From the NCBI GenBank assembly GCA_038065375.1, contig JBBTRE010000021.1, forward strand, positions 1-36,991: a DNA stretch of 36,991 nt, written 5' to 3'. The DNA is from Patescibacteria group bacterium. Lineage in GTDB: Bacteria > Patescibacteriota > Minisyncoccia > UBA6257 > WO2-44-18. The notes beneath the pieces were generated by a model that was given only the letters and a program-made list of their open reading frames with translations, did no database searches and was not told the origin of the DNA. The position numbers and the translations under genes are program-made. This document shows, piece after piece, positions 1 to 36,991 of this stretch. The number at the start of each line of letters is the position of its first letter. Position 1 is the stretch's first letter.

Positions 1-476
1 TCGCCTGGAAAGAATTTCACGATAGCGAGGAATACATCGTGGTGCGCAAGGGCGCGACTCCGGCATTCCCCGGCCAGAAGGGGTTCATTGGCGGTTCCAT
101 GGGTGATGACGCAGTCATCGTGGAAGGCGTCGCCGCAGCAGACGAGAGAACGGCCCAGCTCCAAGAAAGGGCTCTCTACTCTACTGTGCACGGTGCCGGC
201 CGAGTGATGAGCCGGACTGAAGCCGCCGGGAAGTACAACCGTAAGACCGGCGAAATGAAGAGGCCCGGCAAAGTCAGCCCGGAGATGATGCAAGAGTGGA
301 TCGCCAAGAAGGGAGTCGTCCTGCGGGGTGGCGGACTGGATGAAAGTCCGCATGCCTATCGCCGCCTGCCGGAAGTGCTCGCCGCTCAGGGTGGTACCGT
401 CAAGGTCCTCCACACTCTCCGGCCGATCATCGTCGCTATGGCCGGAGCCAAAGAGTTTGATCCGTACAAAGACTAA
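1..476 (+). CDS. rtcB: RNA-splicing ligase RtcB, C-terminal part (5' end lies off-window)
   Basis: Frame 3 is open from base 3 (listed ORF 39-476). The STVHGAGR motif and overall C-terminal sequence match RtcB. TAA at 474-476, followed by a hairpin terminator. Confidence 0.85.
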   Translation, partial: AWKEFHDSEEYIVVRKGATPAFPGQKGFIGGSMGDDAVIVEGVAAADERTAQLQERALYSTVHGAGRVMSRTEAAGKYNRKTGEMKRPGKVSPEMMQEWIAKKGVVLRGGGLDESPHAYRRLPEVLAAQGGTVKVLHTLRPIIVAMAGAKEFDPYKD

Positions 477-480
477 CAAA

Positions 481-517
481 AGCCCCGCCTGATTAAATTC
501 AGGTGGGGCTCTTTTTT
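481..517 (+). terminator. Intrinsic terminator of rtcB
   Basis: AGCCCCGCCTGA (481-492) pairs with TCAGGTGGGGCT (499-510) with one G-U, followed by a T6 run. Confidence 0.8.
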
Positions 518-547
518 AAAAAAAATCCCCCGCGAATTAACGCGGGG
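518..547 (-). terminator. Intrinsic terminator of the deaminase/phosphoesterase operon
   Basis: CCCCGCG (528-534) pairs with CGCGGGG (541-547), spanning the stop codon. On the minus strand it is followed by T8. Confidence 0.7.
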
Positions 548-1001
548 TTTTGATTTCTCCAATGTCTTCATTCCAAAGAGCGGGATTCTTTTCAATGAAT
601 TCCTTCATCAGCGCGATGCAATCCTTATCTTGCGCGCGCACCAACTTCACTCCTCGGGATTCCAGATATTTCTCCGGACCTTTGAAGTTCCGATTTTCGC
701 CGATGATCACCAGCGGAATTTTGTAGAGCAGAATGGCTCCGGCGCACATATCGCACGGCGAGAGGGTGGTGTATAAGACCGATTTTCGGAAAGCTGCCGG
801 AGATAATCTACCGGCGTTACGCAAGCAGACAATCTCCGCGTGAGCCGTCGGATCGTTTCTCTGCACCCGCTCATTAACTCCGCCGGTATACAACCTCTTT
901 TCTACCACCAAAATAGAAGCGATCGGCAAGTATCCGAATTGGGCGTTTTCCTTAGCTAGGTGATAGGCCTCACACAAAAGCGCCTCATCAACCGGGTTCA
1001 C
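537..1001 (-). CDS. Cytosine deaminase, CDA-fold, yeast FCY1-like
   Basis: HAE zinc motif and LYTTLSPCDMCAGAI. The C-terminal GENRNFKGPEKYL...WNEDIGE is near-collinear with my recollection of S. cerevisiae Fcy1. Confidence 0.85.
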   Translation of the reverse strand: MNPVDEALLCEAYHLAKENAQFGYLPIASILVVEKRLYTGGVNERVQRNDPTAHAEIVCLRNAGRLSPAAFRKSVLYTTLSPCDMCAGAILLYKIPLVIIGENRNFKGPEKYLESRGVKLVRAQDKDCIALMKEFIEKNPALWNEDIGEIKTPR

Positions 1002-2146
1002 TTCGCCTCCTTGTTGATGCTGAAGTAATCCAGCTCTTTTCCATCGGCGGTAATGTGCCGGAAATACAAATTCTCTCCCTGCACATCCACCAAACCGAAT
1101 CCGTAATTTTCATTGTCAGTAACCTGAACTTCATCGTTGGCGATCGTCTTATAAAGACTCTTACCTCCGCAACCCTCAATAATCACCGTGGGGTTGATCG
1201 CCTCTGAATCGGCTTGATGGAAACGCGTATAAAGATGATCATGTCCGCAAAAAACGAGATCCACCCGGTACTTCTTCATCACCGGCAACCACCGATCTCT
1301 GACCGCGTTGTTACCACCACGGGGTCCATTGCGGCCGGCGGCGTTAGAAAATGGCGGGTGACGGAAGAATACAATTTTCCACAACTTATCGCATTTCGCT
1401 AATTCCTCATCCAACCATTTCACTGACTCGTCGCTGACGTTATTAGAGTCCAGGGCGATGAAATCGGCGTTGCCGTAATCAAAGTGGTAATAAATCTCCT
1501 TACCGGGCAGGACGAAATTCTTCAGCCAGGGTGAACCGCCATCACCGGAAAAATCATGATTTCCGATCGCGGGATAGAAAACAGCGTTAGCGATTGAATG
1601 CTTGTAGGGCGCGAAGAATTGCTTCGGGTAATCTTTGTCTTCGCCTCTGGGATAAATCAGGTCTCCGGTGTGCAAGATAAAATCCGCGTTGCGAGTCTCA
1701 ATTTCCTTAGCAACAGCATACTGGTTATCCGACCCGGACCCGGAATCGCCAAAGACCGCGAAACGGAAACTGCCGCCCGAATCCAATGTGGAAATCCGGC
1801 CGCCGCCGATCTCCTCCCCACCACTTTCCGCTTTATACTCATAATCCTTCTCCGGAGAAAGACCGCTTAATTTAACAGCATGATAACGAGTTGGTTTGGG
1901 ATCACTTACCGTCAACCAAGCATCCCCATCCATACACCGATAACTAACGACGGAATCAGATTCATCAGAAGTACGCCAAACAACGTAAATTTCTGTCTTT
2001 CCGTCAGCATCACCTCTCTGCAACATTGGACCGCCGGAGAAATGGCTTTCTCCTCCGGAACTGGAAAAGCGCGAGTAAATACAAGCCCCGGTCAAGCTAA
2101 GACCAAGAACTCCCGCCAACAACCATGCCGTTCGTCTTGCTGTCAT
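998..2146 (-). CDS. Secreted/lipid-anchored calcineurin-like metallophosphoesterase (purple-acid-phosphatase-like)
   Basis: N-terminal signal with LTGAC. Motifs GDSG, HTGDLIY, GNHD, GHDHLY. ATGA overlap with the downstream deaminase. Confidence 0.8.
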   Translation of the reverse strand: MTARRTAWLLAGVLGLSLTGACIYSRFSSSGGESHFSGGPMLQRGDADGKTEIYVVWRTSDESDSVVSYRCMDGDAWLTVSDPKPTRYHAVKLSGLSPEKDYEYKAESGGEEIGGGRISTLDSGGSFRFAVFGDSGSGSDNQYAVAKEIETRNADFILHTGDLIYPRGEDKDYPKQFFAPYKHSIANAVFYPAIGNHDFSGDGGSPWLKNFVLPGKEIYYHFDYGNADFIALDSNNVSDESVKWLDEELAKCDKLWKIVFFRHPPFSNAAGRNGPRGGNNAVRDRWLPVMKKYRVDLVFCGHDHLYTRFHQADSEAINPTVIIEGCGGKSLYKTIANDEVQVTDNENYGFGLVDVQGENLYFRHITADGKELDYFSINKEAK

Positions 2147-2210
2147 ACTAGCCTCCTCTTTCGTTGTATCAAAAAACCGATAACATTTTACGAAATATCG
2201 TCCAAATTGT

Positions 2211-2238
2211 CAAAGAAAAACCCCGCTGATCAGCGGGG
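2211..2238 (-). terminator. Intrinsic terminator of tmk
   Basis: Perfect 18-bp palindrome CCCCGCTGATCAGCGGGG (2221-2238) containing the TGA stop. A T-run follows on the minus strand. Confidence 0.7.
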
Positions 2239-2919
2239 CAAAATTTTCTCAGCTTCTTTCCAAATCAGTTCGGCAATTTGTTCCGGCGGAAGTAATTGAC
2301 CGCCTTCACAACATTCAATCAACCGATGAATTCCCGGATCGTGCTGAGCAAGCCAGATATAAGCCGCCTCGGCATTTTCCAAGTGACGCAAATTATTTTC
2401 ATGCCCATCGTGAGTTCCCGCGAGTAAATATTCGCGAGCCGCTTTCTTGGCGATCATCTCCTGACTGATCTTCGCCGGTACCCGAAGGATAATCACCAAA
2501 TCCGGCTTTGGTATATCAAGCTGGCGGTATTCCAGATCGTAAAGCCAGGCAAGAAATTGTTCGCGTTCTTTCGGATCGGAAATCTTTCCGCCCTGATGGC
2601 CGGCGTTGGAATCCACATAACGATCCAAGACTCCAATTTTCCCGGTCGCGCGGATCTCTTTCAATTTGCTCTTGGCGGCCGATCGATCCAAAGCAAAGAG
2701 TGTGGAGGCGAGATATGGGTCAACTTTGTCGGGATCGCCAAAAGCTCCGTTGAGGTATTGATCAACCGGAACAGCAGAAGGCTCGCCATGTTGGGGAAAA
2801 GAAAAACCTACAACGGGAAATCCCTTAGCCGTCAGTCGTTCGCGCAAAATTTTCGCCTGCGTTCCTTTTCCGCTTCCATCAGTGCCCTCAATAACTATAA
2901 TTTTCCCGGAAGAATTCAT
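2230..2919 (-). CDS. tmk: Thymidylate (dTMP) kinase
   Basis: IVIEGTDGSGKGTQ P-loop, DRY-type motif (LDRYVDS) and length typical of Tmk. Confidence 0.85.
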   Translation of the reverse strand: MNSSGKIIVIEGTDGSGKGTQAKILRERLTAKGFPVVGFSFPQHGEPSAVPVDQYLNGAFGDPDKVDPYLASTLFALDRSAAKSKLKEIRATGKIGVLDRYVDSNAGHQGGKISDPKEREQFLAWLYDLEYRQLDIPKPDLVIILRVPAKISQEMIAKKAAREYLLAGTHDGHENNLRHLENAEAAYIWLAQHDPGIHRLIECCEGGQLLPPEQIAELIWKEAEKILPR

Positions 2920-2941
2920 TGTATAATCTAATTGTATCCTT

Positions 2942-3370
2942 ATGAAAGTAAAAGTTAAACGGATTGATAAAACTTTGGATCTGCCGGCCTATAAAACTTC
3001 CGGAGCGGTGGCTTTGGATTGCGCCGCTCGGATTCCTGTGACTATCGCGCCGAAAACTTTAGCGATGGTCCCGTTGAACGTCTGCATTAAGCTCCCGAAA
3101 AGCCATTATGTCTTCGTGGCGGCCCGCAGCTCATTGCCAAAACGAGGACTATTTATGGCGCACGGTGTCGGCATCGGCGATGAAGACTTCTGCGGTAACA
3201 ACGATGAATATCACGCTCCGCTCTACAACTACACCGACGCCCCAGTGACCGTTGAACGCGGCGACCGAATCGCGCAGATAATCATCAAGCCATATGAAAA
3301 AGTAGAATGGGAAGAAGTGGACGACTTAGGCGACTCTAACCGCGGAGGATTCGGAACTACAGGTAAATAA
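2942..3370 (+). CDS. dut: dUTP diphosphatase
   Basis: About 140 aa. Motifs GVGIGDEDF, RIAQIII and C-terminal RGGFGTTGK (dUTPase motif V). Confidence 0.85.
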   Translation: MKVKVKRIDKTLDLPAYKTSGAVALDCAARIPVTIAPKTLAMVPLNVCIKLPKSHYVFVAARSSLPKRGLFMAHGVGIGDEDFCGNNDEYHAPLYNYTDAPVTVERGDRIAQIIIKPYEKVEWEEVDDLGDSNRGGFGTTGK

Positions 3371-3374
3371 AAAC

Positions 3375-3395
3375 AGCCGCCCTTACTGGGCGGCT
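3375..3395. terminator. Shared hairpin between convergent dut and thrC
   Basis: AGCCGCCC (3375-3382) pairs with GGGCGGCT (3388-3395). It overlaps the thrC stop codon. Flanking T/A runs are weak. Confidence 0.55.
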
Positions 3396-4663
3396 TTAAT
3401 TATCTTCACAATCTCTTCTTTACTCGCCGGCGCCGAAATCTTTTTACTTTCTCTACTCATCACTACGGCCAGCCGCCCCGGAATCTCCAACGTCAAACGA
3501 GTTACCCGCTCAACTGTTTCCCGGAATTTCGCCGGATGAGCAGTAGCAAGCACGATGATCGGTGTCCGGGAAAAGCCGCGTTTGGCGATCTCTCCGGCCG
3601 CATGCAATCCGACCGCGGTATGCGGATCAACGATATAACCAAACTTGTCGTGAGTGGAAAAAATCGCAGCTTCCGTCTCCCGATCGGTTACCGTGATAGC
3701 CCTCAAAGCGTTATTAATCCTGACCGAATCCCCGCCACAGTGGTCAACAATCCGTCGCCAATTGCTGGGATTACCGACATCCATAGCGTTGGAAAGGGTC
3801 GGAATCGTATCCCGCGATCGCATCGTTCCGATCGCCAGATAAGCAGGAACCGCGCAGTTGCTATTAACTGCCGCCACGAAAAACTCCACCGGCAATCCCA
3901 TCGCTCTGGCGAACAGCCCAGCCGTCAAGCTACCGAAGTTCCCGCTCGGAACCACGATAATCGGCTTTTCCTTCCTGCCATACTTCCAACGCAGCTTCTC
4001 GGCCGCCTCAAAGTAGTAGGGCATTTGGGGCAACAGCCGACCGATATTGATGGAATTAGCGGAGGACAAATTCAATTCCATGCGCAATCCGGCATCGCCC
4101 AGAATTTCTTTGGCAATCATCTGGCAATCATCAAAATCCCCCGCGACTTCCAAAGCATGGATGTTGCCGCCAAACGTTATCATCTGCAGTTCCTGAAGAT
4201 TAGTCACCCGACCTTTAGGATAAAGGATAAAAACATTCACTCCGGGAACACCATAGAAACCGCTCGCCACCGCGCTTCCGGTATCTCCGGAAGTGGCGAC
4301 AACAATGTTGATCCGCTCTCCTTTTTTGAGAGCCAAACGCATTTGCCTCGCCATAAAACGGGCGCCAAAATCTTTGAAAGAAAGAGTGGGGCCGTAGAAA
4401 AGTTCCAAAACGAACAAATTCTCCCCCAATTTCTGCAATGGAACCGGAAAGTTAAAAGCTTCACGACAGCTCTCTATCAAACCCGTTCGTGGAACAAATC
4501 CGGAAAGGGTGAGCATAGCAACGTCCGCGAAATGCGAGGATGTCCATCGGCGTTCCGGGAAACTCTCTGGCATATACAATCCGCCATCCGGCGCCAACCC
4601 CCTCATTAGTGCCTTACGAAAACCGACCTTCGGCGATCGCCCTTCGGTGCTGTAATAACGCAT
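3383..4663 (-). CDS. thrC: Threonine synthase
   Basis: PLP-lysine motif SFKDFGARF plus GDTGSA and SGNFG. I start at Met38 (4663) because the upstream terminator at 4711-4740 lies inside the longer listed ORF. Confidence 0.9.
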   Translation of the reverse strand: MRYYSTEGRSPKVGFRKALMRGLAPDGGLYMPESFPERRWTSSHFADVAMLTLSGFVPRTGLIESCREAFNFPVPLQKLGENLFVLELFYGPTLSFKDFGARFMARQMRLALKKGERINIVVATSGDTGSAVASGFYGVPGVNVFILYPKGRVTNLQELQMITFGGNIHALEVAGDFDDCQMIAKEILGDAGLRMELNLSSANSINIGRLLPQMPYYFEAAEKLRWKYGRKEKPIIVVPSGNFGSLTAGLFARAMGLPVEFFVAAVNSNCAVPAYLAIGTMRSRDTIPTLSNAMDVGNPSNWRRIVDHCGGDSVRINNALRAITVTDRETEAAIFSTHDKFGYIVDPHTAVGLHAAGEIAKRGFSRTPIIVLATAHPAKFRETVERVTRLTLEIPGRLAVVMSRESKKISAPASKEEIVKIIKAAQ

Positions 4664-4710
4664 TTTCTGTCTCTTAATGAACCGACTATTTTTTAACACG
4701 AAACCGGCTA

Positions 4711-4740
4711 ACAAAAAAGCCCCGCTTGAATGCGGGGCTT
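4711..4740 (-). terminator. Intrinsic terminator after the 111-aa gene
   Basis: AAGCCCCGC pairs with GCGGGGCTT (4717-4740). T6 follows on the minus strand. Confidence 0.8.
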
Positions 4741-4745
4741 GAAAA

Positions 4746-5081
4746 CTATTTAACCCTGATACCAACCGTCTCATTAGGATCGGCCGGATGGGGTACCAAC
4801 TCTACATCGTCATCATCCAAACCTAGGTTGCCGATCACCCAAGACCAGGTTTCCGCGCTGTCCAAGCTGTTAATGTCGGGATCTTCGCCGGTCTCTTCCA
4901 CCAACACCGGATCACTTAGGTAAAGCTCTCGATCAACCTCTTCATCGCGCATGGCTTTGGCAATCTTTTTCGCCCAATCTAAGCTCTGCGCGACAATGAT
5001 TCTTATCCAGTGGTTAGCGGGTTTTTCATCCCCGTTTGCGTCGTAGGTGTAGGTCTGGAAAATGATTTTAAAGTTTTTCAA
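4746..5081 (-). CDS. Hypothetical acidic protein (111 aa)
   Basis: ORF with a 4-nt ATGA overlap to the upstream cupin gene. No motif recognised. Confidence 0.5.
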   Translation of the reverse strand: MKNFKIIFQTYTYDANGDEKPANHWIRIIVAQSLDWAKKIAKAMRDEEVDRELYLSDPVLVEETGEDPDINSLDSAETWSWVIGNLGLDDDDVELVPHPADPNETVGIRVK

Positions 5082-5476
5082 GGCCGAATCTCCATTTCCA
5101 CCGGGTGGGTATCCGAATGGTCTTTGTCATACCAGGTAATCCGGAACTCCAGCACGATACAATCCTCCAGCGCTAAGAAGACGTGGCGGATATGTGGGGC
5201 AATAACAATCTCCTGTCCTTGCTCCAAAACGATTTCCTCGCGATAACCATCGTGCGCCTGAAAAACTGCCAGAACTTTACCTTTGGCAACGAAGATCTTT
5301 TCGGGATTCTTGGATGGATCGGTACCAATATGATAATGACCGCCGAACTTCACGCCCGCCTTACGATCTAAAACCGTCAGAGCAAACCGATTCGGCTGAT
5401 TCCAGTTCCAGACATTTCCCTTGGGATCGTCCGCGGCATTCGCCGGGGCGATCTTGTGAATATATAAACCTTCCAC
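5078..5476 (-). CDS. Cupin-fold protein (WxcM/FdtA-like small barrel)
   Basis: GGHYH...G motif pattern and a size typical of single-domain cupins. Family assignment is tentative. Confidence 0.6.
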   Translation of the reverse strand: MEGLYIHKIAPANAADDPKGNVWNWNQPNRFALTVLDRKAGVKFGGHYHIGTDPSKNPEKIFVAKGKVLAVFQAHDGYREEIVLEQGQEIVIAPHIRHVFLALEDCIVLEFRITWYDKDHSDTHPVEMEIRP

Positions 5477-5515
5477 GTGAGTCCTCTGAATGTTCTGCCG
5501 AGATAATACAATAAT

Positions 5516-6019
5516 TTAAACCAACGGTAAAGAGCTGATCCGGTCGGCTAACTGCTCGGCGGTCTCCGTGTCGCACTCTATTTTCCGATGAGCGTATTTT
5601 TCATAAAGCGGTTGGCGTTCCAAGAAAACTCCCGCCAGGCCTTTTTCCGCGAAACCGACAATGCCCCGCCCGGCGATCCCATCTCCCAATCTCTGTTCAA
5701 TGGTGGCCAACGGCGCGGACAAATAAATAACGTTGGTTTCCCGGCAGAGTTTTTCCATCGCCGACTCGGAATACACGATGCTCCCGCCCGGCGAGAAAAC
5801 AGTCCTCTCTAAATTTAATCCTCGCGTATAAAATTCCTCCAAACGGGTAAGTTCAGCGTCGCCTTTTTCTTTCGCGATCTGACTGTGTGTCTTGCCTTCA
5901 CTGTCACGAATGAGATTGTCCAAATCTACAAAAGAAAAACCGATCTTGGCGGCCAACAACCGTCCGATGGTGGATTTACCAACACCCGGCATTCCAATCA
6001 AAGTAATTCCCTTAGGCAC
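5516..6019 (-). CDS. aroK: Shikimate-kinase-family P-loop kinase
   Basis: GMPGVGKSTIGR Walker A, VDLD, SPGGSIV (SK GGG-type substrate loop) and a lid Arg region. Overlaps asd by 8 nt. Confidence 0.75.
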   Translation of the reverse strand: MPKGITLIGMPGVGKSTIGRLLAAKIGFSFVDLDNLIRDSEGKTHSQIAKEKGDAELTRLEEFYTRGLNLERTVFSPGGSIVYSESAMEKLCRETNVIYLSAPLATIEQRLGDGIAGRGIVGFAEKGLAGVFLERQPLYEKYAHRKIECDTETAEQLADRISSLPLV

Positions 6020-7091
6020 GCGGCTTTAAGTAACCCTTCTTCATCAAAAGCTCGGCGTTCAAAATTGCTACCCCGGCGGCGCCGCGAATCGTGTTGTGTC
6101 CTAAAACCACCATTTTAAAACCCAAAATTGGATCTTCCCGCAAACGTCCGACCGAAACCGACATCCCGCCTTCGCGATCCCTATCCAGACGGGTTTGCGG
6201 CCGAAAACTATCTTCGTGATAAAAAAGCGGATGCTCGGGAGCGCTCGGCAATTTCAACTTCTGCGGCTCACCCTTAAAACTTTTAATCAGCCGCTTAATC
6301 TCGCCCAACTTTGCCGGTTTGCGGGTTGAGAAGGCGACGGTGAGAAAATGCCCGTCTTTAACCGGCACCCGGTTGCACTGCGCGGAAATTTTGATATTCG
6401 CCAGCCTAAAACCTTTCTTACTTATCTCGCCAAGCAGCTTCAACGGCTCCCATTCTACCTTCGGTTCTTCGCCGCCGATCTGCGGAATGATATTGTCTAA
6501 AATATCCAGCGAAGGCACACCCGGATAACCGGCGCCGGAAATTGCCTGCATAGAAGTAACCATCACCTTGCTCACCCCGAACTTCTGATGAATCGGCTTC
6601 AGGGCCATCACCAATGGAACCGCCACACAATTCGGATTAGTGACGATAAATCCCTCCCATTTCCGGCCGGCCTGCTGAGCGGGAATCGCCGCGATATGAT
6701 CAGCATTAACTTCCGGAACCAAGAGCGGCACATCCGGCTCGGTCCGATAATTTTTAGTGTTGGAAATAACCGGGTAACCGGCTTTGGCAAAAGCTTTTTC
6801 AATCTCGCCCGCGACATTCGCGTCCAAACCGGAAAATACGAAATCGCATTTCAAATTCGCCACGGCCGCATCCTGAACTTTAATTTCCCGGATGTTTTCC
6901 GGAATATCCACCTCCTGTTTCCATCGGCCGGCCACCGCTTCCTCATATTTTTTCCCGGCCGATTCTTTAGAGGCCGCCACGGCGGTAACTTCAAACCACG
7001 GATGATTTTGAAGCAAAACAATAAACTTCTGCCCCACCGTTCCGGTAGCTCCGAGAATGCCCACTTTTAATTTCTTAATTTGTTTTTCCAT
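6012..7091 (-). CDS. asd: Aspartate-semialdehyde dehydrogenase
   Basis: GILGATGTVGQ NAD(P) loop, NPNC active-site Cys region, QCNRVPVKDGH. Overlaps thrA by 17 nt. Confidence 0.9.
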   Translation of the reverse strand: MEKQIKKLKVGILGATGTVGQKFIVLLQNHPWFEVTAVAASKESAGKKYEEAVAGRWKQEVDIPENIREIKVQDAAVANLKCDFVFSGLDANVAGEIEKAFAKAGYPVISNTKNYRTEPDVPLLVPEVNADHIAAIPAQQAGRKWEGFIVTNPNCVAVPLVMALKPIHQKFGVSKVMVTSMQAISGAGYPGVPSLDILDNIIPQIGGEEPKVEWEPLKLLGEISKKGFRLANIKISAQCNRVPVKDGHFLTVAFSTRKPAKLGEIKRLIKSFKGEPQKLKLPSAPEHPLFYHEDSFRPQTRLDRDREGGMSVSVGRLREDPILGFKMVVLGHNTIRGAAGVAILNAELLMKKGYLKPRA

Positions 7092-9444
7092 TTTTTATTC
7101 TTAAAATTCCGTTAAGCACTGCGGCCGCGGTAACTTCTGCTCCCGCCCCTGCTCCACGGATTACCAGCGGGTTTTTATAATATTTGGTATAAATAGCGAA
7201 AATATTGTCGGCGCCAGACAAACCGGCAATTGGGTGCTCCATTGGAACTTCTTTCAGCGAAGCCGCCATTCTGCCATTTTGAACCGTCGCGACATAACGC
7301 AAGACCGATTTTTTCGCCTTCGCCTTCTTAATCCGCCCGGCAAAATAGGCGTCCGGCTTAACTAAGCTTTCTAATTTTACATCAGAGAATTCGGCTGGCA
7401 AGCCAAGTTCCCTGGCAAGAATCAATAACTTCCGCCCCACATCCTGTCCGCTTAGATCCTCTCTCGGATCCGGTTCGGTATAGCCCAGAGCTTTCGCCCG
7501 GGCCACCAAATCACTAAATTTATTTTTTCCGCTGAAGTTATTAAATAAATAACTCAAGGTTCCGGAAAAGACACCTTCAATCTTTTTAATTTGGTCTCCG
7601 GCGGCAAGTAAATTCTTAATTGTGGCAATGACCGGTAGACCGGCCCCTACATTGGCGTCGTAATGGAAAGATTTCTGATAGGTGGCCAGCAGAGAGCGCA
7701 AACCCGAATATTCTTTGTGCGGCAGCACATTAAACTTTTTATTCGGCGTCACGATATGAAATCCGGCTTTTACAAGTTGCGGATACATTCTCGCCACTCT
7801 TTCGCTGGCCGTGCAATCCACAAAAACTTTCTCACCACGCATCTCCGCCGCTTGCCGGACAAATTCCGGCAGATTCACTTTTTCGCCATTTTTCAAATCC
7901 TTCTTCCAATTTTTTAAATCAATCCCGCTTTCTTTCAAGTGCATCTTCTCAACATCGGCAATTCCCCCAATCTCTAACTTTGAACTTTGAACTCTAAACT
8001 TTAAACTAGCCAGTTGCTGTAGCAATTGGCTGCCCACCACGCCCGTGCCAACTAAAAAGATCCGAAGGGACTTGGAATCAAAAAATTCGGAGTGTAAAAC
8101 ATTAATCGCCTCGGCTTTCTTTTCCTCAGACACCACTAAAGAAACATTCCGCTCCGAACCGCCCTGAGCAATCGCGGCGATATTGATTTTGGCCCGGCCT
8201 AAAGAATTGAATATTTTCCCGGCGATTCCCGGCACGCCTCGCATATTATCTCCCACAACTGCCACAATGCTCTGCCCATCCTTGCGTTCAACGGCCACCT
8301 TCCCTCTACGAATGTCATTTTCAAATTCGGACTTGATAGAAGAAACCGCCCGATCGGCTTCGGATTTTTTCACCGCCAAACAAATTGTATGCTCGGATGA
8401 AGCTTGCGCGATCAGCACCACGTTGGCTTTCGCTTCAGCAGCGGCGCGGAAAACCCGCTCCGCCGTCCCGGGCATACCGGCTAACTCCGTGCCACCGACT
8501 GTTATCAAGCTCATCCCGTCCACTGAAGAAATATTTTTTACCGGACCTTCAAAATCCTTGCTACTTGCTACTTGCTTCTTGCTACTTATTTCAGTCCCCG
8601 GGTGTTTCGGGTTAAAAGTATTTTTGATCAGCACCGGAATTCCTTTTTTAATCGCCGGAACCATCGTCGCCGGATGAATTACTTTCGCTCCGAAATAAGC
8701 CATCTCAAAGGCCTCCTCATAGCTGATTTGCGACAAGGTAAAGGCGCTTTTTACTATCCTCGGATCGGCGGTCATCACGCCGTCGGCATCTGTCCAAATT
8801 TCAATCACGTCGGCGCCAAGCGCGGCTCCGAAAATCGCGCCGCTGTAATCTGAACCGCCACGACCAAGCGTAGTCGTCTTCCCCGCGATATTAGAGCTTA
8901 TAAAACCGGTGATAACGGGGATAGGTTTTAGGGAATAGGATTTAGGGTTTAGTAATTTCCGGAAAAAGTTCTGAATATTTCTATTTGTGACAACGAAATC
9001 AACGGAGGCATTTTGAAAATTAGAATCGGTTTTCACCAACTCTCGCGAATCCACGGCAATACTTGGCGTCTTCTTATTAATATAGGCGGAAACTAAATTC
9101 GCAGACAGTCTTTCGCCAAAACTAACTACCAGATCCAGCGCCATCGGCGAAGCATCGCCAAGTAATTTAATTCCCTTCATCACACTTTCCAACTCCGACA
9201 GCAATTCGGTCGGCGCGGCTACTCTTAGTTCTTTGGCGGCAGTAAGATGTTTCTCTTTGACGAAATCAAAATCCAGCGCCAGAAGTTTATCGGTTACTCC
9301 CTGCATGGCCGACACCACCACCGCTACGCCGCCATTCTTGCGCGCTTCTAAAACAATTTTGGCGACATTTTGAATCCGCTCGGCTGAGCCGACGGAAGAA
9401 CCGCCAAATTTCATTACTTTTACAAATTTTGCCGCCTTTGGCAT
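7075..9444 (-). CDS. thrA: Bifunctional aspartokinase / homoserine dehydrogenase
   Basis: N-terminal VMKFGGSSVG kinase motif and GRGGSDYS. C-terminal LVGTGVVG Rossmann loop with the VTPNKK homoserine dehydrogenase motif. 789 aa. Confidence 0.9.
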   Translation of the reverse strand: MPKAAKFVKVMKFGGSSVGSAERIQNVAKIVLEARKNGGVAVVVSAMQGVTDKLLALDFDFVKEKHLTAAKELRVAAPTELLSELESVMKGIKLLGDASPMALDLVVSFGERLSANLVSAYINKKTPSIAVDSRELVKTDSNFQNASVDFVVTNRNIQNFFRKLLNPKSYSLKPIPVITGFISSNIAGKTTTLGRGGSDYSGAIFGAALGADVIEIWTDADGVMTADPRIVKSAFTLSQISYEEAFEMAYFGAKVIHPATMVPAIKKGIPVLIKNTFNPKHPGTEISSKKQVASSKDFEGPVKNISSVDGMSLITVGGTELAGMPGTAERVFRAAAEAKANVVLIAQASSEHTICLAVKKSEADRAVSSIKSEFENDIRRGKVAVERKDGQSIVAVVGDNMRGVPGIAGKIFNSLGRAKINIAAIAQGGSERNVSLVVSEEKKAEAINVLHSEFFDSKSLRIFLVGTGVVGSQLLQQLASLKFRVQSSKLEIGGIADVEKMHLKESGIDLKNWKKDLKNGEKVNLPEFVRQAAEMRGEKVFVDCTASERVARMYPQLVKAGFHIVTPNKKFNVLPHKEYSGLRSLLATYQKSFHYDANVGAGLPVIATIKNLLAAGDQIKKIEGVFSGTLSYLFNNFSGKNKFSDLVARAKALGYTEPDPREDLSGQDVGRKLLILARELGLPAEFSDVKLESLVKPDAYFAGRIKKAKAKKSVLRYVATVQNGRMAASLKEVPMEHPIAGLSGADNIFAIYTKYYKNPLVIRGAGAGAEVTAAAVLNGILRIKNGKTN

Positions 9445-9497
9445 AACGGCCTAATTATAGATGGTCGCGGGAAAATAAAAAAGCCACCGCGGAATTG

Positions 9498-10643
9498 CTA
9501 GCTAGTGAGTCGCAGGAAATTGCGCTTACCGACTTGCAACAAAACCTCGCCGGAAATTTTAATCACTTCATTGGGATCTGATTTTTTCTGATCATTAATT
9601 TTCACTCCGCCCTGCTCAATCAAACGCCTCGCCTCGCTCTTGCTAGTCGCCATTCCGGTTTCTACCAGCAAGTCCACTAGCATCAAACTTGCAACTTTTA
9701 ACTTAAAACTTTTAACTTCGGACGGAACGCCGCCTTCGGAAACCACCCGGATAAATTCCTGCTCCGCTTTTTCCGCCTCTTTTTCTCCGTGATATTGGGC
9801 GACGATCAATTTCGCCAAACGAAACTTCGCGTCACGAGGATCGGCAATCGTCCGCTCTTGATCAGTGCAAAGTTTGTAATATTGATCAATTAAATTATCG
9901 GAAATGGACATCACTTTACCGAACATCATCTCCGGCGCTTCAGTGATACCAATATAATTTCCCAAGGATTTAGACATCTTCTTTTCTCCGTCGGTTCCGA
10001 CTAAAAGCGGGAAGGTAATCACATCCTGCTCCGGTAAACCCATATGCCGTTGTAAATCCCGACCGGTCAGCATATTAAATCGCTGATCGGTGCCGCCAAC
10101 TTCCACGTCGGCCTTAACGATGATTGAATCGTAGGCCTGCATCATCGGGTAGATTAACTCATGCATGTAGACCTCCACTCCCTCCTTGATACGTTTAGCG
10201 AAATCATCACGCTCCAAAATCCGTTGAGTTGTAAACTTGCCCATCAAACCAATCACATCAGCAAATTTCATCTTTTTAAACCACTTGCTGTTATATTGAA
10301 CTTCCGTTTTCCGCAGATTCAAAATCTTTCCGACTTGTTTAAAATAGGTCTTGGCGTTCACTTTGATTTCCCGATCGCTAAGCGCGGGGCGAGTTTTGGA
10401 ACGCCCGGACGGGTCGCCGATCTTGGCGGTATAGTCTCCGATAATTAAAACGATTTTATGGCCGGCGTCCTGAAACTCTTTCAACTTCCTCAAGATAACC
10501 GCGTGGCCCAGATGAAGATCGGGCGCGGTCGGATCAGCTCCAAATTTAATCCGCAATGATTTTCCTGACTTCAAAGCCGCCGCCAAATGTTCTTTGACGA
10601 TTACATCTTCGACTCCTCTAGCTAAAAGCTTCTCTGAATCCAT
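9498..10643 (-). CDS. tyrS: Tyrosine--tRNA ligase
   Basis: HLGH (HIGH-class) and KMSKS motifs. C-terminal S4-like EARRLIEQGGVKIN. Confidence 0.9.
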   Translation of the reverse strand: MDSEKLLARGVEDVIVKEHLAAALKSGKSLRIKFGADPTAPDLHLGHAVILRKLKEFQDAGHKIVLIIGDYTAKIGDPSGRSKTRPALSDREIKVNAKTYFKQVGKILNLRKTEVQYNSKWFKKMKFADVIGLMGKFTTQRILERDDFAKRIKEGVEVYMHELIYPMMQAYDSIIVKADVEVGGTDQRFNMLTGRDLQRHMGLPEQDVITFPLLVGTDGEKKMSKSLGNYIGITEAPEMMFGKVMSISDNLIDQYYKLCTDQERTIADPRDAKFRLAKLIVAQYHGEKEAEKAEQEFIRVVSEGGVPSEVKSFKLKVASLMLVDLLVETGMATSKSEARRLIEQGGVKINDQKKSDPNEVIKISGEVLLQVGKRNFLRLTS

Positions 10644-10696
10644 GGCTTTAATTTTAGCTTAAAAAAAACGCCCCCGCAATTTGCGAGAGCTTACCA

Positions 10697-10945
10697 CTAC
10701 CAACGATTCTGCCAAATACGATAATAAGTGATTGTGCCGTGGACACCGAGGAACACTACGATCACGGAGATTAAGTTGCCGCTGGCAAGCCCAAGTACGC
10801 CGCCCAAGGCAATTACAGAGCAGCAAATCATCAGAGTAAACGACCAGGCCTTTCCCGGTGTTTCGTCTTTTGACGCGTGCAAGCAGTAGCCGACCGCCCA
10901 TACCAGAAAAGCCACTGTCGTGATTCCCATTCCGCCGATGAACAT
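10697..10945 (-). CDS. Small integral membrane protein (82 aa)
   Basis: Three hydrophobic segments. AGGAGA Shine-Dalgarno 6 nt upstream of the ATG. Confidence 0.55.
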   Translation of the reverse strand: MFIGGMGITTVAFLVWAVGYCLHASKDETPGKAWSFTLMICCSVIALGGVLGLASGNLISVIVVFLGVHGTITYYRIWQNRW

Positions 10946-10996
10946 ATTAATCTCCTAAAAACTGGATAAAGATTAACGTAAAAATAATTCCTCGTC

Positions 10997-11033
10997 AAAT
11001 AAAATAGCCGCATCCCTTTTGGGATGCGGCTAT
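10997..11033 (-). terminator. Intrinsic terminator of the 281-aa gene
   Basis: 13-bp stem ATAGCCGCATCCC/GGGATGCGGCTAT (11004-11033), followed by TTTTATTT on the minus strand. Confidence 0.8.
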
Positions 11034-11037
11034 TAAG

Positions 11038-11883
11038 TTATTCACTGATCGTGTGCGTTTCCGGGTGATACCGGTAAACCGTCAGAATCACCATCTTGTC
11101 GTGGTCGTCCAGACGATTAGAGCGGACGATGGCAAAGAGCCACTTCGTCTGATCATCCAGGTAGTAATCGGTCCAGTGACGCCCTTCGTCCAAGTTGTGC
11201 AAGATCATCTTGCGCTTGGCTTCCGGATCCCACTGGGCTAGCTTGGAGCGCTGGAACATATCTTTCAGCGCTTTGACGTAGAACTCAAGAGACTGCTCGG
11301 CGATCTGCTCTTTCTCTTGAGCGCCGAAACACCGGCCGACGAAGCGCTTCCAAACATGTTCGGTGACGATCGTCTCGCCCGCCTCTTTATGCTTGATAGT
11401 CCAGCCGGGCGGATGATTGATGATCGCCCAGAACTTCTTCACCGCCTCCCGCTTTTTCTCCGCCTTCTCCTTCTTAATCTGATCAAGTTCCTCGCGAGTT
11501 CGGATGCGTTGTTCTTGATGCTTCTCATCTGTCGCTTTGCCGATTGACTCCGCCTCTTTGGCGAGCCAATCGGCAGTTTCCAGTAGAACGTCTTTTGTCC
11601 GGGAAACGAATCGGGGAACATTGAGATCACTCATGCCGTCGCCGGATCCCGTGAATCCGATGCTCTTCAACCAGCTTTTAGCCGGAAACTGACGATACTG
11701 CCTGCTATACTCCCGCTTGTGAGATTGGTCAGCTAAGAGATGATCGGCAATACTCGCCCTGTATCGCGGATGGAAAATCATCAACAGATACAGCTGACGT
11801 AGTTCCTGTTGAGAAAAAGAAAGCAGAAACTGACTACGTGGACGTTCAGCCACAAATCCTCCCTCTGCTAGTGTAAATGCCAC
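11038..11883 (-). CDS. Hypothetical protein with a central Lys/Glu-rich helix (start uncertain)
   Basis: Long ORF with a GTG at 11883. AGGGAGGA precedes an in-frame GTG 10 codons in. No family recognised. Confidence 0.5.
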   Translation of the reverse strand: MAFTLAEGGFVAERPRSQFLLSFSQQELRQLYLLMIFHPRYRASIADHLLADQSHKREYSRQYRQFPAKSWLKSIGFTGSGDGMSDLNVPRFVSRTKDVLLETADWLAKEAESIGKATDEKHQEQRIRTREELDQIKKEKAEKKREAVKKFWAIINHPPGWTIKHKEAGETIVTEHVWKRFVGRCFGAQEKEQIAEQSLEFYVKALKDMFQRSKLAQWDPEAKRKMILHNLDEGRHWTDYYLDDQTKWLFAIVRSNRLDDHDKMVILTVYRYHPETHTISE

Positions 11884-11942
11884 TCGCTCTCAACGGACCA
11901 CCCGCTGATAGCCGACGGCGGATTTCAATGTACAGCCAAGGG

Positions 11943-11971
11943 ATTATATCATACTTACCGTTGTTTGTCCA
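11943..11971 (-). promoter_or_regulatory. Sigma70-like promoter for the 11883 gene
   Basis: On the minus strand: TGGACA, 17 nt spacer, TATAAT. Confidence 0.6.
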
Positions 11972-11980
11972 GACCCACCA

Positions 11981-12047
11981 CCCCGCACACTTTTGGTGTG
12001 CGGGGTAAGGTTTTCTAAACAAAATCTCCGCATAATGCGGAGATTTT
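11981..12047 (-). terminator. Two tandem hairpins downstream of clpP
   Basis: AAAATCTCCGCA/TGCGGAGATTTT (12021-12047) followed by TTTTGTTT. Then CCCCGCACAC/GTGTGCGGGG (11981-12005). Confidence 0.75.
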
Positions 12048-12058
12048 GTAGAAAGCCC

Positions 12059-12661
12059 TTATTTCTTGCTTTTGATAATCTCATCCACCACTCCATACGC
12101 CTTCGCTTCTTCCGCACTCATGAAATAATCTCGGTCGGTATCTTTCTCGAGTTTGGTCAAAGTCTGACCGGTGTGCTTGGAGAGCACGTGATTCAAGCGA
12201 TCCTTGATCTTCAAAATATGCTTGGCGGCAATCTCCACCTCCACCGCCTGGCCTTCGGCTCCGCCCATCACCTGGTGCAACATAATCTCCGCGTTAGGCA
12301 AAGCAATACGCTTACCCTTTTTGCCGGCCGCCAGCAATACCGCCCCCATTGAGGCCGCCATGCCGACGCAAATAGTAGAAACATCCGGCTTCACATATTG
12401 CATAGTGTCGTAAATCGCCATCCCCGCGGTAACCGAACCCCCCGGACTGTTGATATAGAGCTTGATATCCTTCTTCGGATCTTCGTGCTCCAGATGCAAT
12501 AGCTGGGCGATAATTACGTTCGCCTGACCATCGGTAATCGGGCCGCCTAAAAAGATGATCCGCTCTTTCAAAAGACGAGAGTAAATATCATAAGACCGCT
12601 CCCCTCCGGGAACCCGCTCAACGACGGTCGGGATCAAATATTCGTTCTTTGCTTCTTTCAT
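12059..12661 (-). CDS. clpP: ATP-dependent Clp protease proteolytic subunit
   Basis: Catalytic region [12 protein letters not shown] and the overall ClpP sequence. 200 aa. Confidence 0.92.
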
Positions 12662-12711
12662 GGTTAGAAATTAGAGTAATTAGGTTAATTAGAAATTGCT
12701 TTTTATACAAG

Positions 12712-13638
12712 CTACTGCTTTTCTAAAAAGCTATAGACCTTTTCATTTAGAAGCACACTATAATTATAGTTGTAATCGCCTCCGCCTCCAAGCTTGGCTT
12801 CTACCTCCTCCGGCGTCGGTTCTAATTTTTCCGTTTGGGCGATTTTATAGATCACCAAATTAGAAGCCACGTTTTCTTTGGCTCGAGCATGTAGATCCTG
12901 GGAAACTTGCTCCTCGGTCTTGCCGGCGGCCTTCATCATCGGTCCCCACTGCTTGCTCATCCCCTGGAAAGTCTTTTCAATCATCACCGCCGGAAGATCC
13001 AAATCAGATTCCTTAATAATTTCATCCAGCATTTTCAAACGCAAACGATCACGCTCTTTCATCTGCTTTTCCAATAAGATTCCGTCGTTGACACTCTTTT
13101 TCAGCGCTTCCAGATTTTCAAATTTGCCGACGGTTTTGGCAAATTCGTCATTGAGTTCCGGTATCTTATCACCCTCTTTCTCTTTCCGGGACTGCTGAAT
13201 CCACTCCAAAGTTTTTTCTATTTCCCCGGCCTCCACCTTCATCTCTTTCTTCTCGCCTAAAACTTTATGGGCGATCTTTTTATAATTACCCAGTTTCAGC
13301 TCCGGGAAAATAGTCAAAATCGCTTTATATTTAATTCCCAGCTCCGCGTCCTCCACGGAAACCTGTGGCGTATCAATCAGAGTCCACTCCTTATCTTTAG
13401 AGACCTCATCTAAACTCCAACGGATTGCTTCCTTGGCGGCATCGCTAAAAACCGATTCTTTATCCACGGCGGCGTCGGCCATCTCCTTCGGAGCAGCGCC
13501 GGGACGGAATCCTTTTATCTGAACGCCGGCCAGCGCCTTTTGATAGGCGCTTTCGTAATAAGGCAGAAATTCTTTTTGGTCCAAGCTAATCTCAACTTCA
13601 ATTTGAGAGCCCGGTAATTTTTTAAAACTGTTTTTCAT
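12712..13638 (-). CDS. tig: Trigger factor, short form (308 aa)
   Basis: Ribosome-binding signature GFRPGAAPK near the N-terminus and a TF-like helical C-terminal region. About 120 aa shorter than E. coli TF. Confidence 0.8.
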   Translation of the reverse strand: MKNSFKKLPGSQIEVEISLDQKEFLPYYESAYQKALAGVQIKGFRPGAAPKEMADAAVDKESVFSDAAKEAIRWSLDEVSKDKEWTLIDTPQVSVEDAELGIKYKAILTIFPELKLGNYKKIAHKVLGEKKEMKVEAGEIEKTLEWIQQSRKEKEGDKIPELNDEFAKTVGKFENLEALKKSVNDGILLEKQMKERDRLRLKMLDEIIKESDLDLPAVMIEKTFQGMSKQWGPMMKAAGKTEEQVSQDLHARAKENVASNLVIYKIAQTEKLEPTPEEVEAKLGGGGDYNYNYSVLLNEKVYSFLEKQ

Positions 13639-13650
13639 TTTTTGAGTTAG

Positions 13651-13692
13651 CTCCGACGCTACCGGTCGGAGAGCCGACTTCTGACGTCGGCT
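13651..13692. repeat. Two abutting GC-rich hairpins (NNCCGAC-N7-GTCGGNN)
   Basis: CTCCGAC-gctaccg-GTCGGAG (13651-13671) directly followed by AGCCGAC-ttctgac-GTCGGCT (13672-13692). Confidence 0.7.
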
Positions 13693-13727
13693 TTGTGATT
13701 TGTTTATTTAAGTAATCCTCTCCCCGA

Positions 13728-14144
13728 TTAATCGGAGAGAGGATCGGGGCCGTCATCAAGAGAAATTTTGTCTTTCAGGCACTGGCTGATGAAGCGTTTG
13801 TGATTGGCGCAAAGCGGAATGTAGCAACCGCGGATTGAAATCAATTTTTGTCTCAGATCCTCGTCGTCGCCACTGCCGTATTCCAGACAAATGATGCATG
13901 GGTCTGGACGATCCACTGCCTCTTCTGACTTAATCCGGCCGCTCTGCCGATCACGGTAAATCATCACCTCATTGTCTTCTTCCCTATTAAGGAATCGAGT
14001 GATCGCCTCGCGGCAACGTTCAATGGCGTCCGCTTCCAGCAATTCCCGATTCCCTTTGAATAACTTCCCGAAGATCATTGCGACGAGAACTGCCACCAAC
14101 AAATAGCAAAGGACCGCTAGCACCATCCAATCCCCATCAGTCAT
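13728..14144 (-). CDS. Membrane-anchored Cys-rich small protein
   Basis: One N-terminal TM helix. C-terminal CIIC-x20-C-x4-C-x2-H pattern. Confidence 0.5.
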   Translation of the reverse strand: MTDGDWMVLAVLCYLLVAVLVAMIFGKLFKGNRELLEADAIERCREAITRFLNREEDNEVMIYRDRQSGRIKSEEAVDRPDPCIICLEYGSGDDEDLRQKLISIRGCYIPLCANHKRFISQCLKDKISLDDGPDPLSD

Positions 14145-14198
14145 GGACTTCTCCTGTAACTAAAAGAACTAGGGAATTATAACAGAAAATTAACTTTC

Positions 14199-16163
14199 TT
14201 ACAAGAGCGGCACGATCAACAAAGCCACGATACTGATTACTTTAATCAACGGGTTAATGGCCGGACCGGCAGTATCTTTGTAGGGATCGCCGACGGTATC
14301 TCCGGTAACCGCCGCCTTGTGCCAATCGGTTCCCTTAGCGCCGGCCGCTTCAATATACTTCTTGGCGTTATCCCACGCCGCGCCGCCGGAAGTCATAGAC
14401 ATCGCCACGAACAATCCGGAAACGATGGAACCCATCAATAAACCACCCAGCGCCTCCGGGCCAAGTCCGAATCCGACTAACAACACCGCGGCAATCGGCA
14501 ACAGCGCCGGCACAATCATTTTGCTTAGAGCCGCTTTAGTAACAATATCCACCGCTCTCGCGTAATCCGGTTTTGCCGTGCCAGCCATAATACCCGGGAT
14601 TTCCCGGAACTGGCGACGGATTTCTTCCACTACCGCTCCCGCGGCTTCACCTACCGCCCGCATGGCGATGGAACCGAACAAGAAAGGAATCGCCGCGCCC
14701 AAGAATAAACCGACTACCACTAACGGATCCTGCAGGGAGAAGACCACATCTTTTGCCAGCGCGGATAACTCTTCCACGTAACCGGCAAACAAAACTAGGG
14801 CCGCCAAACCGGCGGAAGCAATCGCATAACCCTTCGTAACCGCTTTCGTGGTATTGCCAACCGCATCCAACGCATCGGTAATTTCCCGGACTTCTTTCGG
14901 CGCGCCGGACATCTCCGCGATACCGCCGGCATTGTCCGTAACCGGGCCAAAAGAATCAATCGCCACCACAATACCCGCCACCGACAACATCGCTGTCGCG
15001 GCTAAAGCGATTCCGTACAAACCAACCAAGGCATAAGCAGACAAAATTCCGGCAACAATTACTAAAATCGGCAGAGCGGTAGATTCCATACCCACCGATA
15101 AACCCATGATGATATTAGTTCCATGACCGGAGCGGGAGGCCTCGGCGATGGATTTAACCGGGCGATAATCTTTCGCTGTGTAGTAGTCGGTAATCACTAC
15201 CATCAGAATGGTGACCGCCAAACCGACAACCGTCGCCAAAAAGACATTCAGATAATTTTCCGGGAAATAAACTTTTGAAGCCCAGAAAAAGAGTGCCGCG
15301 GAAACAACAATCGCCACTATCAGCGACTTATACAAAGCGCCCATAATGGACTTGCTCTTACCCAATTTGGCGAACCAGCCGCCAACAACCGAAGCCAATA
15401 TTCCCAATCCTCCCAGAACCAACGGGAAGGCCAATTGCGCTCCGCTCAAAGTAGCCGCGCCAAGCAACATAGCGGCGGTCAGCGTTACCGCGTAAGTTTC
15501 AAAAAGATCGGCGGCCATACCGGCGCAGTCACCGACGTTGTCGCCCACGTTGTCGGCGATCACGCCGGGATTACGCGGATCATCTTCCGGAATTCCCGCT
15601 TCCACCTTACCAACCAAGTCAGTGCCGACATCCGCGGCTTTAGTAAAAATGCCGCCGCCGAGACGGGCAAAAATAGAAATTAAACTGGCGCCAAAACCAA
15701 GACCGATTAAGGCCTTAGGATCACCGGTAGCAAAATAAAATCCGGCCACCGAGAGAAGCCCTAAAGCAACTACTATATATCCGGTGACCGAACCGGCTTT
15801 AAAAGCCAAAGAAAGAGCGGGGGCCAAACCATGACTGGCCATCTCCGCGGTTCTAGCGTTAGAGCGGATCGCTACATTCATACCGATATAACCCGCTACA
15901 GCTGAAGCAACCGCGCCGATTAAGAATCCGACCGCGGTAACTCCGCCAAAGGCAAAATACAAAACTACCGCCAATGGCAGGGCCACCAGCGCGACGCTTT
16001 TATACTGACGATTTAAGTAGGCGGCTGACCCCTCCTGAATGGCGGCTGAGATTTCCCGCATCTTCTCATTTCCTTCGGGTTGTTTTTTCAGCCAAAGCAT
16101 AATGTAGGCGCTGTAAGCTAACGCGACAACGACCGGGACGAAGATCAGATAATTTATAGTCAT
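14199..16163 (-). CDS. hppA: Membrane-integral H+(Na+)-translocating pyrophosphatase
   Basis: 654 aa, polytopic. Motifs [21 protein letters not shown] and [14 protein letters not shown]. Confidence 0.92.
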
Positions 16164-16183
16164 TAGTTATTAGTAATTTGTTA

Positions 16184-17410
16184 TTAGACCCCAACTTTCG
16201 GCTCACCAGCGGCTTTCTCCGGCTCCGCCGCATCCGCCACTCCGCCCACCGTCGCTTCATCCGGTTTTTCGGCAGAACGGACATCAATCTTCCAACCGGT
16301 CAATTTAGCGGCCAAACGAACATTTTGGCCTCCCTTACCGATCGCCAGACTCAACTGATCGCTTGGGATAAAAACTCGGGCCTCGCGACGATCCAGAATC
16401 TGCACTTCTTTCACTTTGGCCGGAGAAATGGAATTGGCGATAAATTTAGCCGGGTCTTCCGACCATTCCACAATATCCAACTTTTCCTGACCCAATTCAT
16501 TGCTGACCGCCATAACCCGGGTGCCGCGTTGTCCGACACAAGAACCAACCGGATCCACCCCATCCATTTTGGACATCACTGCGATTTTAGTGCGGCTTCC
16601 CGGCTCGCGGGCAATGCCTTTAATTTCAATCACTCCATCATTTACTTCCGGAACTTCCAGAGCAAAAAGTTTACCGACAAACTTCGGATGAGAGCGGGAC
16701 AAAACAATACCCGGCATCTTCGCGTCCGCCTGAACCGCTAATACATAAAAGCGAAGACGCTCGCCGGCGCGATAATGCTCTCCCGGAATCGCTTCATTGA
16801 AAAACAACACTCCGGTAGTCCGGCCGAGATCAACATAGACATTACCGCGGTCATAGCGTTGAATAACGCCACTGACGATTTCCCCCTCTTTGGTCTTAAA
16901 TTCTCCCAAAATAGATTCCCTTTCGGCCTCCCGCAAACGCTGTAAAATAACCTGCTTGGCGGTCTGGGCGGCAATACGGCCAAAATCTTCCTTCGTCTCC
17001 AAAGGAAATTCCATTTCATCGCCGACTTTCACGCCGGATTTCTCTTTCTTCGCCTCTTCTACCAGCATGTGCCGGTCGGGATTATAACGCGGCATCAAGG
17101 TTTCACCTTCGGCGCTAACCTCCTCCCGCCCAGATGGCGCCTGGCGGAGCTCGTCCCCTTCAGGGGCGGCTCCCTCTTCAACAAAACGCACCGTGGTTTC
17201 GTCCACTACGGTCTTTACCTGCCAGAATCTCAAATCGCCGGTCCGGAGATCAAATTTACACTTAACCAGCTCGCCCTTTTCGCAATACTCTTTTTTATAA
17301 GCCGCGGCGATGGAAGACTCAATCGCTTCCAAAATTTTCCCCGAATCAATTCCCTTCTCTTCGGAAATTTGCTCTACCGCCCGTTTTAACGTTTTTAAAT
17401 CGAAAAGCAT
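16184..17410 (-). CDS. nusA: Transcription termination/antitermination factor NusA
   Basis: N-terminal domain, S1 (VSGVIQRYDRGNVYVDLG), and KH motifs GVDPVGSCVGQRGTR and AIGKGGQNVRLA. Confidence 0.9.
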   Translation of the reverse strand: MLFDLKTLKRAVEQISEEKGIDSGKILEAIESSIAAAYKKEYCEKGELVKCKFDLRTGDLRFWQVKTVVDETTVRFVEEGAAPEGDELRQAPSGREEVSAEGETLMPRYNPDRHMLVEEAKKEKSGVKVGDEMEFPLETKEDFGRIAAQTAKQVILQRLREAERESILGEFKTKEGEIVSGVIQRYDRGNVYVDLGRTTGVLFFNEAIPGEHYRAGERLRFYVLAVQADAKMPGIVLSRSHPKFVGKLFALEVPEVNDGVIEIKGIAREPGSRTKIAVMSKMDGVDPVGSCVGQRGTRVMAVSNELGQEKLDIVEWSEDPAKFIANSISPAKVKEVQILDRREARVFIPSDQLSLAIGKGGQNVRLAAKLTGWKIDVRSAEKPDEATVGGVADAAEPEKAAGEPKVGV

Positions 17411-17520
17411 TTATTTTTTAATTTTTGTTTTAACCTTTTTAAGAATAATGGCCGCTCCTTGAGCGACCATTAATCCAATAGAACAAGTATAGCGGATGGC
17501 CTACAAAAAGTCAAGGGGGC

Positions 17521-17545
17521 AAGAAAAAGCTGCCCGATGGCAGCT
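17521..17545 (-). terminator. Intrinsic terminator of the 226-aa lipoprotein gene
   Basis: AGCTGCC/GGCAGCT (17528-17545) followed by TTTTTCTT on the minus strand. Confidence 0.7.
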
Positions 17546-17581
17546 TTGTTACGCTAATACCTAATCGCTAATCCCTAGTCG

Positions 17582-18262
17582 CTATCTTAAGATCTCATCG
17601 CACAATCTCTGGCTGATGAATCCGTACTTAGTCAACAAACGAAGTTTGCGTACATAGCGCGGATCCTTTTTGAGCTGATGAAGCGCTTGTAGGCGGCGTA
17701 ACACGGATGGCTCTCCATTCTGGTAGCAGTAAGCGTCAGTGGTCATCGTTGCCACGTCTTCAAAATAATCGGTGGAGGAATATTCATCCAGTAATCCCTG
17801 GGTCGGAAAAGCATTCCAAGAATATTTCTTTCCGTAAACATCTCCGGCCGCCTTCCGAAATTCAATCCCGAAAGCGCAATCTTGACCGCTGCGCCGTCGG
17901 CATCCCAAAGAAAAGTGGTAAGCATGGACTGCTTCGTGCCAAATCGTTACCGGGTTATGAAAGTGCGTCGGCCTAACTGAAATCTCGCCCGACCCCTCGC
18001 ATAGTCCGACATAACTCTCGCCGCCATAATCAGCATTGTCGGTTACAGTAACCGACGCGATCGCCGCTACGATTTTAGGATCAATTTCAGAAAGCAGCCG
18101 GTCAAATTTTTCCACGTCCTCCCGAGACACCGGACCGGTAACCGTAAAGCCGTGAATGGATTCATAGCTGGAGACCGGAAGCGCTCTGGGAATCGGCTGG
18201 CAACTGCATCCGACGAAAGTACAAACCAGTAAAAGCGCAGCGGCCACAGATCGGATCAGCAA
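17582..18262 (-). CDS. Lipoprotein, putative HExxH zinc metallopeptidase (paralog 1)
   Basis: TTG start with a GAGGTGA SD. Lipobox FVGC. HEAVH motif plus downstream DYFEDVA. Confidence 0.6.
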   Translation of the reverse strand: MLIRSVAAALLLVCTFVGCSCQPIPRALPVSSYESIHGFTVTGPVSREDVEKFDRLLSEIDPKIVAAIASVTVTDNADYGGESYVGLCEGSGEISVRPTHFHNPVTIWHEAVHAYHFSLGCRRRSGQDCAFGIEFRKAAGDVYGKKYSWNAFPTQGLLDEYSSTDYFEDVATMTTDAYCYQNGEPSVLRRLQALHQLKKDPRYVRKLRLLTKYGFISQRLCDEILR

Positions 18263-18297
18263 TTTTCACCTCTCAAACTAAGCTGTAATGATTATAA

Positions 18298-18327
18298 CAA
18301 AAAATGACCCCGCAATAGCAGGGTCAT
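18298..18327 (-). terminator. Intrinsic terminator between the two lipoprotein paralogs
   Basis: ATGACCC/GGGTCAT (18304-18327) overlapping the TGA stop. T6 follows on the minus strand. Confidence 0.7.
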
Positions 18328-18995
18328 TTAAGAATTTCATCGCGCAACTCCCGGCTGATAAATCCGTATTCAGCGAGCAACTTCAACTTTTTTTCGTAGC
18401 GAGAATCTTCCCGCAACTGACCGGATTTTTTCATCCGGTGAAGCAACGAGTCAGGATAGAATTTGTATGAGTAGACGGCTTCGGTAAATTCAGCTATATC
18501 CTCAGAAACGTTCGTGGTGGCGTAATCGGTCAGCAGACCGTTGGCCGGGAAGGTCTGACCCGCAGTCGGTTCGTTGTAGACCAGGCCAGCGGTAAAAAGC
18601 CAAGAGATGGTCAGCGAGTAAAACCGGGGTCCGAAGATGCCAGGTTCGCTTAGAGAAAAATAGTAAGCATGCGCCGCTTCGTGCCAGACCGTTGTATACC
18701 GCCACAACCCGTCTCGCATAAAGCAAATTTCTCCTCCCGGCCAGCAGTGCCCAACAGCAGTCGACCTCTCGTAGTGGCAGATGTCGGGGCAAAACGAAAC
18801 TTTTTTAACTGTCCGGATCACCCGAGGCTCCATGTGAGACAAAGCGGTATCAATAGAATCAATCTGCTCCTTCGTGAAATTTCCGTAGATGGAATAACCG
18901 TACTTAGTCTGCAGTCCTTCAGCGGGCGGGGGTAGAGAGTGACATCCGGAGACTACTAAGATGAGCGCCAGGCCGAAAATCGGGCGAAGACTCAT
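18324..18995 (-). CDS. Lipoprotein, putative HExxH zinc metallopeptidase (paralog 2)
   Basis: I start at the ATG at 18995, preceded by GGAGGAGG. Lipobox VSGC. HEAAH motif plus NVSEDIAEF. C-terminal tail matches paralog 1. Confidence 0.6.
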   Translation of the reverse strand: MSLRPIFGLALILVVSGCHSLPPPAEGLQTKYGYSIYGNFTKEQIDSIDTALSHMEPRVIRTVKKVSFCPDICHYERSTAVGHCWPGGEICFMRDGLWRYTTVWHEAAHAYYFSLSEPGIFGPRFYSLTISWLFTAGLVYNEPTAGQTFPANGLLTDYATTNVSEDIAEFTEAVYSYKFYPDSLLHRMKKSGQLREDSRYEKKLKLLAEYGFISRELRDEILK

Positions 18996-19212
18996 TTGCC
19001 TCCTCCTTTCCTTATTAAGGTTTCTGCCGAGACTATACAATAAATCTCCGGCAAATGCAAGCCCCGTCACCAGATCGAGCAGTCCTCTTTCCCATCGTCC
19101 AAGGTTAATCCTGGATATGCATTCACAAAATTAGATTTGCGAACTCTCAATATTGACCTTAAGAAAGCGAGCAGACGATGCACTGCTCGGCTCGGTGCGG
19201 GGCAGGCTCCTG

Positions 19213-19905
19213 TTAGAGTTTCTCGTTGATAATTTCTATGCGCCGGGTGTCGGGGTGAAACTCCAGCTCATCGTCGCCATAAATAATTCTCGGCTTATAT
19301 CCGGGCGGGTCATTTTTTAAACCGCGCTCAATCCGGCGTAGCTGTATCCGGCGCAAAATTTTCTCCAGCCAATCTCCCAAAAAACCGGACAATAAACTAC
19401 CCGAAAATCTTTTCGCCAAAGATGGAGTATTCCAGCGCCATCTTAAATCTTCCCTAAACGCTAATCCCCCGGACCAATCCTGGTTGGCGGAGAAAAATTT
19501 CCGGACTTTTCCCGTAGTCCCGAAAACCGGAACTAGATTTTTATAGAGCATTTGCCAATATTTATCGCGCGGGCCGGATAGCCGATAACTTTTCTCCGTT
19601 ACAAAATGATTCAGACAAATTTTATCGGAAGCTGATTCTTTGTGATTCAACTTACTTCTCCGCCACCCGAAAAATCCGAAAGCCAGAATCGCGAAAAGGC
19701 GGGCGCTGAAAATCCGTCCCGAGCGAACGCCGACAATCACATCAAAATCGGATAATGCGTTCACCTGACCGGTCGCCATTGAACCGGCCGCCACCGCGAA
19801 ATCAACGAAAGGAAGATAGCGGAACAACCAGGCGCGCCGTAAAAATTTAATCCACTTTTCATCATAGAGAACTTTTTGCCGCCGCTCAGCGATGCTTTGA
19901 TCCAT
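19213..19905 (-). CDS. Pol-beta-superfamily nucleotidyltransferase domain protein
   Basis: GSMATGQVNALSDFDVIV (GS...DxD NTase motif). Start moved to 19905 because a terminator lies inside the longer listed ORF. Confidence 0.6.
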   Translation of the reverse strand: MDQSIAERRQKVLYDEKWIKFLRRAWLFRYLPFVDFAVAAGSMATGQVNALSDFDVIVGVRSGRIFSARLFAILAFGFFGWRRSKLNHKESASDKICLNHFVTEKSYRLSGPRDKYWQMLYKNLVPVFGTTGKVRKFFSANQDWSGGLAFREDLRWRWNTPSLAKRFSGSLLSGFLGDWLEKILRRIQLRRIERGLKNDPPGYKPRIIYGDDELEFHPDTRRIEIINEKL

Positions 19906-19921
19906 TGTTTCTATTATATAT

Positions 19922-19946
19922 AAAAAAGACCCCGCGAAATGCGGGG
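19922..19946 (-). terminator. Intrinsic terminator of the 156-aa gene
   Basis: CCCCGC/GCGGGG (19930-19946) followed by T6 on the minus strand. Confidence 0.75.
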
Positions 19947-19954
19947 ATTCAAAA

Positions 19955-20425
19955 TTAACTAGAAACAACCAGGAACCGGCAACCGGCTTCCCACTTACAG
20001 GTGTCGCTTGGAACACCGATAAAAATCATTCGGGTATTCCCAACCATGTAGGCATAAGCGACTATCGGGGTATTGCCATCCGGTGGTTCACCAAGGGCGA
20101 CGACCGGATACTTCAACTGCTCTTCCGGGTAAGTCCACAGGAAGGTGAGCAATTCCCGGACCGTCGCCGCCCGCGCCTGATTCTTCCCGATCAACTCTGA
20201 TGCTGAAGGAGAAGATAAATCCAGATCATGAACGAGCAACTTCATTTTTGTCTCAATAGACGCTTCGGGTGGAGCAATCACCCGAGAATCCAAAAATGCC
20301 CAGATGTTATAGACACTCCCCAGCTTGCAACCGGTTTTCTCCACTACCAACTCCATCACCTTACTAACCGGCGTCGTATGACTAACAAATACGGTAAAAA
20401 GTTCCGGCGCGATTGCTTGAGTCAC
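19955..20425 (-). CDS. Hypothetical protein (156 aa)
   Basis: ORF bounded by terminators. No motif recognised. Confidence 0.5.
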   Translation of the reverse strand: MTQAIAPELFTVFVSHTTPVSKVMELVVEKTGCKLGSVYNIWAFLDSRVIAPPEASIETKMKLLVHDLDLSSPSASELIGKNQARAATVRELLTFLWTYPEEQLKYPVVALGEPPDGNTPIVAYAYMVGNTRMIFIGVPSDTCKWEAGCRFLVVSS

Positions 20426-20454
20426 TAGCCACTCCTTAAAGGACCGCAGCTAGC

Positions 20455-21498
20455 TTAAAACAAACCGTCCTTTTCTTCAATGGCGGGCGCTTCAACTAGT
20501 TGCGGCTCAACCTCTATTCCCTTATCGGTAATTTTCAAAACATCTTTATCAATCTTCCCGAATTCTTTATAAGCATGATTGTAGGCGCTGACAGTGGTTC
20601 CCAGATTCTTTCCGATTTTTCCGAAATAATCTTCATAGGTAATCAGATGCTTCCGCAAATTATCCACCTGTTTAATAATGTCTTTCGCCTGCTCGGAAAT
20701 TTTCTGATTGCGCAGACCCTGTAAAACAGTCTGCAGATAAGCGAGGAAAGAAGTCGGTGAAACAATGATTACTTTTTTCTGAAAGGCGTAGGCAATTAAA
20801 TTTTTGTCTTCCGTGCTGGAACCAACTTTATTGATAAGAAGATCATAATAAATCGCCTCCGATGGAATAAACATAAAAGCGAAATCCATCGTATCTTCCT
20901 GCGGTTTCACATATTTGGAAGTTTCATCAATACGCATTTTAATATCACCAACAAAAGCGGCTTCATATTTTTTCTTTTCCGATGGGTCAACGGCAGCGGC
21001 GAAACGGTTATAATTTTCTAAACTAAATTTGGAATCAACCGGAATGATCCGCTTATCCACGAAAACCACCGCGTCCACGATAACGCTATCTTTGAAAGCG
21101 TACTGCATCTGATACGAACCCGGTGGTAATACATTTTTTAAAACGGTTTCCAAAAAATATTCTCCGAGGATACCACGCTGTTTCGGATTGGTGAGCGTAT
21201 CCTGCAATTTTTTAATCTGCTCATTCATCGCCAGCGTCTGGCGGGAAGTTTCTTCCACGACGGCGAGCTTGGCATTTACGTCGCCGAATAATTTCGCGCT
21301 CGCTCCCGATTGATTCTGCATCGCTCGGTTAGACTCGCTCAACCTTGTATCCAAAACCCGCCCAATCTCGTGGATTTGGTTCTGCAACATAGACATACTC
21401 TGATCCGGAGCTTTTTCTTTCGGCTTCAGCGCGACATAAAGCGCGGCAAAACCCAACAACATAACAGCCACTATTACGATTACCGGAATTAAATCCAT
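20455..21498 (-). CDS. rmuC: DNA recombination protein RmuC
   Basis: N-terminal TM helix, coiled coil, and a C-terminal RmuC nuclease-like region (VIPVDSKF, FMFIPSE). Start placed at Met16. Confidence 0.8.
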   Translation of the reverse strand: MDLIPVIVIVAVMLLGFAALYVALKPKEKAPDQSMSMLQNQIHEIGRVLDTRLSESNRAMQNQSGASAKLFGDVNAKLAVVEETSRQTLAMNEQIKKLQDTLTNPKQRGILGEYFLETVLKNVLPPGSYQMQYAFKDSVIVDAVVFVDKRIIPVDSKFSLENYNRFAAAVDPSEKKKYEAAFVGDIKMRIDETSKYVKPQEDTMDFAFMFIPSEAIYYDLLINKVGSSTEDKNLIAYAFQKKVIIVSPTSFLAYLQTVLQGLRNQKISEQAKDIIKQVDNLRKHLITYEDYFGKIGKNLGTTVSAYNHAYKEFGKIDKDVLKITDKGIEVEPQLVEAPAIEEKDGLF

Positions 21499-21646
21499 CC
21501 CGTTAGAAGCAGGGTGCGCCCACCGGGCGTACCCGTGGCACACTGCTCAACTTTCCACTCACGACTATATTTTGTACTTTGATTATCATAGTTATTTAGA
21601 TCGGCTGCTTCTAACGGGACACGTAACCTAATAATAACTTTTTGAG

Positions 21647-21680
21647 ATAAAAAAATCCTCCGCCAATTGGTCGGAGGATT
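21647..21680 (-). terminator. Intrinsic terminator of the three-small-gene operon
   Basis: AATCCTCCG/CGGAGGATT (21654-21680) followed by T7 on the minus strand. Confidence 0.85.
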
Positions 21681-21685
21681 CAATC

Positions 21686-21910
21686 TTAAACATCCCAAAA
21701 TTCATTCCAGTCCTTGTAAGTCATGCGACTTGTCGGCAAACGTACTCGCATTTGATAACGATCAACAATCGCCTGAACGACACCCTGAATTTTTTCGCTT
21801 TTACGAAGCAGTTCCAAGTCTTTCTTAGTGACACCGAGCGTCTCACACAGCTTCTTCATTGCCTCAACTGCATCAGAGGGCAGTTTGCTCTTGTTGTTAT
21901 TTCTGCTCAT
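21686..21910 (-). CDS. Hypothetical small protein (74 aa)
   Basis: ATGA-coupled to the upstream gene. No motif recognised. Confidence 0.5.
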   Translation of the reverse strand: MSRNNNKSKLPSDAVEAMKKLCETLGVTKKDLELLRKSEKIQGVVQAIVDRYQMRVRLPTSRMTYKDWNEFWDV

Positions 21911-22164
21911 TTTCCTTCTTCCTTCTCTGCCTGCTGCTTCGGCGAGAGATCGATGTATATAACCTTTCCTTCCCTCTTAAACCAGTTGTTCTTCTGTATG
22001 GCCTCCGCTAGATCTCTTGTTTCGAAATCAGTCGGTAGTTTGGCTCTATACTTCCAGACGATGTCCCTGAGGGCGGTCCGCAGTTTGTCGACTGAGCTGA
22101 ACCGACGCCCATTCAGAGGTAGGAGCATTTCCGCAACGGTAGTCAACTTGGCCGCTTTCCTCAT
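21907..22164 (-). CDS. Hypothetical small protein (85 aa), C-terminal PKQQAEKEEGK
   Basis: ATGA-coupled at both ends. Confidence 0.5.
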   Translation of the reverse strand: MRKAAKLTTVAEMLLPLNGRRFSSVDKLRTALRDIVWKYRAKLPTDFETRDLAEAIQKNNWFKREGKVIYIDLSPKQQAEKEEGK

Positions 22165-22469
22165 TTCCCATCTCCTTTTTCGGCCTGCTGCTTCGGCGGC
22201 CAGTCGGCTCGGATCGGAACGGCGGTGATGCTTACGGAGACAATCTCTCCGGCATCATTATAGTTATCCTCATAATTCACCTGCTTATAAATGAAGTAGC
22301 CCCTCTCCCAGTCCTCATAGACTTCAAACTTCTCCCAAGAAACACTCTCATCGGAACCATGATCCTTTATCGAACCAATCGCCACAGAACGATTCTGCTT
22401 CCCTGCCGGGGGCTCGCCCGAAACGCACAGCACTGCCAGCGCGAACAGCACGACCGCGATCTTTTGCAT
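22161..22469 (-). CDS. Secreted small protein (102 aa from the ATG at 22469), C-terminal PKQQAEKGDGK
   Basis: AAGGAGAAAGG SD before the ATG at 22469. Signal-like MQKIAVVLFALAVLCVSG. Confidence 0.5.
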   Translation of the reverse strand: MQKIAVVLFALAVLCVSGEPPAGKQNRSVAIGSIKDHGSDESVSWEKFEVYEDWERGYFIYKQVNYEDNYNDAGEIVSVSITAVPIRADWPPKQQAEKGDGK

Positions 22470-22562
22470 GGCCTTTCTCCTTGTTTTGGAATCCCACACA
22501 TAGATTATGTATGGGACAAACTGCTGTACATTATAACAAAAAATGAAATAAAAAGCAATAGT

Positions 22563-22632
22563 GTGCAGTATCTCACGGCCGTGAGTTACTGCACATAAAA
22601 CTAACCCCTACTATGACATGTCATAGTAGGGG
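22563..22632. promoter_or_regulatory. Two large palindromes in a divergent intergenic region
   Basis: 32-bp near-perfect palindrome at 22563-22594 (one central-arm mismatch). Perfect 28-bp palindrome CCCCTACTATGACATGTCATAGTAGGGG at 22605-22632. Confidence 0.8.
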
Positions 22633-22637
22633 GGATT

Positions 22638-22666
22638 TTGCTTTAATTGCCGTGATGTGATATTAT
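22638..22666 (+). promoter_or_regulatory. Sigma70-like promoter of the tandem-paralog operon
   Basis: TTGCTT, 17 nt spacer, TATTAT, about 35 nt upstream of the GTG at 22701. Confidence 0.55.
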
Positions 22667-22700
22667 CTACTCGGTTACATTTACATTGAAAGGAGAAGTA

Positions 22701-23051
22701 GTGGCCCAGAAAAAGCCGAAAATGACGGTCAAACAGTTCATGAAGGAGTTGGCGAAGCACAGAGGAAAGTTTAAGGTACAAGAAAAAGGGGAGTTAAGAG
22801 CGCGTAGGTCTTCGCGAAAAATATCCGTTTTTTACCGAGGACCTCATTGTCCGATCACTAAGGTCTACTACTCAATTTCAAAAATAAGCTATTCCGGCAC
22901 CTACTGGGGAAATGCCGTCACAGGTCTCGGCCTTGGAACCAATAACGCCGTGAGAATCGTTGAAGCTGCGGACAACAACCTTAAGACTGCCACAGCGAGG
23001 ATCCTCCGCCGCCAGATGCTAAAAGTTCTCGGCTTGAAGGAGGTTGCCTAA
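22701..23051 (+). CDS. Hypothetical protein, paralog A (HCPITKV family)
   Basis: GTG at 22701, 5 nt after GGAG. Shares KPKMTxKQFxKELxKH, HCPITKV and RRQMLKVLGLKExA with the next gene. Confidence 0.55.
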   Translation: MAQKKPKMTVKQFMKELAKHRGKFKVQEKGELRARRSSRKISVFYRGPHCPITKVYYSISKISYSGTYWGNAVTGLGLGTNNAVRIVEAADNNLKTATARILRRQMLKVLGLKEVA

Positions 23052-23395
23052 TGCGCAAGCCGAAGATGACGCTGAAACAGTTCCTGAAGGAGCTGGAGAA
23101 GCACTCCGTGACGATGGTAATAGCCGGGGAGAGCAAGATTAGAAGCGGGGGTGAGATAGGGCGCTTTGGAGATCCCACCCAGCATTGCCCAATCACGAAA
23201 GTCTGCAAAAGGATCACCGGCTTTCACTTTCGGCCCCGCTACTATTTGGACGCCGCAAGGCAAATTGGCCTGAGTCAGAAAATGGCTGGCGTGATTGTGG
23301 GCGCGGCAGACAAACCGCTGCGCAAATGCGGCCCCAAACAGAAAAAGGTCCGCCGCCAGATGCTCAAAGTCCTCGGACTGAAGGAGTCTGCTTAA
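23051..23395 (+). CDS. Hypothetical protein, paralog B (HCPITKV family)
   Basis: AAGGAGG SD. Its ATG overlaps the stop codon of paralog A. Confidence 0.55.
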   Translation: MRKPKMTLKQFLKELEKHSVTMVIAGESKIRSGGEIGRFGDPTQHCPITKVCKRITGFHFRPRYYLDAARQIGLSQKMAGVIVGAADKPLRKCGPKQKKVRRQMLKVLGLKESA

Positions 23396-23401
23396 AAACA
23401 C

Positions 23402-23436
23402 ACCGCCCCGACTTACGTCGTGGGCGGTTTTCATTT
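23402..23436 (+). terminator. Intrinsic terminator of the paralog operon
   Basis: ACCGCCC(CGAC)/(GTCG)tGGGCGGT followed by TTTTCATTT. Confidence 0.75.
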
Positions 23437-23458
23437 CTCTAACCAACTTAATAAATTT

Positions 23459-23618
23459 GTTGCTTTGGATGTTTTTCTCCGAAACCCAAGCGAGCTTAAT
23501 CGGCTAGGAGGTTTTTGTATAATAGATCCCAAACAAAAACCCGATTAGCGCGAGCGTTAAGTGAAGTCCGCCGCAGGAGCGGATGGAACGGGTTGAGGGG
23601 AAAAACATCCGAAGCAAC
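23459..23618 (+). ncRNA. Candidate structured RNA, or a MITE-like inverted-repeat element
   Basis: Arms 23459-23487 and 23590-23618 pair at 27 of 29 positions, including two T-G pairs that are wobbles only on the plus strand. Internal hairpins lie at 23494-23549 and 23567-23583. Confidence 0.35.
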
Positions 23619-23648
23619 AAAAAAGACCCCCTCACAGGGCCTTTTTTG
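23619..23648. terminator. Weak A-run/hairpin/T-run, possible terminator of the 23677 gene
   Basis: AAAAAAG-ACCCCCTCACAGGGCC-TTTTTTG. The stem is only about 5 bp and pairs better on the minus strand. Confidence 0.35.
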
Positions 23649-23676
23649 TTGTGTAATTAAAAGAATACCACAATGA

Positions 23677-24222
23677 CTACAGCAGGCTGTGGACAACTGA
23701 AGAGAGGATGAAGATGCCCACAAAGTTCGCCAGGTACGATAATCCAATAAATACCGACGGCCGGACGCCGGAAGCCCCCATCAAGGCCAACCCCAACTCA
23801 TCCGGAAGCGGCGAAGCAATCACCAAAAATCCCGCGACTCCAAGCGCAAACCGAACCGGCGGAAGATGGGAGAATTTCCGTACTCGTGAAAGGTGGTAAT
23901 GCCTAAGAATCTCTTCCGCATCCGCCTCCTCTCTTCTCACCGCTATCATCAAAATCAAATCCCCTAAGCTCGCCGCGGCCGCGCCCAGCAATGCTACCAG
24001 CCATGGAGAACTGTGAGCTGATAATTCCGCCAACGCCACCGTGGCCGGAGCAATGGTCAGCGCGGAGGTGTAGAAAAATCCGGCGATCAAAATCCCTACC
24101 ACCTGAAATCCGGCCGATAAGTCTAAAATCCTATTAAAAACACCGAGGCGCGACAATAAAATTGCCGCGCCTATGCTTACTATCAGAACAAGGAGATGTT
24201 TGAGTAAGTGGTGCTTCTTCAA
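23677..24222 (-). CDS. Polytopic membrane protein (181 aa)
   Basis: Four or five hydrophobic segments. No family recognised. Confidence 0.55.
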   Translation of the reverse strand: MKKHHLLKHLLVLIVSIGAAILLSRLGVFNRILDLSAGFQVVGILIAGFFYTSALTIAPATVALAELSAHSSPWLVALLGAAAASLGDLILMIAVRREEADAEEILRHYHLSRVRKFSHLPPVRFALGVAGFLVIASPLPDELGLALMGASGVRPSVFIGLSYLANFVGIFILSSVVHSLL

Positions 24223-24226
24223 ATCT

Positions 24227-24421
24227 TTAGAGTGTTCCTAGGGCCGCCTCTACATCCGCAAATTCACCCTCCAAATTACCCAAGTCCACCCCATCCAAAT
24301 CCAGACTGATAGCGGCAGTGCTATCTTCCGGCAAAGCTCCCTTCTGGGCGGAACTCCAATACCAGGCCCCTAGGGCGATCAAGGCGGCTACGACTAACAA
24401 GAGAATCAAATTTTTTTTCAT
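24227..24421 (-). CDS. Small membrane-anchored acidic protein (64 aa)
   Basis: N-terminal MKKNLILLLVVAALIALGAWYW followed by an acidic tail. Confidence 0.45.
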   Translation of the reverse strand: MKKNLILLLVVAALIALGAWYWSSAQKGALPEDSTAAISLDLDGVDLGNLEGEFADVEAALGTL

Positions 24422-24440
24422 AGTGGTTTAATTAATTATT

Positions 24441-25424
24441 TTATTCCGAATCATCATCCACTCTTGGGATTTGAGCCAAGGTCGTTGCGGCTTTTCGGAC
24501 CGCTTCGTGAGCGGCTTTAACGATGTCATGCATCTTTTTTAGATCGGCCTTCAGGGCATCATGAGCGGCTTTTACCGCGGCCCGCAATTCAACTTCGGTC
24601 GTCACACTAATAGTATAGGTCTTGCCAGCTTGTACTTTCACTGCGGCATCGGCCGAAGCAATCGCGGCCTCAGCGGCATCAATTGCAGTTCGAGCGGCAA
24701 CCACATCCAAACCACGCTCCGCGGCTTTATCGGCGCGGCTGATAATTCTTTCAACAACTTTGCTTAACTTTTCCAAAACATTCAGAGCATGCTCGGTTTG
24801 GTTCTTATTAATCTCATCCAAACGTTGGTCCATCTTTTCCACGGTTTCTTTCTTTTTCTCATCTCGGATGGTCTTCAAGCGCTCTTTTAATTGAGCCCGC
24901 TTGGCCTCAATTTGAACCTTCATGGCTTCGCGCTTAGCATCAATTTCTTTGCGCAAATCTTCCCGTTTCGTTTTCAATTCCTCGGCAACAACCTCTCTCC
25001 TGGCTTTCAGATCATCTTGGAGGTCGGAGCGCAGCTCTTTCGCTCCCTCTCTAGCCACCTCCTTAATTATCCTGATCGGCGCGTACTGACGCTTTCCCGT
25101 TGCCTGTCCGGAAGCCGCGTCACGGGCAGTCTTGATGTCGTAAGTAGCCTTCAGCCTCAAAGCTTCTATCTCTTCTTTGGTCTGCGCTCGCTTTCCTGTC
25201 GCCTGACCGGAAGCCGCGTCACGGGCGGTCTTAGCCTCCAAAGCGGCCTTTTCCCGCAAAGCCTGCACTTGTCTCTCCAGATCCATCTTCAGATTCTGAA
25301 CGTCCGCTTTTACCTCCGCCTTTATACCGACGTTGGCAGTCGTGCCCATCTCTTCTCCACGAACTAAAGCCGGCGCAACGATCGCCGCCACCAAGCTGAA
25401 ACTGACAATTATTTTTTTAATCAT
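24441..25424 (-). CDS. Secreted coiled-coil protein with an internal repeat
   Basis: Signal peptide, then Ala/Lys/Glu-rich heptad-like sequence. K/TARDAASGQATGKR occurs twice. Confidence 0.55.
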   Translation of the reverse strand: MIKKIIVSFSLVAAIVAPALVRGEEMGTTANVGIKAEVKADVQNLKMDLERQVQALREKAALEAKTARDAASGQATGKRAQTKEEIEALRLKATYDIKTARDAASGQATGKRQYAPIRIIKEVAREGAKELRSDLQDDLKARREVVAEELKTKREDLRKEIDAKREAMKVQIEAKRAQLKERLKTIRDEKKKETVEKMDQRLDEINKNQTEHALNVLEKLSKVVERIISRADKAAERGLDVVAARTAIDAAEAAIASADAAVKVQAGKTYTISVTTEVELRAAVKAAHDALKADLKKMHDIVKAAHEAVRKAATTLAQIPRVDDDSE

Positions 25425-25551
25425 ATTTTTGTTTTTATTTTTACTGACCTTTTATAAATTCTATTATATCTCCCTTAGCGTCAGATGGGAAGCAGAAGCT
25501 TCTCCGGCTTGTTTTGCCGTAATCCATAATTCGTGCTTCATAATTCACGCT

Positions 25552-26322
25552 TTAGCGGATTTCGTAGGTAACGTTCACGCTTACCGTCACCTCCTGACTG
25601 CCCGGCTCAATAGTCGGCATCGGAGGCAGGGCCATGTCGCCACCCCGTCCAACGCTGGCTTCTTTGGCGTAGTAGATCGGACCTGGGTAACCACCACCGT
25701 ATTCGTTGAAGCTGACCACCTTCCTCAAGTGAACTCCATTATATTTCGCCATTGCTTCCGCTTTAGCGCGCGCTTTGGTGAAAGCTTCCTCGCGGGCCTC
25801 ATTGAGGAACTTGTCGGGATCGTCAATTGAGAAATTAACGCCACCCAACTGATTGATCCCCCGCGCCGGCAATCCGCCTAATATAGAAGCTACCTTGGAA
25901 AGATCTCGAATCTTCACGATAACAGTCTGGTGTAAGGTATAGCCGTCAATTGAGCTGACGCGGGTTTTTTCATCCCAGTGATAATTCGGGGAAAGATTGT
26001 AATCGGCAGTCTTAACATCTTTGGCTTCTACTCCCTGGGATTTCACGAACTCAATAGCGGTATTGATTTTCGTGTTGTTGTCTTCCTGAAGCTTCACCGG
26101 ATCTTTACCCTGCGAAACCACCGAGAACGATAAAGTAGCCAGATCGGGCGCAACTACTACTTTTCCTTCGGCAGAAACCGAAATCGTGCGGGCCGGATAA
26201 GCCGCGGCGCTATTTTTCCAAATTGCCTTCCCGGTGACCAGCAAAAACAACCCACCGATGACCAAAACGACGTTCAGGATAATCCAAAAATGATTTTTTA
26301 TCTGTTCTGATTTATTTGGCAT
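25552..26322 (-). CDS. SIMPL/DUF541-family periplasmic protein
   Basis: N-terminal TM helix and sequence features typical of 26-kDa periplasmic immunogenic protein homologs (from memory). Confidence 0.7.
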   Translation of the reverse strand: MPNKSEQIKNHFWIILNVVLVIGGLFLLVTGKAIWKNSAAAYPARTISVSAEGKVVVAPDLATLSFSVVSQGKDPVKLQEDNNTKINTAIEFVKSQGVEAKDVKTADYNLSPNYHWDEKTRVSSIDGYTLHQTVIVKIRDLSKVASILGGLPARGINQLGGVNFSIDDPDKFLNEAREEAFTKARAKAEAMAKYNGVHLRKVVSFNEYGGGYPGPIYYAKEASVGRGGDMALPPMPTIEPGSQEVTVSVNVTYEIR

Positions 26323-26380
26323 ACAATTTTTGTTTTATAGAGTTTCTAAAGTTTTTAAAGTTTTTGATAACCTCATGAAC

Positions 26381-27094
26381 TTAATACTTCGCGGCGATCT
26401 TAACAATTTGTTTTATCTCCTCGGCTTTGAGACTGGCTCCCCCGACAAGGGCGCCTTCAATTTCCGGATTTTTCAAAAAGATTTCGGCATTGTCTGATTT
26501 CACCGATCCTCCATAAATACAGCGGACTTTTACATTCAACCGGCCCGCCACCTCTTTGATTAACTTTACCATTTTCAGCATATTCTCCGGTGTGTCCGGG
26601 CTACCGGTTCCGATGGCCCAAATCGGTTCGTAAGCGACCACCACTTCCGATCCGGCTCCGGCGCGGGATAGGCCAATGCGGACCTCCTGCTCCACCACGG
26701 CCGCGGTCTGATTTTTATCGCGTTGCTGACGGGTTTCACCGACGCAAACCACCGGAATTAGACCATCTTTCAAAGCTATGGCCACTTTTTTCGCGACCAT
26801 CTCATCCGTCTCTCCTAAATTTAAACGACGTTCGGAGTGTCCGATTATTACATAACTAACTTTCAAGCTCTTCAGTTGAGCTCCGGAAACCTCCCCGGTA
26901 TAAGCGCCGGAGTCTTCCCAAAATAAATCCTGCGCTCCTAAATCAGCTTTTTTAATAATCGCTTCCACAAACTCCAGAAACGGAAACGGCGGGGCAATCA
27001 CCAATCCTTTCACGTCGCTTTCTTTGGCCAGCTTCTCCGCGTCTATTGGTGACGAGGGATTCAATTTCCAATTGGCAATAATAATTTTAGACAT
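26381..27094 (-). CDS. tpiA: Triosephosphate isomerase
   Basis: ANWKLN, IIGHSERR, AYEPIWAIGTG and YGGSV motifs. Confidence 0.92.
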   Translation of the reverse strand: MSKIIIANWKLNPSSPIDAEKLAKESDVKGLVIAPPFPFLEFVEAIIKKADLGAQDLFWEDSGAYTGEVSGAQLKSLKVSYVIIGHSERRLNLGETDEMVAKKVAIALKDGLIPVVCVGETRQQRDKNQTAAVVEQEVRIGLSRAGAGSEVVVAYEPIWAIGTGSPDTPENMLKMVKLIKEVAGRLNVKVRCIYGGSVKSDNAEIFLKNPEIEGALVGGASLKAEEIKQIVKIAAKY

Positions 27095-27120
27095 AAGCTA
27101 ATGTTAACAAAATTCTCGCC

Positions 27121-27161
27121 GAAAAAGAAAAACCCCCGCCACACTTTCGTGTTAGCGGGGG
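27121..27161 (-). terminator. Strong intrinsic terminator of the Ubl cassette
   Basis: CCCCCGC..ACAC-gaaa-GTGT..GCGGGGG (27133-27161) followed by TTTTTCTTTTT on the minus strand. Confidence 0.85.
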
Positions 27162-27169
27162 ATGTTTAG

Positions 27170-27412
27170 TTAACCCTTCGCGCCAGCCTGCTTCTTGAAT
27201 TCAACTTCCGAACCGGGAGGAACCACGTCACTTTCATCGTGCACGGCTCTTCCATTCACGAATACCAGCGCGTGATCATTGGTGATGTTCATCACCTCGC
27301 GATACTTCCGACGAAGTCCGCTGACCGTAATCGGACCTCCCGAATAGTTCACGCTTTCGGCGCCGGAAGACACTCTGATCGAACGGCCGTCACCAGAACT
27401 CTGGTCACCCAT
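27170..27412 (-). CDS. Ubiquitin-like (ThiS/MoaD-type beta-grasp) small protein ending in Gly
   Basis: 80 aa. ALVFVNGRAV...VVPPGSEVEF resembles the ThiS/MoaD C-terminal half. Last residue is G80 (..QAGAKG-stop). AAAGGAGAA SD lies within the end of the E1 gene. Confidence 0.6.
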   Translation of the reverse strand: MGDQSSGDGRSIRVSSGAESVNYSGGPITVSGLRRKYREVMNITNDHALVFVNGRAVHDESDVVPPGSEVEFKKQAGAKG

Positions 27413-27415
27413 TTC

Positions 27416-28123
27416 TTATTCTCCTTTCACTGAGGTTGAAAAAACTGCAGGTAGTGTAGCAGAGCGGGAGTTCCCTGTCAATATATCAAAGTAAATCTCG
27501 TGATGAGGCGTCTTGCCTTCCTGAAGCCAGATCGTATAGATGCTGACCATCACGGAGGCCGCCGCCAGATTGGCCGCCAACACCTGCGTCACTCCGGCTT
27601 CCACCAGCTCTCCGCAATGGAGATCGTTGGGATGTTTGTCGGTCGGAAATTCAATTTCCGGATGAGCGAAGGTAAGCGGCGGCGTGATATCTTTGCCGCC
27701 CTCTCGGCGATAGACCTGCGCGTTGCCGTCTCTGACTTCATTGCCTCCGGAGATCAACAGGGCGTTATCCAGAGTGGCCACCCGATCGGAAACAATCTTC
27801 CGGGTCGCGTGATTATCCACCCCCAGAAACACCGAGTCATTTTCCTTAATGAATAAAAAGGCATTTTCCGCGGTGATGTAGGTTGGCTTGAACTCAATCT
27901 CCAGGTTTGGGAAAAAATCCTTGAGCCGGACACAAGTCTCTTGCGCCTTGTTGGCCTGCTCCCGGAAGATTTGCCGTTCCCGGTTTCTCTCTTCATATTT
28001 ATCCCCGTCCACCATCAGAATTCTCCGTGATGCCCTGGGGCTTTTACTGGAAGAAGAAATCCGGCAGATGGGTTCGGCCAAGTAGGTGCCGATGCCACCC
28101 AATCCGATGATTACCGTTCTCAT
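27416..28123 (-). CDS. Minimal ThiF/MoeB/E1-like adenylyltransferase (235 aa)
   Basis: IIGLGGIGT Rossmann loop, MVDGD, NRERQ (E1 Arg/Gln motif), GVDNHATR. No rhodanese or UFD domain. TAATG overlap with the JAB gene. Confidence 0.7.
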   Translation of the reverse strand: MRTVIIGLGGIGTYLAEPICRISSSSKSPRASRRILMVDGDKYEERNRERQIFREQANKAQETCVRLKDFFPNLEIEFKPTYITAENAFLFIKENDSVFLGVDNHATRKIVSDRVATLDNALLISGGNEVRDGNAQVYRREGGKDITPPLTFAHPEIEFPTDKHPNDLHCGELVEAGVTQVLAANLAAASVMVSIYTIWLQEGKTPHHEIYFDILTGNSRSATLPAVFSTSVKGE

Positions 28124-29115
28124 TAGGTCCCACCTTCTCTGTAAACTTTCTTCTGAATCGGGATAACCGGCTTGCCCGCCGTGGCGGGCTTATCCGCCAC
28201 GGCGGGCTTTTTCGCCTGATTTTCTCTGTTCCACTTATCACGGAAGGCCAGCGCCCATTTGCGCGCTTCCTCCGAAGTCATATTTCTGACAACGCCCTCC
28301 GCGTCCTTAACTTCCCGAGTGACCACCCTGGAGAAAAAACTTCTAGTAGTCACTTGGACCAGCCAGGTCGGTGGAGGAGAGTAATCAACCGGAAGAAGTT
28401 CTTCTTCGCCTTCCAAAGTAAACATTCTGTCGGAAGAATCGCTCCTGCCCCAAGCGGACCCCTCCCTCATGGGCGCCTCCCGAGTGATCGCCTCGCCGAA
28501 AGTTCTCGGTTCGGCGCCTTCCCTCTTCAGGCCGCGCATTACGTCTTCAACCCGCAAAGGAAAGCGATATCCGTTGACCGCCGCTTCCACGCTGACGGAA
28601 ATCGGTCCGGTCCTGTTCCAGCGAGGGAAACTGCCGAAAGTCACGTGAATGCCATTCAGCGAAGCTTCATCGTGTAAATCCGTCCCGGAATGAAACGCGC
28701 TCAGCTTGCCATGCGAATGCATAGTGCCGACCATCACCCAACCGGGACCCAGATCCAGCTTAGGGAACTCGTAATCAATCTTGGCCGGGCTTACGGTCTG
28801 TTTCGGCGCCATCATAAAGAAACGCTTATCAGTTTCGTTTTGGTAAATCAGGACAATCGCCTCCGAATCGTGCTCCCGGCAAATCCAGGCAAAGAATCGG
28901 GCGGCCTTCAGCACCAAGCCTTTGGGAAAAGGCGGAAGATAGGATTCAAAATCCGGAGCTCCCTCTTCAAGAGTGCTGATGCGATCCACCGGCACTACGG
29001 CTTTCCAAAACGGCATCTGCTTATGAAGGAAGATGCCATTCGCCGCGATTTCGTAAAAAATCTCGTCCGGCGGCTTAGGATTCTTACCGTCGTTAATCCA
29101 GACGGGATACAACAT
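28123..29115 (-). CDS. JAB/MPN+ (JAMM) metalloprotease with N- and C-terminal extensions
   Basis: E85, then H133-S-H135-x7-S143-G-T-D146, a complete JAMM motif. 330 aa. Confidence 0.75.
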   Translation of the reverse strand: MLYPVWINDGKNPKPPDEIFYEIAANGIFLHKQMPFWKAVVPVDRISTLEEGAPDFESYLPPFPKGLVLKAARFFAWICREHDSEAIVLIYQNETDKRFFMMAPKQTVSPAKIDYEFPKLDLGPGWVMVGTMHSHGKLSAFHSGTDLHDEASLNGIHVTFGSFPRWNRTGPISVSVEAAVNGYRFPLRVEDVMRGLKREGAEPRTFGEAITREAPMREGSAWGRSDSSDRMFTLEGEEELLPVDYSPPPTWLVQVTTRSFFSRVVTREVKDAEGVVRNMTSEEARKWALAFRDKWNRENQAKKPAVADKPATAGKPVIPIQKKVYREGGT

Positions 29116-29125
29116 TTGGCAGCTC

Positions 29126-30493
29126 CTATTCTTTCTTTGATTGGGGTTGATCGTGTTTCATCAGGTCCTCCAGGTAAGTTTTGCTGACCGACTTGGCCAA
29201 GTTTCCGCAGGAATCCTTAAGACTAGTAGCTGTCTTACGCTTAGCCAGAGCAAAAGAATCTCCAACTTCGGCGCAAATCTTTTTCTTTTCGGTGGCTGAA
29301 ATGGTGAAATGATCGCTAAGGGAAAAAACCTGCTCTTCCAACTCTTCCCGGAGCTGGTCTACCTGCTTCTTTTTCACCGCCACCCACTCCTCCGCCGAGT
29401 TGTCCTGCAGGCGATCCTCGCGGTCATCTTTAATGATCGTCTCCATGGCGCGCCGCGCGAAACTCTGCAAATCGTAATCGCAGGGAAGCCAGTCCATCTC
29501 CACCATCTTTTCGGGATTGGAGGCCGAAAGCTTTTCCCACGACTCAACGGTTTCCAGTTCGGGATTACGCTTGCAGGCAATCTCGTAAAACTGGGTGAGG
29601 CCGTGCGCGATGAACTTACTGCCCCAGAACCATTCAAAAAGCTTGTTGAAGCAATCCGGGTCTTCCAGTTTAACGGGCGGCATATCGTTGTAGCCAAGGC
29701 AGAAATTATGCGGCCAATCGCCCCAGATATGCGGGAGGTTAGACCAACACAACTTGTCCTCGGCAGTTTTCAGCGGCGCCGAACGATAAAACATCCAGAA
29801 ACCGTGATGCGACCCTCTGCTACTGCGGAGGTACAGTTGACCATCCCGAAACAAAACCAGGAAGACCTGCCACGGAAAGGCAAGATGCCGATTACTATCC
29901 CAGATATTCACTACCCGCCGCTGAGGCGCGAACTCCACGCAATACATCTTGTACTGATGGTGAGAGGTCTGCGCTTCCCAGATAAAACGCGTCCCGGGCA
30001 AAAGCGGCCCGACGCACCGCATAACCGCGGCCTTCATGATTTCCTGAGTCTGCAGATACTTCTCCGCCCAGACTTTGCCGATTTCATCAAAACGCTTTTC
30101 CAGCGCTTCGCGAAAAACTCCGGCGCCACCGGCGGCAACTTTCTCCACAAACTTTTTACGGAATTCCTTCATCGCTTCACTGAAAAAAGTCTGAAAAAGA
30201 CCGTCGGTATTGACGCTAAAATCTTCAATCATCCGGTCGGCATCCGCGATCCAGTGTTGCAACGCCTCGTCGGCCTCCTTATCAATGGAGCGCGCCAGCG
30301 AAACATCCAACGGATCCGGGTCTTGCGCGATCTCCAGATGCTTTTTCTCTCCCCACCAGTGATCACGTTTCTTGGTCTTGAGATTCCAAATCTTTCCATC
30401 ACCGTCAATCAGCCGCTTACTTTCAAAAGGCAATCCGGTAATTTCCGCCGGTAGCTTTGTCGGCTTCGGCCCTTCGTTCTTCTTGTCAGCCAC
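29126..30493 (-). CDS. Large protein with a putative E2/UBC-like catalytic core
   Basis: GTG start 8 nt after GGAGA. A beta-rich core at residues about 180-245 is followed by NLPHIWGDWPHNFCLG. H255 to C265 matches the HPN-x7-C spacing of canonical E2s. The CDS call is firm; the E2 assignment is inference. Confidence 0.5.
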   Translation of the reverse strand: MADKKNEGPKPTKLPAEITGLPFESKRLIDGDGKIWNLKTKKRDHWWGEKKHLEIAQDPDPLDVSLARSIDKEADEALQHWIADADRMIEDFSVNTDGLFQTFFSEAMKEFRKKFVEKVAAGGAGVFREALEKRFDEIGKVWAEKYLQTQEIMKAAVMRCVGPLLPGTRFIWEAQTSHHQYKMYCVEFAPQRRVVNIWDSNRHLAFPWQVFLVLFRDGQLYLRSSRGSHHGFWMFYRSAPLKTAEDKLCWSNLPHIWGDWPHNFCLGYNDMPPVKLEDPDCFNKLFEWFWGSKFIAHGLTQFYEIACKRNPELETVESWEKLSASNPEKMVEMDWLPCDYDLQSFARRAMETIIKDDREDRLQDNSAEEWVAVKKKQVDQLREELEEQVFSLSDHFTISATEKKKICAEVGDSFALAKRKTATSLKDSCGNLAKSVSKTYLEDLMKHDQPQSKKE

Positions 30494-30543
30494 GTTTCTT
30501 ATCTCCTAGATAGTTTGCGAACTAGGTTTTCAAAGTACGCTAC

Positions 30544-30572
30544 ATCTTAAGGTTTTTCTCCAAAAAAGTCAA
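30544..30572 (-). promoter_or_regulatory. Sigma70-like promoter of the Ubl cassette
   Basis: On the minus strand: TTGACT, 17 nt spacer, TAAGAT. It lies 4 nt downstream of the tRNA 3' end. Confidence 0.6.
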
Positions 30573-30575
30573 GTG

Positions 30576-30651
30576 TTGCGGGGGCGGGATTTGAACCCGC
30601 GATCTTCAGGTTATGGGCCTGACGAGATAGACCGAGCTTCTCCACCCCGCT
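30576..30651 (-). tRNA. tRNA-Met (CAU), initiator-like
   Basis: Hand-folded cloverleaf nearly collinear with E. coli tRNA-fMet: 1:72 mismatch (A1/A72), A11:U24, A73, T-loop TTCAAAT. No encoded CCA. Confidence 0.85.
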
Positions 30652-30657
30652 GGCAAT

Positions 30658-30686
30658 ATCTTATCACGAAGATTTGAAATAATCAA
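30658..30686 (-). promoter_or_regulatory. Sigma70-like promoter of the initiator tRNA
   Basis: On the minus strand: TTGATT, 17 nt spacer, TAAGAT. The -10 ends 6 nt before tRNA position 1. Confidence 0.5.
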
Positions 30687-30770
30687 ATTGAAATTGCCCG
30701 GCCGGTGAGTTAGAGTTTGATTAGTTCCATTAAACTTATTTTGAGGCTCCAACTCGGAAAGGAGAGAGCT

Positions 30771-31340
30771 ATGGGAGTATCTACTCCGGAACAGGTAGAG
30801 CATTTGATCGGGTTGGGATTCCATAAAGCCGCCGGATATAGCGAAGGAGGGTTTGATACTCACGCCGGCCGGCCGGAAAGCAAAGATGCTATTTTGGTAG
30901 TTTCTGAACTAATGGTCCCGATTGCTAAACAGTGCGAGCTTCTGGGGATCAATAATAAATTGGAACTTTACCAGTTAGCCACTCATCGGAACGTGGTACC
31001 GCTTCCCGAAAAATTCCTTTATTGGTGCTACGACATTGATGATGGACGGAGAATGAAAGGGTTTGCTCCGGAAGAGGCGATTCAAAAGCTCTCTGACGGC
31101 AAGCGGTTTCCCGCGCATACTTCTTTGGTGCTGGCGATTATCCGGTTGGATATTCAGATTATCAGCGGCAACCACCGCATTGATGTCGGCGGATCGCGGA
31201 TTGAGAAAGATCTGATCCCAGCCGTACTCTTGGCGAACGGACACCCCGATCATGAGCGGCCGACCCTGTCGTCCACTCGGCTATCTGAAAAGAAGGGATA
31301 TTCTACTTACGGCATGGCCTCCTATTCCAGGGTGAAATAA
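30771..31340 (+). CDS. Hypothetical protein (189 aa)
   Basis: ATG at 30771, 7 nt after GGAGAGAG. No motif recognised. Confidence 0.5.
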   Translation: MGVSTPEQVEHLIGLGFHKAAGYSEGGFDTHAGRPESKDAILVVSELMVPIAKQCELLGINNKLELYQLATHRNVVPLPEKFLYWCYDIDDGRRMKGFAPEEAIQKLSDGKRFPAHTSLVLAIIRLDIQIISGNHRIDVGGSRIEKDLIPAVLLANGHPDHERPTLSSTRLSEKKGYSTYGMASYSRVK

Positions 31341-31370
31341 AAAACCCTACATTTTTCAATGTAGGGTTTT
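31341..31370. terminator. Bidirectional terminator between convergent genes
   Basis: AAAACCCTACAT/ATGTAGGGTTTT with flanking A and T runs. Confidence 0.8.
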
Positions 31371-31375
31371 GTTGT

Positions 31376-32035
31376 TTAGCGATGCCGAGCCGCCTGCTGA
31401 TTTTCGTACTGCTTCTTTTCCTCCGGCGTCATCAAGTGTACTTCTGCCGAAGCAAAAGTCTTTTTAGACATTGAGTCCATCAGAGCGGAAGTCATGTCTC
31501 GGATATAGCGGAACACTTCGCGAACTGGATCCTTCAACAGCGTCCAGACCATACTCCAGGGCCAGCAGCACATCCACATCAGAATCAAGGCTTTATGCTG
31601 ACGGACCAGGGGTCGTCTCGCGCATCTGCAGTGCGAAGTGGTGTGACAAATATGGGCATTGGCCAACTTAGTTTCCCAACTGGCCTTTACATCCAGAGCG
31701 CTTTCATCTGCATGATCAAGTTGCTCAAAATCTTCTCGCAGCTCATCATACTTCATGCGCGCTTTCACTACCAACCACTTCCACTTGCCGATACCCCAGC
31801 CGGTGCCGGCCGCCACGTAAACCGGAATCGCCGCGAGGAACCAAACCCAGTGACTGGTGAAGAAATTCAGGACATCCGACCGTCCGGCCACCAGTACCAG
31901 ACCCACAGCGGCACCCATCGTCAACGTCGCGCCCCAGCCCTTCTCCATCTCAACGACGACGGTCATGATCACCCACAAGACGATCAACGCGATCCAGAAA
32001 CCAACGGCGCCGAACGCGAACAGCGAAAGCAGCAT
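31376..32035 (-). CDS. Membrane protein (219 aa) with a Cys/Trp-rich cytoplasmic part
   Basis: Three N-terminal TM helices. No family recognised. Confidence 0.55.
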   Translation of the reverse strand: MLLSLFAFGAVGFWIALIVLWVIMTVVVEMEKGWGATLTMGAAVGLVLVAGRSDVLNFFTSHWVWFLAAIPVYVAAGTGWGIGKWKWLVVKARMKYDELREDFEQLDHADESALDVKASWETKLANAHICHTTSHCRCARRPLVRQHKALILMWMCCWPWSMVWTLLKDPVREVFRYIRDMTSALMDSMSKKTFASAEVHLMTPEEKKQYENQQAARHR

Positions 32036-32102
32036 CTCACTTCTCCTTGTAAATAGGACTGCGGAGATAATAGCTTACTTAGGGAAACCTGTCAAGCGCA
32101 AC

Positions 32103-32131
32103 TTGAAAATTAGCCGCGAAACAGGTAAAAT
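32103..32131 (+). promoter_or_regulatory. Sigma70-like promoter of the second CAU tRNA
   Basis: TTGAAA, 17 nt spacer, TAAAAT. The -10 ends 10 nt before the tRNA. Confidence 0.55.
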
Positions 32132-32141
32132 AGCGATTATA

Positions 32142-32213
32142 GCCGACGTAGCTCAGTGGTAGAGCAGGGTTTTCATAAGACCAAGGTCGGAGGTTCGATC
32201 CCTCCCGTCGGCA
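32142..32213 (+). tRNA. tRNA with CAU anticodon (elongator Met or Ile2/lysidine type)
   Basis: Hand-folded: acceptor GCCGACG/CGTCGGC, D arm GCTC/GAGC, anticodon loop TTCATAA, T arm GGAGG-TTCGATC-CCTCC. The anticodon stem has a 27:43 G-A mismatch. No encoded CCA. Confidence 0.75.
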
Positions 32214-32218
32214 CTAAA

Positions 32219-32746
32219 ATGAATAAAATATTGCTTAACGGGAAGGAATTGAGTTTAACAGAATCCATTTTGCCCATGTTAGTCCACGGAGAAGACAAGT
32301 CCGGATCGTCCCTGTATACGATTAGCTTGGCCGCGAATTTTTATTCACAGGGTTCTAAATTACTTTTACTTTGTGGTTATACGCAAGCTCCGGAGGAATT
32401 TACAAAACAAGTCGGGAGCTTTGATAATTCAGTATCCTTCTTCGTGAAAGAGCGGGCTGAAGATTTTAAAAAGAAGTTGTCAAAAACTAATGATGAAATT
32501 GTGATTATCAAAAATATAGAGTTGCTCACGGAAGATATCTTTAACCTTGTAACCGGGGTTCAAAAGCTCATCATTTCGGGCGATATCAGCCGATGTTCTT
32601 TCAAGAAAAAAATTTTAGAGGAACCCTTCGCCACAAAAGTTTACTTTTCCGGACTTGAGAGTTCCGACATTCCTAAACTTGAAAAATATAGTGGATTTCT
32701 TAATTCCAAAAACCTACAAGGCATAACACGCCTGCAAATAAATTAA
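32219..32746 (+). CDS. Hypothetical protein (175 aa), visibly AT-rich gene
   Basis: First ATG falls 6 nt after the tRNA 3' end, with no SD. HGEDKSGSS may be a degenerate P-loop. The listed ORF start at 32156 is inside the tRNA. Confidence 0.5.
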   Translation: MNKILLNGKELSLTESILPMLVHGEDKSGSSLYTISLAANFYSQGSKLLLLCGYTQAPEEFTKQVGSFDNSVSFFVKERAEDFKKKLSKTNDEIVIIKNIELLTEDIFNLVTGVQKLIISGDISRCSFKKKILEEPFATKVYFSGLESSDIPKLEKYSGFLNSKNLQGITRLQIN

Positions 32747-32813
32747 TTCGGCTTCGCCGTCTTTAATTTGCATCGCCGACAACAAGGCGAGGGCGTGTTG
32801 CTTCTAAGGAACA

Positions 32814-32905
32814 TCTCGGAGGCGGTTGGGCTTGGCTCGTTCGTTGCCTTTCCGCGAACGAACAACCGCCGAGAGCGAAGCAGGCCGACCCGCAGGAGGT
32901 CGGCC
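32814..32905. other. GC-rich structured intergenic segment (long imperfect hairpin plus an 8-bp GC hairpin)
   Basis: A nested stem spans 32814-32874 (TCTC/GAGA, GGCGGTT/AACCGCC, GTTCGTT/AACGAAC). It is followed by GGCCGACC-cgcagga-GGTCGGCC at 32883-32905. Confidence 0.4.
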
Positions 32906-32938
32906 ATGCTGTTTCCGTGAAGCAATTCGCCTGAGCCC

Positions 32939-32967
32939 TTGACAAGCGCATTTCCCTCCTATATAAT
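32939..32967 (+). promoter_or_regulatory. Consensus sigma70 promoter upstream of tRNA-Leu and rnj
   Basis: Exact TTGACA, 17 nt spacer, exact TATAAT. Confidence 0.7.
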
Positions 32968-33062
32968 GTAACTAACGTTAATTTCTCCTTAGTTGTCAGG
33001 TTTAGCGCCGACGCAAAGAGGGCAATTGTACCTCAACTCTTTTACAGGAAATTAACAGCACC

Positions 33063-33145
33063 GCTCTCGTGGTGGAACGGCAGACACATACGCTTCAGGT
33101 GCGTACGCCCGCAAGGGCATGGAGGTTCGAATCCTCTCGAGAGCA
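33063..33145 (+). tRNA. tRNA-Leu (CAG), class II with a long variable arm
   Basis: Collinear with E. coli tRNA-Leu(CAG): acceptor GCTCTCG/CGAGAGC, anticodon arm TACGC-TTCAGGT-GCGTA, 15-nt variable arm, T-loop TTCGAAT. Confidence 0.85.
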
Positions 33146-33237
33146 CTTTGGGAAAAAAGCATGCCTATGGCAGCCAAGCTCTCAAAAGTCGAATACAAAA
33201 AATAATAAAAACTTAATAAAACATTATAAACGTCAGT

Positions 33238-35073
33238 ATGATAAAAGTTCCAATAATCCGACGCAGGAATCCGGTAGCCATGCCTACCGGCAGGCAGGCG
33301 CCAAGCGCTCCCCTAACCCCGCCGGCAGTCAGACCAGCTCCGGCTAATCACGGCGCGGCTCCGTTTAAATACGCCCGTCCGATAGCCGCGGTAGTCCAAA
33401 AAGTTGAAGGGCCGGATACTTTGCGGTTTGTTCCGTTGGGCGGCCTGGAAGAAATCGGCCGCAACTGCGCCTTCTTTGAATACAAAAATGAAATAGTCGT
33501 GGTTGATGTGGGTATCCAATTCCCCGAGGAAGAAACTCCGGGCGTGGACTACATTATTCCTAACGTTACTTACCTTGAACAAAGAAAGGCCAACGTTAAA
33601 GCCATCCTTCTAACTCATGGCCACTACGATCACATTCACGCGCTTCCCTATCTCTACGATAAGATGGGCAGTCCGACGATCTACACTGCGGCTTTCACGC
33701 GCCACTTGATTGAGCGCCGCTTCCAGGAATTCCCGAACGTCTCCAAACCGAAATTCATCGTCGTTAAAAATAACGATAAGATAAAAGTCTCGGAAAATTT
33801 CACCGTGGAATTTTTTGACATCTCGCACACGATTCCTGACGCTCTGGGTATCTGTATTGATACCCCGGCCGGCAAGATGGTCAATTTCGGCGACTTCCGC
33901 CTGGATACTAACCAGGCCGGGGAGCCGATTAATCTGGATATTTTTGAGCGCTTAGGGAAGATGAACATCCACACCGTTTTCCTGGACAGCACTAATTCCA
34001 TCCGGGAGGGATTTTCTTTATCAGAACAAAACATTGAGGAAAACCTGGAGAAACTATTTAAGAACGCCCAAGGCAGAATCATCGTCGGCACTTTTGCCTC
34101 TCTGATGACCCGCATCTCGGCGATCTTGAAGATTGCCGACCGCTTGGGCCGCAAGGTGGCTCTTAATGGACGCTCAATGAAAGATAACGTCCAGATCGCG
34201 ATGACTACCGGCTACATAAAGACCAGGAAAGATCAGATCATCCCGATTGAAGAAATAAATAAACACAAAGACGACAAGGTGATGATCATCACTACCGGCG
34301 CGCAGGGAGAGCCGAATGCCGGATTGATGAAAATTGTTACCGGAGAACACAAAACTGTCCGCTTAAAGGAAACCGACACGGTGATTTTCTCGTCTTCCGT
34401 GGTGCCGGGCAATGAACGGAGCGTTCAGGCGTTACAAGATAATGTCGCCCGTCAGGTGGATGAGATTTACAACTCCAAACTGCTGGACATTCACGCCAGC
34501 GGCCACGCCCACTCGGAAGACCTCAAGTTGGTTATCAAGATGGTGAAGCCGAAATTCGTCGTGCCGGTGCACGCCTACTACTTTATGAGAAAACACACCG
34601 CCAAGTTGGCGCAATCCGTCGGCATTCCGAAAGCAAATACAATCATGATGGATAACGGCCAGATTGCTTTGATTACCAAAGATTCCTTCACGGTTACCAA
34701 AGAGGAAGTGCCGGCCTTCTATGTAATGGTGGATGGCTTAGGCGTCGGCGACGTGGAAGAGGTGGTTCTGCGCGACCGCCGGATGCTTTCGCAGGAAGGT
34801 ATGGTCATCGTTATTTTGACGATGGACCGCCAGCACGGAAAAGTGCTGAAAAATCCCGACATTATCTCCCGTGGTTTCATCCTGCTGAAAGAAAATCAGG
34901 AGATGCTGAACGAAATCCGCCGGAAAATCCGCAGCATCGCCGAACGTGTTCCACATAACCAGAGCGTTGAAACCGATTACCTAAAAACCTTGATCCGCGA
35001 TCAAATCGGCCAGTTCTTGTATACTAAAACCAAGAGGCGGCCGATGATCATCCCGGTCATTATAGAAATCTAA
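33238..35073 (+). CDS. rnj: Ribonuclease J (metallo-beta-lactamase/beta-CASP)
   Basis: LTHGHYDH motif, FGDFRLD, HASGHA. About 55-aa Pro/Ala-rich N-terminal extension, so the exact start is uncertain. Confidence 0.9.
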   Translation: MIKVPIIRRRNPVAMPTGRQAPSAPLTPPAVRPAPANHGAAPFKYARPIAAVVQKVEGPDTLRFVPLGGLEEIGRNCAFFEYKNEIVVVDVGIQFPEEETPGVDYIIPNVTYLEQRKANVKAILLTHGHYDHIHALPYLYDKMGSPTIYTAAFTRHLIERRFQEFPNVSKPKFIVVKNNDKIKVSENFTVEFFDISHTIPDALGICIDTPAGKMVNFGDFRLDTNQAGEPINLDIFERLGKMNIHTVFLDSTNSIREGFSLSEQNIEENLEKLFKNAQGRIIVGTFASLMTRISAILKIADRLGRKVALNGRSMKDNVQIAMTTGYIKTRKDQIIPIEEINKHKDDKVMIITTGAQGEPNAGLMKIVTGEHKTVRLKETDTVIFSSSVVPGNERSVQALQDNVARQVDEIYNSKLLDIHASGHAHSEDLKLVIKMVKPKFVVPVHAYYFMRKHTAKLAQSVGIPKANTIMMDNGQIALITKDSFTVTKEEVPAFYVMVDGLGVGDVEEVVLRDRRMLSQEGMVIVILTMDRQHGKVLKNPDIISRGFILLKENQEMLNEIRRKIRSIAERVPHNQSVETDYLKTLIRDQIGQFLYTKTKRRPMIIPVIIEI

Positions 35074-35116
35074 GACAGCGACTAGGGATTAGGGTTTAGT
35101 GACTAGTTAAACTGCG

Positions 35117-36103
35117 ATGCAAAAACCAATTTTAGTTTCGGGAATCCAGCCATCCGGCCGGTTACATATCGGAAACTATTTGGGCGCCTTAAAAAATTTT
35201 GTTGACCTACAGAATTCCGGAAAATATGATTGCTACTTTTTCATCGCTGATTACCACTCCCTCACCGAGAACTTCAATCCGCAGGAAAAACAGGCCCAAG
35301 TCTTGAACTTGGCCGCCGATTATCTCGCCGCGGGACTGGATCCGAAAAAATCTAAGATCTTCATCCAATCCGCGGTTCCGCAAACTACGGAATTGGCGAG
35401 GATACTGGAAAGCATTTCTCCAATGGGCGAAATGAAACGAATGACCCAGTTCAAGGATAAATCCGAAACACAAAATGAAAACGTGAATGTCGGGTTGTTC
35501 ACCTACCCGATCCTGATGGCCGCGGATATTCTGCTCTATGACGCTCAATTTGTCCCAGTCGGGGAAGATCAACTTCAGCATTTAGAACTGGCCCGCACGC
35601 TGGCCAGAAAATTCAATAGCCGCTTCGGCCAGACTTTGTTTGAGCCGAAAGAAATCCTGACCGCCACTCCTCGTGTGATGAGCTTGGACGACCCCACCAA
35701 GAAAATGTCCAAATCCCGCCAGGGCGGCTGTCTTTTCATTGATGATGAACCGGAGGTGATCAAATCCAAAGTCCGCGGCGCGGTTACCGATTCGGAAAGC
35801 GTTGTGAAATACGACCCGAAACACAAAGCCGGGATTTCCAATATGCTGGAAATTATGAGCGGCCTATCCGGAAAATCTCTCGCCGAGGTTGAAGAAGGTT
35901 TTTCAAGTGTGAACTACGGTGAACTCAAGCATTCACTGGCTGATTATGTTGCCGACTATTTTGAAAAATTCCGCAAAAAAAAGACGGCGCTATTGAAGAA
36001 GCCGGCCGCGATAAAGTCCGTTCTTAAATCCGGGTCCGCTAAAGCCAGAAAGTCCGCCGAGAAAAAGATGGCGGAAGTTAAGAAAAAAATCGGATTAGCG
36101 TAA
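35117..36103 (+). CDS. trpS: Tryptophan--tRNA ligase
   Basis: SGIQPSGRLHIGNYLG (HIGH-class) and KMSKS motifs. 328 aa. Confidence 0.92.
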   Translation: MQKPILVSGIQPSGRLHIGNYLGALKNFVDLQNSGKYDCYFFIADYHSLTENFNPQEKQAQVLNLAADYLAAGLDPKKSKIFIQSAVPQTTELARILESISPMGEMKRMTQFKDKSETQNENVNVGLFTYPILMAADILLYDAQFVPVGEDQLQHLELARTLARKFNSRFGQTLFEPKEILTATPRVMSLDDPTKKMSKSRQGGCLFIDDEPEVIKSKVRGAVTDSESVVKYDPKHKAGISNMLEIMSGLSGKSLAEVEEGFSSVNYGELKHSLADYVADYFEKFRKKKTALLKKPAAIKSVLKSGSAKARKSAEKKMAEVKKKIGLA

Positions 36104-36109
36104 AAGAAA

Positions 36110-36144
36110 AAGCCCCTCGAGAATCTCGAGGGGCTTTCGTTTTG
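36110..36144. terminator. Bidirectional terminator between trpS and the convergent gene
   Basis: AAGCCCCTCGAG/CTCGAGGGGCTT (36110-36136) followed by TCGTTTTG. An A-run lies on the other side. Confidence 0.8.
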
Positions 36145-36148
36145 CTTA

Positions 36149-36991
36149 CTAGTCTGCCTCTTCCTCCGGCGCCGGAATCAGCACCGTGGGACGAACCGCG
36201 AAGTACGCTCCGATGTTCGCCATCGGGCGATCCAGCGGACAGATTCCGACGCCGACTCCAAATCCGGAATCCTGAAATCCAATGTAGACGCCGAATTCCT
36301 TCTGTACTCCCCCCTTTTTCTGGGGATCCTGGATCCGTGAGGTGAGTGATCCAGAAAGTCTCCGGCCGCTCACTAAGCTATAAGCCGCGACCTCCTTCTG
36401 GTCCCCGCGATCGAAAGTGAAAATCGAATCGCTGGTCAGAACGCCAACGTTCTTAAAAAGCTTTAAGCCAAGCACTTTATGGCAAACCGCCATAATGTAA
36501 GCGGTTTCCACCGCCCCCAGCCGCTCACAGGATGCGCCGAAAAGCTTGTCCTGATCGCTCTTCGCTTTGAAGAGCGTGTTCCGCCCGATCTCCTTGGGCA
36601 CCAAGTACCAGCGCGACGCCATCCTGCGATTAGTGAACCGATCCTGATCATAGAAGTGATCGCCCCGAACCGTCTTGGCGGTCTTCAAAAACGACTGTCT
36701 CACCCCGATGAAGTCCAACGTCGGCACCCCGGCGATCAGCAGGTGAGAGTCTCTCAGTCGCCAGATCAGCTCTTCGGGATATTGCACGAACTCCAGACCC
36801 TTCGTCTGGTCGGGCGTCGGCTCCAGACCGAACTTCTCCACCGCCATATCCAGACCGATGAAGTTCTTTCTCATGAAATTCCTTGCCTCGGACACGGGGG
36901 TCCAACCACCGCAGGCTTCCGCCAGCTTGATGGCTTCCTGCCGCGCCGCTTCATACTTGGCGCTCTCAATCTCCATCTCCTGATATTCAGC
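36149..36991 (-). CDS. Hypothetical protein, possibly 5'-truncated by the window edge
   Basis: ORF 36149-36976. The frame stays open to base 36991, and the ATG at 36976 has no properly spaced SD. Confidence 0.5.
   Translation of the reverse strand, partial: AEYQEMEIESAKYEAARQEAIKLAEACGGWTPVSEARNFMRKNFIGLDMAVEKFGLEPTPDQTKGLEFVQYPEELIWRLRDSHLLIAGVPTLDFIGVRQSFLKTAKTVRGDHFYDQDRFTNRRMASRWYLVPKEIGRNTLFKAKSDQDKLFGASCERLGAVETAYIMAVCHKVLGLKLFKNVGVLTSDSIFTFDRGDQKEVAAYSLVSGRRLSGSLTSRIQDPQKKGGVQKEFGVYIGFQDSGFGVGVGICPLDRPMANIGAYFAVRPTVLIPAPEEEAD

What the first reader, a model, noticed from the sequence alone, without database searches (positions are those of the whole stretch)
27170..30493. Self-contained ubiquitin-like conjugation cassette: E2-like, JAB, minimal E1 and a Ubl ending in Gly
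**What the sequence shows**
- Four tightly coupled minus-strand genes: 10-nt, 1-nt-overlap and 3-nt junctions, each with its own SD.
- They are bounded by a TTGACT-17-TAAGAT promoter (30544-30572) and a strong terminator (27121-27161).
- Gene 1: 455 aa with an E2-style H-x9-C active-site signature.
- Gene 2: 330-aa JAB/MPN+ protease with the full E...HxHx7SxxD JAMM motif.
- Gene 3: 235-aa ThiF/E1-like enzyme (GxGxxG, DGD, NRERQ, DN..TR).
- Gene 4: 80-aa beta-grasp-like protein whose final residue is Gly.

**Relation to known systems**
- The E1, E2, Ubl and JAB combination matches the component sets of several known systems:
  - the prokaryotic Ub-like systems predicted by Iyer, Burroughs and Aravind (Prok-E2/Prok-JAB/Prok_Ub; the PRTRC cassette);
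  - the phage-defence Bil and Bub systems;
  - CBASS Cap2/Cap3.
- This cassette differs from what I remember of those systems in several ways.
  - The E1 is minimal.
  - The E2-like core sits in a much larger protein with about 180-aa N-terminal and about 170-aa C-terminal helical extensions.
  - The Ubl is a single domain.
  - No ParB, CD-NTase, effector or target gene is adjacent.
- The host looks like a reduced-genome bacterium.
- A sulfur-carrier role (ThiS/MoaD/CysO-type) is the main alternative. No rhodanese, ThiG, MoaE or CysM partner is present, and the Ubl needs no C-terminal trimming.
Basis: partly seen in the sequence, partly recalled or inferred. Interest (0 to 1): 0.9.

Follow-up and report, generated by a model that had tools for sequence, protein, structure and literature searches.

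The report
Divergent bacterial ubiquitin-like conjugation cassette
A four-gene operon in a tiny-genome (Patescibacteria) bacterium most probably encodes a complete ubiquitin-like protein-tagging kit (tag, activating enzyme, carrier enzyme, trimming or removal protease); it belongs to a predicted but never tested class of bacterial systems, and its closest relatives outside this group are in huge phages.

Summary
**Observation:** confirmed. Four coupled minus-strand genes at 27170-30493 encode a 455-aa protein, a JAB/JAMM peptidase, a 235-aa ThiF-type E1 and an 80-aa protein ending in Gly.

**What the parts are**
- JAB and E1 pass Pfam thresholds.
- The 455-aa protein matches no model itself. 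Its HMMER family holds 332 representative clusters and has an essentially invariant Cys265. The family reaches Pfam Prok-E2_D (18 of 96 members) and NCBIfam PRTRC_B.
- Foldseek did not confirm a UBC fold.
- The small protein belongs to a family with an invariant EFKKxxGxKG end. Some members carry 1-4 extra residues after the Gly. It aligns weakly but in register with MoaD and ThiS.

**Context**
- The cassette is accessory. Related genomes keep the tRNA-Met/tpiA synteny without it.
- Its proteins diverge faster than the flanking genes, and it sits at other positions in other Patescibacteria.
- The same module occurs in huge-phage contigs, a Bacillus jumbo phage (with a five-unit poly-Ubl) and Firmicutes plasmids.

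**Verdict**
- It is a real Ubl-E1-E2-JAB conjugation cassette.
- It is a new variant of the uncharacterised "6d"/PRTRC kind, and it is not Bil, Bub, CBASS or a sulfur carrier.
- Its target and biological role are unknown; a host-virus conflict role is inferred.
- Interest 0.62.

The parts
30575..30651 (-). tRNA-Met (CAT), immediately upstream of the cassette. It marks the upstream edge of the cassette. In relatives without the cassette, a tRNA-Met lies 74 nt from tpiA.
   Evidence: ARAGORN and Rfam, 53.9 bits. Empty-site loci L028, L029 and L030.
30544..30572 (-). Sigma-70-like promoter candidate, TTGACT-17-TAAGAT
   Evidence: 9 of 12 matches, not above the shuffle expectation. Sequence. Function is inferred only.
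29126..30493 (-). 455-aa E2-like protein. The layout is an N-terminal beta-hairpin plus a 90-residue helix (1-150), a beta-meander core (154-250), a Cys265 loop, helices (281-331) and a C-terminal pair of long helices (342-448).
   Evidence: ORF. No direct Pfam, NCBIfam or PADLOC hit. Family of 332 representative clusters. C265 present in 95 of 96. 18 of 96 relatives hit Prok-E2_D, best 33.8 bits, and 2 hit PRTRC_B. AF2 pLDDT 87.9. hhalign places LPN..C on the HPN..C motif of UBE2D2. Foldseek against the PDB was negative; Foldseek against BFVD hit two phage proteins at about 1e-6.
28123..29115 (-). 330-aa JAB/JAMM metallopeptidase with a conserved N-terminal alpha+beta domain (1-80) and a variable C-terminal tail
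   Evidence: PF14464, 30.8 bits, above the gathering threshold. TIGR03735 PRTRC_A, 39.7 bits, below its cutoff. E85, H133, H135, S143 and D146 are invariant.
28174..28207 (-). Perfect 14-bp GC-rich hairpin inside the 3' end of the JAB gene, about 50 nt upstream of the E1 start. Its role is unknown.
   Evidence: repeat I3; dG -39.1 kcal/mol, z -5.7.
27416..28123 (-). 235-aa single-domain ThiF/MoeB-type E1 (adenylation domain only) with an invariant Cys170
   Evidence: PF00899, 64.7 bits. Full-length weak match to TIGR03736 PRTRC_ThiF. Invariant GLGGIG, N47/R50/Q51 (of NRERQ), DNHATRK, SGGN and C170. The closest solved structures are a ThiF-type protein 9egc, MoeB, ThiF and SUMO E1 at E 1e-6 to 1e-4.
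27170..27412 (-). 80-aa ubiquitin-like protein ending ...EVEFKKQAGAKG (Gly80 is the last residue)
   Evidence: ORF. Orthologues all end KG. Family alignment shows invariant EFKK..G.KG, and 5 of 15 members have 1-4 extra residues after the Gly. Weak ThiS hits in 5 of 15. hhalign to MoaD: probability 67%, E 5e-5, in register. SAMP2, PF1061 and UHRF1-Ubl appear among sub-threshold PDB hits.
27122..27161 (-). Intrinsic terminator closing the operon, 9 nt after the Ubl stop codon
   Evidence: Sequence. RNA fold dG -23.3 kcal/mol, z -4.2, followed by UUUUUCUUUUU.

Best explanation
The four genes form a self-contained ubiquitin-like protein-conjugation operon.

**Proposed mechanism (all steps inferred by homology; none shown)**
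1. The 80-aa beta-grasp protein already exposes its reactive Gly80.
2. The minimal ThiF-type E1, probably a homodimer like MoeB and ThiF, adenylates Gly80. It probably then takes the Ubl onto its invariant Cys170.
3. The Ubl passes as a thioester to the invariant Cys265 of the 455-aa E2-like protein.
4. The long helical arms of that protein stand in for a missing E3 by binding substrates or by oligomerising.
5. The Ubl ends on lysines of unknown targets, or on the Ubl's own invariant Lys73, Lys74 or Lys79.
6. The JAB metallopeptidase removes the tag. In relatives whose Ubl carries a C-terminal extension or is a poly-Ubl, it also matures the precursor.

**Evolution and role**
- The cassette is a remote, previously unannotated branch of the Prok-E2_D / PRTRC ('6d') class.
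- It is an accessory, horizontally moving module shared between Patescibacteria, huge phages and plasmids.
- Its most likely biological role is therefore in host-virus or host-mobile-element conflict. An example would be tagging phage or host proteins, as Bil does. This role is inferred only.
For: **Components**
- JAB and E1 exceed the Pfam thresholds, and their catalytic motifs are invariant.
- The E2-like family reaches Prok-E2_D (18 of 96 members, best 33.8 bits against a threshold of 25) and PRTRC_B.
- Cys265 is present in 95 of 96 members, inside an [PS]NLPN[IV]x4-7-C-[LF]-[GP] motif. hhalign places that motif on the HPNI..C motif of UBE2D2.
- The AF2 model (pLDDT 87.9) has the order helix, beta-meander, Cys loop, helices.

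**Ubl**
- The terminal Gly is invariant, and 5 of 15 homologues have 1-4 residue C-terminal extensions.
- A Bacillus jumbo phage carries a five-unit tandem poly-Ubl with the same EFK.QAG.KG end, three genes upstream of an E2-core, JAB and ThiF trio; two of the three intervening genes have no assigned role.
- The family aligns in register with MoaD.

**Unit character**
- The order E2-JAB-E1-Ubl is kept in 7 cellular loci with different neighbours and in 9 IMG/VR loci.
- Junctions are coupled and all four genes have dN/dS of 0.09-0.23.

**Accessory and mobile**
- L028, L029 and L030 keep the surrounding synteny but lack the cassette.
- None of the 80 loci holding relatives of the TIM protein carries it.
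- Cassette proteins are 57-86% identical where flanking TIM, SIMPL and RmuC are 91-95% identical.
- The family is rare; most clusters have one or two members.

**Phage link**
- L014 has a 23-tRNA array and L017 has suppressor tRNAs.
- Compact RNA polymerase genes lie next to the module in L016 and L019.
Against: - Foldseek of the confident model against the PDB found no E2; the best E2 hit was Ubc2 at E 3.9.
- The core profile finds no solved E2 by sequence and does not align with BilB.
- The window protein itself matches no E2 model, so the E2 call is transitive.
- The beta-grasp call for the Ubl rests on sub-threshold hits, and no structure was predicted for it.
- No target, E3 or effector gene is linked, and no defence-island context was seen. 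Neighbours are housekeeping genes.
- There are no att repeats or integrase to document mobility.
- The defence or conflict role is purely inferential.
- No biochemistry exists for this class or for PRTRC in the literature searched.
Confidence: 0.72

Rival explanations
1. A housekeeping protein-modification system of Patescibacteria, in the manner of SAMP, TtuB or Pup. The Ubl would tag the cell's own proteins for regulation or turnover, in organisms that lack other quality-control routes. It would not be a conflict system.
For: The cassette sits in chromosomal, housekeeping neighbourhoods: tpiA, RuvX, rpoD/dnaG, thymidine kinase and L19. No defence genes, integrase or att sites are present. 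Purifying selection has held over dS greater than 1.
Against: The distribution is very patchy: two loci were found among 185,579 species representatives with a pattern-limited scan. Close relatives keep the same locus without the cassette. The cassette evolves faster than the flanking genes. The same module occurs in huge phages and plasmids. No proteasome or AAA+ partner lies in the window.
Confidence: 0.2
2. A phage-derived module. It would be either a remnant or domesticated piece of a huge-phage genome, or a cassette that mainly serves mobile elements (virion maturation or counter-defence). On this reading the chromosomal copy is incidental cargo.
For: E1 is 38-47% identical to copies in IMG/VR huge-phage contigs that carry the same E2-JAB-E1-Ubl order. 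A Bacillus jumbo phage has the module plus a poly-Ubl annotated as a virion structural protein. The structural search hits only phage proteins. The cassette sits next to a tRNA gene, at a site that is empty in relatives.
Against: There are no other phage genes, integrase or att repeats in the window. The cassette has its own SD sites, a terminator and a promoter-like site, and is conserved under purifying selection in three related genomes. The cellular copies (49-55% E1 identity to the window outside the close orthologues) are closer to the window than the phage copies are.
Confidence: 0.15
3. A sulfur-carrier system. The small protein would be a ThiS, MoaD, CysO or TtuB-type carrier, thiocarboxylated by the E1, with the JAB acting as a trimming peptidase.
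For: The E1's best named NCBIfam hits are MoeB and ThiF. The Ubl aligns best with MoaD and ThiS. JAB plus carrier pairs are known from CysO/Mec+ and QbsE/QbsD (established knowledge).
Against: No ThiG, MoaE, CysM, TtuA or rhodanese gene is among the 10 window flanking genes scanned, and none appears in the gene tables of the related loci inspected. All E1 scores are far below the equivalog cutoffs. The Ubl ends KG, not GG. A large partner with an invariant Cys and Prok-E2_D affinity is always present. Tandem poly-Ubl and Ubl-E2 fusions in relatives fit conjugation.
Confidence: 0.05
4. The 455-aa protein is not an E2. It could be a scaffold or a different Cys-dependent enzyme (for example a peptidase or ligase of another fold) that merely co-occurs with an E1, JAB and Ubl trio.
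For: No significant PDB fold match to any E2. No sequence match to solved E2s or to BilB. The core has about 8 strands rather than the canonical 4. The hhalign match to UBE2D2 has only 20% probability.
Against: Relatives pass the Pfam Prok-E2_D threshold and hit PRTRC_B. The invariant Cys sits in an HPN-like LPN..C motif. The position in the operon matches that of the E2 in PRTRC (memory, not tested here), and E2, JAB, E1 and Ubl likewise co-occur in class 6d operons. The whole-chain Foldseek query is dominated by long helices, which reduces sensitivity.
Confidence: 0.1

Closest known systems
Operon class '6d' of Iyer, Burroughs & Aravind 2006 (Ubl + JAB + E1 + E2-like + alpha-helical protein); Pfam Prok-E2_D (PF14460); TIGRFAM/NCBIfam PRTRC cassette (PRTRC_A JAB, PRTRC_B E2, PRTRC_ThiF)
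   Same: - The four enzymatic components are the same.
- The E2-JAB-E1 order is the same as I recall for PRTRC (B-A-ThiF); that order is from memory and was not checked here.
- The best NCBIfam hits are PRTRC_A, PRTRC_ThiF and, for relatives, PRTRC_B.
- Relatives pass the Prok-E2_D threshold.
- The JAB has an extra N-terminal domain, as noted for class 6d.
- Both are mobile and sparsely distributed.
- The function of the class has not been characterised experimentally.
   Different: - All window proteins score far below the PRTRC cutoffs: 39.7 against 101.8 and 30.4 against 144.75. The E2 and Ubl score nothing.
- No ParB, PRTRC_E or separate alpha-helical protein gene is present.
- The E2 core is embedded in a 455-aa protein with long helical arms.
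- No conserved His follows the catalytic Cys, which is a stated 6d feature.
- The Ubl family (EFKKxxGxKG) does not match Prok_Ub or PRTRC_C.
- The hosts are Patescibacteria and huge phages rather than proteobacterial plasmids and ICEs.
Type I/II Bil (BilABCD; class 6C/CEHH) antiphage ubiquitination systems
   Same: - Four separate genes encode a Ubl, an E2, a JAB DUB and an E1.
- Type II BilA is mostly a single beta-grasp domain with a conserved Gly followed by 0-9 residues that the DUB trims. The 1-4 residue extensions seen here are comparable.
- Catalysis uses Cys thioesters.
   Different: - Bil order is Ubl-E2-DUB-E1; here it is E2-JAB-E1-Ubl.
- The BilD E1 is multidomain, eukaryote-like, with inactive and active adenylation domains and a Prok-E2_C-annotated N-terminus. 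Here the E1 is a 235-aa single ThiF domain.
- The E2 core does not align with BilB, and there is no CEHH motif.
- No CapH/CapP regulators or defence-island context are present.
Bub (class 6E/DUF6527) operons
   Same: E1, E2, Ubl and peptidase logic. Ubl-E2 fusions and multi-domain Ubls occur in some relatives of the cassette (L018; phage poly-Ubl), as they do in Bub.
   Different: Bub E1 and E2 lack catalytic Cys and work through oxyesters. Bub also carries a DUF6527 serine protease and fused JAB-E1 or E2-E1 proteins. Here Cys170 (E1) and Cys265 (E2) are invariant, the genes are separate, and no DUF6527 gene is among the genes scanned.
Type II CBASS Cap2/Cap3 (class 6B)
   Same: E1, E2 and JAB chemistry. 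The only PADLOC hits of the E1 are to the E1 part of Cap2 models.
   Different: Those hits are weak (E at best 2e-4) and cover only about 100 residues. Cap2 is an E2-E1 fusion that conjugates a CD-NTase. Here there is no CD-NTase or effector, and a dedicated Ubl is present.
ThiS/ThiF, MoaD/MoeB, CysO/Mec+, TtuB/TtuC sulfur-carrier pairs and archaeal SAMP/UbaA
   Same: A minimal single-domain E1 of the MoeB/ThiF type and a small beta-grasp protein with a C-terminal Gly. A JAB partner occurs in some of these systems.
   Different: An E2-like Cys protein is always present here. No sulfur-acceptor enzymes are linked. The C-terminus is KG rather than GG. All scores are below the equivalog cutoffs.

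Membership tests
Class 6d / Pfam Prok-E2_D-type Ubl cassettes | E2-like protein matching PF14460 at or above the gathering score | tested here: inconclusive
   The window protein has no hit. 18 of 96 members of its HMMER family do hit; three scores reach the 25-bit threshold: 33.8 and 27.3 bits in that family and 26.1 bits for the Alicyclobacillus plasmid protein, which the E2-core HMM did not itself detect.
Class 6d / Pfam Prok-E2_D-type Ubl cassettes | Conserved catalytic Cys in the E2-like domain | tested here: met
   C265 is present in 95 of 96 aligned relatives and in all tandem paralogues.
Class 6d / Pfam Prok-E2_D-type Ubl cassettes | Absolutely conserved His C-terminal to the Cys (Iyer 2006, Table 1 row 6d) | tested here: not met
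   No His is among the invariant or at least 90% conserved columns. The conserved residues downstream of the Cys are W290, F294, W319 and W335.
Class 6d / Pfam Prok-E2_D-type Ubl cassettes | JAB peptidase with an additional N-terminal alpha+beta domain, an E1-like gene and a Ubl gene in one operon | tested here: met
   PF14464 and PF00899 pass their thresholds. A conserved N-terminal region of about 80 aa precedes the JAB core. The Ubl gene comes last in the operon.
Class 6d / Pfam Prok-E2_D-type Ubl cassettes | Separate, rapidly diverging alpha-helical protein gene | tested here: not met
   The operon has only four genes between the tRNA-Met and the terminator. Long helical segments are instead part of the 455-aa protein. 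Whether these are homologous to the 6d helical protein was not tested.
PRTRC system (TIGR03734-03741) | PRTRC_A, PRTRC_B, PRTRC_C and PRTRC_ThiF above the NCBIfam cutoffs | tested here: not met
   PRTRC_A scored 39.7 against 101.8 and PRTRC_ThiF 30.4 against 144.75. There was no PRTRC_B or PRTRC_C hit for the window proteins.
PRTRC system (TIGR03734-03741) | Linked ParB homologue and PRTRC_E; plasmid or ICE location | tested here: not met
   The flanking genes are tRNA-Met, DUF5701, TIM, SIMPL, RmuC and RNase J. The context is chromosomal and syntenic. Not every ORF in the window was scanned.
Bil (BilABCD) | Multidomain E1 (inactive plus active adenylation domains); gene order Ubl-E2-DUB-E1; BilB-type E2 | tested here: not met
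   The E1 is a 235-aa single ThiF domain. The order is E2-JAB-E1-Ubl. The core profile does not align with E. aridi BilB (E 0.34) or with any solved E2.
Bub (6E/DUF6527) | DUF6527 serine protease; E1 and E2 without catalytic Cys; fused Ubl-E2 and JAB-E1 (or E2-E1) | tested here: not met
   No DUF6527 gene among the four cassette genes and the 10 flanking genes scanned. C170 and C265 are invariant. The genes are separate.
Type II CBASS (Cap2/Cap3) | CD-NTase plus effector, with an E2-E1 fusion (Cap2) and a JAB (Cap3) | tested here: not met
   PADLOC gave only weak partial hits of the E1 to Cap2 models, and none for the JAB or the E2. No CD-NTase is among the neighbours.
ThiS/MoaD-type sulfur carriers | Equivalog-level ThiF or MoeB; GG C-terminus; linked sulfur-acceptor enzyme (ThiG, MoaE, CysM or TtuA) | tested here: not met
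   The best MoeB and ThiF scores were 28-33 bits against cutoffs of 159-650. The C-terminus is AKG. No partner genes lie in the window or in related loci.
UBC/E2 structural superfamily | UBC fold recognised by structure comparison | tested here: inconclusive
   The AF2 model is confident (pLDDT 87.9) and has an E2-like order of secondary-structure elements. Whole-chain Foldseek against the PDB gave no significant E2 match. The isolated core could not be searched.
Beta-grasp / ubiquitin-like superfamily (for the 80-aa protein) | Beta-grasp fold and a C-terminal Gly used for activation | tested here: inconclusive
   The terminal Gly is invariant. hhalign to MoaD gave probability 67% and E 5e-5. 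ThiS hits were weak, and SAMP2, PF1061 and UHRF1-Ubl were sub-threshold.

The most novel reading that the evidence does not exclude
The cassette may represent a distinct, so far unstudied family of complete ubiquitin-like conjugation systems.
- Its hallmarks are the EFKxxxGxKG Ubl, a minimal E1, an E2 with an LPN..C motif and a JAB with an N-terminal domain.
- It is shared between ultra-small Patescibacteria, huge or jumbo phages and phage-like plasmids.
- Phages carry polyubiquitin-style precursors and duplicated Cys-bearing E2 paralogues, which could form an E2-to-'E3' thioester relay.
- If so, viruses of bacteria would encode their own full ubiquitination machinery, and Patescibacteria would have exchanged it with them.
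- In that case the system would be neither PRTRC proper nor any of Bil, Bub or CBASS, and it might have a new kind of target, such as virion or host surface proteins.
Probability: 0.35. Interest if true: 0.8.

Novelty: new variant of a known kind. Interest (0 to 1): 0.62.

Why it matters
- Bacterial ubiquitin-like conjugation is an active field. CBASS Cap2, Bil and Bub have each revealed new chemistry and antiviral roles.
- The 6d/PRTRC-type class has never been tested, to judge from the literature searched.
- This cassette gives a compact, four-gene, E3-less version with a Ubl that needs no processing. That makes it well suited to reconstitution.
- It extends such systems to Patescibacteria, which are episymbionts with minimal proteostasis machinery, and links them to huge-phage-encoded copies.
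- If the phage poly-Ubl and E2 duplications are functional, it would bear on how polyubiquitin genes and E2/E3 relays arose.
- The proteins are currently annotated only as 'hypothetical'. HMMs built from the alignments made here would annotate several hundred protein clusters.

Tried and rejected
**Searches that found little or nothing**
- Direct Pfam, NCBIfam and PADLOC scans of the 455-aa and 80-aa proteins gave nothing.
- The word-index homologue search found only 4 relatives of the E2. The full HMMER scan was needed.
- AF2 with 4 sequences was poor (pLDDT 56). It improved to 87.9 with 96 sequences.
- Foldseek of the whole model against the PDB gave no significant hit.
- Profiles of the full protein and of the core found no solved relative by sequence.
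- hhalign against E. aridi BilB gave no relation.
- Single-sequence searches of the E1 and the JAB against PDB sequences were empty. Profile searches gave only distant MoeB, ThiF, SUMO-E1 and Rpn11 hits.
- The search for related loci with the large alignments failed because no conserved stretch was available. The genome scan with A4 is pattern-limited and found only 2 species. The E2 pattern scan of viral contigs found none, whereas the E1 patterns found 11.
- The third word-index search and the cluster look-up added almost no taxonomic names.
- Literature searches for Prok-E2_D, PRTRC function, PDB entry 9EGC and phage-encoded systems found no functional study.

**Ideas considered and rejected**
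- A classic tRNA-integrated island bounded by att repeats: no direct repeats flank the cassette.
- Membership of Bil, Bub or CBASS, or a sulfur-carrier role: see the membership tests.

**Not used as evidence**
- The 381-aa plus-strand ORF at 29309-30454, antisense to the E2 gene, was not examined and plays no part in the argument.

Full report
**1. Observation**

Four ORFs lie on the minus strand at 29126-30493 (455 aa, GTG start), 28123-29115 (330 aa), 27416-28123 (235 aa) and 27170-27412 (80 aa). They are separated by 10 nt, a 1-nt overlap and 3 nt.

Each start is preceded by an AGGAG or GGTGG motif. The last residue of the small protein is Gly.

A strong hairpin followed by a U-run lies after the last stop codon (dG -23.3 kcal/mol, z -4.2). 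The TTGACT-17-TAAGAT site exists but is only a 9-of-12 match, and such matches are not enriched over shuffles.

A tRNA-Met gene (30575-30651, minus strand) lies just upstream.

**2. What the four proteins are**

*JAB and E1.* The 330-aa protein passes Pfam Prok-JAB (30.8 bits, threshold 25). The 235-aa protein passes ThiF (64.7 bits).

Their best NCBIfam neighbours are PRTRC_A and, over the full length, PRTRC_ThiF. Both score far below the cutoffs, as do MoeB and ThiF.

In alignments of 7-8 orthologues the JAMM residues E85, H133, H135, S143 and D146 are invariant. So are the E1 motifs GLGGIG, N47/R50/Q51 (of NRERQ), DNHATRK and SGGN, and Cys170.

*The 455-aa protein.* It matches nothing directly. 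The word-index search found only 4 relatives.

A full HMMER scan with a 4-sequence profile found 332 representative clusters at E of 1e-3 or better, and 28 at 1e-30 or better. They share a core at about residues 160-360.

In a 96-sequence alignment, E187, P190, P207, C265, W290, F294, W319 and W335 are at least 90% conserved. C265 is present in 95 of 96 sequences.

- 18 of the 96 members hit Pfam Prok-E2_D, and some exceed the gathering score (33.8 and 27.3 bits).
- A plasmid protein that sits upstream of the MPN and ThiF genes also passes Prok-E2_D (26.1 bits), although the E2-core HMM did not detect it.
- Two members hit NCBIfam PRTRC_B.
- The motif around the Cys is [PS]-N-L-P-N-[IV]-x(4-7)-C-[LF]-[GP].
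- hhalign lays this motif on the HPNINSNGSICLD motif of UBE2D2 (E 1e-3, probability 20%).

So the window's His255 corresponds to the HPN Asn.

AF2 with the deep alignment gives a confident model (pLDDT 87.9). Its layout is:

- a small beta-hairpin;
- a 90-residue helix;
- a beta-meander;
- the Cys loop;
- three or four short helices;
- two long C-terminal helices.

This element order is E2-like. However, whole-chain Foldseek against the PDB gave no significant hit (best E 0.7; Ubc2 at E 3.9). Sequence profiles found no solved relative.

Against the viral structure library, two phage proteins matched at about 1e-6. I therefore regard the E2 assignment as well supported by family-level homology and context, but not structurally confirmed.

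*The 80-aa protein.* Its orthologues all end ...KKQAG[AQ]KG.

A profile search gave 15 relatives with invariant E-F-K-K-x-x-G-x-K-G. Five of them carry 1-4 residues after the Gly (KGV, KGI, KGPR, KGQQIN). This is the pattern of Ubl precursors that a peptidase must trim.

Evidence for a beta-grasp fold is weak but consistent:

- ThiS hits in 5 of 15 members;
- sub-threshold PDB hits to UHRF1-Ubl, SAMP2 and PF1061;
- an in-register hhalign match to MoaD (probability 67%, E 5e-5).

**3. The cassette as a unit and its context**

The host is a Patescibacteria/Parcubacteria MAG; all these proteins are annotated as hypothetical.

The same E2-JAB-E1-Ubl order is kept in several places:

- three close relatives, next to tpiA;
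- a Ca. Paceibacter genome, at 31% E2 identity, in another neighbourhood;
- three further metagenomic contigs, next to RuvX, rpoD/dnaG and L19;
- partial contigs of more distant relatives.

All four genes are under purifying selection (dN/dS 0.09-0.23).

The window neighbours are housekeeping genes: TIM, SIMPL, RmuC, RNase J, an aminoacyl-tRNA synthetase and DUF5701. No sulfur-pathway, ParB, CD-NTase or effector gene is among the 10 flanking genes scanned.

Related contigs L028 and L029 keep RNase J - tRNA-Leu - tRNA-Met - tRNA-Met - TIM - SIMPL - p327 (a 327-aa protein of unknown function); L028 continues into RmuC, and L030 keeps the same order apart from p327. None of them has the cassette. 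In L028 the tRNA-Met lies 74 nt from tpiA.

None of the 80 loci holding relatives of the TIM protein carries the cassette.

Within the three cassette-bearing relatives, the cassette proteins diverge more than the flanking genes:

| Protein | Identity |
|---|---|
| TIM, SIMPL, RmuC (flanking) | 91-95% |
| E2-like | 74-75% |
| JAB | 67-78% |
| E1 | 84-86% |
| Ubl | 57-74% |

No att-like repeats or integrase were found. The cassette is thus accessory, fast-evolving and relocates as a unit.

**4. Relatives outside Patescibacteria**

E1 patterns retrieved 11 IMG/VR loci. Nine of them carry the E2-JAB-E1 module, with a Ubl detected in seven, at 34-47% E1 identity.

At least some of these contigs are genuine huge phages:

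- L014 has a 23-tRNA array;
- L017 has suppressor tRNAs;
- L016 and L019 have compact RNA polymerase beta'/beta genes next to the module.

Variations on the module include:

- tandem E2 paralogues that all keep the Cys (L014, L017, L018);
- a Ubl placed before the E2 (L020, L022);
- a Ubl-E2 fusion (L018);
- N-terminally extended Ubls.

In Bacillus jumbo phage vB_BceM_WH1, gp214, gp215 and gp216 match the E2-core, JAB and E1 profiles.

In the same phage, gp211 is annotated as a virion structural protein. It consists of five tandem 57-aa units, each ending IEFKVQAGTKG, followed by a short cap. This is a polyubiquitin-like precursor with the same end motif as the window's Ubl.

Firmicutes plasmids carry a Prok-E2_D, MPN and ThiF trio next to phage-like genes.

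**5. Mechanism**

None of the chemistry below has been shown. The sequence features behind each step are observed, and each reaction is inferred.

1. The Ubl needs no processing.
2. The E1 adenylates Gly80, by homology to ThiF and MoeB.
3. An E1~Ubl thioester forms at the invariant Cys170.
4. The Ubl is transferred by transthioesterification to the invariant Cys265 of the E2-like protein. This is inferred from Prok-E2_D homology and the HPN-like motif.
5. The Ubl is attached by isopeptide bond to targets selected by the E2's helical arms, since no E3 gene is present. This step is speculative.
6. The JAB reverses conjugation. In relatives it matures extended or poly-Ubl precursors. This is inferred from Bil and Bub precedents.

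The biological role is unknown. Three features favour a conflict-related function (about 45%) over a housekeeping one (about 20%):

- the patchy, mobile distribution;
- the fast divergence;
- the presence of the module in phages and plasmids.

**6. Comparison with known systems**

The closest known kind is the uncharacterised class 6d of Iyer et al. 2006, with Pfam Prok-E2_D and the PRTRC cassette. It shares the components and, as far as I recall the PRTRC layout, the E2-JAB-E1 order (not checked here).

The window cassette nevertheless fails several tests for that class:

- it scores below the PRTRC cutoffs;
- it lacks ParB and PRTRC_E;
- it has no separate helical protein;
- it lacks the conserved His after the Cys;
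- it has a different Ubl family.

It is not any of the following:

| System | Why not |
|---|---|
| Bil | multidomain E1, Ubl-first order, CEHH E2 |
| Bub | oxyester chemistry, DUF6527 protease |
| Type II CBASS | E2-E1 fusion, CD-NTase |
| Sulfur carrier | no equivalog-level E1, no GG end, no partner enzyme |

**7. Verdict**

It is a new variant of a known, predicted-but-untested kind. It is notable for its host range (Patescibacteria and huge phages), its large E2, its distinctive Ubl terminus and its lack of any annotation.

Interest is 0.62.

- the general class was predicted in 2006;
- neither the fold of the E2 nor any activity is confirmed;
- the biological role remains open.

Noticed in passing
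L026 772-1671 (Bacillus phage vB_BceM_WH1, LC597490, gp211): The gene annotated 'virion structural protein' consists of five tandem 57-aa Ubl-like units, each ending IEFKVQAGTKG, followed by a 15-residue cap. It is a polyubiquitin-style precursor. It lies three genes upstream of gp214 (E2 core), gp215 (JAB) and gp216 (ThiF). The repeats are about 76% identical at the DNA level.
   Followed up: partly
L014 4617-7008; L017 4264-6569; L018 5047-7130; L006 1765-3242: Several relatives carry two E2-like genes in tandem, and every copy keeps the catalytic Cys and the LxN motif. L018 5763-7130 is a Ubl-E2 fusion. In L006 the E2-like gene is followed by the start of a second paralogue. This could be an E2-to-E3-like thioester relay.
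   Followed up: partly
L014 12508-16582; L017 14239-16525: These IMG/VR contigs are 239 kb and 527 kb long. L014 has a dense array (22 of the locus's 23 tRNA genes lie within about 4 kb), and L017 has predicted ochre and amber suppressor tRNAs. Both are hallmarks of huge phages, possibly with stop-codon recoding.
   Followed up: no
L016 8606-14307; L019 11189-16642; L020 3336-5249; L014 1215-3953: Compact multisubunit RNA polymerase beta'/beta genes lie just downstream of the module in two viral contigs. In L020 an AAA ATPase sits directly upstream of the Ubl. In L014 a protein with a major-vault-protein shoulder domain lies upstream.
   Followed up: no
window 28174-28207: A perfect 14-bp GC-rich inverted repeat lies inside the variable C-terminal tail of the JAB gene, about 50 nt before the E1 start (RNA dG -39 kcal/mol, z -5.7). 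It looks terminator-like only on the antisense strand. It might affect mRNA stability or the ratio of JAB to E1 and Ubl.
   Followed up: partly
window 25552-27094 compared with 27170-30493 (against L001 and L003): The flanking housekeeping proteins are 91-95% identical between the three related genomes. The four cassette proteins are only 57-86% identical. The cassette therefore evolves markedly faster than its neighbours.
   Followed up: yes
L013 99-1412 and 3709-3957: In this contig the E2-like gene is split into two ORFs, from a frameshift or an assembly error. A second, degenerate Ubl paralogue ending FLFPYNKKG lies about 430 nt downstream of the normal Ubl.
   Followed up: no
L025 (Alicyclobacillus sp. 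TC plasmid p1, NZ_CP044435, 15249-17759): A trio of Prok-E2_D (247 aa, 26.1 bits), MPN and ThiF genes sits between a KilAC antirepressor and a site-specific integrase on a 124-kb plasmid. It looks like a phage-plasmid. About 30 other Firmicutes and Legionella plasmids carry distant copies of the E1.
   Followed up: partly
window 30575-33146: A small tRNA cluster (tRNA-Met, tRNA-Met, tRNA-Leu-CAG) is interrupted by a DUF5701 gene and a 219-aa protein of unknown family. Related genomes have the tRNAs closer together. Rfam at gathering threshold reported only the two tRNA-Met genes, whereas ARAGORN also called the tRNA-Leu.
   Followed up: no
PDB 9egb, 9egc and 9egd: The closest solved relative of the E1 by sequence profile (E 1.9e-6) is an entry named only 'THIF-type NAD/FAD binding fold domain-containing protein', about 264 aa with 7-14 chains per entry. 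No paper describing it was found in the library, so what system it comes from is unknown.
   Followed up: partly

Follow-up and report, generated by a model that had tools for sequence, protein, structure and literature searches.

The first gene of a compact four-gene operon in a Patescibacteria group bacterium encodes a 455-aa protein that is likely the E2-like carrier or ligase of a self-contained ubiquitin-like protein (Ubl) conjugation cassette. The operon lies within 36,991 nucleotides of DNA (contig JBBTRE010000021.1, assembly GCA_038065375.1), and we refer to this whole stretch as the window. A link to a family filed as E2, a nearly invariant cysteine, the E1, JAB, and Ubl genes next to it, and the recurrence of this neighbourhood were all counted for the E2-like carrier. 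An E2 had already been proposed in a sequence-only reading of the window; the family link, the cysteine, and the neighbouring genes support that proposal, but the histidine on which it also relied does not, and a UBC fold did not appear among the 50 PDB matches that Foldseek listed.

A four-gene cassette and its recurrence

The features of the window discussed here are the following.

29126..30493, minus strand: E2-like protein, 455 aa, first gene of the operon, GTG start (open reading frame and translation)
29450..30016, minus strand: conserved core domain, residues 160-348 (beta-meander, Cys loop, helices), common to all family members
29699..29740, minus strand: predicted active-site loop N252-L-P-H255...C265 (conservation, spacing, alignments)
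29699-29701, minus strand: C265 codon
29729-29731, minus strand: H255 codon
28123..29115, minus strand: JAB/JAMM metallopeptidase, 330 aa (Pfam Prok-JAB, PRTRC_A)
27416..28123, minus strand: minimal ThiF-type E1, 235 aa (Pfam ThiF, PRTRC_ThiF)
27170..27412, minus strand: ThiS/MoaD-like ubiquitin-like protein, 80 aa (conserved C-terminal motif; ThiS matches of orthologs)
30544..30572, minus strand: promoter-like site TTGACT-17-TAAGAT (consensus match only)
30575-30651, minus strand: tRNA-Met, with the promoter-like site just downstream
29309..30454, plus strand: antisense open reading frame, 381 aa, a shadow and not a gene

The open reading frame of the 455-aa protein and its TGC cysteine codon were confirmed at the positions claimed earlier. 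The GTG start is preceded, 8 nt upstream, by an AGGAG ribosome-binding site, and the start of the E1 gene overlaps the stop of the JAB gene (ATGA). In the order E2-like protein, JAB, E1, and Ubl, the cassette is a translationally coupled operon headed by the 455-aa gene. The antisense frame had been taken as a shadow, and comparison with two orthologs agrees with this view: substitutions at minus-frame codon positions 3/1/2 numbered 191/91/47 and 184/92/62, thus concentrating on minus-frame position 3, which is position 1 of the antisense frame.

The JAB protein matched Pfam Prok-JAB above the cut-off (2.9e-7, 30.8 bits) and PRTRC_A (3.6e-10). Its zinc-site motif is complete, with E85 at 28861-28863 and H133-S-H135-x7-S143-x2-D146 at 28678-28719, and the E85 and HxH-x7-S-x2-D residues are invariant in orthologs. 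The E1 matched Pfam ThiF (9.4e-18) and PRTRC_ThiF (2.3e-7), and carries the GLGGIG motif (28088-28105), D103 (27815-27817), and C170 (27614-27616), the last being invariant in seven divergent orthologs. The 80-aa Ubl itself had no match in the Pfam or NCBIfam scans. Orthologs of it matched Pfam ThiS at 6.9e-5, 0.0066, and 0.079, the best of these with 23.8 bits and thereby above the cut-off. It ends in EFKKQAGAKG directly before the stop codon (G80 codon 27173-27175), and the C-terminal G-x-K-G motif is conserved among orthologs, some of which have 1-16 extra residues after the Gly. Of the four cassette proteins, only the E1 matched PADLOC models, weakly and in the E1 half of the E1-E2 models (2e-4).

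The four-gene cassette recurs in about nine divergent metagenomic lineages, nearly always in the same order. All four genes were found together at L001/L003, L008, L009, L010, L015, L021, L022, and L023, where the order differs only in L015 and L022; the short contigs L019 and L020 hold the first cassette genes. The cassette was present in 19 of the 20 IMG/VR viral contigs found and recurs in other candidate-phyla-radiation bacteria. A Paenibacillus plasmid carries E2_D, JAB, and ThiF genes in the same order, and the Ubl was not detected there.

JAB, E1, and Ubl genes also make up established sulfur-carrier operons (Iyer et al. 2006, PMC1779556). The cassette might accordingly be read as such a system, in which the E1 and the ThiS-like protein would produce a thiocarboxylate, the JAB would only trim the carrier as in Mec+/CysO or QbsD/QbsE, and the 455-aa protein would be a Cys-dependent sulfur acceptor or biosynthetic partner. 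The ThiS matches of the Ubl relatives, an E1 of the minimal ThiF/MoeB type, the short C-terminal tails of some Ubl orthologs, open to trimming by a JAB, and the missing support of the fold search for a UBC fold are in line with it. However, none of the loci examined has a rhodanese or a cofactor- or cysteine-synthesis gene beside the cassette, contigs catalogued as viral commonly carry it, and the Ubl ends in KG instead of the GG typical of sulfur carriers. The partner protein, moreover, comes from a family that is filed under E2 and has a PN...C motif at E2 spacing. We consider a sulfur-carrier function distinctly unlikely.

The conserved cysteine and the family of the 455-aa protein

The sequence-only reading rested on H255-x9-C265, described as an E2 signature at exact canonical spacing. 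The pattern exists: NLPHIWGDWPHNFCLGYN begins at residue 252, and H255 and C265 are 10 positions apart. The bare H-x9-C pattern is, however, not significant, because it occurs twice in the protein (255-265 and 297-307) and at least once in 22% of 5000 shuffles of its residues. In the family, the motif reads N-L-P-N-[IV]-x6-C-[LF]-G, with a modal Asn-to-Cys distance of 8, the same as N77-C85 in a canonical E2 such as NLPNINGGSVCFG. A two-residue insertion in the clade of the 455-aa protein lengthens this distance to 10, so the apparent canonical spacing of the His and the Cys is coincidental. The protein itself has Pro-His at spacing 10, whereas the family has Pro-Asn at the E2 spacing and no conserved His.

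H255 therefore replaces the Asn of HPN, not its His, given that the modal Asn-to-Cys spacing equals that of canonical E2s. Position 255 is Asn in 117 of 149 relatives and His in only 13, and it is already Asn in a homolog of 32% identity; N252 is kept in 95 of 149. Loss of H255 or C265 among homologs had been named beforehand as evidence against the E2 signature, and for the His such loss was found, which contradicts its role as the conserved E2 histidine. C265, in turn, proved nearly invariant, being kept in 131 of 148 aligned relatives and in every tandem paralog examined. W290, F294, W319, and W335 are also nearly invariant across the family. Two further candidates were rejected: C185 as a second catalytic cysteine, as Val occupies this position in most family members (73 rows), and UEV-like inactive tandem paralogs, as all paralogs retain the Cys.

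The 455-aa protein could also be a non-catalytic partner, such as a target, scaffold, or adaptor with a structural cysteine, leaving conjugation to the E1 alone. Archaeal SAMP/UbaA conjugation works without an E2, the coiled helical extensions of the protein are scaffold-like, and no structural E2 match was among the 50 Foldseek PDB matches listed. We regard this role as rather unlikely, since a single Cys stays nearly invariant across the 332 highly divergent representatives, in contrast to the other Cys positions, which vary. This Cys is part of a conserved loop motif that offers neither a second Cys nor a His to form a metal site, and no tandem paralog has lost it.

Evidence for the family link came from profile searches. 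The 455-aa protein had no match in Pfam, NCBIfam, or PADLOC, even at E 1. Word-indexed homolog searches gave merely 4, 4, and then 8 proteins, and an exhaustive HMMER search was therefore needed; with a profile of four homologs, it found 332 representative relatives. Among 55 core sequences, 19 matched PF14460 (Prok-E2_D) at E up to 1 (best 2.8e-9) and 12 matched TIGR03737 (PRTRC system protein B). Two relatives exceeded the 25-bit cut-off of PF14460 (P0066, 33.8 bits; P0080, 27.3 bits), and the close relative P0005 reached E 0.038. In the reverse direction, a bona fide Prok-E2_D protein of the Paenibacillus plasmid (57.6 bits) matched the family profile at 4e-9, with the Cys of its VVCFGG aligned to C265. 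By this transitive profile evidence, the 455-aa protein is a predicted, very divergent relative of the Prok-E2_D/PRTRC-B family.

Alignment to classical E2s pointed in the same direction. With hhalign, a 123-sequence core profile aligned to six classical E2s with P 0.0022, the PN motifs and the cysteines coinciding, and none of 60 column-shuffled controls reached the score; with a smaller 55-sequence profile, the result was marginal (P 0.016; 1 of 40 shuffles reached the score). Among PDB sequences, the core profile found no E2, its sole match being the C-terminal region of GNPTAB (E 0.008), and with the full-length profile the helical tails produced nothing but coiled-coil noise. The tblastn searches found nothing, either with the 455-aa protein and its viral relatives against GenBank phages or with P0066 against plasmids. 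A locus search with the clade alignment of the 455-aa protein gave three genome loci only and no viral loci, and one with subfamily A7 in viral contigs gave none.

The predicted fold

The AF2 model of the core was confident (pLDDT 94.4, pTM 0.90; core residue + 159 = protein residue), with strands at residues 168-175, 180-188, 191-197, 200-206, 208-216, 232-237, and 247-250. The beta-rich stretch noticed ahead of the motif is thus real in this model. The domain limits proposed at the same time need revision: residues 1-180 and about 285-455 had been set aside as flanks, and the conserved domain spans about 160 to 348. Long coiled helical extensions follow on its N- and C-terminal sides. Full-length modelling from four sequences gave a poor model (pLDDT 55.8) with meaningless Foldseek matches.

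In the core model, a meander is followed by the Cys loop and then by three to four helices, the same order of elements as in UBC. Compared with UbcH5/UBE2D2-type E2s, the family shares the order of beta-meander, Pro-Asn, Cys (8 residues later in most members), and helices, whereas the core of the 455-aa protein lacks the His of HPN and a recognisable N-terminal alpha-1 helix and has 6-7 strands before the loop instead of four. Foldseek searches of the core model against the PDB gave no UBC, RWD, Cap2, or BilB among the 50 matches listed, with a best E of 0.076 and TM of at most 0.18 among them; the library presumably holds solved Cap2, BilB, and eukaryotic E2 structures. Against the BFVD viral models, the search found family members in uncultured phages and one CBASS E2, a weak match (E 0.56, TMq 0.27) and the sole annotated E2 among the viral models.

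These results could fit a Cys-dependent Ubl transferase built on a non-UBC fold and convergent with E2s, in which case PN...C and HPN...C would be analogous and the placement of Prok-E2_D among E2s in Pfam would be wrong. The high-confidence model without a UBC-like structure among the 50 PDB matches listed and the surplus strands before the loop favour convergence, but hhalign placed strands, the PN motif, the Cys, and helices in E2 order, the secondary structure of the model follows UBC, and small folds with embellishments are known to escape Foldseek. We judge a convergent fold to be very unlikely. Because Foldseek listed no E2 among its PDB matches, solving the structure would be instructive whatever the outcome.

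A possible mechanism and comparison with known systems

We infer both the chemistry of the E2-like cassette and the nature of its targets. The ThiF-type E1 would adenylate the free C-terminal Gly80 of the ThiS-like Ubl and probably take it onto the invariant crossover-loop Cys170. Transthioesterification would then pass the Ubl to Cys265 of the E2-like protein, predicted to lie in the loop after the beta-meander, behind the family Pro-Asn motif (His in this clade), from which the Ubl could be moved to target amines. The long helical extensions may choose the target, because no E3 is encoded. The JAB peptidase would remove the Ubl again, and in relatives with a C-terminal Ubl tail it would also mature the Ubl.

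Real conjugation has recently been demonstrated for the CBASS Cap2/Cap3, Bil, and Bub pathways, most of which act in phage defence, whereas the Prok-E2_D/PRTRC branch is so far a purely bioinformatic prediction. Our literature search found no biochemistry for PRTRC or Prok-E2_D (PF14460) proteins and no such cassettes described in Patescibacteria. The branch appears far larger than curated models capture, with 332 representative clusters, most of them without a Pfam match. Genome-reduced candidate-phyla-radiation bacteria carry it as a compact cassette of four genes, which is also frequent in metagenomic viral contigs. As judged from sequence, the 455-aa protein is a very divergent, unannotated version of an already predicted E2-like family. 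With a 235-aa E1, an 80-aa, already mature Ubl, and one candidate Cys, the system is small and tractable, and it allows asking whether the family is truly E2, what its targets are, and whether phage and host copies are opposed. More tentatively, and with considerable doubt, we propose that the cassettes might form an undescribed, widespread minimal class (a long-form Prok-E2_D-like E2, a JAB, a 230-aa E1, and a ThiS-like Ubl ending in G-x-K-G) common to Patescibacteria chromosomes and large uncultured phages, with an E2-like enzyme of embellished or non-UBC fold and E3-free target choice, feeding an adjacent proteasomal-type AAA unfoldase in some lineages.

Among known systems, type II CBASS has E1 and E2 chemistry and a JAB peptidase in common with the cassette. 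Its Cap2, however, is an E1-E2 fusion, in contrast to the separate genes here, and the E2-like protein did not match Cap2 models. Cap2 conjugates a cGAS-like enzyme, not a Ubl, and neither a CD-NTase nor an effector gene adjoins the cassette among the scanned neighbours. ThiS/ThiF, MoaD/MoeB, and CysO/Mec+ also combine a ThiS-like beta-grasp protein with a minimal E1 carrying a crossover-loop Cys, and sometimes a JAB. Unlike the cassette, they have no E2-like partner and adjoin cofactor or cysteine biosynthesis genes.

BilABCD has the same four kinds of component, Ubl, E2, JAB, and E1, and likewise no E3; the Bil E2 is thought to pick targets, and the JAB matures Ubl tails (PMC10557695, PMC11601596). 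The Bil E1 is multidomain (IAD-AAD-CYS), in contrast to the single 235-aa minimal ThiF here. The Bil E2 carries a CEHH motif and demonstrably adopts a UBC fold, whereas the E2-like protein matched no PADLOC model. Bub (6E/DUF6527) operons likewise encode a diverged bacterial pathway of Ubl conjugation, and their active sites are unusual (PMC11601596). They use Ser/Tyr oxyesters and a DUF6527 serine protease, whereas the E1 and the E2-like protein of the cassette keep Cys and no DUF6527 gene accompanies them.

The closest relationship is with Prok-E2_D/PRTRC-B, which shares a homologous core and the same conserved Cys, and the JAB and E1 of the cassette are likewise closest to PRTRC_A and PRTRC_ThiF. 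Despite this relationship, the 455-aa protein reaches none of the curated thresholds, is longer by about 200 residues, with helical N- and C-terminal extensions, and has His for the motif Asn together with the two-residue loop insertion. Neither ParB nor recognisable PRTRC D/E/F genes were seen among the scanned neighbours. Two further neighbouring genes encode proteins of 219 and 196 aa. PRTRC systems are typically located on a plasmid or ICE, whereas the cassette here lies among Patescibacteria housekeeping genes, the neighbours scanned being tRNA-Met, DUF5701, triosephosphate isomerase, SIMPL, RNase J, and a tRNA synthetase.

The operon of the 455-residue protein

The gene of the 455-aa protein heads a tightly packed operon, in which it is followed by the genes of a JAB peptidase, a ThiF-type E1 and a ThiS-like ubiquitin-like protein (Ubl).

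Features of the operon in the window
Promoter-like TTGACT-17-TAAGAT, downstream of tRNA-Met (30575-30651, minus strand) and before the 455-aa gene
AGGAG ribosome-binding site, minus strand, 8 nt upstream of the GTG of the 455-aa gene
29126-30493, minus strand, E2-like ORF, GTG start, 455 aa
29699-29701, minus strand, codon of C265
10 nt after the E2-like gene, minus strand, JAB/JAMM peptidase, 330 aa (Prok-JAB 2.9e-7, PRTRC_A 3.6e-10)
Start sharing one base with the stop codon of JAB (ATGA), minus strand, ThiF-type E1, 235 aa (Pfam ThiF 9.4e-18, PRTRC_ThiF 2.3e-7)
3 nt after the E1 gene, minus strand, Ubl, 80 aa, ending ...EFKKQAGAKG-stop

The ORF, the ten residues from H255 to C265 and the Cys codon described in the sequence-only reading are all present in the sequence, where NLPHIWGDWPHNFCLGYN starts at residue 252. 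The same reading regarded a 381-aa antisense ORF as a shadow, and it is one: substitutions relative to two 75%-identical orthologs concentrate on the third codon position of the minus-strand frame (191, against 91 and 47 at the others). The cassette is flanked by tRNA-Met/DUF5701 and triosephosphate isomerase/SIMPL, and it occupies the same position in 75%-identical relatives.

The domain identities, motif conservation and coupling of the genes in the operon were observed directly. In the JAB peptidase, E85 and H133-x-H135...S143..D146 are invariant. The E1 carries GLGGIG and D103, and its C170 is invariant in seven divergent orthologs, within a context ('HCGE..EAGV') that resembles that of the MoeB/ThiF crossover-loop Cys. 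Orthologs of the 80-aa protein match Pfam ThiS at 6.9e-5 (above the cut-off), 0.0066 and 0.079. Its C-terminal G-x-K-G is conserved, being terminal in the window and the related loci L001, L003, L008, L010 and L023, and followed by 1 residue in L009, 2 in L021, 14 in L014 and 16 in L015; this distribution is the one seen where a peptidase matures Ubl precursors. We consider the alternative of a ThiS-type sulfur-carrier system quite unlikely.

Within its 3' end, the JAB gene contains a GC-rich inverted repeat with a 15-bp stem (28174-28207), which encodes part of the KPAVADKPATAGKP tail of JAB, which is absent or different in orthologs. The listed ORF 32156-32746 (plus strand) opens inside another tRNA-Met (32142-32214); its true start is probably a downstream Met (MNKILLNG...), and its 196-aa product had no matches in Pfam.

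Family relationship and the predicted active-site motif

Scans of the 455-aa protein against Pfam, NCBIfam and PADLOC gave no matches, even at E 1. A word-indexed database search found only four homologs, each from a metagenome-assembled genome of Patescibacteria/Parcubacteria. C265 is invariant among them, whereas the 32%-identical homolog already has Asn in place of H255. An exhaustive HMMER search with a small homolog profile identified 332 representative proteins (E <= 1e-3) sharing a core that corresponds to approximately residues 160-348. Among 55 diverse core sequences, 19 matched 'Prokaryotic E2 family D' of Pfam (PF14460; strongest hit 2.8e-9) and 12 matched 'PRTRC system protein B' of NCBIfam (TIGR03737; strongest hit 4.1e-5). 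Two full-length relatives, P0066 and P0080, exceeded the Pfam Prok-E2_D cut-off, and the close relative P0005 reached E 0.038. A bona fide Prok-E2_D protein from a Paenibacillus plasmid (57.6 bits) matched the family profile at 4e-9, with its Cys (VVCFGG) aligned with C265. By these transitive matches, the 455-aa protein is a divergent, long-form member of the Prok-E2_D/PRTRC-B superfamily, invisible to the curated models.

Conservation was evaluated by columns over 154 aligned family rows. Cys occupies the C265 position in 131 of 148 rows, as the sequence-only reading had expected; its expectation for H255 failed, since position 255 is Asn in 117 of 149 rows and His in only 13. Position 252 is Asn in 95 of 149 rows, the C185 position is mostly Val, and P165, E187, P190, R193, P207, W290, F294, W319 and W335 are nearly invariant. 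Against this background, it is unlikely that the 455-aa protein is a non-catalytic partner in an E2-independent conjugation.

The bare H-x9-C pattern is uninformative: the protein has two copies of it (255-265 and 297-307), and 22% of its residue shuffles contain one or more. The family motif is instead N-L-P-N-[IV]-x6-C-[LF]-G, exemplified by NLPNINGGSVCFG and NLPNINNDGGVCTG. In the UbcH5-type HPNINSNGSIC, Asn77 and Cys85 are separated by a distance of 8, which is also the modal Asn-to-Cys distance of the family (51 of 131 rows). The window clade reaches 10 through a two-residue insertion (W-P), with His replacing Asn. H255 therefore takes the place of the Asn in HPN, and L253 that of the His, so the 'exact canonical' His-to-Cys spacing noted earlier is a coincidence. 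When the family core was aligned by hhalign with six classical E2 sequences, the strands and the helices after the Cys were matched, and the PN and the Cys of the family fell on those of the E2s (55 family sequences: P 0.016, score reached by 1 of 40 column-shuffled controls; 123 sequences: P 0.0022, 0 of 60). This resemblance gives modest but reproducible support for an E2 relationship.

The N-terminus (residues 1-36) contains L-P-x-E-x-x-G ... G-x-x-W, invariant in the four closest homologs and recurring at the start of the L006 tandem paralog; it is a possible docking site for E1 or JAB.

Predicted structure and a possible mechanism

Modelling the full-length protein from four sequences gave a poor result (pLDDT 55.8), whereas the core model from 55 sequences was confident (pLDDT 94.4, pTM 0.90). 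In the core model, antiparallel strands, six to seven in number, lead into a long loop with N252...C265, and four helices follow. The predicted order of meander, Cys loop and helices fits an embellished UBC layout, which the structural searches do not confirm. E2, RWD, Cap2 and BilB were absent from the best 50 Foldseek matches in the PDB (best E 0.076, TM <= 0.18). The significant BFVD matches (E 1e-6, TMq 0.6-0.7) were to uncultured Caudovirales, in each case to an uncharacterised protein, and the sole annotated E2 there, a Type II CBASS E2, matched weakly (E 0.56, TMq 0.27). The core profile found no E2 among PDB sequences. The E2 reading is weakest at this point, since the searches did not confirm a UBC fold. 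A convergent Cys transferase with a fold other than UBC is improbable in our estimation, the most so of the alternatives.

The only matches of the core profile among PDB sequences were to the C-terminal region of GlcNAc-1-phosphotransferase (GNPTAB, E 0.0078), covering positions 79-147 of the family core profile (29450-29740 in the window); VCLND is aligned with the family Cys, and FYESMF with FWxSxF. In L010-L012, the cassette is preceded at 1.5 kb by a Stealth_CR1/CR2 gene. The GNPTAB resemblance is probably due to chance.

We consider an E2-like carrier the likely function, with reasonable confidence, and infer every chemical step and the targets. The E1 would adenylate Gly80 of the Ubl and probably form a C170 thioester with it; the Ubl would then pass to C265 of the E2-like protein, which would hand it to target amines. 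Because the cassette encodes no E3, the conserved helical extensions of the E2-like protein might choose the targets. JAB would remove the modification and, in relatives, also mature tail-bearing Ubls.

Recurrence and comparison with known systems

All four genes occur together across lineages whose E2-like proteins are no more than 20-30% identical, and the co-occurrence is a direct observation.

Arrangements in related loci
Four genes, window order: L008 (Candidatus Paceibacter), L009, L021, L023
Four genes, window order, two tandem E2-like paralogs: L010-12
Four genes, Ubl first, AAA ATPase upstream: L015/16
Four genes, different order: L022
First two or three cassette genes only, short contigs: L019, L020
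Prok-E2_D, JAB, ThiF in this order: Paenibacillus plasmid
AAA ATPase genes: L015:4881-6596, L016:72-1535, L013:3390-5138
Tandem E2-like copies: L006:3147-3242; L010:6046-7026 and 7001-7882; L014:7001-7792 and 8244-9071

The flanking genes of the window, L008 and L009 are ordinary metabolic genes that differ from each other. A subfamily-alignment search identified 20 IMG/VR contigs catalogued as viral (L024-L043, 24-527 kb), of which 19 carry E2-like, JAB, E1 and Ubl genes arranged as in the window. In many of them the Ubl gene is followed by a further E1-like gene with a weaker match. Two to three tandem E2-like paralogs occur in L024, L025 and L042, and one contig has Mre11/Rad50-like genes upstream. 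The proteins tried against GenBank phage records gave no matches.

Among known entities, the Prok-E2_D/PRTRC-B family, together with PRTRC_A and PRTRC_ThiF, comes closest; it is itself a prediction only, for which we found no biochemistry in the literature searched, nor any description of such cassettes in Patescibacteria. Unlike PRTRC, the window cassette is missing ParB and the other PRTRC genes. We rejected Bil (the E1 is minimal and a CEHH E2 is absent), CBASS (no E1-E2 fusion or CD-NTase) and Bub (the Cys is kept and DUF6527 is missing). The cassette is of moderate interest, since it offers a compact and testable example of a branch of ubiquitin-like systems, in bacteria and phages, that is still uncharacterised.

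In several lineages the E2-like gene is duplicated in tandem. UEV-like inactive partners were ruled out for L010 and L014, since both paralogs keep the Cys. The second copy in L006 comprises only its first 32 residues on the contig. In L014 a Ubl gene lies between the two copies, and neither an E1 nor a JAB gene occurs within 7 kb.

In L015/L016, the AAA ATPase directly upstream of Ubl, E2-like, JAB and E1 has a proteasomal-ATPase OB domain (Prot_ATP_ID_OB_C 3.2e-5, above the cut-off), and another AAA ATPase directly precedes a lone E2-like gene in L013. This adjacency is a hint that Ubl tagging and unfolding may be linked. A second ThiF gene, with neighbours of no assigned identity, is present 5 kb upstream in L015.

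On plasmid pBpOF4-01 of Alkalihalophilus pseudofirmus OF4 (L018), a related JAB-ThiF pair occurs for which no E2-like gene was detected; because an IS21 element lies ~1.2 kb upstream, the pair may be a disrupted cassette.
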